DNA from: Porphyridium purpureum
Lineage: Eukaryota
DNA: 64,000 nucleotides
Reading direction: 5' to 3'
NCBI GenBank assembly: GCA_008690995.1
Contig: VRMN01000008.1
Coordinates: forward strand, 434,001 to 498,000
Under the pieces are notes generated by a model, which was not told the DNA's origin, made no database searches, and worked only from the letters and a program-made list of their open reading frames with translations. The translations under genes and the position numbers were made by a program. Below, in pieces: positions 1 to 64,000 of this stretch (positions are counted from its first letter, which is position 1; every line of letters starts with the position of its first letter).

Positions 1-1525
<1,525 letters not shown>

Positions 1526-1977
1526 CCCTACCTATCCTCTCTCCCTCTCTCTCTCCTCTTCCTCTCCACCCACTCCACACGTCACACACCTACCCACCTC
1601 CCACTCGCAGCCCACACAACCCCTTTCCCTCTCCTCTTCCCCTCCTCTGTCCCTTCCTTCTCCCCCCTCCACCGCAACTCAATACCGTCCTCATAAACTA
1701 CCACACCACACCCCCCAACCAACCAACCAACTATCAACCCAACCGGCTATCGCCGCGCGCCCACGACTTTCCCCCCTCCCTTCTTCCCCCCCTCCCCCGT
1801 TTAATTATAAAACCGGGTTTCACGGCCGCCACCCAAACGCCCACCACCGCCCACCACCGCCCACCGCCCACCGCCCGAAGGATAACGCGCTCACATACCG
1901 AAACACACGCGTTGACGTGCGCCCCATCGCACACGCCGCGTGCCGCAGCATACAAAAACTTACAACGCTTACGCAAG

Positions 1978-2010
1978 TCCGTCCGTCCGCCCGTCCGTCC
2001 GTCCGTCCGT
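1978..2010. repeat. (GTCC)n tetranucleotide microsatellite
   Basis: gtccgtccgtccgcccgtccgtccgtccgtccgt, read directly. Confidence 0.85.
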
Positions 2011-3309
2011 CTCTCATGTCCCGATCCATTCACAAATAAGCACAGAAACACACAAGTGGGGTACAGTGGAGCTGCACTCAGTTCGGAGCGTGGAGGTTCA
2101 GCTCGTACTGTACCGCTTGGAATCGAGCGTCGGTGGAGGTACACGGTAGGGTGTACTGCGGAAGGTCTGGCTCGTGCCCCGCGCAAGCGTAGATTGTACG
2201 CGCGGTCGCAAACGACGCATAGCATGGCAACGGGGGCGTCCGCTTGATGCAAACCAGTCAGAGAGGTCAAGGCGTGCCTTCAGCGGAACCACGCGTGCAC
2301 ATTCAGTGCGGAACGAGATGGCGGCTTGATCTGGAACGTGGGCAAAACGCGTCGTCATGCGTATGCGGAATGGCTTCGTTTCACACGCAATTCAAGTGGC
2401 GGGTGTTGCGTCTTGTATACGCAACGAGCGTCGCTTCAGCTGGCGCGGTGCGTGCAAAAGTTGGACGCTGCCCAAAAGTGGCGCTCGGTGAATGTGTTCC
2501 ACGAGGCGAAGAGGTTTTGTGCGTCTCGTCTGCGTGAAGGATGGTGTCAGCGCGAATGCATCGTGTGCCGCTATCGGCTCGGGCCTGACGGAATGGTTCA
2601 GAGCGAAGGCCATTTGGCGCTACAGCGCCATGTGCACGGTCTACTTGCGTGCTTGAGTATGCTCACCAAACGCAGTGGCGCTGGCCGGGACCATGCATTT
2701 TTCGCTGTGCAAAGACGTGTTGTCGAAACGTACGCAGCTTTTCCAACTGAAGCTGTGCGACCTTCATTGTGCCCTAAGATTGGGAGCGGCTCGATTGACG
2801 AGCTATGCATGCTTCATTTCCGCTCCAAACCGCGCCTCATGCTGCGCATTCTTTGAGGTTGGCCGCAAACAATTGCGCGTATGCTTTGCACATGCATGTC
2901 TCAGCGGTTGACATGCCGTGCTCCTGCTCATACCGAGCTCACACGTAAGACCGTACCTCATGACCTTGGTTCACAGACGGCAAGAGCACAAGGTGCCTAG
3001 CTCTGGTCGTGCACCCGCGTGGCCGGCGAGCGCGCAACTCGGCATGGTGCGAAAGGTCGGTCGTTCGACTGACTCGTTGAGGCCCAATCGTGCTACACAC
3101 ACAAGGTCTCGGACATTGTTGGCACACAGACACCCAGATCTTGGCAGAAACCGCGAAATGTCATGCTCAAAACGTGACAAACACTCAAGGACAATTCATT
3201 TCTGCGATTGCTCACGAAATCCAGCAGTGTAGAGAGATCTTTCACATACTGTCGTGAAATTCGACGCCAAAAGAATGAATCGTATATTAATTAAGCGCTC
3301 GTTTGCTCG

Positions 3310-4104
3310 CTAGAGCGCTCGTGACCGCCGCACGAGCGTGATCGTTTTGTATGCTTCCCACAGCGCCATGGAAGCCGAGGTTGACAAGTTGAAGCTACGG
3401 AACTGCTCGGGGCTGTGCATGGGGTATGCGACAAAATTCGCAGGGTCTTCATTCGCATCCAGCCACCCTCGAATACTCGTAAGGCCTGTCACCTCGCTAC
3501 CGAATATAAGCACAGTCTTGGTAGAATCATCGAATGTAACATCAAGCATACTGGAGTGGGCATACTTGGTGAAATACAGGCGCCTTCCGAGTGTGGCGAG
3601 GGTGGGTAAGAACGCGTCCCACGACTCGTAGAACCTCAAGTCTACGTGCTGCCAGTAATCCAAACCGGCACGTCGCACCTGCTTGTCCTCCAGCGAGAAT
3701 CCAATGGGCCCGACAACATGCAGGCGCGCGCCAAAGCCCATGCAGGTGCGACCAATGTTGCCGGTATTCCAATGGATCTGCGGCGTCACAAAGACAATAT
3801 GGAGCAACGGCTCCCCGTCTGTATCATCCAGCAAGGGCTGATCAATCGCCGCGCCCTTCCCGAACGGCGCATGTCCATCTGCTCTCAACTTGATCGGCGG
3901 CAACGGCGCTGCGACCCGTTCGTTCTGTTCGACACAGCATGCCAAGCGGCACCTCGTGCTGCGCAACCCACTGCTCACGCCACCGCGCAAGCCATTCTTC
4001 CCTGGTACCACACTGCCGCGAGAGACCACGTCTAGACGCGTCGGGACAAGCGCGGTAAATGCCACCGCAGGCCGTGGCGAAATGTAGCCATCCATCTCTG
4101 TCAT
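3310..4104 (-). CDS. trmL: tRNA (cytidine/uridine-34 2'-O)-methyltransferase, TrmL/SpoU family, probably organelle-targeted
   Basis: IVFVTPQIHWNTGNIGRTC, VRRAGLDYW, LIFGSEVTGL and RSFNLSTS are TrmL SPOUT motifs. The N-terminal extension is Ser/Arg-rich. Start is ATG 4104 or 4095. Confidence 0.9.
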   Translation of the reverse strand: MTEMDGYISPRPAVAFTALVPTRLDVVSRGSVVPGKNGLRGGVSSGLRSTRCRLACCVEQNERVAAPLPPIKLRADGHAPFGKGAAIDQPLLDDTDGEPLLHIVFVTPQIHWNTGNIGRTCMGFGARLHVVGPIGFSLEDKQVRRAGLDYWQHVDLRFYESWDAFLPTLATLGRRLYFTKYAHSSMLDVTFDDSTKTVLIFGSEVTGLTSIRGWLDANEDPANFVAYPMHSPEQFRSFNLSTSASMALWEAYKTITLVRRSRAL

Positions 4105-4443
4105 CTGTCCCCGCGTCCCCGCGATTCCACTCGGCCTCGCTTCCTCTCTCTCGCCATGTCGTGCGCACACCGACGCAAGCACGGAACTGTACACTATCAA
4201 CGAATCCAGTCACTGTACCCACGTAGCATTGCTAGGGTTCCTGTACTTTACAAGTAAAAAAGCCCATTTTACTAGGAACACTGGAAGGCCCGAGAAAGAA
4301 CGGACGCCAAGTGCCAAGCCACAAGCGGTCGGTAGGGAGAGGAAAGAAGAAAGGCGAAAGGAGAGGAAAGGTTGTAGCGTGCGGGGTCTGGGTTGGGCTC
4401 GAGGCTTGGGTTTGTGCGGCGTGAGCAGATCGACGTGGGAAAA

Positions 4444-4909
4444 ATGTCGCTGGTCTTGCGCAAGCTCCAGCAGCTGAACTTTACGAGCGTCGGCGACCCG
4501 GCGTTTGCGCGCGCGGCTCAATGGGCCGCCAAGAACGTGTCTGGGCCGGATATTCGCGCAGCTGCGGGCTGGGGCGTCTGCTTGGGCGTCACAGCGTTTT
4601 GGTTTATTGGTACGTTTTGATGCGCGCCTTCGTTTGCGAGGTTTGATGGTTTTTTAATTTTTTCGGCCACACGCCCCGTGATTCATTCATGGCTTGTGGA
4701 GCTCAAACGTGCACAAAGACACTTGCATACACACACACGCACGGAAGAGCAGCGATGGAATACTAACGCTTGTGATAATGGCGCCCCGCGCAATTTCTTC
4801 TTCCCCCCTGTTCTTTTCAACCTCTTCAGAGCCCTACGATTTCTTCCGCAGGGAGTTTGGCTTCAACTTTGGGCCGTTCAAGGCGCCAGAGGAGGTAGCT
4901 GCAGAATAG
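4444..4909 (+). CDS. QCR10: Cytochrome bc1 complex subunit 10 (QCR10/UCRY-like); join(4444..4609,4830..4909)
   Basis: Splicing GTACGT (4610) to TTCAG (4829) gives DIRAAAGWGVCLGVTAFWFI-EPYDFFRREF, which resembles plant UCRY (DIQAAAGWG...W..QPF.W). Stop TAG 4907-4909. Confidence 0.82.
4610..4829 (+). other. Spliceosomal intron (220 nt)
   Basis: GTACGT donor, TACTAAC branch point at 4761-4767, pyrimidine tract and CAG acceptor; removal restores the reading frame. Confidence 0.88.
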
Positions 4910-5025
4910 TTGGAGCTGGCGCGGTGCTCTTTGGTCCGCATGGGACCTGTGGCATGATGGTCAGTAAAGAACAAACCTGCACTCCGGGTATTCATTCCGA
5001 CGCTTTGTCGTGGTGGCCCGCCAGG

Positions 5026-5442
5026 TCATGACTCACGCGAGACGGCGATCACTTCGAGGATCCAAACCGCTTGTGATTCTACACTGGTCGACAGGTCGCG
5101 GACCGTGCGCGCTGAAAGCTGCACACGCGGCGACGGGCTCCCGGTTGGAAAGGACTCGACAGAACCCACAACCATGAGGTACATGCCTACGCACAGCTCG
5201 CCGGAAAGCTCTCTGAAGCGCGCCGTGTCCAGCAGCACCTCGATCACGCCCGTCCCGTCGTCCAGCAGCACGCGTTGTGTAATTGCGCGAGCACCACACC
5301 ACACCAGCACGCCCTGCACCCACACAAGTGGCGGAACGCGCGCCGGCTGCCGCGCGATCAACGAGACAAAAGTTTTCCGCGAGCCCTCCCGGTCGCTTGG
5401 CTTGCCGCCCGAGGATTGTGTGACGTTGGACACGGAATCCAT
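5026..5442 (-). CDS. RMI2: RMI2-like OB-fold protein (BTR dissolvasome subunit)
   Basis: VWVQGVLV, LLDDGTG, GMYLMVVG and VRDLS...WILEV match the RMI2 pattern (VWMQG, D.SG, GKYVMVMG, MTDLS, WELEV). Confidence 0.78.
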   Translation of the reverse strand: MDSVSNVTQSSGGKPSDREGSRKTFVSLIARQPARVPPLVWVQGVLVWCGARAITQRVLLDDGTGVIEVLLDTARFRELSGELCVGMYLMVVGSVESFPTGSPSPRVQLSARTVRDLSTSVESQAVWILEVIAVSRES

Positions 5443-5574
5443 GCCGGCCAAGGGAAGTTCGAACAAACAGGATGGGTGTAACGGATGGGAACATTTCTGC
5501 GCTTTTCATTTCATCTAAACACTCTAAATCCTCCCTGTCAAACACAAAGACTGCTACAACACATGCTATATGTG

Positions 5575-5703
5575 CTACTGCTTCGGACACGTGCACCACT
5601 GCCCGCCCTTGGCCTCAACAGACTTCTTCAAGGACTCGACATGCATCCCGCAGCCTCGCCATGTCGTCTTCTTGCACGTCGCACACTCCACTGGCATACA
5701 CAT
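5575..5703 (-). CDS. 42-aa Cys/His-rich microprotein, putative zinc-binding
   Basis: MCMPVECATCKKTTWRGCGMHVESLKKSVEAKGGQWCTCPKQ; TATAAAT on the minus strand at 5883-5889 upstream. Confidence 0.7.
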   Translation of the reverse strand: MCMPVECATCKKTTWRGCGMHVESLKKSVEAKGGQWCTCPKQ

Positions 5704-6763
5704 GCTGAAACGGCGCCGCGAAAGCTTTACCGCTGCGATACGACACACACGACCGGTACGCTTCTTGAAGAAAAGTGCTTGTCTCTGTGGTTTTCCTTGC
5801 CGACTGCCTCGCGTTCGCCCTGTGTCTCTCGTCTCCACCTTTCTACCGGTCGCTCGCAGTCCATCAGAAGTGCGCGCGCCGTATTTATACCGCGTGCGGA
5901 GCGCTTGCGAATTTCTTCTTCGCGTTCCGCACGTGGTCCGGTCCCGGAATTTGGAACGAGTGTGGAGATGGTGACATGCGTGGCATGGAAGCATTGGATG
6001 GGCGGATGGAATCCGACCAGAGCACGGGCCTCATGAGCGACGTTTCCTACTCCTCGAGACAGGTGCAGCACACATGGCGTCAAGTGCAGCTTCCGCGCGA
6101 CCCTATGACAACCATCAGTGATGGAAGTGGTCTGGCCTCGCGGAAACATGCGCAGGCACCTCTGCGAAACACTTGCATGCACTCGCGCCGTCGCCGCGCT
6201 TCATCCCATGCTTTGGTAACGGACGAAGGTCGAGGAACGACGACTGTGGGAATGGTGGCGTCGGACCGCACAGCAGATGATGTTTCACGCGTTTGCAGGA
6301 CAAGGTCGTGCGGCTCGCTCAATACTGATATCAGCACCAACTCTTACTCTCACAATCGCATGCATTCTGTAGCCGGGGCGCAAAACGCATGCGTGCCTCC
6401 TTAACTTTATTGTTCTTTCAGCTCGCTAGGTTCGGGTAGCATGAACGCCATCAAGCTCAATGGACCAGTAGCGGCAAAGCTTTTGCGCGATCCTGCAAGA
6501 CCCGCCAGACGGATTGCTTGTTTTCTTAGTGCCTGTACGAGTTCCTGATGAGCAGGTGCCGCCGTTCGTCAGCCAGAGGTCAAAGGGATTGAGCGTTCTG
6601 ACGTATTCTGTCAGGATGGGCAAGATTGAGTGACACTGTGAATTTCTGGAACAGCGTTTGTTCTGTGTAACAACGACCAGATTTACTTAGTGACTAATAC
6701 TCAACACAAAAGGCTGGGCCGGAAGATCTATTGTAGACTAAATATGCCGCGGGCAAACTATTC

Positions 6764-8731
6764 TTAGTCGACCTCGTCGACTTGGACACCTCCAGTGCCT
6801 CCGGCCGCGCCGCCTGCTCCTCCCATGTCGGGCATGCCTCCCATGTCCGGAGCTCCACCACCGGCCTGGTACATCTTGGTCATGATCGGGTTCACCACGG
6901 CTTCGAGTGCCTTTTGCATTGAGGTGTATTCTTCAGTGCTTGCCTCCGAGTTGTCCTCCAGCCATTTGAGGCACTCCTCTACCTTATCCTCAATGGCCTT
7001 CTTGTCGTCGGCATCAAGCTTTCCGGCAATCTTCTCGTCTTGGATGGTGTTTCGCACGTTGTATGCGTAGTTCTCCAACCCGTTCTTTGCCTCTACGCGC
7101 GCCTTCATGATCTCATCCTCCGCCTTGTACTTCTCGGCATCCTGGACCATCTTCTCGATCTGGTCCTTCGACAGGCGACCCTTGTCGTTCGTGATTGTGA
7201 TCTTGCTCTTGTTTCCAGTCGACTTGTCCTCGGCAGACACGTTCAAGATACCGTTAGCATCGACATCAAAGGTCACCTCGATCTGCGGAACACCGCGGGG
7301 CGCCGGTGGAATACCAGACAGCTCAAACTTGCCGAGCAAGTTGTTGTCCTTGGTGCGCGCACGTTCACCTTCAAAGACCTGAATAAGCACACCTGGCTGG
7401 TTGTCAGCGTATGTCGAGAAGATCTGCTGCTTCTTGGTGGGGATCGTCGTGTTGCGCTTGATCAGCGTCGTCATCACACCACCAGCGGTCTCCAGACCCA
7501 GCGACAGTGGGGTCACATCGAGCAGCAAAAGATCCTGCGTCTTGGACGACGTATCACCTGTCAGAATGGCGGCCTGCACCGCAGCACCGTAGGCAACGGC
7601 CTCATCTGGGTTGATGGTCTTGCACAGTTCCTTGCCGTTGAAGAAGTCCTGCAGCAGCTGCTGCACCTTTGGCACTCGCGTAGAGCCGCCCACCAGCACG
7701 ATCTCGTCGACCTCCGACTTGCTCACCTTCGCCTCCTTCAGCACATGCTCTACGGGCTCCAACGTGCCGCGGAACAGGTCCATGCACAGCTCCTCAAACT
7801 TGGCGCGCGTGATGGACGAGTAAAAGTCAACACCGTCGTACAGCGCGTCAATCTCAATCGATGTCTGCGTGGCGGATGACAATGTCCTCTTTGCGCGCTC
7901 GCAAGCCGTGCGCAGACGGCGCATGGCGCGCGCCGAGTTCGGGCCCTGGGTGAGATCCTTCTTATTCTTGCGCTTGAATTCTTGCACAAAGAAGTTCACC
8001 AGACGGTTGTCAAAGTCCTCACCACCCAAGTGCGTGTCACCAGCGGTGGCCTTGACCTCAAAGACGCCCGTGTCGTCAATGCTCAGAAGAGACACATCGA
8101 ATGTTCCACCTCCCAGATCGTAAATGAGCACCATCTTCTCGGAGTGGGAGCCGCTTGCTTCCTTCCTGTCCAACCCGTAGGCAATCGCAGCCGCCGTTGG
8201 CTCGTTAATGATTCGCAACACATTCAGACCAGCAATCTGACCGGCATCCTTGGTGGCCAGACGCTGCGAGTCGTTGAAACGCGCAGGTACGGTCACAACC
8301 GCGTTCTTCACCTCCTTGGCAAGGTATGCCTCTGAGATTTCCTTCATCTTACCCAGCACCATGGCCGAGATTTCCTCTGGCATGAATGTCTTGGTCTCGC
8401 CCTTGTACTTGACCTCAATCTTGGGCTTGTTGTCCTCTGCGCCCACCACCTTGAACGGGAAGTGCTTGAGGTCCGCCTGCACGGACGGCGAGTCAAAGCG
8501 CAGACCAATCATTCGCTTTGCGTCAAACACCGTGTTGTGCGGGTTCATCGCCACCTGGTTCTTTGCCGCATCGCCGATGAGACGCTCCGTGTCTGTGAAC
8601 GCCACGTACGACGGCGTGGTTCGATTTCCTTGGTCGTTCGCAATGATCTCGACGCGATCATTCTGCCACACGCCCACGCACGAGTACGTGGTGCCCAAAT
8701 CAATACCCACTGCAACTCCTGTTGCCGCCAT
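6764..8731 (-). CDS. HSP70: Cytosolic Hsp70
   Basis: [37 protein letters not shown] repeats and C-terminal DEVD. Confidence 0.98.
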
Positions 8732-8877
8732 CTTGTCTTTCTCTCTGTGTGTACCTGCACTCTGTATCCTTTCCTCTCTGTGACAACGTCTCTCCTTCCG
8801 ATCTGCTGCGTTCTATCCTGCTTGACTCGTCTTCCCCGCGCGCGGACGACCGCAAGAAACTCGAGCCGCGGCCCGCC

Positions 8878-9003
8878 ATTTATACCAAGCCCACCAGCCG
8901 CGCAGTCGCGCCGGCTCTGTTGTTTCGCGGCGGTTTTGCAAGAACGGCCTTCGCGGTGGAACCGTCTAGTCGCTTCTGGCGCTCGTCTTCTAGGAGCTTC
9001 CAA
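8878..9003 (-). promoter_or_regulatory. Hsp70 promoter: TATA box plus imperfect heat-shock element
   Basis: TATAAAT on the minus strand at 8878-8884; nTTCnnGGAnnTTCn at 8987-9001 approximates the nTTCnnGAAnnTTCn HSE. Confidence 0.5.
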
Positions 9004-9646
9004 AGATGTCATCCGAAGAGTCGGTCTCAAAGATGACCGGATGACATAATGTCATCTGGAGTTGGGAAGAAGGACATGTCATCATGTTGGCGCGAGGAGG
9101 GTTGGCAGAGAGCGGCACGCGTGGTGAAGCGATGCCTCGGGAAGAAGCAGGGGCTCATGCGGCTCGGGTCGGTTGGAGAAGACGCGTAGGCTCGCGTGTC
9201 GAGGGTCAGGAATGGCAGTTTACTCGCAAATGTTTGGGCGTGGGGGGGTTTTACACGGGCACAGTGTGTATCGTAGCGCCGATTTCTGTCCTTGCGCCAC
9301 GACTCTGCATCAGCCGCAGGATCAAGCTGGGGCTCTGAAATCGAGAGGCGAAGGTTTGGACTGTGATCGTGTTTGGGCATTATGTGCTCTATCCCAACCT
9401 GCGACGCGACGTCTTACTCCTTGCCGCAGGTAAAGACATTCGTTGCCAAAGTAAATATTGCCCGCGCACTGGCCACACGGTCGGCCTCCATTGGCCAGTC
9501 CCTGCTGGAGATTGAAGAGGAGGCCGCTCCAATGTCAATGCCAGATGGACCGCATGGTGCATTCGCATGGAAGTGTTCCCCATGACCGCATGCACCACCA
9601 TCCAGCCCGAGATCTGTTTCTGTGTCTCACTGCTACGTCTGGGCAG

Positions 9647-10342
9647 TCAAAAAGGTTCATAGTGACCGAATTCGACAAACTTATCGCCCATCTGAAGAAC
9701 ATTCAGTGCCTCCAGGGCCCGACTCGCATCATGATCCGACTCAAACTGCGCAATCCAGCATGCGACTTCGCCGAGCGTGAGCCTCACCTTTTCTGACAAC
9801 GTCTGTGAGATGCGCCCTGCAAAAGGTGCCAGCTTCTCGTCCAACTCCTGTTCGGACACGTCACCACGATCGCCGCCGCGCACCGAGACAAATAGTAGTC
9901 GCGCAGGCGGAACGGCTGCTTCTTGTGCTTTCGGCAGAATTTGTTTCTTCGTGTTTTGTTGTTGGCGCTGCTGCTGCTGCTGCTTGCTCTTGGCCTTTGA
10001 AATCCCCAGCGTTCCGTCGATCCGCATGACTCGTTCCGAGGCGTGCTTCCCAAACTGCACGACCAACGGCTTCCCCAAAAACGCACTCCCGTTTAAGTTC
10101 AGCCGCGCCGCAGCAGCCGAGGCGACGTCCTCAAAGGAGACGAATGCCTGACCGCGCATCTTCTGACTGCGACTCACAAATACGTCCATCACACGGCCAT
10201 ACTGCGAGCCAGCCACGTACAACAGCTCGCGCAGCTTCTGCTTGGGTATATGATCATCGAGATTCTTTATGTACAACGTCTGATTTGGCCGTGGCGCGGC
10301 ATTCTCTGTCCCGCCCGCTTGTTCAGATGCCTGTGCCGCCAT
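9647..10342 (-). CDS. U1A/U2B'' snRNP protein (two RRMs)
   Basis: PNQTLYIKNL and VSRSQKMRGQAFVSF in RRM1 (loop closer to U1A SRSLKMRGQAF), a Gln-rich linker and a degenerate RRM2. Confidence 0.9.
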   Translation of the reverse strand: MAAQASEQAGGTENAAPRPNQTLYIKNLDDHIPKQKLRELLYVAGSQYGRVMDVFVSRSQKMRGQAFVSFEDVASAAAARLNLNGSAFLGKPLVVQFGKHASERVMRIDGTLGISKAKSKQQQQQRQQQNTKKQILPKAQEAAVPPARLLFVSVRGGDRGDVSEQELDEKLAPFAGRISQTLSEKVRLTLGEVACWIAQFESDHDASRALEALNVLQMGDKFVEFGHYEPF

Positions 10343-10860
10343 CGTGGCCTTTCGGAAGACCCACGCGCCGCAACGATCCAAACCACGCGAGCCGGCGCCG
10401 CATTGAAACGCAGAAATTGATCAGACGCACTAATGAGCGTCGGGTGTGCAGGTGCGTCCTCTGGAACCACGGCGGCGGGAACCAGTTCTCCGCACGGACG
10501 CCCTCCCGCTCCCGACATTGCTCTGATTCCCCACATCCCCGCAGCACCAACAAAGTACAGTGAAGCTGTACTTTCGGAGCACAGAACACGAGCCCGCACA
10601 CAGTACAGTTACCGTTACTTTCCGTGCGTTGCTGTGTGCCGACGCGTGTGCGCTTTGAATCTGCTCGCCGAATTCTTGGCCCTGTTCTGAAATCGGCGCA
10701 AGCGATGATTTTATGATTTCGACGTGGTGGTTCCGCTAGCGATCGTGGTTGACGGACGGACGGACCGACTGCGTGAACGATGATGGAAAACACGACGCAA
10801 GCGGCTCGCTCGCCTGGATGAGCTGACGAGCCGGCTTGCAAGCTGCTGGTTTGGCTCGCT

Positions 10861-10910
10861 GGCTTGTTGGCCTGTTGGCCTGTTGGCCCGTTGGCCTGTT
10901 GGCCTATGGG
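10861..10910. repeat. Imperfect tandem 8-mer (GGCCTGTT) x ~6
   Basis: ggcttgtt ggcctgtt ggcctgtt ggcccgtt ggcctgtt ggcctatg. Confidence 0.8.
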
Positions 10911-11582
10911 TCCGTCAACTGCGGGCATGTTTCATTTGGCAGCTTGAGCTGTCAGTGGAGTAGATAGACATGGAGGAGCGTATTATGATTGATCGGTGGT
11001 ACACACATATATGCGAGACGCGAGTGTGTGTAACAGACGAGCCGGGTTTGCGCGGTATCCAATCTAGTTTGTCTTCTCACTCGCCAGTCCAAGGCGGTGC
11101 TGAAAATGAATGTCGTCTTGCCAGTCATAAATAAGCCGCGGTAACCGGTAGAGCGGTTAGTAGTAGTAGGAGGAGTCATATGTAGTCATACTCAGTAGGC
11201 ATAGGTGCGTGTGAGGGACCGACTTCTTGTCGTTGGTGCTACGGTGGTGGGTTTTGACTTTTTGAAGGAGGGAGGAGGGAAAGAGGAGAGAGAGAGAGAG
11301 AAAGAGGGAGAGAGAGAGAAGGAACGAGAACGACGGAAGGTGGGAAGGCGGGGAGAAGGGAAGGGAGTTGGAGGGGTGGTGGGAGGGAAAGTGGACGGCG
11401 GTGGGCCAGGGGAGGGAGGATTCGGTGTGTACGGGTGTGAGTGAGAGTGTGTGTAGTTGTGTGTTAGGGCGGAAGAGGGAGTGGGGGTTTCGGGTGAGAG
11501 AAGCAGAGTTGGGTGGTCGGGTAGACAGAGGGTGGTGGGGGACCCGGTGTGGGTTTCCAACAGGGATCGGCCGGTGGGTGCG

Positions 11583-14090
11583 ATGGGGAAGGGCAAGGGG
11601 AATGTGGTGCTCACAAAAGATGCGAGTCGGAACGAGAAGCACGGGGACACGGCGGCCCCGGCGAAAAAGCGGTTGCCGTTCATGAGGCAGCGCTCGTCAA
11701 AGGTGGCCAGCACCGCGGGTGGGAGCTCGGCGCCCACATCTGCGCCGCCGTCGACGAATGCGACGTCAGGTAAGGATTCGGCGAGCAAAGCAAGTCCCGC
11801 GGCGGCGGCTTCAGTGCCGGACAACAGCAAGACCGCCGCGGCGTCTGCGCAGAATGCGGTAACGGCCGCAGCCGACACGCCGTCGGAGAAGGCGGGTGCG
11901 GCGGCGGCTGGAGCAGTTCCACAGGATCCGGAAACTGGCGGCCCGCGAAAGATCGGGCTGAAGCACATCGACTTTATCAACGTTCACCGCAAGAACTACA
12001 CGGGCAGAATCGAGCTTCTGCAAGGCTCGGTTGAATCATTGTCACCCGCTGATGAGACCGACTTGCTCATCGTTTACCTTCGCGAGCGTGGCGCACACAA
12101 GGCCAATCGCGACTCTGCATTGGCGGCGCTGAATCGGGGCGGCGTTTCGCTTGCGCAACTCGAGAAGGAGTCCAAACCCCAGCCGTCGTATCGCAGACAC
12201 TACCACTGCTGGCTCAGTCGGCAGATTCCGAAACCGCGTCCGGTAGGCTTTGAGTACAAGCGCCTACTTGTGTACGAGGATCCGGGCGAGGAGCTCACGC
12301 GCGACGACAACATTGTGCTTGACATCATGAAGTGCCTTACCACCGTGATTGGTGGTGATGTGCAAATTACCTCGGTCATGCTGCCGCTCTCTGGCGCTCT
12401 CTTGAGTGCATCCCTGCGAAAACACTTTGTCAAAGCGGCCGCCGAGGTATGCTTTGCGTGGATGACAATGGGTCTGCCGCTCCGCAACGTGCGCATTCTG
12501 CTGCCTGAGACCGATATCGGCAAGGATATTGTCGTATTCCAAGAGGTCAAGGAGAAGTTGCTGTCGCGCGGCCCCGAGATGTTTTTGGCCTCCACAAAGT
12601 ACGATGTCTTCTTCAGCTACGCCAAGGAGGATAAGGAGGCGGCGCATGAGATGATGAATTTTCTGCAGAGCAAGAACCCGGCGGTTCGCCTGTACGACGC
12701 GGAGCCGCGAGACATCAGCGTGCGCCAGCGCGGCGTGGTGCATGCACCTGTAATGGAAGCGATCAACCAGTCACGCGTGTTCCTGTCGCTGCTGTCTGAT
12801 GACTACTTCCACTCGGTCGAGTGCACAGAGGCGTTTTCGCTCGCATACTGCCGCGATTTCGACTCGCAAGGCAATTTCATTATTCCGCTCTTTTGGCGTA
12901 GCTGCGATTTGACACCGCTCGCCAGACGTCTGGTTGCAACCGAAGGTGTGGACTGTCGTGAGGCGTCGTTTGAGTCTGCCAAAGTTTTGCTAGAAGAAAT
13001 TCTGGCGGCGCTTGAGTCGCCCGCATCCCGAGATGGAACAGGCCTCGACGGAGACGAGGAAGGGCGGTCGCTGAACTCGGCCACGCGCGTGGATGAAGAC
13101 AAGGAGAAGATTAACATTGCGGAGAAGCTCATGATGATGAAGGACGAAAACGTCGAGCAGCAAGGCTTTGAGGTGCATGATATGCCTCAGGAAGAGGAAA
13201 CGGTAAGCCAAATCTTCTTTGACAAGGCGTGGCGCGACCAGTGGGCGATCGATTTCCGCACGCTTGTGTTTGGGCCACGCATTGGCGCGGGTGGTTTCGG
13301 TGAAGTTTACAAGGCGAAGTACAGGAACGAGATGGTGGCGGTCAAGACACTGCAAAAAGTGGACGACGACGATCAACAGGCGGTGATCGCCGAATTCATG
13401 GTGGAAATGAAACTCATGTCCAAGTTGAAACACCCGAACATTGTACCATTTTTGGGTGCTAGTGTGCAGCAGCCCAACCTGGCGATTGTCCTGGAATTCA
13501 TGCCGGGCGGCAGCTTGTACCGCGCGATTCACCGCAGGAGAAGGAATCATTTGGGGCCCTTCCCTCTGTTGAAGACCTTGTGGATTGCGTACGGTATTTC
13601 CAAGGGTATGGAGTACCTGCACTGCCAGTATCCGGTGATTATCCATCGCGATCTCAAGTCGCCGAATATTCTGCTGGGCTCGAACGTACACGAGGTGAAA
13701 CTAACTGACTTTGGCCTTTCGCGTCTGCGCGTCGCCACATACGTCAATACAGGACCGGGAGGCACACCCGAGTGGATGGCACCCGAATTGTTGCGGCAGG
13801 ATCCGTTTGATGAACGGTCCGACGTCTTTTCGTTCGGCGTCATCTTGTGGGAGCTCGTTGTGTGCGAAAAGCCCTGGCGAGACGACCACCCCATGCAAAT
13901 TGTGTTCAAGGTTGGCTCACGCGGCGAGAAACTGCAGGTACCGGCGGGTACGCAGTGTCCACCGGAACTCAAGGCAATGATTCTCGCGTGTTTCCAGGAA
14001 CAACCGACAAAGCGCCCGCGCTTCGGCGATCTGACCAAGCAGCTTGAGGTCATGGTGCAACAAGTGGAAGCAACGCGTAACAAGAAGTAG
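11583..14090 (+). CDS. Macro-like domain + TIR domain + Raf-like (TKL) Ser/Thr kinase fusion
   Basis: Kinase (~13270-14050): IGAGGFGEV, VAVK, HRDLKSPNILL, DFGLSR, GTPEWMAPE. TIR (~12600-13010): YDVFFSYAKED, AINQSRVFLSLLSDDYFHSVEC, IIPLFW. Macro-like (~12009-12560): IELLQGSV, DLLIV, ITSVMLPLSG. Confidence 0.9.
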   Translation: MGKGKGNVVLTKDASRNEKHGDTAAPAKKRLPFMRQRSSKVASTAGGSSAPTSAPPSTNATSGKDSASKASPAAAASVPDNSKTAAASAQNAVTAAADTPSEKAGAAAAGAVPQDPETGGPRKIGLKHIDFINVHRKNYTGRIELLQGSVESLSPADETDLLIVYLRERGAHKANRDSALAALNRGGVSLAQLEKESKPQPSYRRHYHCWLSRQIPKPRPVGFEYKRLLVYEDPGEELTRDDNIVLDIMKCLTTVIGGDVQITSVMLPLSGALLSASLRKHFVKAAAEVCFAWMTMGLPLRNVRILLPETDIGKDIVVFQEVKEKLLSRGPEMFLASTKYDVFFSYAKEDKEAAHEMMNFLQSKNPAVRLYDAEPRDISVRQRGVVHAPVMEAINQSRVFLSLLSDDYFHSVECTEAFSLAYCRDFDSQGNFIIPLFWRSCDLTPLARRLVATEGVDCREASFESAKVLLEEILAALESPASRDGTGLDGDEEGRSLNSATRVDEDKEKINIAEKLMMMKDENVEQQGFEVHDMPQEEETVSQIFFDKAWRDQWAIDFRTLVFGPRIGAGGFGEVYKAKYRNEMVAVKTLQKVDDDDQQAVIAEFMVEMKLMSKLKHPNIVPFLGASVQQPNLAIVLEFMPGGSLYRAIHRRRRNHLGPFPLLKTLWIAYGISKGMEYLHCQYPVIIHRDLKSPNILLGSNVHEVKLTDFGLSRLRVATYVNTGPGGTPEWMAPELLRQDPFDERSDVFSFGVILWELVVCEKPWRDDHPMQIVFKVGSRGEKLQVPAGTQCPPELKAMILACFQEQPTKRPRFGDLTKQLEVMVQQVEATRNKK

Positions 14091-14650
14091 AGATGTGCGG
14101 CAATGAAGAGGCGCGAGAGCCAGCATGCATTACACAGATGACGGCTTGGCGACTGCTGCGAGGTTCCCACCGATGCTTCTCCGCCCTCTCTCCCTCCCTC
14201 CTTTTATGATTTTTTTTCGTCTGGTGGAGAGAACACTTGTTGCTTGAAAGAAAGAAACTTTTATAATATGTTCAAAATCAACACTCTCCGCTCGTTCGTT
14301 CGTGCCCTTTATGAAACATCGCGGTACATGAAGTCTAGACATGCGTAAGCATAGACGGTGTGAAAGGCTTGGCAAGGCCGCCAAGAACGAGTCCAATTGC
14401 GCCTTAATGAGCTTGCGGTCAACAGTTGCGGAAGTGCCAAGTTCCTGTGCGCACTTTCCGAGCATCGCAGCGAGACATTGACGTTTCTAAGAATACGCAA
14501 ATGCGCTTTTCCATCCACTGGTCATCCGCCTCTTCTCTCCCCCTTGACCATGTAGGCATCTTCCTCTGGGCGTACACATTAGGAAAGAATCAGTCAAACA
14601 GGCCGGCCGCTTCCTGTGCTCTTTGCGCCAGTGTGGGAACTCGCAAATCT

Positions 14651-15481
14651 TTACTCTTTCGCAAACTGAATCTGCTTGAGCGTGTTGTGGACGCCTGTGC
14701 AGTAGATCGTTTTGCTGTGTCCGCAACGACAAATCATTACGCTCTTGTCCTCCTCTGCTTTCACCCTAATCGGCTCATATGAGGTGCCTCGCTCCTTGTT
14801 GACGTACGTGTGAAACCCGCCGCAGTATGGCTGCATATTACTGACGCCGCATGCGCAAAAGGAAACGACCTTGCCTTTCTTAAGGTCTTCTGCCCATGGT
14901 CCTTCGCCGTCATAGTCCACTGGCGGCTGACGTGCTGATTCTCGCGCATAGCAGGCACACTTTTTGGAAAAGTTTTCAGATCCTTCGCTGCAAACAAACC
15001 CGACATCAGGCTCGGTGAGCACCGCGCCAGCCGCAGCACGAGCGACCGCTTTTTGCTTCTTGACGGTCGAAATGAAAGCGCCCTTGGTGTCCGTACCCCC
15101 GCGGCGCACAGAATCTACCACACCAAGCCCTGAGCAGATGCTGCACTTCAGCACGCCCTTCCCCGAGCAAATAATGCACGTGCCAAGAGGGTCCGAACCC
15201 GACCCGCCGCAAGACTCGCACGTCATCTTTCCAGTTTCCTCACAAAATGGACACGGCTCCATTCCGGCCTTGTCCACACCTGGCGTGCGGATCACCCGCT
15301 TGATCAAATTCTCAAAAAAGCCGTTCTTCTCCGCACCCATCACCGTCACTGCGCGGCGCTCTACCTGGCCTCGATCACATCCAAACGCCCGTCCACCGCA
15401 AACGGCGCGCACGTCCACCGTCGCGACTTTTCCCCACGCACGTCGGCTGGGCCACGGCCCGCCACATACAAATCCCAACAT
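14651..15481 (-). CDS. DnaJ-type zinc finger fused to two CDGSH-type [2Fe-2S] motifs, probably plastid-targeted
   Basis: Four CxxCxxxG repeats (CPFCEETG, CESCGGSG, CIICSGKG, CSICSGLG), then CACGVSNMQPYCGGFH and CRCGHSKTIYCTGVH; transit-peptide-like start MLGFV. Confidence 0.82.
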   Translation of the reverse strand: MLGFVCGGPWPSRRAWGKVATVDVRAVCGGRAFGCDRGQVERRAVTVMGAEKNGFFENLIKRVIRTPGVDKAGMEPCPFCEETGKMTCESCGGSGSDPLGTCIICSGKGVLKCSICSGLGVVDSVRRGGTDTKGAFISTVKKQKAVARAAAGAVLTEPDVGFVCSEGSENFSKKCACYARESARQPPVDYDGEGPWAEDLKKGKVVSFCACGVSNMQPYCGGFHTYVNKERGTSYEPIRVKAEEDKSVMICRCGHSKTIYCTGVHNTLKQIQFAKE

Positions 15482-16025
15482 GGCCCAACCGCCCCACTTC
15501 GCGAATGACTCGGTGAGTCCGCGAAATCTCCTCGATCAATCCTTCCCGTGTCGGACGAGCTTCTCGGCGGACAAGTCCACGACTTCGACAAGCCACGCGT
15601 GCTAAGCACGACCGGATGAGACAGGCAAGCTACTCGAGATGCCTGTGTGTCCTTTCACGCCGAGCGACAGCGCCCACACAGGCCACGACAGCTCCGCACC
15701 CCAACCACCCCAACCACAAAAATCTCGCGCCGCCGCGCTCGTCTCGCGAACCCGAACAAAATTTACTCACCACAGGCCACTGTACATCAAGCACTGTACT
15801 TTCCGTGTTAAACAGAACAAAATTCATTCGACCAGTATTAATAAAATGGTTTAACTTATCGCATTTATTTATATTATCACTGTACTTGGGGGAGGAAGGT
15901 GAGGTACAGTATGTCGATGTACAAAGGGTTCAGTGGGTTTGGGTAAAAGAAGGGACAAGAGCGGGTCTCCCGGGGGAAGGACGACTGAGGTAAGTAGAGG
16001 TGGTGAGCTGGTTGGTGGCGGCGGC

Positions 16026-16415
16026 ATGGATGTGGGTAGGAGTGGGCGCAAAAGGGCGGGCATGGTTGGTGCCGCGGATACGCGAAGTGGGTTTCACGAC
16101 CCGGAGCAGACGCTCGGCGCTGTGGACGTAGAGCGCGCCGACGAGTTTAAAGAGGGCCCGCTATCGTTGCTGCTGGATGCGGTCAAGATGGAATTGCCAG
16201 TGCTCATCAATTTGCGCAGTAACCGAAAACTGTTTGCTCGCGTCAAGGCCTTCGATCGCCACTTTAATATGGTGCTAGTCGATGTCAAGGAAATGTGGCA
16301 AGAGACCGTCAAGACAAAGGGCGAAAAGGCAGGCCCGGTCATGCGCGAGCGATTTATTTCCAAGATGTTTTTGAGAGGCGACTCTGTCATTTTGGTGCTC
16401 AAGAACCCGCAATGA
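16026..16415 (+). CDS. SmD2: Small nuclear ribonucleoprotein Sm D2
   Basis: [49 protein letters not shown]; start 16026 or 16062. Confidence 0.95.
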
Positions 16416-17258
16416 TCATAAGCGTGGCGTGTCTTTTTTATATCAGCCGCCAGAGATCCACGCAAGAACTTGCTCCACTGCGCCTGGACCACGTCGAGAG
16501 CGTGAAAAGCGAGATCACTGATCGTCATGGCTCCGACGAGCTCGAGCACAGTTCTCACCAGGCCTGCTGTGATCGCTGCGGGACACGCGATCAGGCAAAA
16601 ATTGAGCAACGCCAATCAACTGGAATCGCTCTGGTATCAGTCCGTTCCTACTCTTCTCTGGACATCAGAATGGACCAAGCATCGAGCCGCCCAAGTGTCA
16701 GGGCAAAGTACACCGACTGCCGTATATTCTGCAACCCGTTGTCGAGACGCGGCAAATTGTGTGTCAACATATCATACTGTATCACAGCACAGCACACCTC
16801 AGGCAGAGCGGCCACGTCTATTCCCGCGCGCACAGATCTGACGACGTATCGTTTGGCGTCCTGCATGTGCAGCAGCTCCACGTCGAGTCTTTCATGCGCT
16901 CGACTTGCGCTTCAAGCGAAGAGTCGACGCGCCCACCCACTGTACCTTCCTCTTGTTCCCCACTGTACTCTATTCATTAACAGCCGTTCTTTGTCACTGG
17001 AATCGGCGACGTTGTTGAGTGCTCTTAGCCGCGGAGCGTTGACTCCGGAGAAGGAAAGGAAGCGGCTCAGGTTTGGGGGTTGTGGAGCAACATCACAGTC
17101 TGTCTCGCATTGGTGGCAGTCGACGACGGCGGCACAGGCTCACGCAGTGCGGAAACCGCGGCGTCCGGTTCGATCTGCGCGCGCGCGAGACTTTGCCATC
17201 CCGTGTGTGCGTTCACCGCAGGGTGCATGCGTCGCAACTCGAGACGAACCAAGGCAAC

Positions 17259-18446
17259 ATGTGGAGCCGCGTGTACTCGAGCGTGTTCGGCAGCTCGCAC
17301 GGGCAGATGACCGCGAGCGATTATGTCCAGGCGATGCGCGATGCGATCAACCAGGCCGAGGATGAGAGCCTTGCGGAGCAGGAGCAGAAGAAGGCGCGAG
17401 AAAAGGTCGCCGAGTGTGTGGACATGTTGCGCGCGATGCTGTTTAGTCCAGAAATAATGCTACGGTCGTCGGCAAGTATGGGCAAGGGGGCGGGGAAGGA
17501 CGCGGATCAGGCTGATTCTGCACATAGCAGGTCTACCAGCACGAAAAGCATCGACGCGGAAAAGGGTCCGCCAAGGTATGGCGGCTCGCCGCCGCATGGG
17601 GATAGCGCCGAGGCGATCAAGCACAGGCAGCAGGTGGATGATCTTGTGCACATGGCTGCCGAGGACGACCTTCTGCTGCTGGTCGGCGGGCATCTAGACG
17701 CAATGGCGTTTGAGACACGCAAGCACGCCGTGCAGGTGTTCAATAACCTGATTCGCCAAGAGGTGGAACCGGGCGTGTCCGTGCTTGACGTCGTTTCCAC
17801 GAAGGACATTGGGCTAGAGTTGGTGTGTACACTTGCCCGAGGATACGACTACCATGAGGCTGCGCTAAACTGCGGTGCCATGCTGCGCGAGATGCTCCGC
17901 AGCGAAGCGGCGGCCAAGTTGATTCTGAATGACCCGCTCATGTGGCGGTTGTTTGAGTGGGTGCAAGTGAGCGACTTTGATGTCGCGTCCGATGCGCAAA
18001 CCACATTTAAGGATCTACTCACACGGCACACTTCGTCAGTGGCAGAGTTCATCGAGCTCGAGTATGACCGCTTCTTCGAAAAATTCAACGCGCTGCTGCG
18101 ATCGCAAAACTACGTGGCTCGGCGCGTCTCTCTCAAGCTACTAGGCGAAATGCTGCTCGAGCGCGCAAACTTCAATGTGATGACGCGCTACATTGCGTCC
18201 GCGGACAACCTGAAACTCATCATGAACCTGCTGCTCGACAATCGCAAAAATATTCAGTATGAGGCCTTCCATGTATTTAAGATCTTTGTGGCCAACCCAA
18301 ACAAGACGCCGCAAGTGCGCAGCATTCTCGTGAAGAACAAGCAAAGAATGGTCGACTATCTGAATGTGTTTCTGACGGACCGCGACGACGAGCAATTTCA
18401 CGAAGACCGGATGATGATTATTGCAGACATTGAAGAGCTAGAATAA
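17259..18446 (+). CDS. MO25: MO25/CAB39 family armadillo-like kinase scaffold
   Basis: ALNCGAMLRE, FDVASDAQTTFKDLLTRH, NYVARRVSLKLLGE, IQYEAFHVFKIFVANPNK. Confidence 0.95.
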   Translation: MWSRVYSSVFGSSHGQMTASDYVQAMRDAINQAEDESLAEQEQKKAREKVAECVDMLRAMLFSPEIMLRSSASMGKGAGKDADQADSAHSRSTSTKSIDAEKGPPRYGGSPPHGDSAEAIKHRQQVDDLVHMAAEDDLLLLVGGHLDAMAFETRKHAVQVFNNLIRQEVEPGVSVLDVVSTKDIGLELVCTLARGYDYHEAALNCGAMLREMLRSEAAAKLILNDPLMWRLFEWVQVSDFDVASDAQTTFKDLLTRHTSSVAEFIELEYDRFFEKFNALLRSQNYVARRVSLKLLGEMLLERANFNVMTRYIASADNLKLIMNLLLDNRKNIQYEAFHVFKIFVANPNKTPQVRSILVKNKQRMVDYLNVFLTDRDDEQFHEDRMMIIADIEELE

Positions 18447-18758
18447 AGGCAAATCGTATATGGCTTTAATCGACAGCAGTGCACCATTCCGTTTCAGCAG
18501 TTCCTTTCGCCGCCTTTCCTTCATTTTGATTCTAATGGATCATTTGCGTTGCTTAGTTTTGCCGCCAAGGTAAACATTTAACATTTCAAGAGCGCGTATC
18601 CCTGAAAAGCCCATCGTCGTGCTGTGAATCAATTTAGTTTTCTGTCAATCTTGCTTAGTTCGCGTCTCTACCCAGGTCAAAGTGCCTAACGAGGCTCGCC
18701 GAAAAGACCGAGCAGAAGCTCTACAGTTGCGTCCTAGCTACCCTTCCTCCTACAACAC

Positions 18759-19667
18759 TCAGGCTCGGAGCGTTTGCGCCGCGATGCACCCATGAGGTTG
18801 CGTCGGCGCGCTTAATCTATCGCCCAACTGAGGGCAGTCGTAGTGTATGGTTGAAGTGCAGCAATCGCCTGTGGCAGTGCACGCGCACACTGCGTCAAAC
18901 TGCTGTTGCAAGTCGCGCAGCTTCACAGCATCCCACATGTACCCAGTATACAGGGCAAAGCACATATCGTGCTGCTGCCTCGTACGATCTGCACAACAAT
19001 CCTCGACCAGCGTGACACCGTAGCCTCGGCAGAAGGCGCCGTGGGCCGTATGCTGTACGCACGCAGAAGTCACCAAGCCGCACACCAAAACGTGGCTTAC
19101 ACCCATCTCCGTCAAGTACTCATGGAGTGCTGTATCGTGGAACGCGTCCCAAACAGGCTTGGCGATCACCATTTCGTTCGGCAGAGCTGCAGCAAACGGT
19201 TCCGGATTCTGGATGCCGTCCACGCGCGCCATCTTGTTCGGGTTCAGCGCAACAAACTGAGGTATCATGCGGCTTCGTGCTCCGTCATCATACACTGCCC
19301 GAATGTGCACAACAACGCAATCTGGGTCGCGGCGCGCCAACTCTAGCAGTCGTGCAATGTTGGGCGCAAATTCAGGAAACTCGCCACGAATCTGCGCGTT
19401 CAGACTCCAGTATTCTTGTTGCACGTCTACAACCAAGAGTGCGTGACGGCTACGCAGCGCCGGCAGCCGCGGGACCACTGGAACCAACCTGGGCGCCACA
19501 GAAGTTTCCGAAGCAGCTGCCATTGCCGATTCGGCTTGCGCGTCTTTGGCCAGGACTGTCGCCGGAGCCGCGGCTTCCGCTGAAACGCCGCGCTCAGGTT
19601 CGCTGGAAATGTGCTCCAACGAACAGTCTGGAATGAGCGCGCGCGCTAACGCTTCGTTCGGACTCAT
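18759..19667 (-). CDS. Isochorismatase-family cysteine hydrolase
   Basis: ALLVVDVQ (Asp), IAKPVWDAF (Lys) and CGLVTSACVQHTA (Cys) form the catalytic triad; VEDCCAD. Confidence 0.88.
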   Translation of the reverse strand: MSPNEALARALIPDCSLEHISSEPERGVSAEAAAPATVLAKDAQAESAMAAASETSVAPRLVPVVPRLPALRSRHALLVVDVQQEYWSLNAQIRGEFPEFAPNIARLLELARRDPDCVVVHIRAVYDDGARSRMIPQFVALNPNKMARVDGIQNPEPFAAALPNEMVIAKPVWDAFHDTALHEYLTEMGVSHVLVCGLVTSACVQHTAHGAFCRGYGVTLVEDCCADRTRQQHDMCFALYTGYMWDAVKLRDLQQQFDAVCACTATGDCCTSTIHYDCPQLGDRLSAPTQPHGCIAAQTLRA

Positions 19668-20375
19668 TCACTCTTTGGCCCGCTCGGCTTGAGGAGAAGA
19701 AGCACTCCACCGACGACCACCAGCGCCTTCTGCACGCTTGTGTCCCCTGTTCCGTCAAGCCCGACACAATGCCTTGCCGTATCCCCCGATGTGTCAGATA
19801 TTACGACGAGAACGTCACCAAAATGACACACAATCCGCACAAGAGACTGCTCTTGCCGTTACGTCAGCCTTGACGCTTCCCGCCTCGAGAATTACGACCA
19901 CGCACCTTTTCCCCCACCCAAATCAGCTTACATCCACTTTTCCCCACACCCGCAGCGCTGTGTGCAATACTTTGAAACGAATACCTGAACTGGCGCGCAC
20001 ACGATTCCTCTCGCTGCTTATAAGCGTCCTCGACCCTCGCACGTCCCAATGCCGTTCGCACTGTCTCCTCTCTCTCCAGACCCTGCTCTGCCTCCAGCGC
20101 CACTTTATAATTCCGGCGTGAGCTTATCTCAGTTTCTTCTCGGTTTTTTTCTTTCTCTCGGCCACACGGCACAGGCAAGGCCGCTTTCTCTCCTTCGTGT
20201 GCCTGCGTGGTTTCCAGCACACACACACCTCTCGCACGCCGCAACCTCGAACGCAGCGCCAATGCCGTCACGTATATTGTCGTCTATCTCGCAGCACACA
20301 TCCCATCCATCATGCACCAGGCGCAGCTGCAGCGGCAGCAGACGCCAGAAAGCGCGCGTGCACGCCCACACGCAA

Positions 20376-20401
20376 GTGTGTGTGTGTGTGTGTGTGTGTG
20401 T
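20376..20401. repeat. (GT)13 microsatellite
   Basis: Read directly. Confidence 0.9.
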
Positions 20402-20944
20402 TTTTCCCTTCTTCACCGCAAAACGCCCATTCCATTCTCGCCATCCATTCACCAAACATACAAAAATCAAAAAAGAAAAACCCAACCCCAGTTTGAAAAA
20501 AGAGGAACCGAGTAGGAAAGTCACGTGCCATTAATAATGACACCTGCTCTTACTACTATTACCACAAAAACTACCAAGTTGCTTCCTTTTACATGGGCCG
20601 TGCACTTAGAAACCCCACAAAATGAACGCGATTCGTCATGACAAGCGCCAGTAGCAATACTAGTGACAAACGGTCAACCGGAAATAGAATTGGAACCACA
20701 GCCAGAACGATGCGGACAGCGGCAGTGGAGGTACTGTTGTAACCGTACTTTTCATACACTATCCACGCGCGGGGGAGTCAGTGTAAGCGTGGAAAGAAGT
20801 ACAGTGAGTACAGATGTGGACGGGGATGAGGTACAGTGTATCTGTGCGGAGGTACTGCGTTGGTGTGTGTGAGTTCGAGGTGGCGAATGGCGCGCAAGAG
20901 GGGAAGAGAATGGGGATGTCGATGCCGACGGGGTGAGGATTAGA

Positions 20945-21868
20945 ATGGCTGCGGATTTGTGGGAGGGTTCAAGCACGGCTGCGCCTGACATGTGTGGATC
21001 TGGGCTTGGGTTTGTGGCGGTCGGCGCAAGTGGAAAAGGCGCGCATGGAGAATGTGCACGGGTTGGAACGCGATCTCCGGCCGCGCGCACAGATCCGTGC
21101 AGGAGTAGGAGCTTATGCACGCGCCGTCGGCGCAGCTCGTGTCTGGATGTGCAGGTGAGGCTCCAAACACGTCAGGCTGTTCCCATTCAGGCATCTGTAG
21201 ATGTCGCCGCATTTGATCACGCTCTCAATCAAGGGTCGCTGCGTCTGGCCTTTGTTGGCATGTCCAATTGCGGAAAGTCGTTTCGCACCTCGCAGTTGGA
21301 GCAGCAGGCTCAGTTTTCGCGCCTGAGCGTGGATGAGGAGATCGAAAAAGTAGTTGAGCCGGAACTGCGCGCGCTCGGGTACGCCGGCATCGAAGGCATG
21401 GCCGAGTGGATGGGCTACCCGTATGACCCCCAGAACGCTGCGAATGTGGCGCGCTACCTTGACATCGAAGACTCCATCACTGCAAATGCGCAGCCAACGG
21501 TGCCTGCGAAGAACTTTTGCCTCGACACCACGGGCAGCGTGATCTATTTGCCGCAGCCCACCCTGCAGCGGCTGCGCGACGAGTTTCTAGTGGTGCATCT
21601 TGAGGCCTCTGACGATATGCTGGACGAGATGACCGAAAACTACTTTGCTACGCCCAAGCCTGTGGTGTGGGGCGACGCGTTCAAGCAGCGAGACGGCCAG
21701 TCAGGCATAGACGCCCTGCGCGAGTGCTACCCCAATCTGCTCCAGCAGCGCCGCAAGCTGTACCGTGCGCTCGCCCACGTCAATCTGCCTGCGCGCGTTT
21801 CACTCGGCCGCGAGATTGGCTGCGCGGACTTTCTTCACACGCTGAGAAAACTCTTGCCGGATCAGTAA
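20945..21868 (+). CDS. P-loop NTPase of shikimate/nucleoside-kinase-like fold with N-terminal targeting-like extension
   Basis: Walker A LAFVGMSNCGKS, FCLDTTGSVIY, and C-terminal RRKLY. Confidence 0.75.
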   Translation: MAADLWEGSSTAAPDMCGSGLGFVAVGASGKGAHGECARVGTRSPAARTDPCRSRSLCTRRRRSSCLDVQVRLQTRQAVPIQASVDVAAFDHALNQGSLRLAFVGMSNCGKSFRTSQLEQQAQFSRLSVDEEIEKVVEPELRALGYAGIEGMAEWMGYPYDPQNAANVARYLDIEDSITANAQPTVPAKNFCLDTTGSVIYLPQPTLQRLRDEFLVVHLEASDDMLDEMTENYFATPKPVVWGDAFKQRDGQSGIDALRECYPNLLQQRRKLYRALAHVNLPARVSLGREIGCADFLHTLRKLLPDQ

Positions 21869-21977
21869 ACCGCGCGGCGGCCTTGTGACCAGTCTATGGG
21901 GATTCATATGTCAGCGCGCTTGAAATGATAGTTTAATCGACCCCATCGCACGCGGCGACGCAACACACAAGGCGCTT

Positions 21978-23621
21978 CTAAAACGGCCCTAGCAGTTTCT
22001 GCAAGCCATCCATTTGATTCTGAATTGTCCGAAGCGCCATGTTGGTTCGTCGCTTGACTGCCTCGCGATGCTCGGCACCTTCGGGAGAAACCGGTGCAGA
22101 ATCCTTGCGTTCCGACTGATTCTCTAGCTGCCTCACCTTTTCTTGCAAGTGGGCTATTTCGCGCCGCAGCCGCTCCACCTCCTTTGATTTTGTCACGCGC
22201 GCGCTCCTTTCCGTCAGCTTTTCGCGCAGGCGTGCATTCTCCTGCCGCAGCTCACGCGCGATCTCTTCAACTGCGCGCTCGCCGTCGGCGTCGCGCTTCA
22301 TTTTCAGCTCGACCCGCAGGTACTCATTTTCCTGCTCGAGAAGCTCCATATCTTTTGTCACAAGCTCAACGAGCGCAGCTGAAGACTCGGCGTTTCGCAA
22401 GAAGCACCCACATATGCACTCGTTTCCAGCAGCTGCGGGACCTTCTGGCGCTTTCCGACTCGGCGACCTCAAAACCCTTCCGGGCACTGCTTTGCTTTTG
22501 CCTGCCTTTGAGATCGTCGGCCCCAGTCTACTCACGGGCAATGAAGGACTTGTGCGCGCCGGTGGCGGCGGCGGCGGCGGCGGCGGCGGTGCCTGTATTC
22601 TCGTGTCGGCATAATACTGCGGCGCCGTTGGTCCGGTCTTCAAGAACTCATCTTCTAGTTCAGAGTAGGAAGAAACGTGCGCCGATTGCGAAGGCGGCGG
22701 ATAGTGCATCGTGCCTGGGTATCCATACCCGGGCGCGTTGCCCGAGAGCGAGTACAAAGGCCCGCTCATTCCCATGCGCTCCGAATGCACAGACCCGGAC
22801 GCAGAGCTTGAAGCGGAGACCTGTGGATGGTCTTGCACCGCCTCTGAGCTTCTCTTCAATTTTGCCAACATTGCCATTTCCCGTGGAGACTCGCTTGCAC
22901 CATAGCCGCGCGGGCGAACACTAGACGCGGGCGCCGGTGCGTCGCCTGTGTTCGGAACATGAGGAGCGTTGACTTCGTCCGAGGCAGCCGGCGTCCCGCT
23001 TGCCTGGCTCGTGCGATTTGAGAAGCCGGGCAGGCTGCGCAACAGCGTGTGGTGAAAAGCAAACTTTGCCCTGTCGGCTAAACTGAGCAGTCTTCGCTCG
23101 GTCACTTCGAATATGATGCGCAAATCTCCGTATGATCCGGTGAAGTACGCCGACGGCTCACTCTCTTCCTGAGTGGACGATTGCATGTCTGAATAACTGC
23201 AGCACAAGAGCAAGATACCCCTATGCTCTGCGGATACCCTGGGGAGCATCCATACCGCTGTGCTTTTGGAGTGGATTTCTCTGTCAACTGACTGCTGGTT
23301 GAGTCCTTCGTCATCCATACTCGTATCCAACGAAATCTCGAGAAGCACTTCGCACACAAGCTCCTTGATGTTCGAGGTGCGGATCGAGCAGCGGCCATTG
23401 AAACTTCTTCGCGGCGCCTCGACCACTACGACTGGTTCCGCGCCTGATGCGATTCGGCGCTCCTTCTCGAGATCGTCTCTGCTAGGTAGCTCTACCTTGA
23501 TGTAGAGGACGTTGTCGCGAAGTGCGTACTCCCAGCTCACGCCCTGTTCCGATGGTTGCGCCCACATACTAGCTTCAACATCTACCTGGCGCAAAAGCGA
23601 TTCCAAAGGTGAAGCTTCCAT
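21978..23621 (-). CDS. Hypothetical protein with poly-Pro tract and C-terminal coiled coil
   Basis: 547-aa ORF with a run of 10 Pro and a heptad-rich LEQENEYLR...LQEKVRQLE region. Confidence 0.7.
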   Translation of the reverse strand: MEASPLESLLRQVDVEASMWAQPSEQGVSWEYALRDNVLYIKVELPSRDDLEKERRIASGAEPVVVVEAPRRSFNGRCSIRTSNIKELVCEVLLEISLDTSMDDEGLNQQSVDREIHSKSTAVWMLPRVSAEHRGILLLCCSYSDMQSSTQEESEPSAYFTGSYGDLRIIFEVTERRLLSLADRAKFAFHHTLLRSLPGFSNRTSQASGTPAASDEVNAPHVPNTGDAPAPASSVRPRGYGASESPREMAMLAKLKRSSEAVQDHPQVSASSSASGSVHSERMGMSGPLYSLSGNAPGYGYPGTMHYPPPSQSAHVSSYSELEDEFLKTGPTAPQYYADTRIQAPPPPPPPPPPARTSPSLPVSRLGPTISKAGKSKAVPGRVLRSPSRKAPEGPAAAGNECICGCFLRNAESSAALVELVTKDMELLEQENEYLRVELKMKRDADGERAVEEIARELRQENARLREKLTERSARVTKSKEVERLRREIAHLQEKVRQLENQSERKDSAPVSPEGAEHREAVKRRTNMALRTIQNQMDGLQKLLGPF

Positions 23622-23919
23622 GCCAGCGGCGTCCTTCTGTCGGGCTCAAAACCGAACGTGCGCTTCGGACGATATCTCAGCCCAGCCTGATGCGTACACG
23701 GCCGGGTGCAACGGCGTTCAGAGCCGCGCGCCTGAAACGAAAAACAAAGAAAAGAAAGGAACACGACGCGCGGAAACACGTCGCGCGGTCGTTTCGAGCC
23801 AGCACCCTGCACGCAATGCGGGTCGCCCTTCTGCGCAAGAAACCGGTTGAACTGAATGGCAAAAGTCGATAAACCGTTTATGAGCGGGTCAAAAGCTAAA
23901 AGCACCTAGCGCGCACAAA

Positions 23920-24816
23920 CTAGCGGACATATGCCCGGTTGGCTTCCGCTAGCTTGTGCTTATCGTCACGCATCTTCCGCGCGGCGCCTTCCTTCTTGTG
24001 GAGCGCAACGAGCTCGGCGGCTAGTTTGTGATCACTATTCTTACGCCCCACTCTCCTCTTGTCATAAACAGCGCGACTAGAGCGGATTCGAAAACACAGA
24101 CGGACAAGGAGATTCAGTTGGATGAGTCAGTCAGCATCTTGCGCGAACAGAAGACATGTGGTGAGCGGCTGCCGTGTACAGCGACACAGGCTGTGGAATT
24201 TGCGGTCCTTGATACAGGGGCGCCGGTTGCGACACTGGACGAAAGAGAAATCATCTATCGTCCTTCTAGAAACCATGCGTCTTGCACATGCATGCTTTTC
24301 CTTCCATGTGCAGCACAGTCACATGGAGGCAGCTCGACAGAGAGACAAATGAACGTACGCTATAAATCGCAGCGCCAGCCCTTCTTGACGTTTCGGGCCG
24401 ACTGCTCGCGGCTGAGGCACTCGCTTGGAGCCGATATTCAAGGGCTTGGTCTCCACCAGCGGTTTGGCATTTTGTACGGCTTCATAAAAGAACCTGACCG
24501 GTCTAAGCTCCGCAGCCGCACCATTCCGCGCCGAGACAAAACAAGGAAAGGACGCAGAGAAAACAAAGCGGGTCAAGCAATACAAATGGAAACGTGCATA
24601 TTGTCAGCATTCTGTAGTACATCACGTAGTGCCCAAGCGCGCACGATCTGTTGTCGATCACCGCAGACGAATCCGAACGTACTCTTGAACTTCATGATTT
24701 GTCTTGAGGATCTGGAAGGCGCTGTCGATGATTGCGAGCGCCTTGCCAAACCGTCCATGCTTCATATAGCACCGCGCAAAGCGCTGCACCAAATGATCAT
24801 TCGGGAACAGCGACAT
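23920..24816 (-). CDS. rps7: Ribosomal protein S7 (uS7, mitochondrial/bacterial type); complement(join(23920..24076,24359..24502,24683..24816)), 144 aa
   Basis: Spliced product: LVQRFARCYMKHGRFGKA...EPVRFFYEAVQNAKPLVETK...PKRQEGLALRFIA...KLAAELVALHKKEGAARKMRDDKHKLAEANRAYVR*, which carries the classic uS7 motifs. Both introns are GTACGT...TAG. Confidence 0.9.
24077..24358 (-). other. rps7 intron 2 (282 nt)
   Basis: GTACGT donor at 24358, TGCTGACTGAC branch at 24126-24136, CTAG acceptor; frame restored. Confidence 0.85.
24503..24682 (-). other. rps7 intron 1 (180 nt)
   Basis: GTACGT donor at 24682, TGCTGAC candidate branch ~24603-24609, TTAG acceptor; frame restored. Confidence 0.85.
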
Positions 24817-25925
24817 GTTCTTCCCATACACCGCGACCTCTGCTCTGCCCTCCCCTCCGCTCCCTCCTTCCCTCTTCTCCTTCTCCCCCGCCCGCATTCC
24901 CCACCCACTCACCCACTCTGCACCCCCAACGCAATAACACACTCCTTTGCAATGTCACATTCTTTTGTCATTCCAAATTCCCACACCGCGCACCATCTGT
25001 CAAGCTTATTGGCTGTACCTTATCCTCCACCCACACTGTACTTCGATCCCGATGGATTCATGTTGGCAGAGTTCTCTCGTATTTTTGCGTGCAGCTTTCC
25101 CGTGACAAACGCGGTCTGCGCCAAAACGTTGCAAATCTTCGTACAAAAAGGGAAACCAGAACTCATTTTTCACTTTTCTACTTTTTTTCGTGCGGGTTTT
25201 TGGGGTTTTCGGCGGAATTTCAGCGGGATTTCGGATTTCGGGTTTCGGGTTTCGTGGTGTTGGCGTGTGCGTGTGTGTGTGTTTTTTTTTCTGCACGGAA
25301 TTCGGACACCAAATTCGGATGTTTTCATCTTGGTTCAGCGTCGGAATTTGTTAGAGGCGTGTGTGCGTGTGCGTGTTCGTTGTTGGGGTGGGTGGGTCGA
25401 TGAGGCGATGCGTGCCGAGTCGGATGGAACAGAGGTGTGGTGGGCGTGTAGCGCGACAAGCGTGACGTGTGGATTGCCGCGGTGATAGATAGTTAGGTGT
25501 TCTCTCGATTGGTTGTGCCCGCTGCATGAGCCTCGGCTTCAGACTTGAGAGTTTCTGCATTGCAGACATCTGGCCCCGCACCTGAGTGAGCCTCAGAAGG
25601 GGGACAAGAGGCCTTTAAAAATAGAACGCGCGCGTCGATAACATCTGTCACCTGAGAGAAGTGGGAGCGTGGATTCAAGAGGGACAACACGCTACCACCG
25701 GTATCCGTGCGAGCGGCGGGAGCATGTGTGTGAGCTGCGGCGAGACCCCGGAATAGACACAGCACGTGGCGGAGGACCGGTGCTTTTCGCCGCTGCGTTT
25801 CATCTCGACGCCGCGGAAAAGCCGCGACGCACTTTCGCGTCTTTGGTGCGGGAAGAGCTGGCACGCAGTGTGTGCGCGCCCCGACGCGCCGAGCGCGCAG
25901 CGATCACAGCGTGGTCCTACGCACA

Positions 25926-27470
25926 ATGTCCGGCGTAGAAATTGTCCGCGCCGAGACAATTCCGGTGTCGGCGACCGAGTTGGGCAACATAAACCATCGC
26001 TCCAGCCTCGACTACGCGACATACAAGGTATCGCCGGGTATCCTGGGCGTGGACCCGGACTTTTCTCTCCCTGAGTCTGGCTCAAGCGACTGGGCGCTGT
26101 CGTATATCCTGTTTGGCACCAACGCATGGCGCCTGCAGCTGTCTGACTTTTTCCGCGCGCTGCAGGGCCTCGAGGTGATGCTGACGATGGACTACGCCGA
26201 TTTGAGTCGCAGCGCACTCAAAGACCTCTTCAAATGGATTTTGGACGCGTCGGAAGCGTTTTGCGACGCGCTCGACTTTAGCTCGTTCGTGCTGGAGCCG
26301 GTGATTCTGGATCGGGCGTTCGCCACAGCTTCTGCGACTGGCTCTGCACAGGTGCGCGCGGAGACGTCGGAATCGTTCAACGAGAACGACCGCGTGTCGG
26401 ATCTTTTCGTGACGCTCTGTGAAGAGCGCGAGGCTCTGGCGTCCAAGCTCACACACATACAGAGCATGCGCAAGTCGCTCGGACTCGTGCGCGAAGAGCG
26501 GCTGGTTCCAGAGCTGATGAAGCGCAGCGTGGTGTTCATTGTCCATGCCCTTGGTCATGCTGCGCGCGAGGAGGAGGTTTATGCACCATTGCTGCGAGAG
26601 TGCTTTGGTTCGTGGGAGCTTCAACAACTCATCGACGCGAAGCGCATTTTCTACAATAAGCTGACCAGTTCAAACGCGTATCTGCGAATGGTTGCTCGAG
26701 GCACGCACTGGCAGAATCGCGACGAGGCCTCGCGCTCGATGCAGCTGTACGTGAGCGGTCTGCGCCAACGTGTCATGTACTCAGTGGCAGTCGCGCAGGT
26801 CGATGCGAAGCGGGAACTTTTACGCAAGCTGTTCGAGGCGTCGTTCCGCCCTCGCCGAGGTGGTAGGTTTGACGACGTGCTCTCGCGCGCCGGCAGCAGC
26901 GTCACAACAGACCGCTCTGGCAGCACGGGCATCCTGCGTGGTATGTCCAACGGCGCTCATGGCACGCGGCGGAGGTCGCTTGATGCAGAGTTTGATGAAA
27001 TTCGGCAGGTGCAAGGCGAGACGCGCACGCGCGCCTCGCTCGATACGGGCACCGCCAATCTACCGTACAGTGCGTCGCGCATCCGCACCGAGCGCTCGGA
27101 GCTGGAGCACTCGCGCCTTCAGCAGGAGCGCGCACAGCAGCAGCAGGTAACGGTGGTGGTTGGAACACCACACAAGGAGCGGGTAGTCGCTCCAAAGCCG
27201 CCCACAGTACCTTCCAAGCAGCAGTCACACGAAGTGCGTTTTGATGTGGCAGCCCTTATGCGCCAATCGCCAGTCTCAACTCCAGAAGACTCGCAAGTGG
27301 ACATCGCTGCCCCGCAAGTTCTGGATGATCCGCCTGAAGCGAAGTACGACTCTGACCGAGATCTGCCGTCGATTGAGTTTGAAGACATTGAGGATGACGG
27401 TTTCAGCGGAACACCCTCTGGCACATCATATCTTCCTTTTTCGACGCGCATGAGCGATGCGATTGCCTAG
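25926..27470 (+). CDS. Hypothetical protein, possible degenerate hemerythrin-like helical bundle plus disordered C-terminus
   Basis: Long ORF; DWA...TNAWR and HAAREEEVYAP resemble hemerythrin H..EE helices (tentative). Confidence 0.6.
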   Translation: MSGVEIVRAETIPVSATELGNINHRSSLDYATYKVSPGILGVDPDFSLPESGSSDWALSYILFGTNAWRLQLSDFFRALQGLEVMLTMDYADLSRSALKDLFKWILDASEAFCDALDFSSFVLEPVILDRAFATASATGSAQVRAETSESFNENDRVSDLFVTLCEEREALASKLTHIQSMRKSLGLVREERLVPELMKRSVVFIVHALGHAAREEEVYAPLLRECFGSWELQQLIDAKRIFYNKLTSSNAYLRMVARGTHWQNRDEASRSMQLYVSGLRQRVMYSVAVAQVDAKRELLRKLFEASFRPRRGGRFDDVLSRAGSSVTTDRSGSTGILRGMSNGAHGTRRRSLDAEFDEIRQVQGETRTRASLDTGTANLPYSASRIRTERSELEHSRLQQERAQQQQVTVVVGTPHKERVVAPKPPTVPSKQQSHEVRFDVAALMRQSPVSTPEDSQVDIAAPQVLDDPPEAKYDSDRDLPSIEFEDIEDDGFSGTPSGTSYLPFSTRMSDAIA

Positions 27471-27702
27471 AGTTCGGGGAAGCTGCTTTTGATGACTCTA
27501 ATTGATTGGTCAGACTTGCCGGGCGTGCTCCGTCTGGCAATGCTGGCGCGCGCTAATTCATAGATTTTGTTGATTTACAGACATTTTCACATGGGGCGGT
27601 GACCTCATCGGTTCTTTTGTTCGTTTTCGCATGTCCCAACCCTGAATCATCCGTCTCTCCATGGTGGATAGCACGCCTTCGCGTTCCAAAAAGGCGCAGA
27701 CT

Positions 27703-28485
27703 CTATGAACTGTCCTCCTGATTGTCCCCACGGAGCGCTAGCGCGGTTCCCAGATTCTCCGCCAAATCACTGCACAGGGCTGCATAGTGCTTAAAGTATT
27801 CGCCAAGCCCGGAGTGGATGGCCGTAACGAGCGCCTCGGCCGTGGCAGCGATCTGCGTCGAAATGTCGCGCCACTCGGCCTCGACGACGCTTGCTTCGTC
27901 CTTGATTGCGAGGCTACGCACCGGGTCCGAGCTGTCGCCAATCGCAACCAGTTTTGCTCCATACAGCTTCTTCTTCTCGGCGTACACGCGGCGCAACGGA
28001 AGGAGCGTCTGCAGTCGCTTTGACTCAAACTCGTTTCTGAGCATTTCAATGGGTGCCGAAATCTGGTCGGCAAATGCTGTTTTCGCGTGTGCCTCGCTCA
28101 TATGGCTCGCCGCCAAGCTGAGCTGTGCCAGAATACGGTCAGAGTCGATAAACTTTTCCATGACTGGCTGGCAAACGCCAGACGTGGACGCCAGCGCCTC
28201 ACCTAGTGCGCGGTGCGAGGCCGCAGACTTGTTAAGCATCTGGGCATGATGCTTGATCGTTGTCTCGGCTCGTTGCAGCAGCTGCTCCGCACTCTCGAGT
28301 TCTCGAATGGGCACACGCAGCGGCTCGTCGTGCGCAAACAGCTCGTCTGGCCAGACGCCAGGTTTTGGCGTGTTACTGCCGGCAAGCGCCTCGTTCAGTT
28401 TTTTCCCAGCCGAGTTCAGCTCTGCTTCGAAGCGGCTCGACGCACCCTTGAGCGACTCGCCCAATCCAGAGAACATGGACGTCAT
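27703..28485 (-). CDS. Helical protein, possibly BAR-domain-like
   Basis: 260-aa all-helical ORF with an amphipathic N-terminus (MFSGLGESLK) and FADQISAPIEML resembling BAR helix 2. Confidence 0.6.
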   Translation of the reverse strand: MTSMFSGLGESLKGASSRFEAELNSAGKKLNEALAGSNTPKPGVWPDELFAHDEPLRVPIRELESAEQLLQRAETTIKHHAQMLNKSAASHRALGEALASTSGVCQPVMEKFIDSDRILAQLSLAASHMSEAHAKTAFADQISAPIEMLRNEFESKRLQTLLPLRRVYAEKKKLYGAKLVAIGDSSDPVRSLAIKDEASVVEAEWRDISTQIAATAEALVTAIHSGLGEYFKHYAALCSDLAENLGTALALRGDNQEDSS

Positions 28486-28598
28486 CTCACACCTTGCCTT
28501 TGCGCACCCCGCGATGTCCGTCGCCAGACGACATCAAACTTTCGGCCGCTCTGAGGAGCAGCAGTTGGTCGGGACGGAAAGAAAGAGGGATCTCAGAG

Positions 28599-29852
28599 AT
28601 GATGGCGTTTGTCGTAAGCGTTGGCGTGGCAGGCAAGCACGCGCGCACGCTGTGCCATGGTGCGCCGCGCGCCGTGGTAATCATGTCCTCTGGCAACGGA
28701 TGGAAAGGGCAGGAGCGTAGCAGCGCGTCGTCGTCCAGGCCGCCCAAGTCGAATACAACGTATTCGTCCGGAAGGCAAGCTCGTTATGCGCCGCGAGACG
28801 GAGGAGGAGGAGGGGGAGGGGGAGGAAACGGTGATCGTCCAACCGGTGCTCGCCGAGGGCGCCCACAGGGACGTGAGAGGTCTGGAGTGCGCGAGGATGC
28901 GACGGCGTTTGCGCCCCGGTCTGGGGACGACGGTGATTGGGACTCCGACTATGGCAGTGAGAATTATGGCAGGCCGTACGGAGCGCAAGCAGAGCGAGAC
29001 ACGTATGCCTCGCAAGAGCGGTCAAGGCTACAGAAGCTAATTGCTTCAAGTGATGACTTTCTGTACGGTGTATCGTCCGTGCTGGCGGCACTCAGCGCCA
29101 ACCGACGGACATTCCATGCGCTTTTCATTCAGGACTCAATTGATCTCACCAAGCGCAAGGACAAGACGTCTGTTGAAAAACTGAACGAACTGGCTGCAAA
29201 GCGGCGCGTACGTGTCGAGTACATGAACAAGGGTGATTTGAACAATCTGTCCGGGGGCAGGCCGCACCAGGGCTTCATCCTACAGGCTGACCCACTCGAG
29301 TTTGTGCCACTGCCGGAGCTTCCGCCGATCGACCAAGAGTCAGCAAGCACTCGCATGGCACCGCTGTGGTTGATTTTGGACGAAACGCAAGATCCCATGA
29401 ATCTTGGCGCTCTTTTGAGGACGAGCTGGTTCCTCCGAGTGGACGGCGTGGCTGTCTGTACCAAAAACAGCTGCGGATTGTCAGCCACAGCCAGCAAAGC
29501 CAGCGCAGGAGCGTTGGAGCTAATGCCGGTACACAGCGTATCCAACATGCCCAAGTTTCTGCAGGCGGCAAAGCAGTGTGGATGGCGCGTGCTAGGTACC
29601 AGCCTCGATAAATCAGCAGTGGACGCCCGCTCTATTGTTCTTGACCAACCGACCATCCTGTTGCTAGGAAACGAAGGACACGGACTGCGCACAATGGTGG
29701 CGAAGGAGTGCGACGCGCACGTTCGCATCCAGACCATTCGCGGTTCCGAGCAAGTAAATGACATTGGCACTGACACGTTTGTGGACACGGTTGATAGTCT
29801 GAACGTCTCTGTAAGCGGCGGTATGCTTTTGTACCAGCTTTTGGGTAAGTGA
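28599..29852 (+). CDS. rRNA 2'-O-methyltransferase, RlmB/MRM1 SPOUT family, organelle-targeted
   Basis: LYGVSSV, RPHQG, LDETQDPMNLGALLR, KASAGA, LGNEGHGLR, DSLNVSV; transit-like MAFVV start. Confidence 0.92.
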   Translation: MMAFVVSVGVAGKHARTLCHGAPRAVVIMSSGNGWKGQERSSASSSRPPKSNTTYSSGRQARYAPRDGGGGGGGGGNGDRPTGARRGRPQGRERSGVREDATAFAPRSGDDGDWDSDYGSENYGRPYGAQAERDTYASQERSRLQKLIASSDDFLYGVSSVLAALSANRRTFHALFIQDSIDLTKRKDKTSVEKLNELAAKRRVRVEYMNKGDLNNLSGGRPHQGFILQADPLEFVPLPELPPIDQESASTRMAPLWLILDETQDPMNLGALLRTSWFLRVDGVAVCTKNSCGLSATASKASAGALELMPVHSVSNMPKFLQAAKQCGWRVLGTSLDKSAVDARSIVLDQPTILLLGNEGHGLRTMVAKECDAHVRIQTIRGSEQVNDIGTDTFVDTVDSLNVSVSGGMLLYQLLGK

Positions 29853-30671
29853 ATACTGTGGGGCACACGTACTTTAGGCTAAAAACTAAACTTGAACTTG
29901 ACGAGGACGGAATGGCAGCGTAAAATTCATTCCGAACCAACTCGAAAGAAGCAAGACAGTCAAGTTCACTTCCGGTTTCCAGTGCGGCTATCAAGGATGT
30001 GTATGAATTTAGGCGGCCTTGCCACACCCTCAGAATGTTCAGCGCCATTGATTAAAATTCCTTGCGAGCGTATGGTCACTCACATTGTCGGCAATCATCC
30101 GCAACCCCGAGAAAAAGGTCGAAAAGGTCGGATTCCACACGCCTAGAGAGTGAAATGCGTGCGGGAAAGAACAAAGAGGGTGGAGACAGGCTTCTAGGCA
30201 GCGTCCTCGAGTCGATATGAACATACTTTTGGCCTCGCTTGCAACTTTTGACCAGACAGATGGCACAAGGAATGTCCTATTTCGCACGCAGTACATACAG
30301 ACCGGTACACCTTTCGGCTAGCCATGTGCACGTGCAGTAGCATCGCAGCATTCCTGACACACGGCAATACTCCGCTCAGCTCGATTCGTTGGGCCGACGC
30401 AACGAATGCGCCTTTTGCCAGGAACGCAGCAAGGATAATTCTGCATCCGACTCATCAAGCGCTGACGTCCACGCAAAACCGGCGACTTCGTGTCACACTC
30501 TGGTGAGCCAAGATTTACGTTCCACGAATCGCTTTCTTGGGCGGGAGTCGGGCGGGTGTGGCGACAAAAATCATGACGTTGAAACAAGGCACTCCTGTCC
30601 GCACTTTGACGCGGCCTTGAGACTCGTCAAGAATAGCGACGAGGTTTCTCGAGGGGCTGGACACCGTTTCT

Positions 30672-31715
30672 CTACCTTTGCGGGCCTGCAAACATTCCTC
30701 GCATCATGTCTCCCATCAGGCTTCCAAGCATATTGGGCGGCGGCGCTGGTGCAGCCGGCTGAATATGGAACACGTGCACTGCAATTTTGTCGAGAAGCTT
30801 ATCCAGCGCCGGGTCGCGGCACAACGAGGGCTGATAAACCGATCTCGCCAGCTGGAACAATTCTGCTCGCTCACGCATCGCGGCCTCGCCTACAAACTCG
30901 ATGAAGTGGAGCAGGGGCTCCTGGCGCGCCATGACAGAGCCGTGGTCCGTCGTGCCATTGTCGGGGCCCGCGACCATACTTTGGATACATTCAGAGAAGG
31001 AGCGGGCGCGTGCCACAGTACGGTCCATGTCGTTCCCAAATACCGAACTGTGTGTCAAGATCAGCAGGAAACAGCGCGCAACGATGAGCGGGCGTTCCGA
31101 TCGCACTTTGCACGCCATGCACCAGTCCCATACCATCCTGGCCAAGTCAGCCGAGCTCGCGCTTTTCAAGAAGTACGCCTGCGAGTCTCCAAAACGGTGC
31201 AATCTCCACTTGACGGTTGCCATTTGCTCGCACAGCTCGCGATGGTACTCGGGGCGATGCTGGTCAATCGTTGCGGCAAGCACAAGTTCCAACGTCTTTT
31301 GCAGGGCCTTGGACATCTCGGACAGCTGCGACATGGCTTCGCTTTCCTCACGCGGCGCGTCTGCCGCAAGTTGAAGGGACGCGTTCGCTTGGGCCTCCCA
31401 GACGGCGTACATCGATCTCAGCATGCGCATTGCGGACTCTAGACTGCCTCCATGTTCCTGCCCATCACCTGCATCGTGCTTGACCACAAGAGGCATCAAG
31501 ACGGCCACCGATCCGAGCTGGCTGTGCGCAATCAGCATGCTGCATCCTTCATCAAGCATCTCCAGTGCATGCGCCTTGGATGTGCCTCCCTTACCATGCT
31601 GGGCGCCCGCAAGCTCCCGACGGTACGCACTCTGCAAAGCCTGCTCGGCGTCATAATACTCGCCTTGCTCCATGCTCCGCAAGAAGCGCTTCCACTGTGC
31701 CCCGACTCCCGCCAT
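30672..31715 (-). CDS. GET4: Golgi-to-ER traffic protein 4 (GET4/TRC35)
   Basis: GEYYDAEQ at the N-terminus; PLLHF...YQPSLCRDP..LLDKIA...F and a Met/Gly-rich tail. Confidence 0.85.
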   Translation of the reverse strand: MAGVGAQWKRFLRSMEQGEYYDAEQALQSAYRRELAGAQHGKGGTSKAHALEMLDEGCSMLIAHSQLGSVAVLMPLVVKHDAGDGQEHGGSLESAMRMLRSMYAVWEAQANASLQLAADAPREESEAMSQLSEMSKALQKTLELVLAATIDQHRPEYHRELCEQMATVKWRLHRFGDSQAYFLKSASSADLARMVWDWCMACKVRSERPLIVARCFLLILTHSSVFGNDMDRTVARARSFSECIQSMVAGPDNGTTDHGSVMARQEPLLHFIEFVGEAAMRERAELFQLARSVYQPSLCRDPALDKLLDKIAVHVFHIQPAAPAPPPNMLGSLMGDMMRGMFAGPQR

Positions 31716-32571
31716 GGCCACCCTCACAACTCTCGTTTGACGTTCCACTCTCCTGTGACATCAATGTGACCTTCTTAATCGTGTAGCTTGAGTTTGTTCC
31801 TGATCGTGTGCAGTGGACAATGAAGGGAAGAGGCCTCGGTCAGCGCGCTCGCCACGGCCGTAACTTTGCGCTCTGGGCCCCAGCCGGAGGCGTGTGCGCA
31901 GGAACTGGAGGTTGTGTGCTTTGAACAGGTCGAGGCTACTGGAGGAATACGCTGCAGTCGTCGACCGTATGAAATGTTTGTGGAGCCATGGGGTCATAGT
32001 CCGATGAGCGGTGGTGTCCGTGCTGGTGTAGAGTCGATCGTACGCGCTGGTTCATCTTGGAATCATTCACCGTTTACAGGTATGGGAAAAGTGCATCGCG
32101 ACTAGCTTCACAGTACGAGGGACGTCTCTCGTTCATCAGTCCGGATTTCTCAGACCTGGATCGCGAATTTGCCCAGTGACGGTCAGCGATGCTGGCTTGC
32201 GCGGACTGCATTCCATCGGACCATTCTTTCTCCCGTCAGTTTCACAGGTCTTGAATCATTTACGCTTGCAAGCGAAACCAGGACCTTGGGCCCACTCAAA
32301 AGCGGCCATTGAAATCCACGCGTGCAGATAAACGTTTCGGTCAGCCAGCTAGGGAAAATATTTCGTGTCCAAGCGATTTCGTCAATCGCACAAGTTGTGA
32401 ATGAAACTGGACGACGCTCTTGATCGGATGACTTTTCATCTGGCTCGCGCAACGTCCGAACCGTTGCTTTCGGTCTGCTTGGAGAGACTGAAGCGTGAGC
32501 CAGCACGCGCTCGTTTCGAGCCGCGGAAGAATGGCTCAACGGCAAGCGGGATTTTTGGTCTCTGTTTTGCT

Positions 32572-33522
32572 TTAGTTATCAAATGTTACTTTCGTACTAC
32601 GCACAAGTCCTTGCTTCAACAATCGGACGACATCGGACGGCAGCCAAGGCCCCGCTCTTGGTAATTCTGAACTACAATCCCTGCCGCCAAGACCCTGGCT
32701 GCTTGGCGATGCAGCAAAACTCCATCGGCTGTGTTCTCGGGCGGCTTGGATCCATGAGGCCCTTAAAGCAGCGGTTTGCGGAGTGAACGAGCTGCTCCAT
32801 GATTTGTCTTCGGCAGAGTGCACGCGCGCTGGGGACACGAAACCAAGCGCTTCGGCGGCCAGGTCAATGTGGCTTAGATGCTGCTCGAGTGACATGGACG
32901 ATTCTGGAGTTTCGAATGGTTCAAAGTTTGCTTGCGCAGCATCCATGTCGTTTAAGAGATCGGCAAGATCTTCAAACGAATGGTCATCACCAATCTCCTC
33001 GCTGAAGTGTGAGATGAATGAATCTTCCAGCTTGGAGTGCGCGTCCGCCTGCCGCGGCTGCGGAGCCGATTGCATGACCGCAGGAGCGCTGACAGCCCGT
33101 GCGTCGTCCATCTCTTTGTTATCTTGCTCGAGCGCTTCTGTCTCGTTACCTTGTCGCGGACTGGGAAACGCCTGACTCCTCCGCAGCGAGTCATTCAGCG
33201 CGTCCAGTGACATCAACGACAAGCGCGACACTGTCGGGTGCGCGAACGCACCGCCGTGCTCACCGCTGTTACTCCTGCCGCTGCCCTTGCGCGACACGCT
33301 CGGCTGCGGCGTCGACAGCGTGCACGAGGACGCCGCCGTGACGGCCAACACCGCGGACGGCTCCTTTCCGTGCCGCGCACTCGAGCGGCCGCCCTTCTCG
33401 GAACACGCCGCGCCGGGCGCGACGCACCTGCCCCACTCCTCATACGCGCGCTCCAAACAGCCCTTCATCCCCCCTGGGAACAACATGCCCAGCGCCACTC
33501 GCCGCTCGCACTGCCCACTCAT
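32572..33522 (-). CDS. Hypothetical protein
   Basis: Long ORF with natural composition; short structured N-terminal motif LGMLFPGGMKGCLERAYEEW followed by disorder. Confidence 0.6.
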   Translation of the reverse strand: MSGQCERRVALGMLFPGGMKGCLERAYEEWGRCVAPGAACSEKGGRSSARHGKEPSAVLAVTAASSCTLSTPQPSVSRKGSGRSNSGEHGGAFAHPTVSRLSLMSLDALNDSLRRSQAFPSPRQGNETEALEQDNKEMDDARAVSAPAVMQSAPQPRQADAHSKLEDSFISHFSEEIGDDHSFEDLADLLNDMDAAQANFEPFETPESSMSLEQHLSHIDLAAEALGFVSPARVHSAEDKSWSSSFTPQTAALRASWIQAAREHSRWSFAASPSSQGLGGRDCSSELPRAGPWLPSDVVRLLKQGLVRSTKVTFDN

Positions 33523-34882
33523 CTCACGCCGTGATCCATCCACCCTGCCCGAGGCGCTCTCCGCTGCTCTCCCTTCTTTCAACCGCGCGAACACACCTCA
33601 ATCAGCACTACAGCTCCACTCTCGCCCAAACTCTTATCTTACGCCGCGCTGTGCCACATTTTATGCGCGTCGGTCAGAGTAACCACCACCACCGCTATCA
33701 ACTTCAGCAACTCCTCCAGCCGCCCCCCCCTCTTCCCCACCCCCCTTTTTTTCAAGGAGAAAGAAAGGAGAAAAACATGCAAGGTGAGGAAAATCAAACC
33801 AGTTGAAGTAGAAAAAATACACGCAAGTCGCTCACACGCATACTCGCCAACTCGCGGTCACGGTCATTACCAAGCGTGCCGCGCTGTCGATTAGCACAGC
33901 ATCACCCTATTTTGTTATGAGACACGATCACAAACACAGACCACATGGAACACGCTTAGCCCACCACCAAACGGAACACAGTTTGTTGCGCGACGCGCTG
34001 GATGGATCGATTGATTCATTGGTGTGTTTGTTGATGTTTGGCGTGCTCCGATGCATGCGGAAGCGGAGCATCATCATGATAATTCATGGCGTTGCTGAGA
34101 GGAGGATACCAAGGATGGTAAAGTGAAGGCGCGATGATAAGAAATGATGACCAAGGGATTTCTCCCGCTTTTCTGGGGGGGGGGATGGGTGGTGATTCGC
34201 GTGAGCTGGTAAGCTTGTGAGCTTGTTTGTGTTGGTGCGTTGGTGTGTTGTTTTGGGTCGGCGTCGAAAAAGACAGCGCTGCACGAACGCGCGGAGAAAG
34301 TGGCTCGCGCAGACGTGGATTTCGGAATCGAGACGCGCGGCCCGATGGTGCTGACGCCGGCGTGTCGCTGGAATGAACCGCGGCGGGCCGGAAGAAGAAA
34401 CAAGTGCACGCGGTGTCCGAGCAGTGGTTGAAGCTGTGTGGCTCCACTGCGGTACGGAGGGAATTTGATTTCAAGAAGGGTGATGAGGCTGGACGTTCTG
34501 GCGCTGCGCAACGTGGACGCACGCGATGACGATCAGCGCGGGAGCCGTTGTAGCTGCGGCGGGAGATAACGTACTTGCTTGGACACGGCGTCATGGTGCG
34601 CCGTGAGCGAAGGGGCCGCCGTTTACAGATTGGGGCTTGTGGAGGGAGTAGACAGGAAACGGCAACAGATGCGGCTTGGAGTGTGCAACCCGCCCGCAAC
34701 CGCATTCGTGCCTTCATTGCGAGCCATGTGGAGACTGTGAAACGGACACGACACTGCACGCATTCCACCGGCACGACCAAATGCGATCCCGGCAGATCGA
34801 GCTGTGTCAGTCGCAGAGATCTTGCGCTCGCTCCCGGTGCCGATCGCCTCGGTCAGCTGCCTTCATGACTTTGGCCACGTGC

Positions 34883-36295
34883 TTAGCGCGTCTTGATGTG
34901 GTTTAGTGGCTGAGCATTATTCACATGAGGTTCTAGCTTGGTCGTGGCCGCGGCAGTGGCCGCCAGAAGGCTGCGCGCCATCTGCTGCCATGTCGCGCCG
35001 TCCATGCTCACCTTCCAAAGCAGCAATCTTGGATGGCTCGGACGTGACTTTTGCACGTCGATCGCTAGCGTCATGAGCCCGTGCATGGCGCGCAGGCGCG
35101 CTCGAATAGTCTCGAGCTCGGACGCGTCATCCGCCGCTGCCGCCGATGTCACGAGCGCGTCAGCAGACGCAAACGCCGTATCACGCACAATCTCATCACG
35201 GAGCGCGTCGCAGAGTGTCACCTTGTGCAGCTCGCCCGACCCGTCATCGAGCCGCACATTGAGCACGACGTGGTCATGGCCCTTGCTGCTTGTGCGCGGG
35301 TGCACACAGCTGTAGACATACGCACGCACCAGCACGGCGCCAGGGTGCGTACGCAGCCGTTCCAGTCCTTCGCGAATGGTCTGGCAGCACATTGGCAATT
35401 CCGGCTCCTCCGGTTCCCAGGTTTCTACGTCTTCGTCGGGTCTTTTGACTTTTGACTCGGCGTGGCTCGTAGTGTTCCAGGTCTCACGACGAGCCTCGTT
35501 TGCGTAATGGTCCTCCACGACGACCACCTCATCCTTGCTGACCGCAGCGCCCCCGCCAGCTCTGGCTGCCGCTTCCACATGCTCAATGAGCTCGAGTTCG
35601 GCGCTGTCCAGCAAGTCGTCTCCGTCCTGTTCTGGGAGTCTGCGCGTAGGTAAATGCGCATTCTCCACGCCTTCCATTCTGGCATGTCCTTGGCCGCTGC
35701 TCTGATTCGGACTCACGTGCCGAGCTTCCAGCTGGGGCGCTGGCGCGGATTGGGTTTCGTTGACCCAATCGTGAGTAAACCAATCCTCATCGAGCTCATC
35801 GCTTGCCAGCCCCATGCTGATGCCGATCGGCTGTATTTCTGTTGAACCTTTTCCGTGCGGATCCAAAGCCGCATCGGCCGCAGCGCGTGCATGCTGATCC
35901 AGCGTTTTGACGACGCCGCCCAGGACTCTCACGTGCTCGGGTCTCAGTAGAATGAGCGAGCCGCGTACCACACAGTCCCGATGCAGCAGCAGCTTGCATC
36001 CGCGCTGAATATGCGCTCCGAGCTGTGGGCACCGCACCCACTCGAGCGCGTTCATTTCAAACCTTCCATCACTGACGACGAGCTTCAGGCAGCGCCCCGC
36101 AGAATCCAGCTGCTCGCTCGGCTCGGCAGACGCGACGTTCTTCATATCGTCCACCTGCACCACCACATCATGTTCCAGCGTGCCATCGCAAACCACCTCT
36201 TCCCACCGCTCTCCCACACCACTACGTCGCTCTGCCGCACACACCAACACCCGAATATCGGTATCCAGCGTCTGCCGATCCCACACCTCACCCAT
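34883..36295 (-). CDS. RMI1: RMI1-like protein (N-terminal OB fold and C-terminal OB fold); start uncertain
   Basis: VVQVDD..NV, RCLKLVVSDG...ALEW, GCKLLL, LILLRPEHVRVLGG; C-terminal VRLDDGSG. Confidence 0.8.
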   Translation of the reverse strand: MGEVWDRQTLDTDIRVLVCAAERRSGVGERWEEVVCDGTLEHDVVVQVDDMKNVASAEPSEQLDSAGRCLKLVVSDGRFEMNALEWVRCPQLGAHIQRGCKLLLHRDCVVRGSLILLRPEHVRVLGGVVKTLDQHARAAADAALDPHGKGSTEIQPIGISMGLASDELDEDWFTHDWVNETQSAPAPQLEARHVSPNQSSGQGHARMEGVENAHLPTRRLPEQDGDDLLDSAELELIEHVEAAARAGGGAAVSKDEVVVVEDHYANEARRETWNTTSHAESKVKRPDEDVETWEPEEPELPMCCQTIREGLERLRTHPGAVLVRAYVYSCVHPRTSSKGHDHVVLNVRLDDGSGELHKVTLCDALRDEIVRDTAFASADALVTSAAAADDASELETIRARLRAMHGLMTLAIDVQKSRPSHPRLLLWKVSMDGATWQQMARSLLAATAAATTKLEPHVNNAQPLNHIKTR

Positions 36296-37247
36296 CCTCG
36301 TGTACCACCCACCAAACCCTGTCCCACTCCACTCCCAACCCCTTCCCTCACCTCCCTCTTGCTCTTGGTCTCCCCATTCAAGCCCTTCTCTTCTCGCGCC
36401 ATTTTTCCCGAAATCCCCGCTTGATCCGCAGTCACCACCACCACGTGAGTACACGCCATACGGTACAGTTCCTTCTCTGTCATCCTGTCATCCCACATTC
36501 TCTGTAAACCATATTCCTGTCATCCCGTCATCCCGTCATCCCTGAACTATTTATTCTCTCACCCTGTCATTCTTCAATCCCTTCATCTTGTCATCTTGTC
36601 ATTATTGATGACACTGGAGACGGCTTGAAGATGACATGACATGACGTGTTGCGCGCGTTTCAAGGAGAAAGTGACGGGTTTTGTGTGGACCAGATGCTTT
36701 ATGGTCAAACGCGCACAACCGATCACAAGACACGCGAGCGTTATGTCTGAATCCGAGTGTGATTTTGTTGGTGGATCTCGGCGCCGTTCTCAGTGGGAAG
36801 GGCGGTGCGCAAGCAGCGTTTTCATGATTTCGGTCGATGATTTTCTTGATTTCGTGCCTTGTTGGCATGGCATGGCATGGTGTGTGTGTGTGTGTGTAAT
36901 GGATGGATGTTTGTTATGGTGAGGATGATGAAGGGTGCTGCCAAGCAACGTGATATGTGTGGCGTGTGGGTCAACCATGGGGGATTAGGTGGTTGGTGTT
37001 TGGTACTGGCAAAGGAACCTTTGCGTTGGACAGTGTGGCTCAGCGTTTCGTGGATCATGACGTGACGACAGCAAGGCATGTCACTCGCGGAACGAGGCGC
37101 TGCACACGTCTATAAGAACGACGCGATGCCCGGCTGCGGTGGATCGGGTTGGAGCGAGCTGGTGGATCATAAGCGACAGAACGAAGGCGGAGTGGTGTGT
37201 GCAGGGAAGGAGAAGGAGGTGAGCGGTTGGATTGACTTGGAGTTGAA

Positions 37248-40223
37248 ATGGCGCCGATAGAGGGAATGCGAGTGCTGCGCGTGGATCACACGCTAGGGGA
37301 TGAGACCGTGACGGCGCATGGCGAGTCGCACCTCGGCGCGTTGGTGGTGGTCGACGCGCACGCTGGCGAGACGCCGTTGCCGTTGCAAAAGGTCGTGGTG
37401 CGTGCGTCCGTGACTGGCGCAGCATGCGAGACACATGTGACGCAGGTGTTCAGGAACGACGCTGCATCGCACATGAGTGCGACGCATTTGTTCCCTCTGC
37501 CCCTGGACGCAGCGGTCACACACATGGTGCTGAAAGCAGGCGATTTGGTGGTTCAGGCAGAGACACGCCCGAAACAGGCCGCGCAGGAAGAATTTGAGCA
37601 GGCAGAGCGCACGGGCCACCGCGCCGCGTTGATGAGCAAGGAGGACGGTTCGGACGTGCACCGTCTCCAGGTCACCAACCTGCCGCCCAACTGCGACGTC
37701 GAGGTGCAGTTTACTCTGGTCCAAATGCTCAAGTGCGTGGACGGAACGCTTCGCTGGCGCTTTCCAACGGTTGTGGCGCCCAGATACACGCCGAAGCATC
37801 AAAGCGACCACCAGCCAGAGCTACCGGTTGCCAGCGACGTGGACGGTGAAAAGCGCGGGCTCCCGGGGTTGCCCATTTGTGGGACCGCGACGGACGCTCC
37901 AGTCGCCGTCGAGTGGCCGCAGCCACCTCTGCGTCTGTCCGGGGGCACCAGATTGGACCTCGAACTCATTGTGCAGGGCGCCGTGAAAACGCTGACGTGT
38001 TCGCAACACGCAGTGAGCATGGAGCTGGGCGAGAACATCGTCAAAGTGCGCCCTGCTGGCATCGCAACGCTGAACAAGGATTTCGTTGTCTCGTTTAGCA
38101 CCGCCGCCAGCAAAGCGATTGCGACAAGCGCTTTCACCAATTCAGAATACTCGGCCGTGGTGGTGCAGGCACCCGCCAGCATGGTGGAGGCGAGCAAGCT
38201 CAGACTGCGCCGCCAGGCCGTGTTCATCATCGACATCTCCGGATCCATGGGCGGTTCAAAGATCGAGACATCCAAACGAGCTCTCGTCTCGGCGCTCCAC
38301 GCACTGGTTCCGGGGGACGAATTCAAGCTCATTGCCTTCGATAATCGACTCGAACTCTTTGAGCGTGGCCACCTGGTCGAATATACTGACGCCAACGTCA
38401 AACGGGCGGACGCATGGATCTCCAAGCTGGAGGCACGTGGCGGAACAGAGATGCTCCCCGCGCTCAAGGAGGGCTTCAACACATTTTCTAGCGGCGGGGC
38501 GATCTCACGCGCAGGAAGCATCGTGAGTGGCGTTGTGGCGTCGGTGATGCCAGGCGGCAGCAAGCCAGAGAAGAGCAATTTGCCTGCATTCCGCTCGCTG
38601 CTCTTTATCACTGACGGGCAGTCGTGGGATGAGGCTCGGCTCGTGCAAGAAGTGGCCGCGCTTCGCGACGCGAGCCGCGACGCCAATGGCACACCACCGA
38701 CTTTGTTCACGCTGGGCATCGACACGGCGGTGAATGAGTCGCTCCTGTCGCGCCTCGCTCGAATTGGAGGTGGTGTGTGTGAGCTGGCGACTCCGTCAGA
38801 CGATATTGAAGCGATTATCATGCGCATGGAGACCGACTTTGGCGGTTCAGTGCTGCAAAAGGTCGAGGTGGTTGGCTCCGGCCTGTCTCTGCCGTACGCT
38901 GCACTGCCAGGCACCAGCCCGGGCCTTTTTGTCTCAATGAATGCCATGGAACTGTACACGGGCCGTCCGCTGGTGTTCTTGCTGCGGGGCGGCGCTGGTC
39001 TTTCGCAAGTCACTGTTCGCGGCATCGACAAGAATGGCCAGCTCGTGGAATTGATGACACCCGTTGTGACAGTACAGCAAAGTGGCGCAGCGTCGACCGA
39101 GGCACTTTTCGAGCACGCGTCTGCGAATTATGGCGCGTTGTTCGCCAAGCAGCGCATTTTGTATTTGGAGGATGTGATGATGGTCCAGCCGGATCTGTCG
39201 CAGGCCGCCAAAGCTGAGATTGAACGTCTGGGTCTAGAGTTCAAGCTTGTCACCTCTGAGACCAGCAAAGTGGCAGTGGAGAAGAGCACTTCGGTGCGCG
39301 ATCAGAGCGCACCGCTTGTGCACGTGATGCAGCCGGTCGAGCTTCCAGAGTCGTGGGATCAGGGTTTCGTCGCCGGAGGGGTTTACGGCGCAGGACCAGC
39401 TCGCCGCAACAGGTCTGGTCTGCAAACGGATGCATTTATTTGTCTGTCAGGTGCATCTGTGCCGCCGGCCATGTGCATGGCTGCGCCACCACCACAGTGT
39501 GCTCCGGCAGGAGGTATGGCCACGGGCGAGCAATGCAAGCGTGCAGACGTGGGAATGCCTCCAGCCAAGAGCAAAAAGAAGGGCGGCTTTATCGGTGGCA
39601 GCGGATTTATGTCTAGCATGGGAGGGGCCGTCTTTGGTGCTCGTGCGGGTCGAATGTCGGCACCAAGGTACGAGGCTGCGAGAGCTGCAGCACCAGAGGG
39701 CGTCTGCTACGAGGCACCGGCGGAAGATGATTGTGAATTTGAAGCGGGCAACGCCTTGCTTGAGCAAGAGGAGGCCGCAGTGAAAGAATCTTGCTTCACA
39801 GACTCCAGCGAGGCTTCTGTCGAAGCAGCACCCAAGGCCAGGAAACGCCAGGAGAAATCTGCGCCTAAGAAGACGATGGCCGACGCCGCTGGAGAGCTCG
39901 CGCGTTTGCAGAGTGCCAACGGGTCCTTTGATAACAATAGCGTTGAAGCGACGTGCTTCGCAGTGCTGGCGCTGCTCTTGCTTGGTCACACGACGGCGAC
40001 TGGCATTCGCCAGCGAACTGTGCTGAAAGCTGTGACGTGGCTGTCGTCACAACCGTCGAATGCGCTGATCCAGCAGACGCTGCAGGCGCTGGAGCGCGTG
40101 GAAGACGGCGAGCCGAGCGTGTCTGTTTGCATGCCCGTCGCGCGCTCTGCGCTCGCGGCGTCTGCGCACAAGAGCGCGGCGGTCGAGGAAGTGCTCGCAT
40201 GCGTTGTCGCGCAGTGCGCGTAG
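37248..40223 (+). CDS. VIT + von Willebrand A domain protein (VWA5A/ITIH-like)
   Basis: VIT: VTQVFRN, FPLP..AAV, FPTVVAPRY. vWA MIDAS: IIDISGSMGG, GGTEM, FITDG, LGID. Confidence 0.92.
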   Translation: MAPIEGMRVLRVDHTLGDETVTAHGESHLGALVVVDAHAGETPLPLQKVVVRASVTGAACETHVTQVFRNDAASHMSATHLFPLPLDAAVTHMVLKAGDLVVQAETRPKQAAQEEFEQAERTGHRAALMSKEDGSDVHRLQVTNLPPNCDVEVQFTLVQMLKCVDGTLRWRFPTVVAPRYTPKHQSDHQPELPVASDVDGEKRGLPGLPICGTATDAPVAVEWPQPPLRLSGGTRLDLELIVQGAVKTLTCSQHAVSMELGENIVKVRPAGIATLNKDFVVSFSTAASKAIATSAFTNSEYSAVVVQAPASMVEASKLRLRRQAVFIIDISGSMGGSKIETSKRALVSALHALVPGDEFKLIAFDNRLELFERGHLVEYTDANVKRADAWISKLEARGGTEMLPALKEGFNTFSSGGAISRAGSIVSGVVASVMPGGSKPEKSNLPAFRSLLFITDGQSWDEARLVQEVAALRDASRDANGTPPTLFTLGIDTAVNESLLSRLARIGGGVCELATPSDDIEAIIMRMETDFGGSVLQKVEVVGSGLSLPYAALPGTSPGLFVSMNAMELYTGRPLVFLLRGGAGLSQVTVRGIDKNGQLVELMTPVVTVQQSGAASTEALFEHASANYGALFAKQRILYLEDVMMVQPDLSQAAKAEIERLGLEFKLVTSETSKVAVEKSTSVRDQSAPLVHVMQPVELPESWDQGFVAGGVYGAGPARRNRSGLQTDAFICLSGASVPPAMCMAAPPPQCAPAGGMATGEQCKRADVGMPPAKSKKKGGFIGGSGFMSSMGGAVFGARAGRMSAPRYEAARAAAPEGVCYEAPAEDDCEFEAGNALLEQEEAAVKESCFTDSSEASVEAAPKARKRQEKSAPKKTMADAAGELARLQSANGSFDNNSVEATCFAVLALLLLGHTTATGIRQRTVLKAVTWLSSQPSNALIQQTLQALERVEDGEPSVSVCMPVARSALAASAHKSAAVEEVLACVVAQCA

Positions 40224-40781
40224 CGCTCTTCTGCGTCGTGCACGCGCACACCAACAATAGTCCGCAACACCATAATAGTCGAACGTCTCTCATAAACCTG
40301 AACGCATCCTCAAACCCCGCTTCTGAAAGCCCACCCGCACTCGCCGCTCACCACCGCCACCGCACCACCACCAGTACCTTCTTTTCGGTCCAAAGGTTCA
40401 GCTGACGAGCTGTCCCTCTGCGCAACTCGCGTTCACAAGCCAGCATCATTTTTCTCGCACTCTTTTTTATCGAACCCCTAGGTATGTCTGATTGAATGGG
40501 TGCGTTTACATAGAAGAAGAAGAAGAATAATAATAATAATAGCCCAAATTGGTAGTACTGGTAGTACTAGTAGTAATGGTCCCGGCAAAACGTGCTGCGC
40601 GAACTGGTGTGCTGCGCGGTTGAAACGGGTTGGTGGTTGAGAGAGAGAGAAAAGGGACAAGGAGAAGAGGATGAGGGGGGAGAGAGAGAGAGAGAGAGTG
40701 CGGGAGAGATAAGGAAGGGGGAAGAGTGGGTGGGAGCGGATTGGAGGGGTGGGGTGGGTGCTTCATGCAAGTGGGGCTGCG

Positions 40782-43700
40782 ATGGGCGATCCGGTCGAGG
40801 TGCATGAGCACCTGAACCTGACGAGCGCCGCGGCGATCGACGCCGCGAGCCTGTCGTTTGCTACCGTGACGCTGCAGTCCGAGAAGTATGTGTGTGTGCG
40901 CGACAGGAACGCCGCGTCCGGCAGCGCAGAGCTGGTCGTCGTGGAATTGGACACCGCGGGCTCAGGTGTCATGCGCAAGCCCATGGCCGCAGATTCCGCC
41001 ATCATGAACCCGCGCGCCAACATCATCGCGCTCAAGGCCGGCATGGCGCTCCAGATCTTTGACCTCACGAAAAAGCAAAAAGTCAAGGCCGTCCAGATTT
41101 CGGAAAATGTCGTCTTCTGGAAGTGGATTTCCGACAAGACCATCGGGATCGTGACCGAGACGGCCGTCTACCACTGGGCGCTCAGTGACGCCGCGGGCGA
41201 CCCCGTCAAGATGTTCGACCGGCACAACTCCATGACGCGCGCACAAATCATCAACTACCGCGCGGACGCGAGCGAGCAGTGGCTCGTGCTGGTGGGCATC
41301 GCACCGGGCGCTGCAGCGGGTGCGCCGGTCACTGGACGCATGCAGCTCTACTCGGTGGCGCGCAAGATGAGCCAGGCGCTCGAAGGGCATGCTGCCACAT
41401 TTGCCTCCATCTCTTTGGGCGGGTACGACACCAGCGTGCTTGCCTTTGCCTCACTACCCGCCGCTGCTGGATCATCGCCAGTCATGCACATGATCGAGGT
41501 GGGTACAGAACGCAAGCCGGAGAACGCACCGCGCTTTGACAAAAAGTCGATTCCGCTGCAATTTCCGCCACAATGTACAGCAGCCGGCGACTTTCCGATC
41601 GCAATGGACGCCAGCACAAAGTATGCCGTCGTGTTCATGCTTACCAAGATGGGCTTTTTGTACGTGTACGAGATCTCAACGGGCACTTGCTTGTACACGC
41701 GTCAGGTGTCAAACACCAGCGTGTTTGTGACCTGCGCAAATACCGAAACAGGCGGCATTTTTGGCGTGAACCGGGCCGGGCAGGTGCTCTCCATCCAGCT
41801 TGTTCCTGAAAGAGTGATTCCTTACGTCATGAGCAGCACGAGCGCAGGCAGCGACCCAGCAATCGTAGCTCGTATCGCGGCACAGTCTGGCTTCCCTGGT
41901 GCAGACGGTTTGTTTGTCAACAAGTTTCGACAATTCTTTGACGCCGGGCGGCTGCGTGAGGCGGCGCTCGTGGCGTCACAGTCGCCCGGCACGTCCGTAC
42001 GCAACAAGCAGACCATCGAGCTGTTCAAGGCGCTACCACAAGAGGAAGGCCAACCGCCCGCGCTGTTGGTGTATTTCCAGGTGCTGTTGGAGCGCGGTAA
42101 GCTAAACAAGCTTGAAAGCATCGAGCTCGCTCAGCAGGTGATTGCGCTGGGCCGAGTGCAGTTGCTTGAGAAGTGGATTCAGGACGATAAGATGGAATGT
42201 AGCGAAGAGCTAGGCGACTTGCTCAAGACGCGGGCCGGCAATCTCCCGCTTGCCATGACAGTGTACGTCAAAGGTGGCGCTCATCACGCGGTATTGCGCG
42301 CGCTCATTGAGAACGGCCAGACTGCCAAGGTCGTGCCTTACGCTCAGCGAGTCCAGATGAGCTCGGTGAACATTCCGGAGCTCGTGCAGCTCGCGTCCAC
42401 GCACGGCTCCCCGCAAGCCGCACTTGAACTCGCAAATGCACTCCAGCAGTCCGGTCTCCCCACCGCATCCGCGGCGAGTGCGGCCGGCGAGCGCAGTATG
42501 CAGGACATCGAGTCGATGTTTCATATGTTTATGCAAAAGGGCATGCTGCAAGAAGCTACGGCCTATGTTGTCGATAATCTCGGCGAGGACGTACCAGAAG
42601 CGGGGCACTTGCAGACCACCGTGCTGAAGGCTAATCTTGCCAACGCACCACAGCTCGCGGACGCCATTCTGAAGCGCAAGATATGGTCTCATTACAACCA
42701 CGTCGAGGTGGCACAGCAATGTGAGCGCGCCGGTCTATACTCGCACGCGCTGACACACTACAAGGACATCACGGATGTCAGACGCGTTCTGTCGAACACA
42801 ACACATACGCTCGAGCCGGAGCTCGTGCTTGAGTACTTTGATAGATTACTGCAACCCGTAGCTTCGGGCGACGGCAGTACCAGTACGAGTCCGGCGAATT
42901 CAAACATAGCGCTGGAGTGTTTGGACGTATTGCTTCGTGCAAATCCACGGGGAAACTTGGGGTTGTGCGTGCAAATTGCTGCGGCGCACGTAGACGTCCT
43001 AGGTGCCACTGCACTTATGGGCGTCTTTGGCAAGCTGAAGCAGCCGCAGCAAGCACAGCAGGCAACTTTTGCACTCTTGCAAGGCATTATAAACAAAACG
43101 GACGATGCGGACGTACACTACGCTTACATTGAGCTGGCCATCCGGCTCGAGCAGTTCGGCGAAGCTGAGAAAGTGACCCGCGAGAGCGAGCACTACAACC
43201 CGGAAAAGGTCAAGAGCTTTCTCATGTCGGTGAAACCGCGGGACCCGCGCCCGCTGATCAACGTGTGTGACCGCTTCAGCTATGTGGAGGAGCTCGTCAG
43301 GTTCTTGATCAAGAATAACCAGCCTAAATTTGTGGAAGGGTACGTTACGCGGATCAACCCAACGCGCGCATCGACGGTATGTGGTATCTTGCTCGACCTG
43401 GACTATGAAGAAGAGTTCATCAAGAATCTGGTGATGCAGGTCAAAAACACGGTGAATGTTGGTGAGCTCGTCGTGACGTTTGAGAAGCACAACAAGCTCA
43501 AGATGTTGCTGCCCTTCTTGGAGGCTAAGCTGAACGACGGCGGTAGCGAGGACTCGGAGGTCTGCACAGGACTGGCAAAAGTGTATGTGGACGCTAACAT
43601 TTCACCCGAGCACTTTCTCGAGACCAACGAGTTCTACGACCCTCGCGCCGTCGGACAGTACTGCGAAAACCGTGATCCTTACTTATCGGTTCTGGCGTAC

Positions 43701-46052
43701 CGCCGCGGAAAAGGTAGCTGTGACGCGGAGCTTTTGAATGTGACAAACAAAAACGCACTGTTCAAGGAGCAAGCCAAGTATGTAGTCGAGCGCGAGGACG
43801 CAGCGCTATGGGCGCAGGTGCTGAGCGACAGCAATACCAACCGCAAGCTCTTGGTGGATCAAGTGATGTCTTCCGCCTTGCCTGAGCAGCAAGCACCAGA
43901 AAAGGTTTCAGCAACCGTCAAGGCTTTCATGGCAGCCGACTTACCGCAGCTGCTTATCGAACTGCTTGAGAAGCTAGTCCTGTCGTCGTCACCTGGCAAC
44001 GCGGTCTTTGCGAAGAATCGCAACCTCCAGAATCTGCTCATCCTCACCTCGATCAAGACCGAAAAGGATCGCGCGATGGAATACATCAAAAAGCTCGAAA
44101 ACTATGATGGGAATGATATTGCCCAAATTTGCCTGGGTGCCGAGCTGTACGAGGAGGCATTCACAATTTTCTCGCGTTTCAACAAGTATGATGAAGCCGT
44201 CGGGGTGATCTTGGACGAAATGAACGACTTTCCTCGCGCCGAGGCATTTGCGGAAAAGCTGGATCGACCGGAAGTTTGGTCTCGCCTAGGCAAGGCGCAG
44301 CTGAAGAAGCGCGACATGGTGGGTAAAGGCGTGACGAGTCTGTTGCGTGCCAAGGACCCGGGACCCTATGAGAGTGTGATTCACGCGTGCAAAGACTTTG
44401 AGCCAGACGCCGCTACATACGATGCGATTATCAAGTATCTTAAGTTTGCGCGCACGAAGGTTCAAGATGTGATTGCAGTTGACACTGAAATCGTAGTGGG
44501 ACTCGCGCGATGTGACCGACTGACCGAAGTGGAAGAGTTCCTGAGCATGCCGAACCATTCTGCAGATTTGGATGAAGCCGGCGAGCGCTGTCTGGCTCAG
44601 GACCTGCTCAAAGCAGCCAAGCTGCTGTTTTCGGCCACCAACAGCTACGGCCGTCTCGCAGTGGTGCTGGTCAAACTGCGCGATTTTGCCGGGGCAGCCG
44701 AATCGGCGCGCAAGTCGAACAAGGTGGCGACGTGGCGCAGCGTGTGCTTTGCGTGCGTAGATGCTGGCGAGTTCCGTCTCGCTCAGATCTGTGGTCTGCA
44801 CCTTGTTGTCGAGCCAGACGAGCTGCAGGACGTGCTGACTTACTACCAACAGCGAGGTTTCTTCAACGAGCTCCTGGATCTGCTGGATGCGTCGTTGAGT
44901 ATGGAACGGGCACACCAGGCCTTGTTCACTGAGACTGGCGTCATGTACACCAAGTATCGGCTGGTTGAAGAGCATAAGGTCATGGAGTTCATGCGCATGT
45001 GGTGGCAAAGATGCTCGGTGCCCAAGTTGATTCGCGCGTGCGACGCTGCCGCTGCCTGGCCTGAGAAAGTGTACCTGCATATCCAGTATAATGAAGCCGA
45101 GAACGCCTTGCAATGCATGATGGAGCACCCAATTGGCTGGGACCACGCGGTGTTTCTTCAGGCAGTCAACAAGGCGTCCAATACTGACGTACTGTACCGC
45201 TGCATCTCGTTTTACATGAATGAGCACTTTGATCTGCTGCAGGAGCTGCTGGTAGCTTGCGCCTCTCGCACTGATCCGCAGCGCGTGATAAGCATGCTCA
45301 AAACGTCTCGTCTTCTGCCCGACGCGCACCAAGAACTGGGTGATTTCGGGGTACTGCCCTTCTTCAAAACCTATTTGCTGAAATTGCAGGAGAAGCAGAA
45401 CATTCCGGAGGTGAATGAAGCGCTCAACGAGGTGTTGTTGCTGGAGGAGAATGTCGAAATGCTGAAGGAATCGATCAAGAGTCATGTCCATTTTGACCAG
45501 CTCAAGTTTGCCCGCAAGCTTGAACACGCTCAAGCAATTGAGTACAGGCGCATCTCGGCAACCTTGTACACAATGAACAAGAAGTTTGAGCAGGCCGTAG
45601 AAGTGTCGAAGCGCGACAAATTGTGGAAGGACGCGATTGAGAGCGCTTCAGTGAGTAAGGATCCAGAATTGGTCGACTTTTTGTCACGATTCTTCCTGGA
45701 CAATGATTTGCGTGAGGGCTTTTCGGCCACGCTGCTCGCTTGTTACGAATTTTATCCTCCCGCAGCGGCGCTCGAGTACGCGTGGATGTATAATGTGATG
45801 GATTTTGCCATGCCGTTCTTTGTACAGACCATGGACGAGATGTTCAACCGCGTGATGGGACTCGAACAGGTGGAAAAGGAGCGGGTGCTCGCACACGAGG
45901 CGGAGAAAAAGGCGCTCGAGGAGACAATCAACGACGACCCAAGCGTGCTTCTGCACGGCGTGCAGGGCTCCCCGGCAGCAGCGATGCTCGCAAATCTCAG
46001 TGGCGCTGGTGCCAGCGGCACGGGTCAGCTCGCCTTAGGCTGGCAAAGTTAG
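40782..46052 (+). CDS. CHC: Clathrin heavy chain
   Basis: ADSAIMNP, VFWKW, QIINY, PRPLINVCDRF, GQYCENRDP, NRNLQNLLILT, DFAMPF; about 1756 aa, intronless. Confidence 0.98.
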   Translation: MGDPVEVHEHLNLTSAAAIDAASLSFATVTLQSEKYVCVRDRNAASGSAELVVVELDTAGSGVMRKPMAADSAIMNPRANIIALKAGMALQIFDLTKKQKVKAVQISENVVFWKWISDKTIGIVTETAVYHWALSDAAGDPVKMFDRHNSMTRAQIINYRADASEQWLVLVGIAPGAAAGAPVTGRMQLYSVARKMSQALEGHAATFASISLGGYDTSVLAFASLPAAAGSSPVMHMIEVGTERKPENAPRFDKKSIPLQFPPQCTAAGDFPIAMDASTKYAVVFMLTKMGFLYVYEISTGTCLYTRQVSNTSVFVTCANTETGGIFGVNRAGQVLSIQLVPERVIPYVMSSTSAGSDPAIVARIAAQSGFPGADGLFVNKFRQFFDAGRLREAALVASQSPGTSVRNKQTIELFKALPQEEGQPPALLVYFQVLLERGKLNKLESIELAQQVIALGRVQLLEKWIQDDKMECSEELGDLLKTRAGNLPLAMTVYVKGGAHHAVLRALIENGQTAKVVPYAQRVQMSSVNIPELVQLASTHGSPQAALELANALQQSGLPTASAASAAGERSMQDIESMFHMFMQKGMLQEATAYVVDNLGEDVPEAGHLQTTVLKANLANAPQLADAILKRKIWSHYNHVEVAQQCERAGLYSHALTHYKDITDVRRVLSNTTHTLEPELVLEYFDRLLQPVASGDGSTSTSPANSNIALECLDVLLRANPRGNLGLCVQIAAAHVDVLGATALMGVFGKLKQPQQAQQATFALLQGIINKTDDADVHYAYIELAIRLEQFGEAEKVTRESEHYNPEKVKSFLMSVKPRDPRPLINVCDRFSYVEELVRFLIKNNQPKFVEGYVTRINPTRASTVCGILLDLDYEEEFIKNLVMQVKNTVNVGELVVTFEKHNKLKMLLPFLEAKLNDGGSEDSEVCTGLAKVYVDANISPEHFLETNEFYDPRAVGQYCENRDPYLSVLAYRRGKGSCDAELLNVTNKNALFKEQAKYVVEREDAALWAQVLSDSNTNRKLLVDQVMSSALPEQQAPEKVSATVKAFMAADLPQLLIELLEKLVLSSSPGNAVFAKNRNLQNLLILTSIKTEKDRAMEYIKKLENYDGNDIAQICLGAELYEEAFTIFSRFNKYDEAVGVILDEMNDFPRAEAFAEKLDRPEVWSRLGKAQLKKRDMVGKGVTSLLRAKDPGPYESVIHACKDFEPDAATYDAIIKYLKFARTKVQDVIAVDTEIVVGLARCDRLTEVEEFLSMPNHSADLDEAGERCLAQDLLKAAKLLFSATNSYGRLAVVLVKLRDFAGAAESARKSNKVATWRSVCFACVDAGEFRLAQICGLHLVVEPDELQDVLTYYQQRGFFNELLDLLDASLSMERAHQALFTETGVMYTKYRLVEEHKVMEFMRMWWQRCSVPKLIRACDAAAAWPEKVYLHIQYNEAENALQCMMEHPIGWDHAVFLQAVNKASNTDVLYRCISFYMNEHFDLLQELLVACASRTDPQRVISMLKTSRLLPDAHQELGDFGVLPFFKTYLLKLQEKQNIPEVNEALNEVLLLEENVEMLKESIKSHVHFDQLKFARKLEHAQAIEYRRISATLYTMNKKFEQAVEVSKRDKLWKDAIESASVSKDPELVDFLSRFFLDNDLREGFSATLLACYEFYPPAAALEYAWMYNVMDFAMPFFVQTMDEMFNRVMGLEQVEKERVLAHEAEKKALEETINDDPSVLLHGVQGSPAAAMLANLSGAGASGTGQLALGWQS

Positions 46053-46310
46053 TTAGGTAGGTTGAATGTGGGAAATACATTACTCAGAAAGAGTTTGAAA
46101 ACCTCCCTTGTGCAAGACTAGTGGTTGAAAACGGGGCGAACTTCACGGCAACAAAGCAGATCCGTCCTTTTGCTTCCGTGCTCAGTGAAGAAGCGTTTCT
46201 GGCACCCATGGAGATCTCACAAGACACGGGCGACTGACGTTCAGGAGAACTTGCACACGTGCGTGACGGGCAGAGCAGCTCGACAAGGACAGCAGGGCAA
46301 CACGTAAGCA

Positions 46311-47945
46311 TTAGCCCACTTGTTCAGGCACATTTGCCAGGGAGGGCGACGGCCGTATTGAGCGAAAGATGCGCATGCGACCCGTCTGCGTACCGTAAAT
46401 CAGGACGCCGCTGCTCGTCCCGGCATGCGCCAAGTTGAAGAGCGCCACGTTGATTTCGTCCGCGACTCCGTTCATGTCCATGTCTGCCTTGAGCGACCGG
46501 ATCATGCTCAACTGCTTGCGCAAGCAGAAGATCTTGACCACATCTAGCTGGCTGCGCAGCGCCGGCGCATCATCCAGGTGCTCGTTGTGCCAGCGCAGAA
46601 TTGGGTTTGGATGCCGAAAGCTAAAGCCAGCGAGCACGTGCACAGAGCTCGAGGAAAAGCGAATGTTTGTAAGCGCACTGGCGTGACCTGCATCCAGCAA
46701 TAAACTGTACAGGCACAAGCCGATTTGATAATGCGGCACCTGACCGCGACCGATCCCTCCTGGCTGCAATGAGTCTGCATTCACAACAAAGACAGACAGT
46801 TGGAAAGTGCCGTTGTGCTCAGCTGGGTCGCATGGTACGCACGCTGCGAGCAGTTTACCGTCAGGCGAGAAATGCAAGCCCGCGTCGTTGTAGGCCACAG
46901 CGCGCGGAACCGTCAACTGCACCTCGCCCAGTCGGGGCGCCGGACCAGGCACGAATAAACGCACATCCAAGCGAAGCGTAAACTGCTCTGTCGGTGAGCT
47001 CGCGAGATTCTTTTCGCCAACCGCCACTAACCTGCCGTGTGGATGAAAAGCAACCACACGTACATCGGCATTGCCTTGGTGCACAAGCTGCGGCACGGAG
47101 CTCGGCTCCATGTAATCAACCCACATGTACACGTTCATGCCGCTGGCAATCGCCAACGTTCCGCCGTCCGGATGGAATGAAAGTGAGCATATGCTTGCTC
47201 GCTGTGTCTGGCCCTGAGTTGGCGCAAGCATGAAGCTCCGAACGCACTTGCGCTGCGAAGTGCTCCAGATACATACCTCATTGCCGAGGCATCCAGACGC
47301 CAACAAGTCCGAGTTGTGAGGGTGGAATTTAACCGCCCATGGTGTGCGTTGATGCCAGTGCAGAGACGCTTCCAGCTTTGCGTCGGGCATAGTGAATATC
47401 TTGACTGTATGGTCTCCGTGCGTAGACGCAAAGAAGCGCGCGTCGTGTGCAAAGTCGATCGAAATTGTTGAGCGCACCGCGCCCCTGGACGCCTTCAAGT
47501 CCACATATTCTCCCAAGTCGAGCTCCTGCAGCGCGCTGTGCTCCACGGTTTGGCATATTCCGGTTCTCTGTATTCTGCTCAGTGGGCCGTGCAGCTCACG
47601 GTGCCGCAACCGCTTTAGTACTTTTTCGGTCCCGCAGCTAACTTTGCGCGATTTTCCGAGGGCGTACCGCAGCGCAGACGGTTCGCTTAGCCTCTGGTTC
47701 ATGAACTCCCTCCGCTCAGGTCGTACTTGGCTGTTGTCAGCTGCCGTGCGGCCGTCATTACCAGCACCGCTGTTCACATCGTCATCCTCTAATCCTCCCT
47801 CTGAAAACGTGTACACGTCTGAATCGAGAGGCTGCTCATCGTGCTCGTCAACGGATCCGTTCCATTCAGACCCGCACTCTGAAGGCACTTGCGCATCGCT
47901 TATAGCGCGCATCAGCGAGTCGTCATCATCACTCTCCATGCGCAT
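46311..47945 (-). CDS. AMBRA1/DCAF3-like WD40 protein
   Basis: RSTISIDF...ASTHGDHTVKI...HQRTPWAVKFHP...LASGCL, the AMBRA1-type N-terminal WD signature; C-terminal YGTQTG. Confidence 0.82.
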   Translation of the reverse strand: MRMESDDDDSLMRAISDAQVPSECGSEWNGSVDEHDEQPLDSDVYTFSEGGLEDDDVNSGAGNDGRTAADNSQVRPERREFMNQRLSEPSALRYALGKSRKVSCGTEKVLKRLRHRELHGPLSRIQRTGICQTVEHSALQELDLGEYVDLKASRGAVRSTISIDFAHDARFFASTHGDHTVKIFTMPDAKLEASLHWHQRTPWAVKFHPHNSDLLASGCLGNEVCIWSTSQRKCVRSFMLAPTQGQTQRASICSLSFHPDGGTLAIASGMNVYMWVDYMEPSSVPQLVHQGNADVRVVAFHPHGRLVAVGEKNLASSPTEQFTLRLDVRLFVPGPAPRLGEVQLTVPRAVAYNDAGLHFSPDGKLLAACVPCDPAEHNGTFQLSVFVVNADSLQPGGIGRGQVPHYQIGLCLYSLLLDAGHASALTNIRFSSSSVHVLAGFSFRHPNPILRWHNEHLDDAPALRSQLDVVKIFCLRKQLSMIRSLKADMDMNGVADEINVALFNLAHAGTSSGVLIYGTQTGRMRIFRSIRPSPSLANVPEQVG

Positions 47946-48108
47946 AGGTCGGGTGACTACCGACGGTTTCAAGTGACGAAGCGCCCAACGTCCCCTTCTT
48001 ACCTGTCGGTTCGCAAGGCAACATCGGTTATGCTGTGCGATCTGCTGGCAGCGGCAGCGAGAGCGACGCGAGATCTCAGTCCTGTGAGACACAAGCAAAG
48101 TTCAACAG

Positions 48109-49194
48109 ATGGATCGGCGTGAACTCAAGCCGCCGCGGCTGGGCGCGGAGAATTTGGGGAGGCGGGTGGTGGACTACCGCCCCATGCGCGCGGGGAGGCC
48201 ACGAGCGGAAGTGGAGAGGCTGGAAAATGGCAAGCTCGTGCTACATAATTATGGGCACGGAGGCAGTGGTTGGACAATTGGGCCTGGCGCGGCCGCGTAC
48301 GTGTGTGACCTGTTGATGCGACACGCAGACGGCGATCTGAACCTTGAAATTGCTGTCGTTGGCGCTGGTATACTGGGCTTGCTGACGGCGTACGAATTGG
48401 TGAACAGAGGTTACACAAGGATCAAGGTGGTGGCGGAGCAGTTTGAACGGCTGGTTTCGCACCATGCCGGCGCCTTGTTGGCACCTGTGTCGATGCAGAA
48501 TGAGCCAGACGCACTTGAGTGGGTAAACCAGATTGCGATGGACTCGTACAAGTTCTATGCGGCAGTCGCGCAAGGCAAAATGCCCGGTCTGCGCGCCGAG
48601 GGCACGCGCGCTCTGCCAGCGTACTTTGAGGATCGCGAAGGCTCGGGACTTGAGCCGTATGTTGAGCGCGGCATCATGGCTGCAGCGAAGGACGTCGAGG
48701 TAAGTTTTGGAAACGGCACAATACACCAGCTGGTGGTGTATGACGATTCGTACTACATGAACACTGCCATCATGATGGCAGACCTGCGCGTGTACCTGGA
48801 AGCCCATCATGTCGAGTTTGTGCAGCGGCGGGTGTGTGATCTTGCTCGGGACGTTGCAGAGCCGTTCGTGTTCAACTGCGTCGGGCTTGGTGCCGCAGAA
48901 TTGGGCGACACGCGCATGATTCCTGTGCAGGGCCATTTAATTCTGCTGCAGGGCCAGGTGGAGGCAGACATTCAGTACCAGATCTCAGTGTCGATGGAAT
49001 GCGGCGTGACCAGCCCGTCGGGCCATAAGATGAGTCGATATTTTTACATGTTCCCGAAGCAGATGGACGAGTTTACGGGCGTGTTTGGCGGCACGTTCAT
49101 CGTGGGCGCCGGTCGCGAGTTTCATGAGACAAACAATAGTGAGTTTGAGGTCATGATTCGCCAGGCGCGCGAATTCTTCGGGATCAAATCATAA
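48109..49194 (+). CDS. FAD-dependent D-amino-acid oxidase-like protein, circularly permuted
   Basis: YRPMR...HNYGHGGSGW precedes the Rossmann motif IAVVGAGILGLLTA; also VFNCVGLGA and PVQGH. Confidence 0.85.
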   Translation: MDRRELKPPRLGAENLGRRVVDYRPMRAGRPRAEVERLENGKLVLHNYGHGGSGWTIGPGAAAYVCDLLMRHADGDLNLEIAVVGAGILGLLTAYELVNRGYTRIKVVAEQFERLVSHHAGALLAPVSMQNEPDALEWVNQIAMDSYKFYAAVAQGKMPGLRAEGTRALPAYFEDREGSGLEPYVERGIMAAAKDVEVSFGNGTIHQLVVYDDSYYMNTAIMMADLRVYLEAHHVEFVQRRVCDLARDVAEPFVFNCVGLGAAELGDTRMIPVQGHLILLQGQVEADIQYQISVSMECGVTSPSGHKMSRYFYMFPKQMDEFTGVFGGTFIVGAGREFHETNNSEFEVMIRQAREFFGIKS

Positions 49195-49244
49195 AGCGTT
49201 CCTTGCCTTATTGTTCATTCATGCGTACATTATTCCAGTGTCAC

Positions 49245-49820
49245 CTATCTTGTGTTTTCCTTGTCGCTAATACACGAGTTGAGCAGGAATTTCTTCTCGA
49301 GCATGATTTCCTCGATGAACTCGGTGCTCATCTTTCCGTCTGCGGTGAATTCGCTCAAGCCCGCAAAAATGTACTCAGACTTTCGGTTGCGGACGAGCGC
49401 GACGCTGGGCATCATCCAGATTTTCATCGTGTCGACAAGAAACTCGCAGTGCTCCGCATCCAGCAGCACGAACTTTGCCTCGAGGTGCTGCGCGGCGATC
49501 CTTGTGAGGTGCTGGATCAGCTCGTCGGTGAAGCGATTGGGGCTCGCCTTCCTGTAGAAGACGGCGCACACGCGCTCGGACTTTTCGACCGCGTCGAAGA
49601 ACTGCATCTCTGTATCGATTGTCTGCAGGGACCCGTGACCCTGCGCGACCCACTGCTTCCGCTTCTCCGCGTCCCGCTTCATCTGCTCGACGCGGCGGCG
49701 GCGCAGCGCGTCATAGTCGTCGTCCTTCAGCGCGTCCAGCGCCTCGATCTGCGCGTCGACCTGCTGCTCCATTGCGCGCGCGGCCCCCAGCACCGCGCGC
49801 TCCACCGCCATCTTCTCCAT
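49245..49820 (-). CDS. Phosducin-like protein 3 / TXNDC9
   Basis: LRRRRVEQMK...W..QGHGSL, FFDAVEKSERV, HL..IA.QHLEAKF, FLV...I..MP. Confidence 0.88.
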   Translation of the reverse strand: MEKMAVERAVLGAARAMEQQVDAQIEALDALKDDDYDALRRRRVEQMKRDAEKRKQWVAQGHGSLQTIDTEMQFFDAVEKSERVCAVFYRKASPNRFTDELIQHLTRIAAQHLEAKFVLLDAEHCEFLVDTMKIWMMPSVALVRNRKSEYIFAGLSEFTADGKMSTEFIEEIMLEKKFLLNSCISDKENTR

Positions 49821-50340
49821 CCTTTCTCCCTTCCTTCCTTTCCCTCTCTCCCAGTCCTTCCCTCTCTCTCTCTCTCTCCCTCTCTCTCTCCCCCCTCCGT
49901 CCTCTGCCTCAACACTCCCACACACACACACACACTCAAACCTTCAAACCCGCTTTTTCGTTTTTGAACCGTCTTTGTCTCGCAGCAACCTTCGCGGCAT
50001 TTCATGACAAAACACCACCGTTTTCATTCATCCCTGTTTTGAAAAAACAAGAAGAAAAACCGACTGCTGCGTGTGGACTGGCCAGCCCATCGGTTCGATT
50101 TGCGCGCGGTTTCGCCCCTGACCGCGGCTGAAGTACAGTGCGTACAGTGTGCGTAAGCCAGCGTCGTCCGCTGTACCGTGTTTGCGGTGACTGTACCGCA
50201 TCGTGACCAACTGCGTTGCGTGTTCGGTGGTTTGAAGAAGCGTGGCGTGAGACGAAGATTTAGACTGAGGCCTTGAACAAGGTGGGGTTGAAGGGTTTGA
50301 AAAAGAGGGAGGTCGGGATGGGACGGACGAATTGTGAGCG

Positions 50341-50634
50341 ATGCTGAGGAGGGTGTGTGACACGGTGGAGATCAAGCAGGAGGACGTGGACGAGCTGCTG
50401 CAGGCTCGCGCAGAGCGGACGCAGCTCGCCGCGCGCAACGCGGGGACGGGCGACGCGCGCGCGGCGGTGCGCGACGAGCAGCGCGATGCAGGCGCGCCCG
50501 CCGCCGCCAGTACGCACTTGCACGTCACCGCCAGGCAGAGGATAGGCCTCGATCCGGCCCCTGGCACATTGGCTTCGGCGGCGCCGCGGGCGGCGGCGGC
50601 AGCGAGCTCCGCGGGGGATGCGGCGCGTCGGTGA
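50341..50634 (+). CDS. CDC26: APC/C subunit CDC26-like small protein
   Basis: N-terminus MLRRVCDTVEIKQEDVDEL matches the CDC26 MLRRxPTxIxLxxED.EE pattern; later RQRIGL matches the plant-type xxRIG motif. Confidence 0.72.
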   Translation: MLRRVCDTVEIKQEDVDELLQARAERTQLAARNAGTGDARAAVRDEQRDAGAPAAASTHLHVTARQRIGLDPAPGTLASAAPRAAAAASSAGDAARR

Positions 50635-53600
50635 GGCCGAGAAGCGTGTCGTCGCGGTGGCAAGCGCCGCCACGCGCGTGACCAGGCAGCGGACAGCACG
50701 GGCGTGTCCTCAGCCATGGACAAAACGTGCTTGCCACGTAACAACGCTCTGATGCAACTTGAGCGTCTCCGGGATCTTGCCCGGGGCTCAGCATTGGGTG
50801 CAGTCCTGGTGCACGATCCAGCGCGCCATAGTATGTTGCCCACGTCCAGTCCTCTGCACAAAGCTTTTTGGACCGCGATGCATCTACGAGTGAAGACAGC
50901 AGCACGATACATATGTTGGGTCGGTATGGTCATGATTCTTGTCAAACAGTGCAAGAACAGCGGAAAATAGTTCACGCAATGCCAAGCAAGTCATCGCGCA
51001 CGGTCACGAAGCAAAAATGGTGCTGCCGGCAGGTTTCATCCCTGCGGCAGGGACACCTGAAATGCGGGTTCATTTGGAGATTTTCACGCCTCGCGCATGG
51101 CTGAGTCCAGCTCTCACCCCAAGACGTACGACTGGATTGTCGCTCAGTGGCGCGCTTCAGGTACCCTCAAAATTGATCGCGCTTCCGATCACTGTGGTTC
51201 ATGCGTCCATTCGACGATATGGTCATGCGCTTTTGCTGGGCTGTTTATCGCTGGTTATGATTGCCGCGCCATTGCGAAAAATCGTGCCCAGGATGAGGTC
51301 TCACCGTATGATGCTCGACGAAATCATCACGGACATTGAAGTTGCGGGCGCCGGCACTAATCCAAGTGCTTGTGGCAAGGTTATACTGGATAGCCTCGGG
51401 CCAGTGCTGCAGAATGACTTTGCACTCGAGGACATTCATTATCGTCCTGTACGTGGTGCTCACCAGGTGCCTTTGCGAGTCGCGTCATTACGAAACAAGC
51501 AGGAAGAAGAGGGAGCGCGCGAAGCGCATGAGATCGCAGAGGCAGATGCACACCCTCGTTTGGGACCTACACGGTTGGTTCCTTGTGCACAGTAGTGCGC
51601 GTGAACTGATAAGCACAGCAGAAATCCCGTACTCTGACGATGAGCACGAATCATTTTTAACCCCTAACCCTATAGAAAAGTGACTGTCGTCTCTTGCGAT
51701 TTACTGGTACCCTGCAAACCACAACATCGATTCTTATGAAATCATGGCACCGCGAGCACTGCTGCGGCTTCGGTTTCCCAGCGACGGCAAACTGACGCCA
51801 GTCGCTATTCTTGCTATCGGTTTCCAGCTCCAGCGCATGCTAAACGATGATTCTCTGCACTGGCAGACCAGGCCATCGCTGTGACAGAAGCCAGTATTGC
51901 GGGCCGTTTACCCGAGATGGATTGCAAGAGCGCACAACAGAAAGCTTTGGGTCCGGCACCGGACCTGCCTGCCACCGCGGATACGTGGTTGACATGCAGA
52001 AGGCGGTCTTTGGGAATCCTTGCTGCTTTTAGACGGAAAAAGCAATTAAGACTCCCTCGTTTTCACGTCGCTCATCTCTGACCATTTTCACGTCGTCGCG
52101 GCTCGCTCCTGGAAGACGGAGCCCGCCATTTAGGCTACACACGAGGTGGGGCACTGTATGTCAGGCTGGCGAGGGATAAAGCCCCGGATATGACGACACT
52201 GATGGACCTGGATAACAGCTCTCGTCTGTCTACGTTCCAGGCACGATGCGACGTATATCTCATGCTACGGCGCCTCGAGAGAAAGAGGTTTCAGATAAGC
52301 GCCGCGCGCCCGTGACATGTAGTCGCACAAGTCTTGAACACAAGCCACGAAGGGCCTCAAGTTCTCCACAGCCTTCGACCGCATTTTCGCCTAAAAGACA
52401 AACTCTTCTGCGCTGGTCGGGATGTAAGATTTCCATGAAAGGGCCCTTACAGCACGGCGTCCCCTTTCCGAAGCGGTAAAGCGACTACTGCCCATCTTTT
52501 GTAGGCCTCGTTTCTGGCTCTTCTCTTTGCAGTCTCGCGACGCGATTCCTAAATTTTTATCACCACATTTGCAACAAAAAACATGTGCAATTCACGGTCG
52601 AGCAAGTGTTCCGTGCTCGACAATGATGTTTCCGACGTTCTTCTTGGAGAGCAAATTTAAGTACGTTAATGACCGTCTCTTCGAAGAGTATAAGCCTAGC
52701 ACGGCATTACCACAATGGATGCATCCTACTTGATACATGCCATAATGCACATATACACCTCGCTCGCGTGTCGGCGTGCTTCAACGTGGGATTCACACAC
52801 TGTCGACTGTGAAGCAAAGGCGGTAAGAGAATCTCCCTCGCTGCCTTGGAATCCAAACGGCCCTGTTCAGAGCCTTCCGCTATGTCGTGGCATTTTTTCT
52901 GGAAGCTTGCAGTTTGGCACGCGCGGTGGCGCATTCGTGATGCACGCAGCCAAACGCGTACAAAGGACTGTCGCGAATGTCGCCGGTCGCACTTGCCTTG
53001 CTGGTGACACAGTCGACTCGTGTCCCTCGGTTGTCGTGCCGTGCCTCCGAAACAGCAAAATTGAGAGTGTGAGTTGTCGAATATGGCAGTTTGCTTGTCC
53101 GCTTTGCATTGGCACTCCAACGAAAATCCACACTGCAGAGTATTCGACCAATGGGCTTGTTTTTCCTTCTTTGATGCCGTCCTTTTCCGCTCGAGAAATC
53201 TCGTCGGTAAGGAAATCCTCTGTGTTAAAAGTTCGCTTTTGAAACCCGCATTTCCAGACTGCACACCCAGCCGCGCGCAATCCTTTTTCGCTACGGCCTG
53301 TTTCGCCGCTGGTGTTGCGCCCTCTTCCAAAATTTGTACGCGCTTCACCTGTGTCTGTCCATCCAGAAGGTCGTCGGCACTTGTCTTGCTGGTCTCAGTA
53401 TTAGCGCCGCATCCTTTCGCTGCCGCAAGCCGTAGTGGCGAGAAATACAGTCGATCAGGCGGATGAATTTCTTTCGTCACAATGACAGCCTTGTCCCACG
53501 CTTCATCCATCACGGGCAAACCCTCGTTTGTAACATTTTTCCTTTTCAGGTGCTACGTGGGTGCTGTTCTTTGGCGTGCTGTACGGCGTGTGCTACCGAG

Positions 53601-54225
53601 AATCGGACCTGAAACCGACGCCGGACTGCTCGTACAAGCAGCATCTCTTGTCGCAGAATCCGGTCTCTACTATCACTTGAAAGTTGTAATACGGTCCCTT
53701 GATCATTCCGACGGAGACGCTCACCTACATTTACAAGTGCTCAGCTGTCTATGCACTTACAACGGTTCGTCTTCGCCTCACTGTTGTATTTTGGTTGTAC
53801 TCCAGCACGCCTGCCTCTGCAAGCAGCAAGCTTTTTGCCTTACATGCAGTAACACCGACTTCTCACCGACTCTGGGGCGGATTCCGAACGGCCATTTGTT
53901 CATTCAGCGTCCTGCTTGCCTTGCGAAAGCCTTTGCCGTTGCCTTTGCGTTTGCCAGTCTCTGAAGTCCCCTCGGGTTCGTCCGCCTGCTCCGTTTGCGC
54001 ACCTCGGCTGGGCGCAGCTGAAGTACAGTGCGTACAGTGTGTACAATCGGTACAGTAGGTACAGTTCTACACATGGCTGGATGAGCGAGCACGCGGCGCG
54101 CACTGGCGCGGCGTGCACGGCACAGCGGGGCGTGGAGCGGTGCGGCACGGACGAGCGGAGAGAAGCGTGGGGAGAAAGAGACCGGGGGGGAAGGGGGAGG
54201 CGGCGGCGCTGGAAGGACACTGATC

Positions 54226-55062
54226 ATGGCGAATCCTAATGTGCAGCAACTGGCCAAGGGGCTGAGCCGGCTGGCGGGGCTCTCGGTGGCGCTCGGAGTG
54301 GGCGTTTCGGCCGCACAGTCCTGCCTGTTTGTGGTGGATCCGGGCCACCGCGCAGTCATGTTCAACCGATTCAAGGGAATCGAGACCGACGTGAAGGGTG
54401 AGGGCTTCCACTTTCGTATTCCGTGGGTCCAGCGGCCGATCAAGTTTGAGATCCGCACGCGTCCGCGCGTGATAAACTCGGTGACGGGCACAAAGGATCT
54501 GCAGATGGTCAACCTCACGTTGCGTGTTCTGTCGCATCCGGATCCCGAGCAGCTGCCGACCATCTACAGTCGACTCGGCCTGGATTGGGACGAGCGCGTG
54601 CTGCCCTCTATCGCGAACGAGGTGCTCAAAGCTATTGTCGCACAGTACAACGCCGAACAGCTGCTCACACAAAGAGAAATGGTTTCGCGCGCCATCCGCG
54701 AGACCCTCACAGAGCGCGCGCGTCAGTTCAATATTTTACTGGACGACGTCAGTATGACACACTTGACGTTTGGAAAGGAGTTTGCGTCGGCAATTGAAAT
54801 GAAGCAGGTCGCCCAGCAGGACGCTGAGCGTTCCAAGTACATCGTCATGGTGGCTGAGCAGGAGAAAAACGCCGCCGTTACTCGCGCAGAAGGTGAGGCA
54901 GAAGCCGCTCGTCTGATCTCTACAGCGCTGGCCGAGGCAGGCGATGGTCTGATCCAGCTGCGCCGCATCGAGGCTGCAAAGGATATTGCCGCCACGCTGT
55001 CGTCAAGCCGCCAGGTCACTTACCTCCCAGACGGGGGTAATTTCTTACTGAACACAAACTAG
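54226..55062 (+). CDS. PHB: Prohibitin (PHB1-type)
   Basis: [54 protein letters not shown]. Confidence 0.97.
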
Positions 55063-55611
55063 AGCATATGATTCGGGTGCACGAGCAGAACTCTAAACGA
55101 AATCCGGTTTTCTATTGTATGCGAGCAGTCGCACTACCATTCCAAGTTTTGTACTGGCTCTGAGACATAAGTATTATTTCTATATGATCCCGAAGTGTTT
55201 CAAGCCGGTCAAGATCGATTGGGACGACAGATCCGCGGCCCGGAAGAGTCGTCCATCGGAATCTACATCGGCGTCGGTCTTCTGATATTAAAAGTCGCAA
55301 AAAGAAAAAGACAACGCAAACGAACCAGTGAACAAAACGAGAGTATTAGGGAATAGTTAGCGATCCGCATATACACGCAAGCGAAAACAGTTTCGTCTTG
55401 GGATTCGGCCTTAATCACTGAACGCGATGGCCATGCACAAGGGCTCATTTCGAGACTATGCTCGAACCAATTATTCAAGATCACGTCGGAAGCAAACTTT
55501 CGACACTCACTATTAACGAGATTCCACAGTTTGATATTAATCCTCGCCCTTTCGCGATCTGTCGATCCATTTCTTCAGGACGACACCCGCACTCAAAAAG
55601 CATAGCAAAGC

Positions 55612-56646
55612 TCAAAAACGTACCTCAGATGCAATCACTCGAAACGAGCTTTGCTGTAGGAGCTGCGTTGCGCATGCATCATCTGCAGTCACAAAAACCG
55701 TGCGGTCCGCGCTGGCCCCAATACCATTGCGGATAAACTCTGCTGCAAAGGGAACGCTGCCCTTGCTCGGCTGTACGCGAAAAATCACGCACCCAGTACC
55801 TTCCTCCTGTCTTACAATTCGCACAGAGCAGTTAATGCCCATGGAGTTCAGAGCATCATTCAAGCGCTTTCGTAAATCTTCCGGATCGTGTGCGCGCTTC
55901 ACAGTTCGAAGCAGAACACGAGCCTCTGGTTGCACAAAGTCTGGGTCAATGTACGGCGCGTCAGCGACGCCACCACCTTCAGTCTCCGAAAACAGCTTCA
56001 TCTGATCCTCATCTTTAAAGCTCGATTCGCAGATCCACTGCACCGGTTTGGGATCAAAGCCTTTCCAGACCTGCTCTGAGTAGTACGGGTCGCCGGTCTT
56101 GTAGCTTCTTTGATACACCGCCAATCCATTTTCACAGATCCAGCACGCAGGCTCCTCGAGCCCTGTACTACTTGCCAACACGACGTCGTGAGCCGAGACG
56201 ATATCGCGAGAGGTGGCGAACACTAGGAATGGAACATTTGTTTGACTTTGCAGGGCGGCGTGCAATGGTGATCCGTTCTGCTCTGTTGCCGTCCAAGCCT
56301 CAAAGTCCACCACAAGTACAGACTTGGCGGTCGAGGAGGGGGCAGCGCCGGTCCCATCGTGTTCGTCGTTTGCATCTGTGTTCCCGGGCTCAGACGGTTG
56401 CGTTTCCGACATGAAAATGACTGTACTTAGATGATGCGGACCATGAGAGCGCCGTGAGCCCTGCAATCGTCGCGGCCAAGAATAGCTGAAACGCCATGCA
56501 GACAAACTCCACCTCGAGCAGTGCCTCCGAACGCTGCCCACCCGCGCTGCGCCTACATTCAGATCGCACGCACCCAAAGCCACACGCGGTGCGTGTGGCG
56601 GTGCGGGTCCTACCACGAAACCGCACCTTGAACCATTCCAACTCAT
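55612..56646 (-). CDS. Sucrose-phosphatase-like HAD-IIB protein, degenerate, with transit-peptide-like N-terminus
   Basis: VLVVDFE (motif I-like), VFATSR (motif II), ICENG, and P.KG...A.EF in the expected HAD-IIB order. Confidence 0.6.
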   Translation of the reverse strand: MSWNGSRCGFVVGPAPPHAPRVALGACDLNVGAARVGSVRRHCSRWSLSAWRFSYSWPRRLQGSRRSHGPHHLSTVIFMSETQPSEPGNTDANDEHDGTGAAPSSTAKSVLVVDFEAWTATEQNGSPLHAALQSQTNVPFLVFATSRDIVSAHDVVLASSTGLEEPACWICENGLAVYQRSYKTGDPYYSEQVWKGFDPKPVQWICESSFKDEDQMKLFSETEGGGVADAPYIDPDFVQPEARVLLRTVKRAHDPEDLRKRLNDALNSMGINCSVRIVRQEEGTGCVIFRVQPSKGSVPFAAEFIRNGIGASADRTVFVTADDACATQLLQQSSFRVIASEVRF

Positions 56647-56901
56647 TGCTGCCTAATCATTCGACAGCCCCGCGGCCGCAGAACCTCGACGCTTAACGCC
56701 GCGCAATCGAATCACGCGAAAAGCAGGCCTGTTTCTGCGTCTCTGGCCGCGATCTCAACGGGCATCAAAGAAATGCAATCCGCGACTTGGAGTTGACTGG
56801 GTTGCGCCCACGGCGATGACGATTGTCACCGTGCGCTCTGGTGCGGCTTGTTACTCTCTCTCCAGGTCACGACCGACGCCGAACGGAGAGACCACGGTTC
56901 C

Positions 56902-56935
56902 AAAAAAAAGAGTGGGAAAGAAAGACAAAAGAAAA
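56902..56935 (-). terminator. Pol III oligo-T terminator of the 5S gene
   Basis: TTTT immediately 3' of the gene (56932-56935), then further T4 and T8 runs. Confidence 0.75.
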
Positions 56936-56936
56936 T

Positions 56937-57056
56937 ACCTGCGCCACCCGGAATTCCCGAGTGATCCCTCACCTCAGTACTACCCGGGCGCTAGCGGACT
57001 TAGCTTCCCTGTGCGAGATGGGAAGGGGCGCATGTCCAGCTGCTATGAGCGCAGGT
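56937..57056 (-). rRNA. 5S rRNA gene (single copy in the window)
   Basis: 120 nt ACCTGCGCTCATA...GAAGCTAAG...GTAGTACTGAGGTGAGGGATCAC..GGGAA...GCGCAGGT; 5' and 3' ends pair; box A/C-like internal elements. Confidence 0.93.
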
Positions 57057-57080
57057 TGAAAGGTGGGGGAAAATTAAATA

Positions 57081-57087
57081 TTATATA
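57081..57087 (-). promoter_or_regulatory. TATA element at about -25 to -31 of the 5S gene
   Basis: TATATAA on the minus strand within an AT-rich patch. Confidence 0.6.
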
Positions 57088-58345
57088 GCCTACTAAAATA
57101 AAGCTGTACCGCGAAGACGGGAAGGTACAGCGCGAGCTTGAACTTGAATTGCGCGAGGAGCGCAGCGCGCAGGCGCAGACGCTTCGTAGCTGGTCGTGTT
57201 TGTTTGATGTGATAGTGCTGTTGGTGGTGTGGTGAGCGGTGGCTACCGTGGACATGCGGTGCGCTGCGGTGTTGATGAGATGGCCGGGCGCAAGGCGCAT
57301 TTGGCTTTGCTGGTCTGCCGACGCGCGCAGTGCGCAATTCTGTTGAAGGACCTCGCGCGTTCTCGTGCACAACACTGGATCTAAATGAGGTCGTCAAGCG
57401 CGCACAACGATACGCCTGAATGCGACGCGCATGTTCCGTAGGTCATCGTATGACGCGCTTTGAAACTGTCCTGATTGCACATCCGCGAAGTGTGGAAATA
57501 CTGGATTGTCCGAGAATACGCGGACACGCCAGAGCCGTGTTCGGTTTGTCGCGGCAAAAATCGCAGTTGGGGCTGTGAGCGGCGCGCAGCCGATGGAATA
57601 TTTTCATCACAAGCCAGAGCCGTACATATAATGACGAGCATATTGGGATATTCAAAATCATAGTGACGCCTCCAAAGTCGTTTGCGCCTTCACCGCTTTG
57701 CATCGAGCACAACGTTGACTTTTGCACAGCAGCGATTGGCTGCACTTGAGTGTCATGCGGCTCACGACGTGTCTAGAACTGCGTGGATGGAGACTTTCAA
57801 AAACGACGGAAAGGAGAAAGTGCCAGGAGCCCGACTCATAATGTTGTCAGGAACGTGTGCCCTGAAAAGCGTCCACCGAAGACTCATATTTGCGTGGCAC
57901 GAAGCCATTGAATACAAGCAGAGAGAGTATCGCCGACATCTTTTCGAGGCCAAGTTAGCAAGCAGAGCCACAAGCGCCCCGCAAGGTAAGTGCGCGTCTC
58001 CCCCGCACGCGTGCGTGCAAACAGTAAAGAGAGTCCAGAACCACCCTGACCCCCTTGGCGAAACAGCGAAGGTTCGGCAGCACGCGATGCGTCGCTTTTT
58101 TGAACGCCGTCGGGACACCAAAGTTCGGCTGAGGTGCAGTCACCGACAGGCGCAGCGGTTGGGAAGAGGGGAGCTGTTGCACGGAAGACCAAGAACCATG
58201 GAACACCGCTATTTCTTTCAGCATTCTTGAATCCTCAGGAGTTTCACGTGGCTCCTCGTCCACCCTTCGCCCACGGCTCGATTACCCTCGCGTGAAAACG
58301 AAGGGAAAGACGCGGCTCGCGGCAAGAGCTTGAACTTCCAGGAGC

Positions 58346-59953
58346 ATGGGAAAGGCCGGCAAGCTGAAGAAGAAGAGGCTCCGACTCTTGAACGGGACCG
58401 CTGCGCCCGGGTATGGCGCTGAGCAGAATGACAGCGAGGAGGAGGGCCGCCGCGAGGACGAAGGCCCTTTAGGTATTTCGGACGGAGAGTTGGCGGCCGC
58501 GTGCAGGGTGCTCGGTGCAATGGCGCAGCACCCCGACGTATTTGCGAAGCGGAAGGAGTTCCGCGTCCTGCGTACACTCCTGCACAGCATTCGTCAGACT
58601 CCAGAGGGTCTGACCCTGCTGGGTGTCACCGGAGGGTCGCATTCGCGGGAGGCGTCGGAGCAGCAGCTCGTCAGCGACGCCATCCGTGATTTGCGCTTTG
58701 AAGAGGCACGCCGCGTGCTTGTTGGCATGCAGGCAAGGCAAAAGGTCCCTCCACTGGGAGCCATTTGTAGGTGGGTGAGAGATTTGGACGGCACCGCTGA
58801 GATCAGTCATGAAAGTGACGGTGACGGCGCCGGAGTGTCCCCAGACGCTTCTAGTGAGCACGACAGACAGAATAAGCTTTTTATGCAGATGCTTAGTGAG
58901 GTTATCCGCACGTGTAGCCCCGAGCAGGTAGGTTGCATCGTCCCTACAGACCGCTTTGAGCTCCGAAACTGGAAGAGCGTGCGGTTATGGCTTCCTCCGT
59001 GGAAGCCAGAAGCTGTCACTGACTCAGAAAATGGGATTGCAAGCAGTGCCGGTGAACAAGCAGAAGCGCTGTCTGACCAAGAGCTCATGCACTTTTGGGT
59101 GTGTTCACGAGTGAAAGGGCCGGATCGTCTTCCGCCGAACCGGCATGATCTCGCGATCCACGCGTCATCCGACGAGTTTTTACTTTCTCCATTGTCCTTA
59201 CCCGCGAAGGAGCTGGGAAAATGTCGCGCGTACAGTGGAAAAGAGTTCTTGGGAGATGCGGGGGCCAGAGCTCATGTGACGCTGGTCGAAGGTTTCCTCA
59301 CCGCGCACGAGTGCAAACGGATAATCTCAGTCGCCGAAAAACTAGGCTTCGACCCAGATGAACCACTGAGTCGTAGCTTGCCAGTCAGTACGCGGTCGAC
59401 GCTCGCACATGCATGCGTGTGGCTGCAGAGCAAGCGAGAAAGCGAGCGACTGTGGGCGAGGATTAAGTATATACTTCCTCCGCTATTGTACAACGCTCGC
59501 GGCGTGCGCTTGCAGCCGCGCGGCCTTAACCGTCGTTGGCGCGTGTACAGATACTCTCAGAGCGCGGTCTATCGTCCACATATTGACGGTGCGTGGCCCG
59601 AAAGTGGGCTGGACGATACCAAGCAGTACGTGTATAATGTGAACGAGCGCTCGAGCAAGCATGTGTGGAGCAAGCTGACTTTCCTCATGTACTTGAGTGA
59701 CGATTTTGAAGGCGGTGAAACGACGTTTTTTGCGCCTGTCGTCAAAGCGCTCGAGGAAAGCAATTCTGTTTACATGGATGCGCGCGGCGTTCGCCCTCGG
59801 CAAGGCTGGGCACTTGTATTCCCACACGGAGAAGCCCACGGAGCGTGGCTCCACGAAGGCAGTCCTGTCACCCATGGCGTGAAATACGTGGTGAGAACAG
59901 ACGTCTTGTATGAACCGATGAACGAGTGTCTCGGATCAATCACAGTTCCTTGA
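58346..59953 (+). CDS. 2OG-Fe(II) dioxygenase, prolyl-4-hydroxylase-like
   Basis: YRPHID (HxD), LTFLMYLSDDFEGGETTF, LHEG (distal His), KYVVRTDVLY. Confidence 0.9.
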   Translation: MGKAGKLKKKRLRLLNGTAAPGYGAEQNDSEEEGRREDEGPLGISDGELAAACRVLGAMAQHPDVFAKRKEFRVLRTLLHSIRQTPEGLTLLGVTGGSHSREASEQQLVSDAIRDLRFEEARRVLVGMQARQKVPPLGAICRWVRDLDGTAEISHESDGDGAGVSPDASSEHDRQNKLFMQMLSEVIRTCSPEQVGCIVPTDRFELRNWKSVRLWLPPWKPEAVTDSENGIASSAGEQAEALSDQELMHFWVCSRVKGPDRLPPNRHDLAIHASSDEFLLSPLSLPAKELGKCRAYSGKEFLGDAGARAHVTLVEGFLTAHECKRIISVAEKLGFDPDEPLSRSLPVSTRSTLAHACVWLQSKRESERLWARIKYILPPLLYNARGVRLQPRGLNRRWRVYRYSQSAVYRPHIDGAWPESGLDDTKQYVYNVNERSSKHVWSKLTFLMYLSDDFEGGETTFFAPVVKALEESNSVYMDARGVRPRQGWALVFPHGEAHGAWLHEGSPVTHGVKYVVRTDVLYEPMNECLGSITVP

Positions 59954-60239
59954 GCACTTTATTTCCGCTAGCATCATGAATACACGAAGACGTCATGGTG
60001 CAGTGGTCCTCAGAAGCTCTCGTAAGATCCAAATTTTATTTGTCGGCAGGATGCAAACGAAATCTTTCGCGGCCTTCAGTACAGTGCAATGTATGCTTGG
60101 CAAATGGGAGTTCGCGTCGCATATCATCTTCTGCATCCGTAGCTTTTTTTTTAATTTTTTCTTTTTCTCTCTTGACTTTTCATTTACAATTGCAACGCGG
60201 AACGACCAACCCGAGCCCGCTTTCTTTCATTCAGGCAAT

Positions 60240-62345
60240 TTAGTCCACCTGAACTTCATCTACACCTGCAAGTCGATGCTGATTTTGAAATGGCTTTTCC
60301 CCACTATCACTTCTGCCTTCCTCACCGGCGTCAGCGCCAGGCTTGGAACATTTTTGTTTCCAAGAATCGCGCGCACGGACAAGCACTTCCCGCAGGTTTT
60401 CAGTTGTCACATACAAGGGCACGCTGCCTACCAATACTTTCCGGCACGGTGGGCTATTCCAGCATGCCGCAGGTTCCTTTTCCACAAATGGCTGCTTGAT
60501 CTTCAAATTGTCAAAGTGATTGTGGAAGGCCGTTTCGTTTTCTTCCTGGTAGTCAAAGTAGTTTAGACCCAGCGAGACAGCCATGCGCATGTAGTCTTTG
60601 TCGAAAACACGTGACGGCAAAATTTCCACAACGTGAGACTCGCGCGGTAACCAGGCAATATCACCAGACGATTTCATGCCGTTCACAAGCAACACAAAAG
60701 TGGCACTGTTCATCATGCGCACGCGCGTCCCGAGATCTGCGTCAGAGACGTCCACCGTCTTGATGTGCGGGCCAGAACCCAGCACCTCACGTACCAGCTT
60801 TAGAATCTCTACGCGGTTGAGCAGCATGGGGCGACGCACGTAGTCAATGAGGAAATAAACATCGCCATGTGTGTGCTCGTCCGCACAATGCTCTACCAGT
60901 GGCGGATCACCTTCAGTCTTGCCAAACATGGGCGCGCGTAGAAGCAGGGCATCCTCTGGCTTGCGCACCAGGCCAAAATAGTCAGTGCCGAAAGAGACAA
61001 GCGATTTGAAGCAAGTGCTCACCATGGACAGATCCGTAAAAGAGCGCGGATGCAGCGAAACGCGAAGTGACTTGGCCATGACATCCATAAGCTCTGCCTC
61101 GGCTGAGTCCTCCGCAGGCGTGGTGCCAGCGTCTGCGAATACTTGCACTTCGTTGAGCGTGGAACGATCCTTTTCGAAGAAGAGCCGCAAAATGGACCAC
61201 AAGGGCAGGCCGTGCTGGTAGAATGTTGGGAAAGACACAGAAAGGTCGCATGTACCGCGGCACAGGATCACAGGTTTCTCCATGTACTCATAGTCGTGCA
61301 GACTGAGCCTCGGCATGCCAATCGTCATGGTCTCGACCTGCCGATCGCGCAAGACTGCGAGCGGCATGTTGGCCTCATCATCTGGATGGATCTGGAATTT
61401 GCGGGCTTCTGCATCATAGCAGACGTTCTCGAGCGCCCATATGGAGCTGAAGTCACCCCCTCGATTCTTCCACTCGCCAAGAATCTGAAGCAAATTCGCA
61501 GATGAGGAGCGCTTGGTGACAACAAGGGACGCACGCCACATTGCTTCCTTTTCTGATGCTGCCTTGGACGCCGCCTTGTCGACACTGCGTTTGGTCTTGC
61601 GCTCCTTCAATTCACTCTCCAGTTTGTTCACCACAGCCTGCTCTAATTTCTTTGCCCTCGCGCCAAGCTCACTCACTTCGTCCCGAAGCTTTTTGGCGTT
61701 GCCCTTGACGCGCGCGTTCAATGTCCACCCATGCTTTGCCCCTGCGCCGCCGCCGCCGCCGCCGCCTCTTTCATCTTCTACGGCGAATAAGTCCGGAACA
61801 CTTCCCACTGCGGCATCCACGGAGCTGTCAGCATCCGTGTCGGCCTCGTTGGGGATGAGCGCTAGCATAAGCAAAAACACCAGAGCAAGCAGCACTACGA
61901 CTAGTGCGGCTGCCTTTCGCACTGTCAACTGGGACGGCGACAGCAATGATGCAATTCCAGCAACGGGCTTGGCATCAGCATCTTGTCTTCTGAACAAACG
62001 CACCGCCTGTTGTAAAAGAACACTCAAGCGTGTGTTGATGGCCTTCCAGGAGGCATACGAGCCGCGGTTCAGCTCCAAATCATCGTCCTTTTTATCCGTT
62101 TCGACCTGGCGCGAGGACATAGCACTCGCTGCCATACCCGCCGCAGAAACCGAGGCCCGCAAAGCAGACGGCTGCTGAGCACCGATGACGGCATCTCCAG
62201 CCGCGCGTTTTGAGCCGGACGTCGAGGTCGGCTTCTTCTTGGTGCTGGTGGTCCTCACCAACTTCCTGCCCGAATTGGACCGCGCCGCGGTGCCGCCTTG
62301 CTTGCTGGATGCGGCCGGCAATGGCAGTGACGATTCTCGCTCCAT
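60240..62345 (-). CDS. Type II membrane glycosyltransferase, GT61-like
   Basis: Single TM segment (ALVVVLLALVFLLMLALI), coiled stem, LENVCY, RPMLLN..E, VRMMNSA..VLLVNG...AWLP...VVEILP. Confidence 0.7.
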   Translation of the reverse strand: MERESSLPLPAASSKQGGTAARSNSGRKLVRTTSTKKKPTSTSGSKRAAGDAVIGAQQPSALRASVSAAGMAASAMSSRQVETDKKDDDLELNRGSYASWKAINTRLSVLLQQAVRLFRRQDADAKPVAGIASLLSPSQLTVRKAAALVVVLLALVFLLMLALIPNEADTDADSSVDAAVGSVPDLFAVEDERGGGGGGGAGAKHGWTLNARVKGNAKKLRDEVSELGARAKKLEQAVVNKLESELKERKTKRSVDKAASKAASEKEAMWRASLVVTKRSSSANLLQILGEWKNRGGDFSSIWALENVCYDAEARKFQIHPDDEANMPLAVLRDRQVETMTIGMPRLSLHDYEYMEKPVILCRGTCDLSVSFPTFYQHGLPLWSILRLFFEKDRSTLNEVQVFADAGTTPAEDSAEAELMDVMAKSLRVSLHPRSFTDLSMVSTCFKSLVSFGTDYFGLVRKPEDALLLRAPMFGKTEGDPPLVEHCADEHTHGDVYFLIDYVRRPMLLNRVEILKLVREVLGSGPHIKTVDVSDADLGTRVRMMNSATFVLLVNGMKSSGDIAWLPRESHVVEILPSRVFDKDYMRMAVSLGLNYFDYQEENETAFHNHFDNLKIKQPFVEKEPAACWNSPPCRKVLVGSVPLYVTTENLREVLVRARDSWKQKCSKPGADAGEEGRSDSGEKPFQNQHRLAGVDEVQVD

Positions 62346-62957
62346 GGCGCCCAGTCCACTGGCTCGCGAAACACACCGCGGCGCGATCGCCACGGAGCAG
62401 TTTCCCTGGGTACGGCATCAGCCGAGCATGCGGTCAGCGATTCAACGCGTGATGCACCAGCTGATCATACACTGTACCTCCAAATGTCCTAGTAAAAACG
62501 CGTGTTTAATCACAGACGTCGTGCACTGTACCTCATCCACATGCGACTTGGCGGCTGCTCGCAGCGGTGGGACGCTTCCGAGCTCCACCGTTGCGGTTCC
62601 GACGCACGTTCGGCTGGACAGCACCAATTTGACTGGAGGATACGCAAAACTAAGTTGTCCATCGAAACGCAGCAATGTGATGCAACTGCGCCCTCCTCGG
62701 ATCTGATCACAACCAAATTTGCGGACACTGATGCTGTCTCGCCGCTGCTGTGCATCTTTTGCCGCAAGGTGGGAACCGATGGCAATGAAAATCCGGCAAG
62801 AGGTCGGGTGCTAGGCTTCTTTTGGGCGCCGCGGGCTGCGCGTACGCATGGGCAGATTGATACTCCTCTGGGGTATCAAATTGAGCGGAATTCACTCGTA
62901 CCCCATGTGTACAAGCAGAGAAAATATCGGAAAGGCAGATACGTCACTGTCGAAATT

Positions 62958-64000
62958 TTATCTGCGAGGCACAATCATTCGCTTTTCTTGCATGCGTAAG
63001 AAGCTTTCCTTCATCAAGCTGCCCGAGCCAGCGTACTTCACGGTGCGCAGATGCGGAGTGAGCTCGTCGGTGAGCAAGACGTCCACCTCGCGACGCGCTA
63101 TTACGCGCCCGGCGAACAAGCGGCTGCGCGTGTGCGCGCGAGTTCGGTCGCGCAGTACGTTCTGCCGCGCTGCGTCGCTCTCCACTAGCTTATGCACTAT
63201 TTCTTTTGCTCGGCCAATGTCCTTGTTCTTCCGCTTCTCAATCCCCGCTGACACTTCGGCGCGCCGGTTCTCCTTGGCTCGCCGCTGCTTGTTGCGCTCC
63301 GCTCGCGTCTTGACGCGCGCAGTCAGCGGAGCTCTCACCCGGGAGCCGGTATTTCCGTGGCCATCATCACTACTGCTCCCATCACTATGCTCTTCAGCAG
63401 CTGGCGAGGCTGCAACTACCATGCCCGTGATATTATCCACGCCAATCTCATCTGCGACATGATGTTTCACTGACAGGCGGTCTTTCAAAATGCGCTCCCT
63501 CTCCTCTTTGAAGTACGCGTCTGCAACGGCCTCAGCCAGCCTGTGCTGGTGTGCGCGGTGCTCTGGGTTGACGCTCAAGCCGTCAAGCACTTCGGGGTCT
63601 GCTGAAAAGAGCGTGTTGGTGTCAGCCTCCCATCCCACGCTACCTCTTTTGCGAGCCGACGAGGCGGGTACCGCTTCCAACTCGGCAGAATTACCCACGC
63701 TCTCGCCCCACAAATCAACGAGCGCTGAGTTTACCTGTGGCTTTGGTCCTGAAACCAAAGCCTGTCCAGATACGCGCTTGCGCTGCGACTTTGCTTTCCG
63801 TCGCAGCGTTGGCGGCTGCACGGGCACAGTATGCGGATTGGGGTTGAGCGCCTGCTCACCTCTACGCGCCTTGCTCTTCTTCGCCAGGCGCAACTGCTCG
63901 CGCGTGCTGCTTGCAATGCCCTGCCTGAGCGCCTCCTCGCTCTGCGGCGTGGCGTCGAGCACAAATAGCGCCTCGTCTGGCTCGGCCCCCTCGGCCGCTG
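62958..64000 (-). CDS. NOP53: Ribosome biogenesis factor NOP53/GLTSCR2 (5' end beyond the window)
   Basis: LFVLD arch-interacting motif (~63954-63968), DLW, SVNP...HQ..L, DVLLTDELTPHLR and SLMKESF..MQ...IVPR. Confidence 0.85.
   Translation of the reverse strand, partial: AAEGAEPDEALFVLDATPQSEEALRQGIASSTREQLRLAKKSKARRGEQALNPNPHTVPVQPPTLRRKAKSQRKRVSGQALVSGPKPQVNSALVDLWGESVGNSAELEAVPASSARKRGSVGWEADTNTLFSADPEVLDGLSVNPEHRAHQHRLAEAVADAYFKEERERILKDRLSVKHHVADEIGVDNITGMVVAASPAAEEHSDGSSSDDGHGNTGSRVRAPLTARVKTRAERNKQRRAKENRRAEVSAGIEKRKNKDIGRAKEIVHKLVESDAARQNVLRDRTRAHTRSRLFAGRVIARREVDVLLTDELTPHLRTVKYAGSGSLMKESFLRMQEKRMIVPRR

What the first reader, a model, noticed from the sequence alone, without database searches (positions are those of the whole stretch)
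11583..14090. Macro-like + TIR + Raf-like kinase in one protein: candidate innate-immune or nucleotide-signal receptor kinase in an alga
Seen: one ORF with a disordered N-terminus, an alpha/beta domain with macrodomain-like motif order (IELLQGSV ~ 'i...GDI', DLLIV, ALAAL, ITSVMLPLSG ~ 'SIA.P.isTG'), a clear TIR domain and an intact TKL kinase with CTR1/EDR1-like GTPEWMAPE. Known: TIR domains signal in animal (TLR/MyD88 to IRAK kinases), plant (TNL) and bacterial (Thoeris) immunity, and in type II Thoeris a Macro domain senses a TIR-made ADPR derivative. Inference: this protein could sense an ADPR-type signal through the Macro-like domain, oligomerise through TIR and signal through the kinase. 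I know of no characterised protein with this three-domain order.
Basis: partly seen in the sequence, partly recalled or inferred. Interest (0 to 1): 0.88.

Follow-up and report, generated by a model that had tools for sequence, protein, structure and literature searches.

The report
Red-algal macro-TIR Raf-like kinase
This red-algal gene joins a hidden macro domain, a TIR domain and an intact plant-type Raf kinase in one protein, kept from hot-spring unicells to seaweeds, but the macro-TIR part lacks the residues that its bacterial and invertebrate relatives keep for binding ADP-ribose and cutting NAD, so it likely works as a disarmed immune module reused as a switch for the kinase.

Summary
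Window 11583-14090 is one 835-aa ORF, covered by single unspliced RNA contigs. Residues 123-328 have a macro fold that Pfam misses (Z 15.6 to PARP9 macro 2), followed by a TIR domain and a CTR1-like kinase with all catalytic motifs. The same three-domain protein occurs across red algae, including Galdieria and Cyanidioschyzon; its macro domain is as conserved as its kinase. The macro-TIR pair is homologous end to end to an uncharacterised macro-TIR family of bacteria, some archaea, invertebrates and a haptophyte, while the kinase is eukaryotic. Those relatives keep the adenine-binding Asp, the phosphate-loop Gly and (prokaryote-type) the TIR catalytic Glu; 0 of 94 red-algal copies keep any of them. 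Immune function is unproven. TIR+kinase was already tabulated for Pyropia and Rhodosorus; the macro domain was not found in print. This scan had noted the Cyanidioschyzon member and the invertebrate macro-TIR family before on other DNA.

The parts
11583..14090 (+). Whole ORF, 835 aa, single exon: disordered N-terminus, macro, TIR, linker, Raf-like kinase
   Evidence: RNA contigs; 82 of 97 homologues hold all three domains
11583..11942 (+). Low-complexity, poorly conserved N-terminus (residues 1-120); 33 of 97 homologues begin with a myristoylation-like MG-x-x-x-S motif, this copy (MGKGKG) does not match it
   Evidence: 15% mean identity to homologues
11949..12566 (+). Macro-fold domain (residues 123-328) with degenerate ADP-ribose pocket motifs (Ser149, Tyr165, Leu273) and near-invariant SYRRHYHCWLS and YEDPG segments
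   Evidence: motif counts; 74% mean identity, 106 of 215 columns at least 95% conserved
12591..13019 (+). TIR domain (residues 337-479) with Ala417 at the catalytic Glu position
   Evidence: Pfam TIR_2; VIA Z 14.5 to TIRAP, 14.4 to RPS4/RRS1; alignment to plant TIRs; counts
13020..13247 (+). Mostly flexible linker (residues 480-555) with a conserved helix (AEKLMM) and a conserved FFD..W motif before the kinase
   Evidence: pLDDT under 50 at model 360-390 and 403-418; conservation
13248..14057 (+). Raf-like (TKL) kinase domain with GAGGFG, VAVK, alphaC Glu, HRDLKSPN, DFG, GTPEWMAPE
   Evidence: best PDB sequence match CTR1 E 1.1e-69; Foldseek ranks 1-3 CTR1; motif counts

Best explanation
This is one intact red-algal gene for a macro + TIR + Raf-like kinase protein whose macro-TIR part has lost the residues used elsewhere to bind ADP-ribose and cleave NAD+, so it likely acts as a non-enzymatic interaction module that would cluster the protein through TIR contacts and so switch the kinase on. 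Shown: the three domains, one ORF and transcript-like contigs, intact kinase motifs, presence across red algae, full-length homology of macro-TIR to a bacterial/invertebrate family, and loss of the pocket and catalytic residues in every algal copy aligned. Predicted: macro and TIR pack as one rigid unit (pTM 0.85) that is tethered loosely to the kinase (pTM 0.55 with the kinase included). Inferred: a partner (protein or nucleic acid more likely than free ADP-ribose) binds the conserved basic/aromatic macro surface, TIR-TIR assembly brings kinase domains together, and they activate each other and phosphorylate a downstream stress or MAPK-type cascade, like MyD88 plus IRAK in one chain. Inferred history: an NAD+/ADP-ribose conflict module was fused to a eukaryotic Raf-like kinase before the split of Cyanidiophyceae from other red algae and was then disarmed and kept for a general signalling job.
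For: Macro fold; macro-TIR collinear with relatives (alignment; hhalign 99.8%, E 2e-30). Asp: 200 of 206 prokaryote-type and 13 of 13 animal-type relatives against 0 of 94 algal; phosphate-loop Gly 203 of 206, 12 of 13, 0 of 94; TIR Glu 204 of 206 against 0 of 94. The Asp position is filled by ten different residues in algae, which argues against a kept adenine contact. These residues bind ligand in OiMacroD and ThsA macro and are needed for NADase activity (passages of PMC5413906, bioRxiv 2024.01.03.573942, PMC7282519). The module is still 74% identical on average, like the kinase at 76%, so it has a strong non-enzymatic constraint. Kinase motifs kept in all copies that cover them, with few variants. 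The fold search lists scaffold TIRs (TIRAP, MAL, MyD88) among tied top TIR matches. Orthologues in Galdieria and C. merolae.
Against: No binding, oligomer or kinase assay exists. Gly271 in the phosphate loop is invariant in 94 of 94 algal copies and a Glu one residue before the catalytic position is kept in 92 of 94, so a remodelled pocket is not excluded; the residue mapping rests on sequence alignment, not on inspection of coordinates. The algal TIR lacks the BB-loop-region Trp of its relatives and is split by long insertions in Cyanidioschyzon-type copies, which may not suit filament formation. Plant-type enzyme TIRs score as well as scaffold TIRs in the fold search.
Confidence: 0.48

Rival explanations
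1. Nucleotide-sensing receptor kinase: a remodelled macro pocket binds ADP-ribose or another nucleotide signal made by a different TIR enzyme and this activates the kinase.
For: True macro fold; relatives keep an intact pocket; near-invariant segments SYRRHYHCWLS (92 of 97), YEDPG (95 of 97), SGALLS (93 of 97); red algae have other TIR proteins (PMC9806590 passages; PMC13142454 Supp. Table 1 rows); ThsA macro binds His-ADPR.
Against: Asp, Ser and Gly pocket positions replaced in 94 of 94 algal copies, partly by bulky residues (Tyr, Leu); the loop is wholly different in Galdieria and Cyanidioschyzon-type copies.
Confidence: 0.2
2. The macro-TIR unit is an autoinhibitory cap on the kinase, released by phosphorylation or partner binding, as the N-terminal regions of Raf and CTR1 are (recalled), with no TIR clustering.
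For: N-terminal position and conserved linker helix; loss of enzymatic residues fits equally.
Against: The model with the kinase shows no confident macro-TIR/kinase arrangement (pTM 0.55 against 0.85); alignment depth was only 87 close sequences, so this is weak.
Confidence: 0.17
3. Dedicated immune receptor with an integrated decoy: the dead macro-TIR baits pathogen effectors and the kinase triggers defence.
For: One of two Pyropia yezoensis TIR+Pkinase genes rose 1.5-1.6-fold in Pythium infection (PMC6928737 Table 1 and section 2.2.2; I did not check that these are orthologues); sensor-type plant TIRs lack the Glu.
Against: Very slow evolution, 62-90% identity across mesophilic red algae; low copy number where named (two in Chondrus); kept in the reduced genome of C. 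merolae; neighbours in the window are housekeeping genes; the second Pyropia gene did not change significantly.
Confidence: 0.1
4. The TIR keeps a non-canonical NAD+-using activity through Glu416 and the macro holds the product.
For: Glu416, Cys414, Ser411 and the DCRE motif are kept.
Against: The same Glu/Asp sits next to the real catalytic Glu in active-type relatives, so it is structural; Galdieria has Met there and the Cyanidioschyzon-type copies Ser/Thr.
Confidence: 0.05

Closest known systems
Plant B-group Raf-like MAPKKKs (Arabidopsis CTR1, EDR1, SIS8)
   Same: Kinase domain: best PDB match by sequence (E 1.1e-69) and fold (TM 0.92 on target, 42% identity); N-terminal regulatory region before a C-terminal kinase.
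   Different: No EDR1/CTR1 domain (PF14381); macro-TIR instead; algal kinases form their own group (89/80) outside the plant B3 group in my 40-row tree.
Red-algal 'TIR+Pkinase' entries (Pyropia yezoensis py01330/py08661 in PMC6928737; Rhodosorus P007725 in PMC13142454 Supp. Table 1; C. merolae 'Raf-related MAPKKK, theta-type')
   Same: Same gene family: the Rhodosorus row shows the same macro sequence; C. merolae protein is an orthologue.
   Different: Those sources list only TIR and kinase (or kinase alone); no macro domain, no origin, no residue loss, no experiment.
Uncharacterised bacterial/archaeal macro-TIR proteins (about 340 aa) and invertebrate macro-TIR-TIR-TIR proteins
   Same: Full-length homology of the two-domain module, about 20-30% identity, shared CWLS, W..GLP and DCRE motifs.
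   Different: They keep the ADP-ribose pocket motifs and a TIR Glu (animal-type mostly in the second TIR) and have no C-terminal Raf kinase; some bacterial ones have an unrelated N-terminal kinase.
Type II Thoeris (ThsB TIR makes His-ADPR, ThsA macro binds it)
   Same: TIR and macro domains in one signalling context.
   Different: Two genes, active TIR, ligand-binding macro with the adenine Asp and a membrane effector; no ThsA_Macro or PADLOC match to the algal macro.
Animal TLR-MyD88-IRAK signalling
   Same: Non-catalytic TIR coupled to a TKL kinase (works-like analogy; IRAK being TKL is recalled).
   Different: No LRR, membrane span or death domain; one polypeptide; different TIR lineage (Rhodosorus TIR 'not in supported clade').

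Membership tests
Macrodomain superfamily (fold) | Alpha/beta/alpha macro fold over the whole domain | tested here: met
   VIA Z 15.6, rmsd 3.3, 181 aligned; Foldseek top hits macros; Atlas structure rows PARP and macroH2A TM 0.66-0.70
Macrodomain superfamily (fold) | Sequence link to known macros | tested here: met
   Indirect: hhalign 99.8% to bacterial family, of which 3 of 35 weakly match Pfam Macro (best E 0.003) and 1 of 4 bacterial-type proteins scanned weakly matches NCBIfam ADP-ribose-binding models; no direct match for the algal domain
ADP-ribose-binding macrodomains | Adenine-binding Asp of the GD(I/L) motif | tested here: not met
   0 of 94 algal copies; Ser149 here
ADP-ribose-binding macrodomains | Glycine-containing diphosphate loop (S/T-G-x-x-G) | tested here: not met
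   Leu at the Gly column in 92 of 94, Asp in 2; an invariant Gly lies two residues earlier, so a shifted loop is possible
ADP-ribose-binding macrodomains | Measured ligand binding | not testable with these tools
   needs ITC or thermal shift
TIR domain | TIR fold and Pfam profile | tested here: met
   TIR_2 above cut-off; Z 14.5 to TIRAP
NADase TIRs | Catalytic Glu in helix alphaC | tested here: not met
   Ala417; 0 of 94 algal copies (Ala 83, Thr 4, Ser 3, Asn 2, Leu 2)
Scaffold TIRs (MyD88/MAL type) | TIR-TIR self-assembly | not tested
Raf-like TKL kinases | Catalytic motifs GxGxxG, VAxK, alphaC Glu, HRDLKxxN, DFG, GTxxWMAPE | tested here: met
Plant B3 Raf group (CTR1/EDR1) | N-terminal EDR1/CTR1 domain PF14381 | tested here: not met
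   no match; present in the plant hits
Plant B3 Raf group (CTR1/EDR1) | Kinase nested in or sister to the B3 clade | tested here: inconclusive
   plant B3 kinases score highest after the algal family (266-277 bits) but the 40-row tree does not make them sisters; few other TKL groups sampled
Type II Thoeris | Active TIR plus separate TM-macro effector | tested here: not met
   single soluble protein, no Glu, no ThsA model match
TLR/MyD88/IRAK pathway | LRR ectodomain, membrane span or death domain | tested here: not met
   none in Pfam scan

The most novel reading that the evidence does not exclude
Red algae turned an ancient macro-TIR NAD+/ADP-ribose immune module, shared with bacteria and invertebrates, into a one-chain receptor kinase whose rebuilt macro pocket reads a new small-molecule or infection signal and fires a Raf cascade through TIR assembly: a TIR-to-kinase immune pathway that arose independently of animal TLR-MyD88-IRAK.
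Probability: 0.2. Interest if true: 0.86.

Novelty: new variant of a known kind. Interest (0 to 1): 0.63.

Why it matters
Red-algal signalling and immunity are poorly known, and seaweed crops suffer oomycete disease. Here is a lineage-wide, slowly evolving kinase with a regulatory module not described for any Raf-like kinase in the papers searched. It is a clean case of an enzyme-type immune module being disarmed and reused for signalling, and it can be tested at once because C. merolae, which can be transformed (recalled), carries an orthologue. It also exposes an unannotated macro-TIR family in bacteria and invertebrates with intact ADP-ribose and NADase motifs.

Tried and rejected
Separate genes or a splice between TIR and kinase: rejected (transcriptome-derived homologues). 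Direct Pfam/PDB sequence match for the macro part: none. Atlas feature search for residues 121-335 gave only scores of 0.82 or less, a lead at best. PADLOC: only generic kinase and TIR matches, none to the macro part, in 20 proteins scanned. A conserved bacterial operon or defence-island setting: not found; the largest neighbour family was in 5 of 39 loci, and of 79 neighbours scanned only 2 had SIR2-like domains, 1 a caspase-helicase, 1 a kinase-TPR, 1 a transposase. Kinase inherited together with macro-TIR from a bacterial kinase fusion: rejected; those kinases are N-terminal and score 34-65 bits against 266-277 for plant B3 kinases. Cyanobacterial (plastid) origin: neither shown nor rejected (AU p 0.051, 26 rows; a larger test did not finish). 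No whole genome was held, so copy number in this organism was not counted. Lack of PARPs as a reason for pocket loss: not usable, Chondrus has PARP homologues (PMC4245714 passages). ecTIR-DC 8 as the name of the invertebrate family comes from an earlier scan note; my look-up showed only other ecTIR-DC rows, so I did not confirm it. Two papers that may bear on novelty were not held (Burroughs and Aravind 2020 J Bacteriol; Gao et al. 2018 Plant Physiol).

Full report
Observation. The window has one 835-aa ORF at 11583-14090 (+) among housekeeping genes. Pfam finds TIR_2 at 342-460 and a protein kinase at 563-821, and nothing at 121-336. RNA contigs cover the coding region in one piece in 3 of 4 runs laid (X8, on record as RNA; X10 and X2, RNA by guess; X2 starts 50 bases inside the ORF) and in two pieces in X3; three end at 14217-14220, none shows a joint, and 10900-11534 is uncovered. 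Contigs cannot show strand or level, but this fits one unspliced mRNA. The nearest named homologues are Porphyridium and Timspurckia at 89-90%, so the source is inferred to be a Porphyridium-type red alga.

The macro domain is real. An AlphaFold2 model of residues 121-480 on 95 sequences has pLDDT 84 and pTM 0.85. Against 48,161 representative chains the best match is PARP9 macro 2 (Z 15.6, rmsd 3.3 A, 181 residues), then PARP14, OiMacroD, Af1521 and macroH2A; TIR domains match the second half (TIRAP Z 14.5, RPS4/RRS1 14.4, MyD88 14.1). Foldseek agrees. With the kinase included, pTM falls to 0.55 and the linker is low-confidence: macro and TIR are predicted to be a rigid pair loosely tied to the kinase.

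The protein is common to red algae. A search with residues 121-480 returned 97 proteins (this one included) among 7,993 candidates scored, 62-90% identical; every one whose source name shows an organism is red-algal. 82 of the 97 hold all three domains; 15 are partial. Mean identity to this protein is 15% in the N-terminus, 74% in macro, 74% in TIR, 31% in the linker and 76% in the kinase. A profile of the macro part searched against 1.84 billion representatives gave 253 hits at E 0.001, 150 listed; these add Galdieria sulphuraria and C. merolae orthologues, the latter with long insertions that split the TIR. Among the listed hits that I scanned (77, 34 proteins), a C-terminal Raf-like kinase was seen only in red-algal or red-algal-like proteins; 103 weaker hits were not shown.

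Origin of the parts. The next relatives of the macro domain almost always carry a TIR right after it: 67 of 77 scanned had a TIR_2 match. The algal macro-TIR aligns end to end with stand-alone proteins of about 340 aa (hhalign 99.8%). One such protein found 39 loci in GTDB genomes of Cyanobacteriota, Chloroflexota, Planctomycetota, Acidobacteriota, Bacteroidota, Pseudomonadota, Actinomycetota, Myxococcota and Methanotrichaceae archaea, with no conserved operon; fusions to extra TIRs, NUDIX, HSP70, pYEATS, CHAT, T6SS sheath and N-terminal kinases suggest conflict systems by inference only. The module also occurs in eukaryotes: a 13-sequence macro-TIR-TIR(-TIR) clade whose nearest Atlas clusters are molluscan, matching sea urchin, Lingula and Trichoplax rows in PMC13142454 Supp. 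Table 1, and a Pavlovales protein. Red-algal copies form one clade (SH-aLRT 97-100) on a very long stem. In unrooted trees they fall on the same side as the animal-type clade against the prokaryote-type rows (86 with LG+C20, 57 rows; 93 with 31 rows after dropping 26, long branches among them), which may be shared ancestry or long-branch attraction; a grouping with Nostoc is not rejected (p 0.051). So the donor is unresolved. The kinase is eukaryotic: best PDB match CTR1 by sequence and fold; the Galdieria kinase's closest single-domain hits are the other algal macro-TIR kinases (46-52%), then EDR1/SIS8-type plant and green-algal kinases (40-44%); algal kinases group together (89/80, with one partial Cyanidiococcus kinase inside) far from the bacterial kinases fused to macro-TIR. 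The fusion therefore likely predates the deepest split of red algae.

The module is disarmed in algae. In 313 macro-TIR segments that I could align (of 362 proteins then held), the GD-motif Asp is present in 200 of 206 prokaryote-type and 13 of 13 animal-type rows and 0 of 94 algal rows; the following Ser in 201, 13 and 0; the phosphate-loop Gly in 203, 12 and 0; the first TIR's catalytic Glu in 204, 4 and 0; 10 of the 13 animal-type proteins show the Glu in a second TIR. 'Prokaryote-type' is my label; most of those records are unnamed. Cyanidioschyzon-type copies, not in these counts, lack the residues too (read by eye). The roles of these residues come from passages of PMC5413906, bioRxiv 2024.01.03.573942 and PMC7282519. 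Against a fully dead pocket: Gly271 is invariant and Glu416 nearly so, and I could not inspect coordinates. Kinase motifs are intact: GAGGFG 91 of 97, HRD(L/V/C)KSPN 87, DFG 86, GTPEWMAPE 85, with most misses being gaps in partial proteins.

Mechanism. The simplest account of a module that has lost its chemistry but is as conserved as a kinase core is a protein-interaction device. I commit to partner-triggered TIR clustering that activates the Raf-like kinase (0.48), with a remodelled nucleotide sensor (0.2), autoinhibitory cap (0.17), immune decoy (0.1) and residual enzyme (0.05) as rivals. The only functional hint in print is weak: one of two Pyropia TIR+Pkinase genes rose about 1.5-fold in Pythium infection (PMC6928737, passages and section 2.2.2).

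Novelty. TIR+kinase in red algae is tabulated in PMC6928737 and in PMC13142454 Supp. Table 1 (abstract, passages, section 5 and table rows seen), without the macro domain. Ten library searches and passages of PMC9806590, PMC7159879, PMC13069868, PMC6321704 and PMC4245714 showed no description of a macro-TIR-kinase; subscription papers, two papers not held and unseen supplements may contain one. This scan had noted the C. merolae member (e1-553118) and the invertebrate macro-TIR family (e1-8804832) on other DNA; I reached both independently and treat those notes as leads, not support. Verdict: a new variant of Raf-like kinase with an undescribed, disarmed macro-TIR regulatory module; interest 0.63.

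Noticed in passing
L001-L039 (about 6001-7050 in most loci); proteins P0104-P0362: Uncharacterised stand-alone bacterial and archaeal macro-TIR family with intact ADP-ribose pocket motifs and TIR Glu, patchy across phyla, no conserved operon, no PADLOC model for the macro part: candidate single-gene NAD+ conflict system.
   Followed up: partly
P0117, P0142, P0143, P0168, P0220, P0232 and others: Animal-type macro-TIR-TIR-TIR proteins; macro unannotated in PMC13142454 Supp. Table 1 for sea urchin, Lingula and Trichoplax (two macros in Trichoplax); first TIR often Gln, second TIR Glu.
   Followed up: partly
P0148 (Pavlovales sp. CCMP2436), P0241: Haptophyte macro-TIR-TIR with intact macro motifs, placed weakly among prokaryote-type rows (80), not with red algae: possibly a separate acquisition.
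   Followed up: partly
window 11583-11600 and homologues P0002-P0097: 33 of 97 homologues start with a myristoylation-like motif (mostly MGN..S), hinting at membrane anchoring; this copy starts MGKGKG and does not match, and the two closest named relatives carry MGN at residue 6.
   Followed up: partly
P0203, P0206: The same macro subfamily fused to an ADP-ribosyltransferase-like domain (Pfam ART in P0203; P0206 similar by eye, two macros) instead of TIR.
   Followed up: no
P0171, P0174, P0234: Macro-TIR fused to type VI secretion sheath domains (VipA/VipB), in P0174 also with kinase and FHA domains.
   Followed up: no
L003:6013-8430, L017:4731-7209: Tandem macro-TIR duplicates in two Uabimicrobium genomes; in L003 near a kinase-TPR gene.
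   Followed up: no
window 6764-19667: Neighbours are ordinary: HSP70-like 6764-8731 and Sm-like 16026-16415 (by eye, not scanned), RRM protein 9647-10342, zinc-finger/CDGSH protein 14651-15481, Mo25 17259-18446, isochorismatase 18759-19667.
   Followed up: partly
window 11890; 11275-11333: Run X10 has a 9-base in-frame insertion in the Ala-rich N-terminus and several single-base differences; a GA-rich repeat lies upstream of the gene.
   Followed up: no
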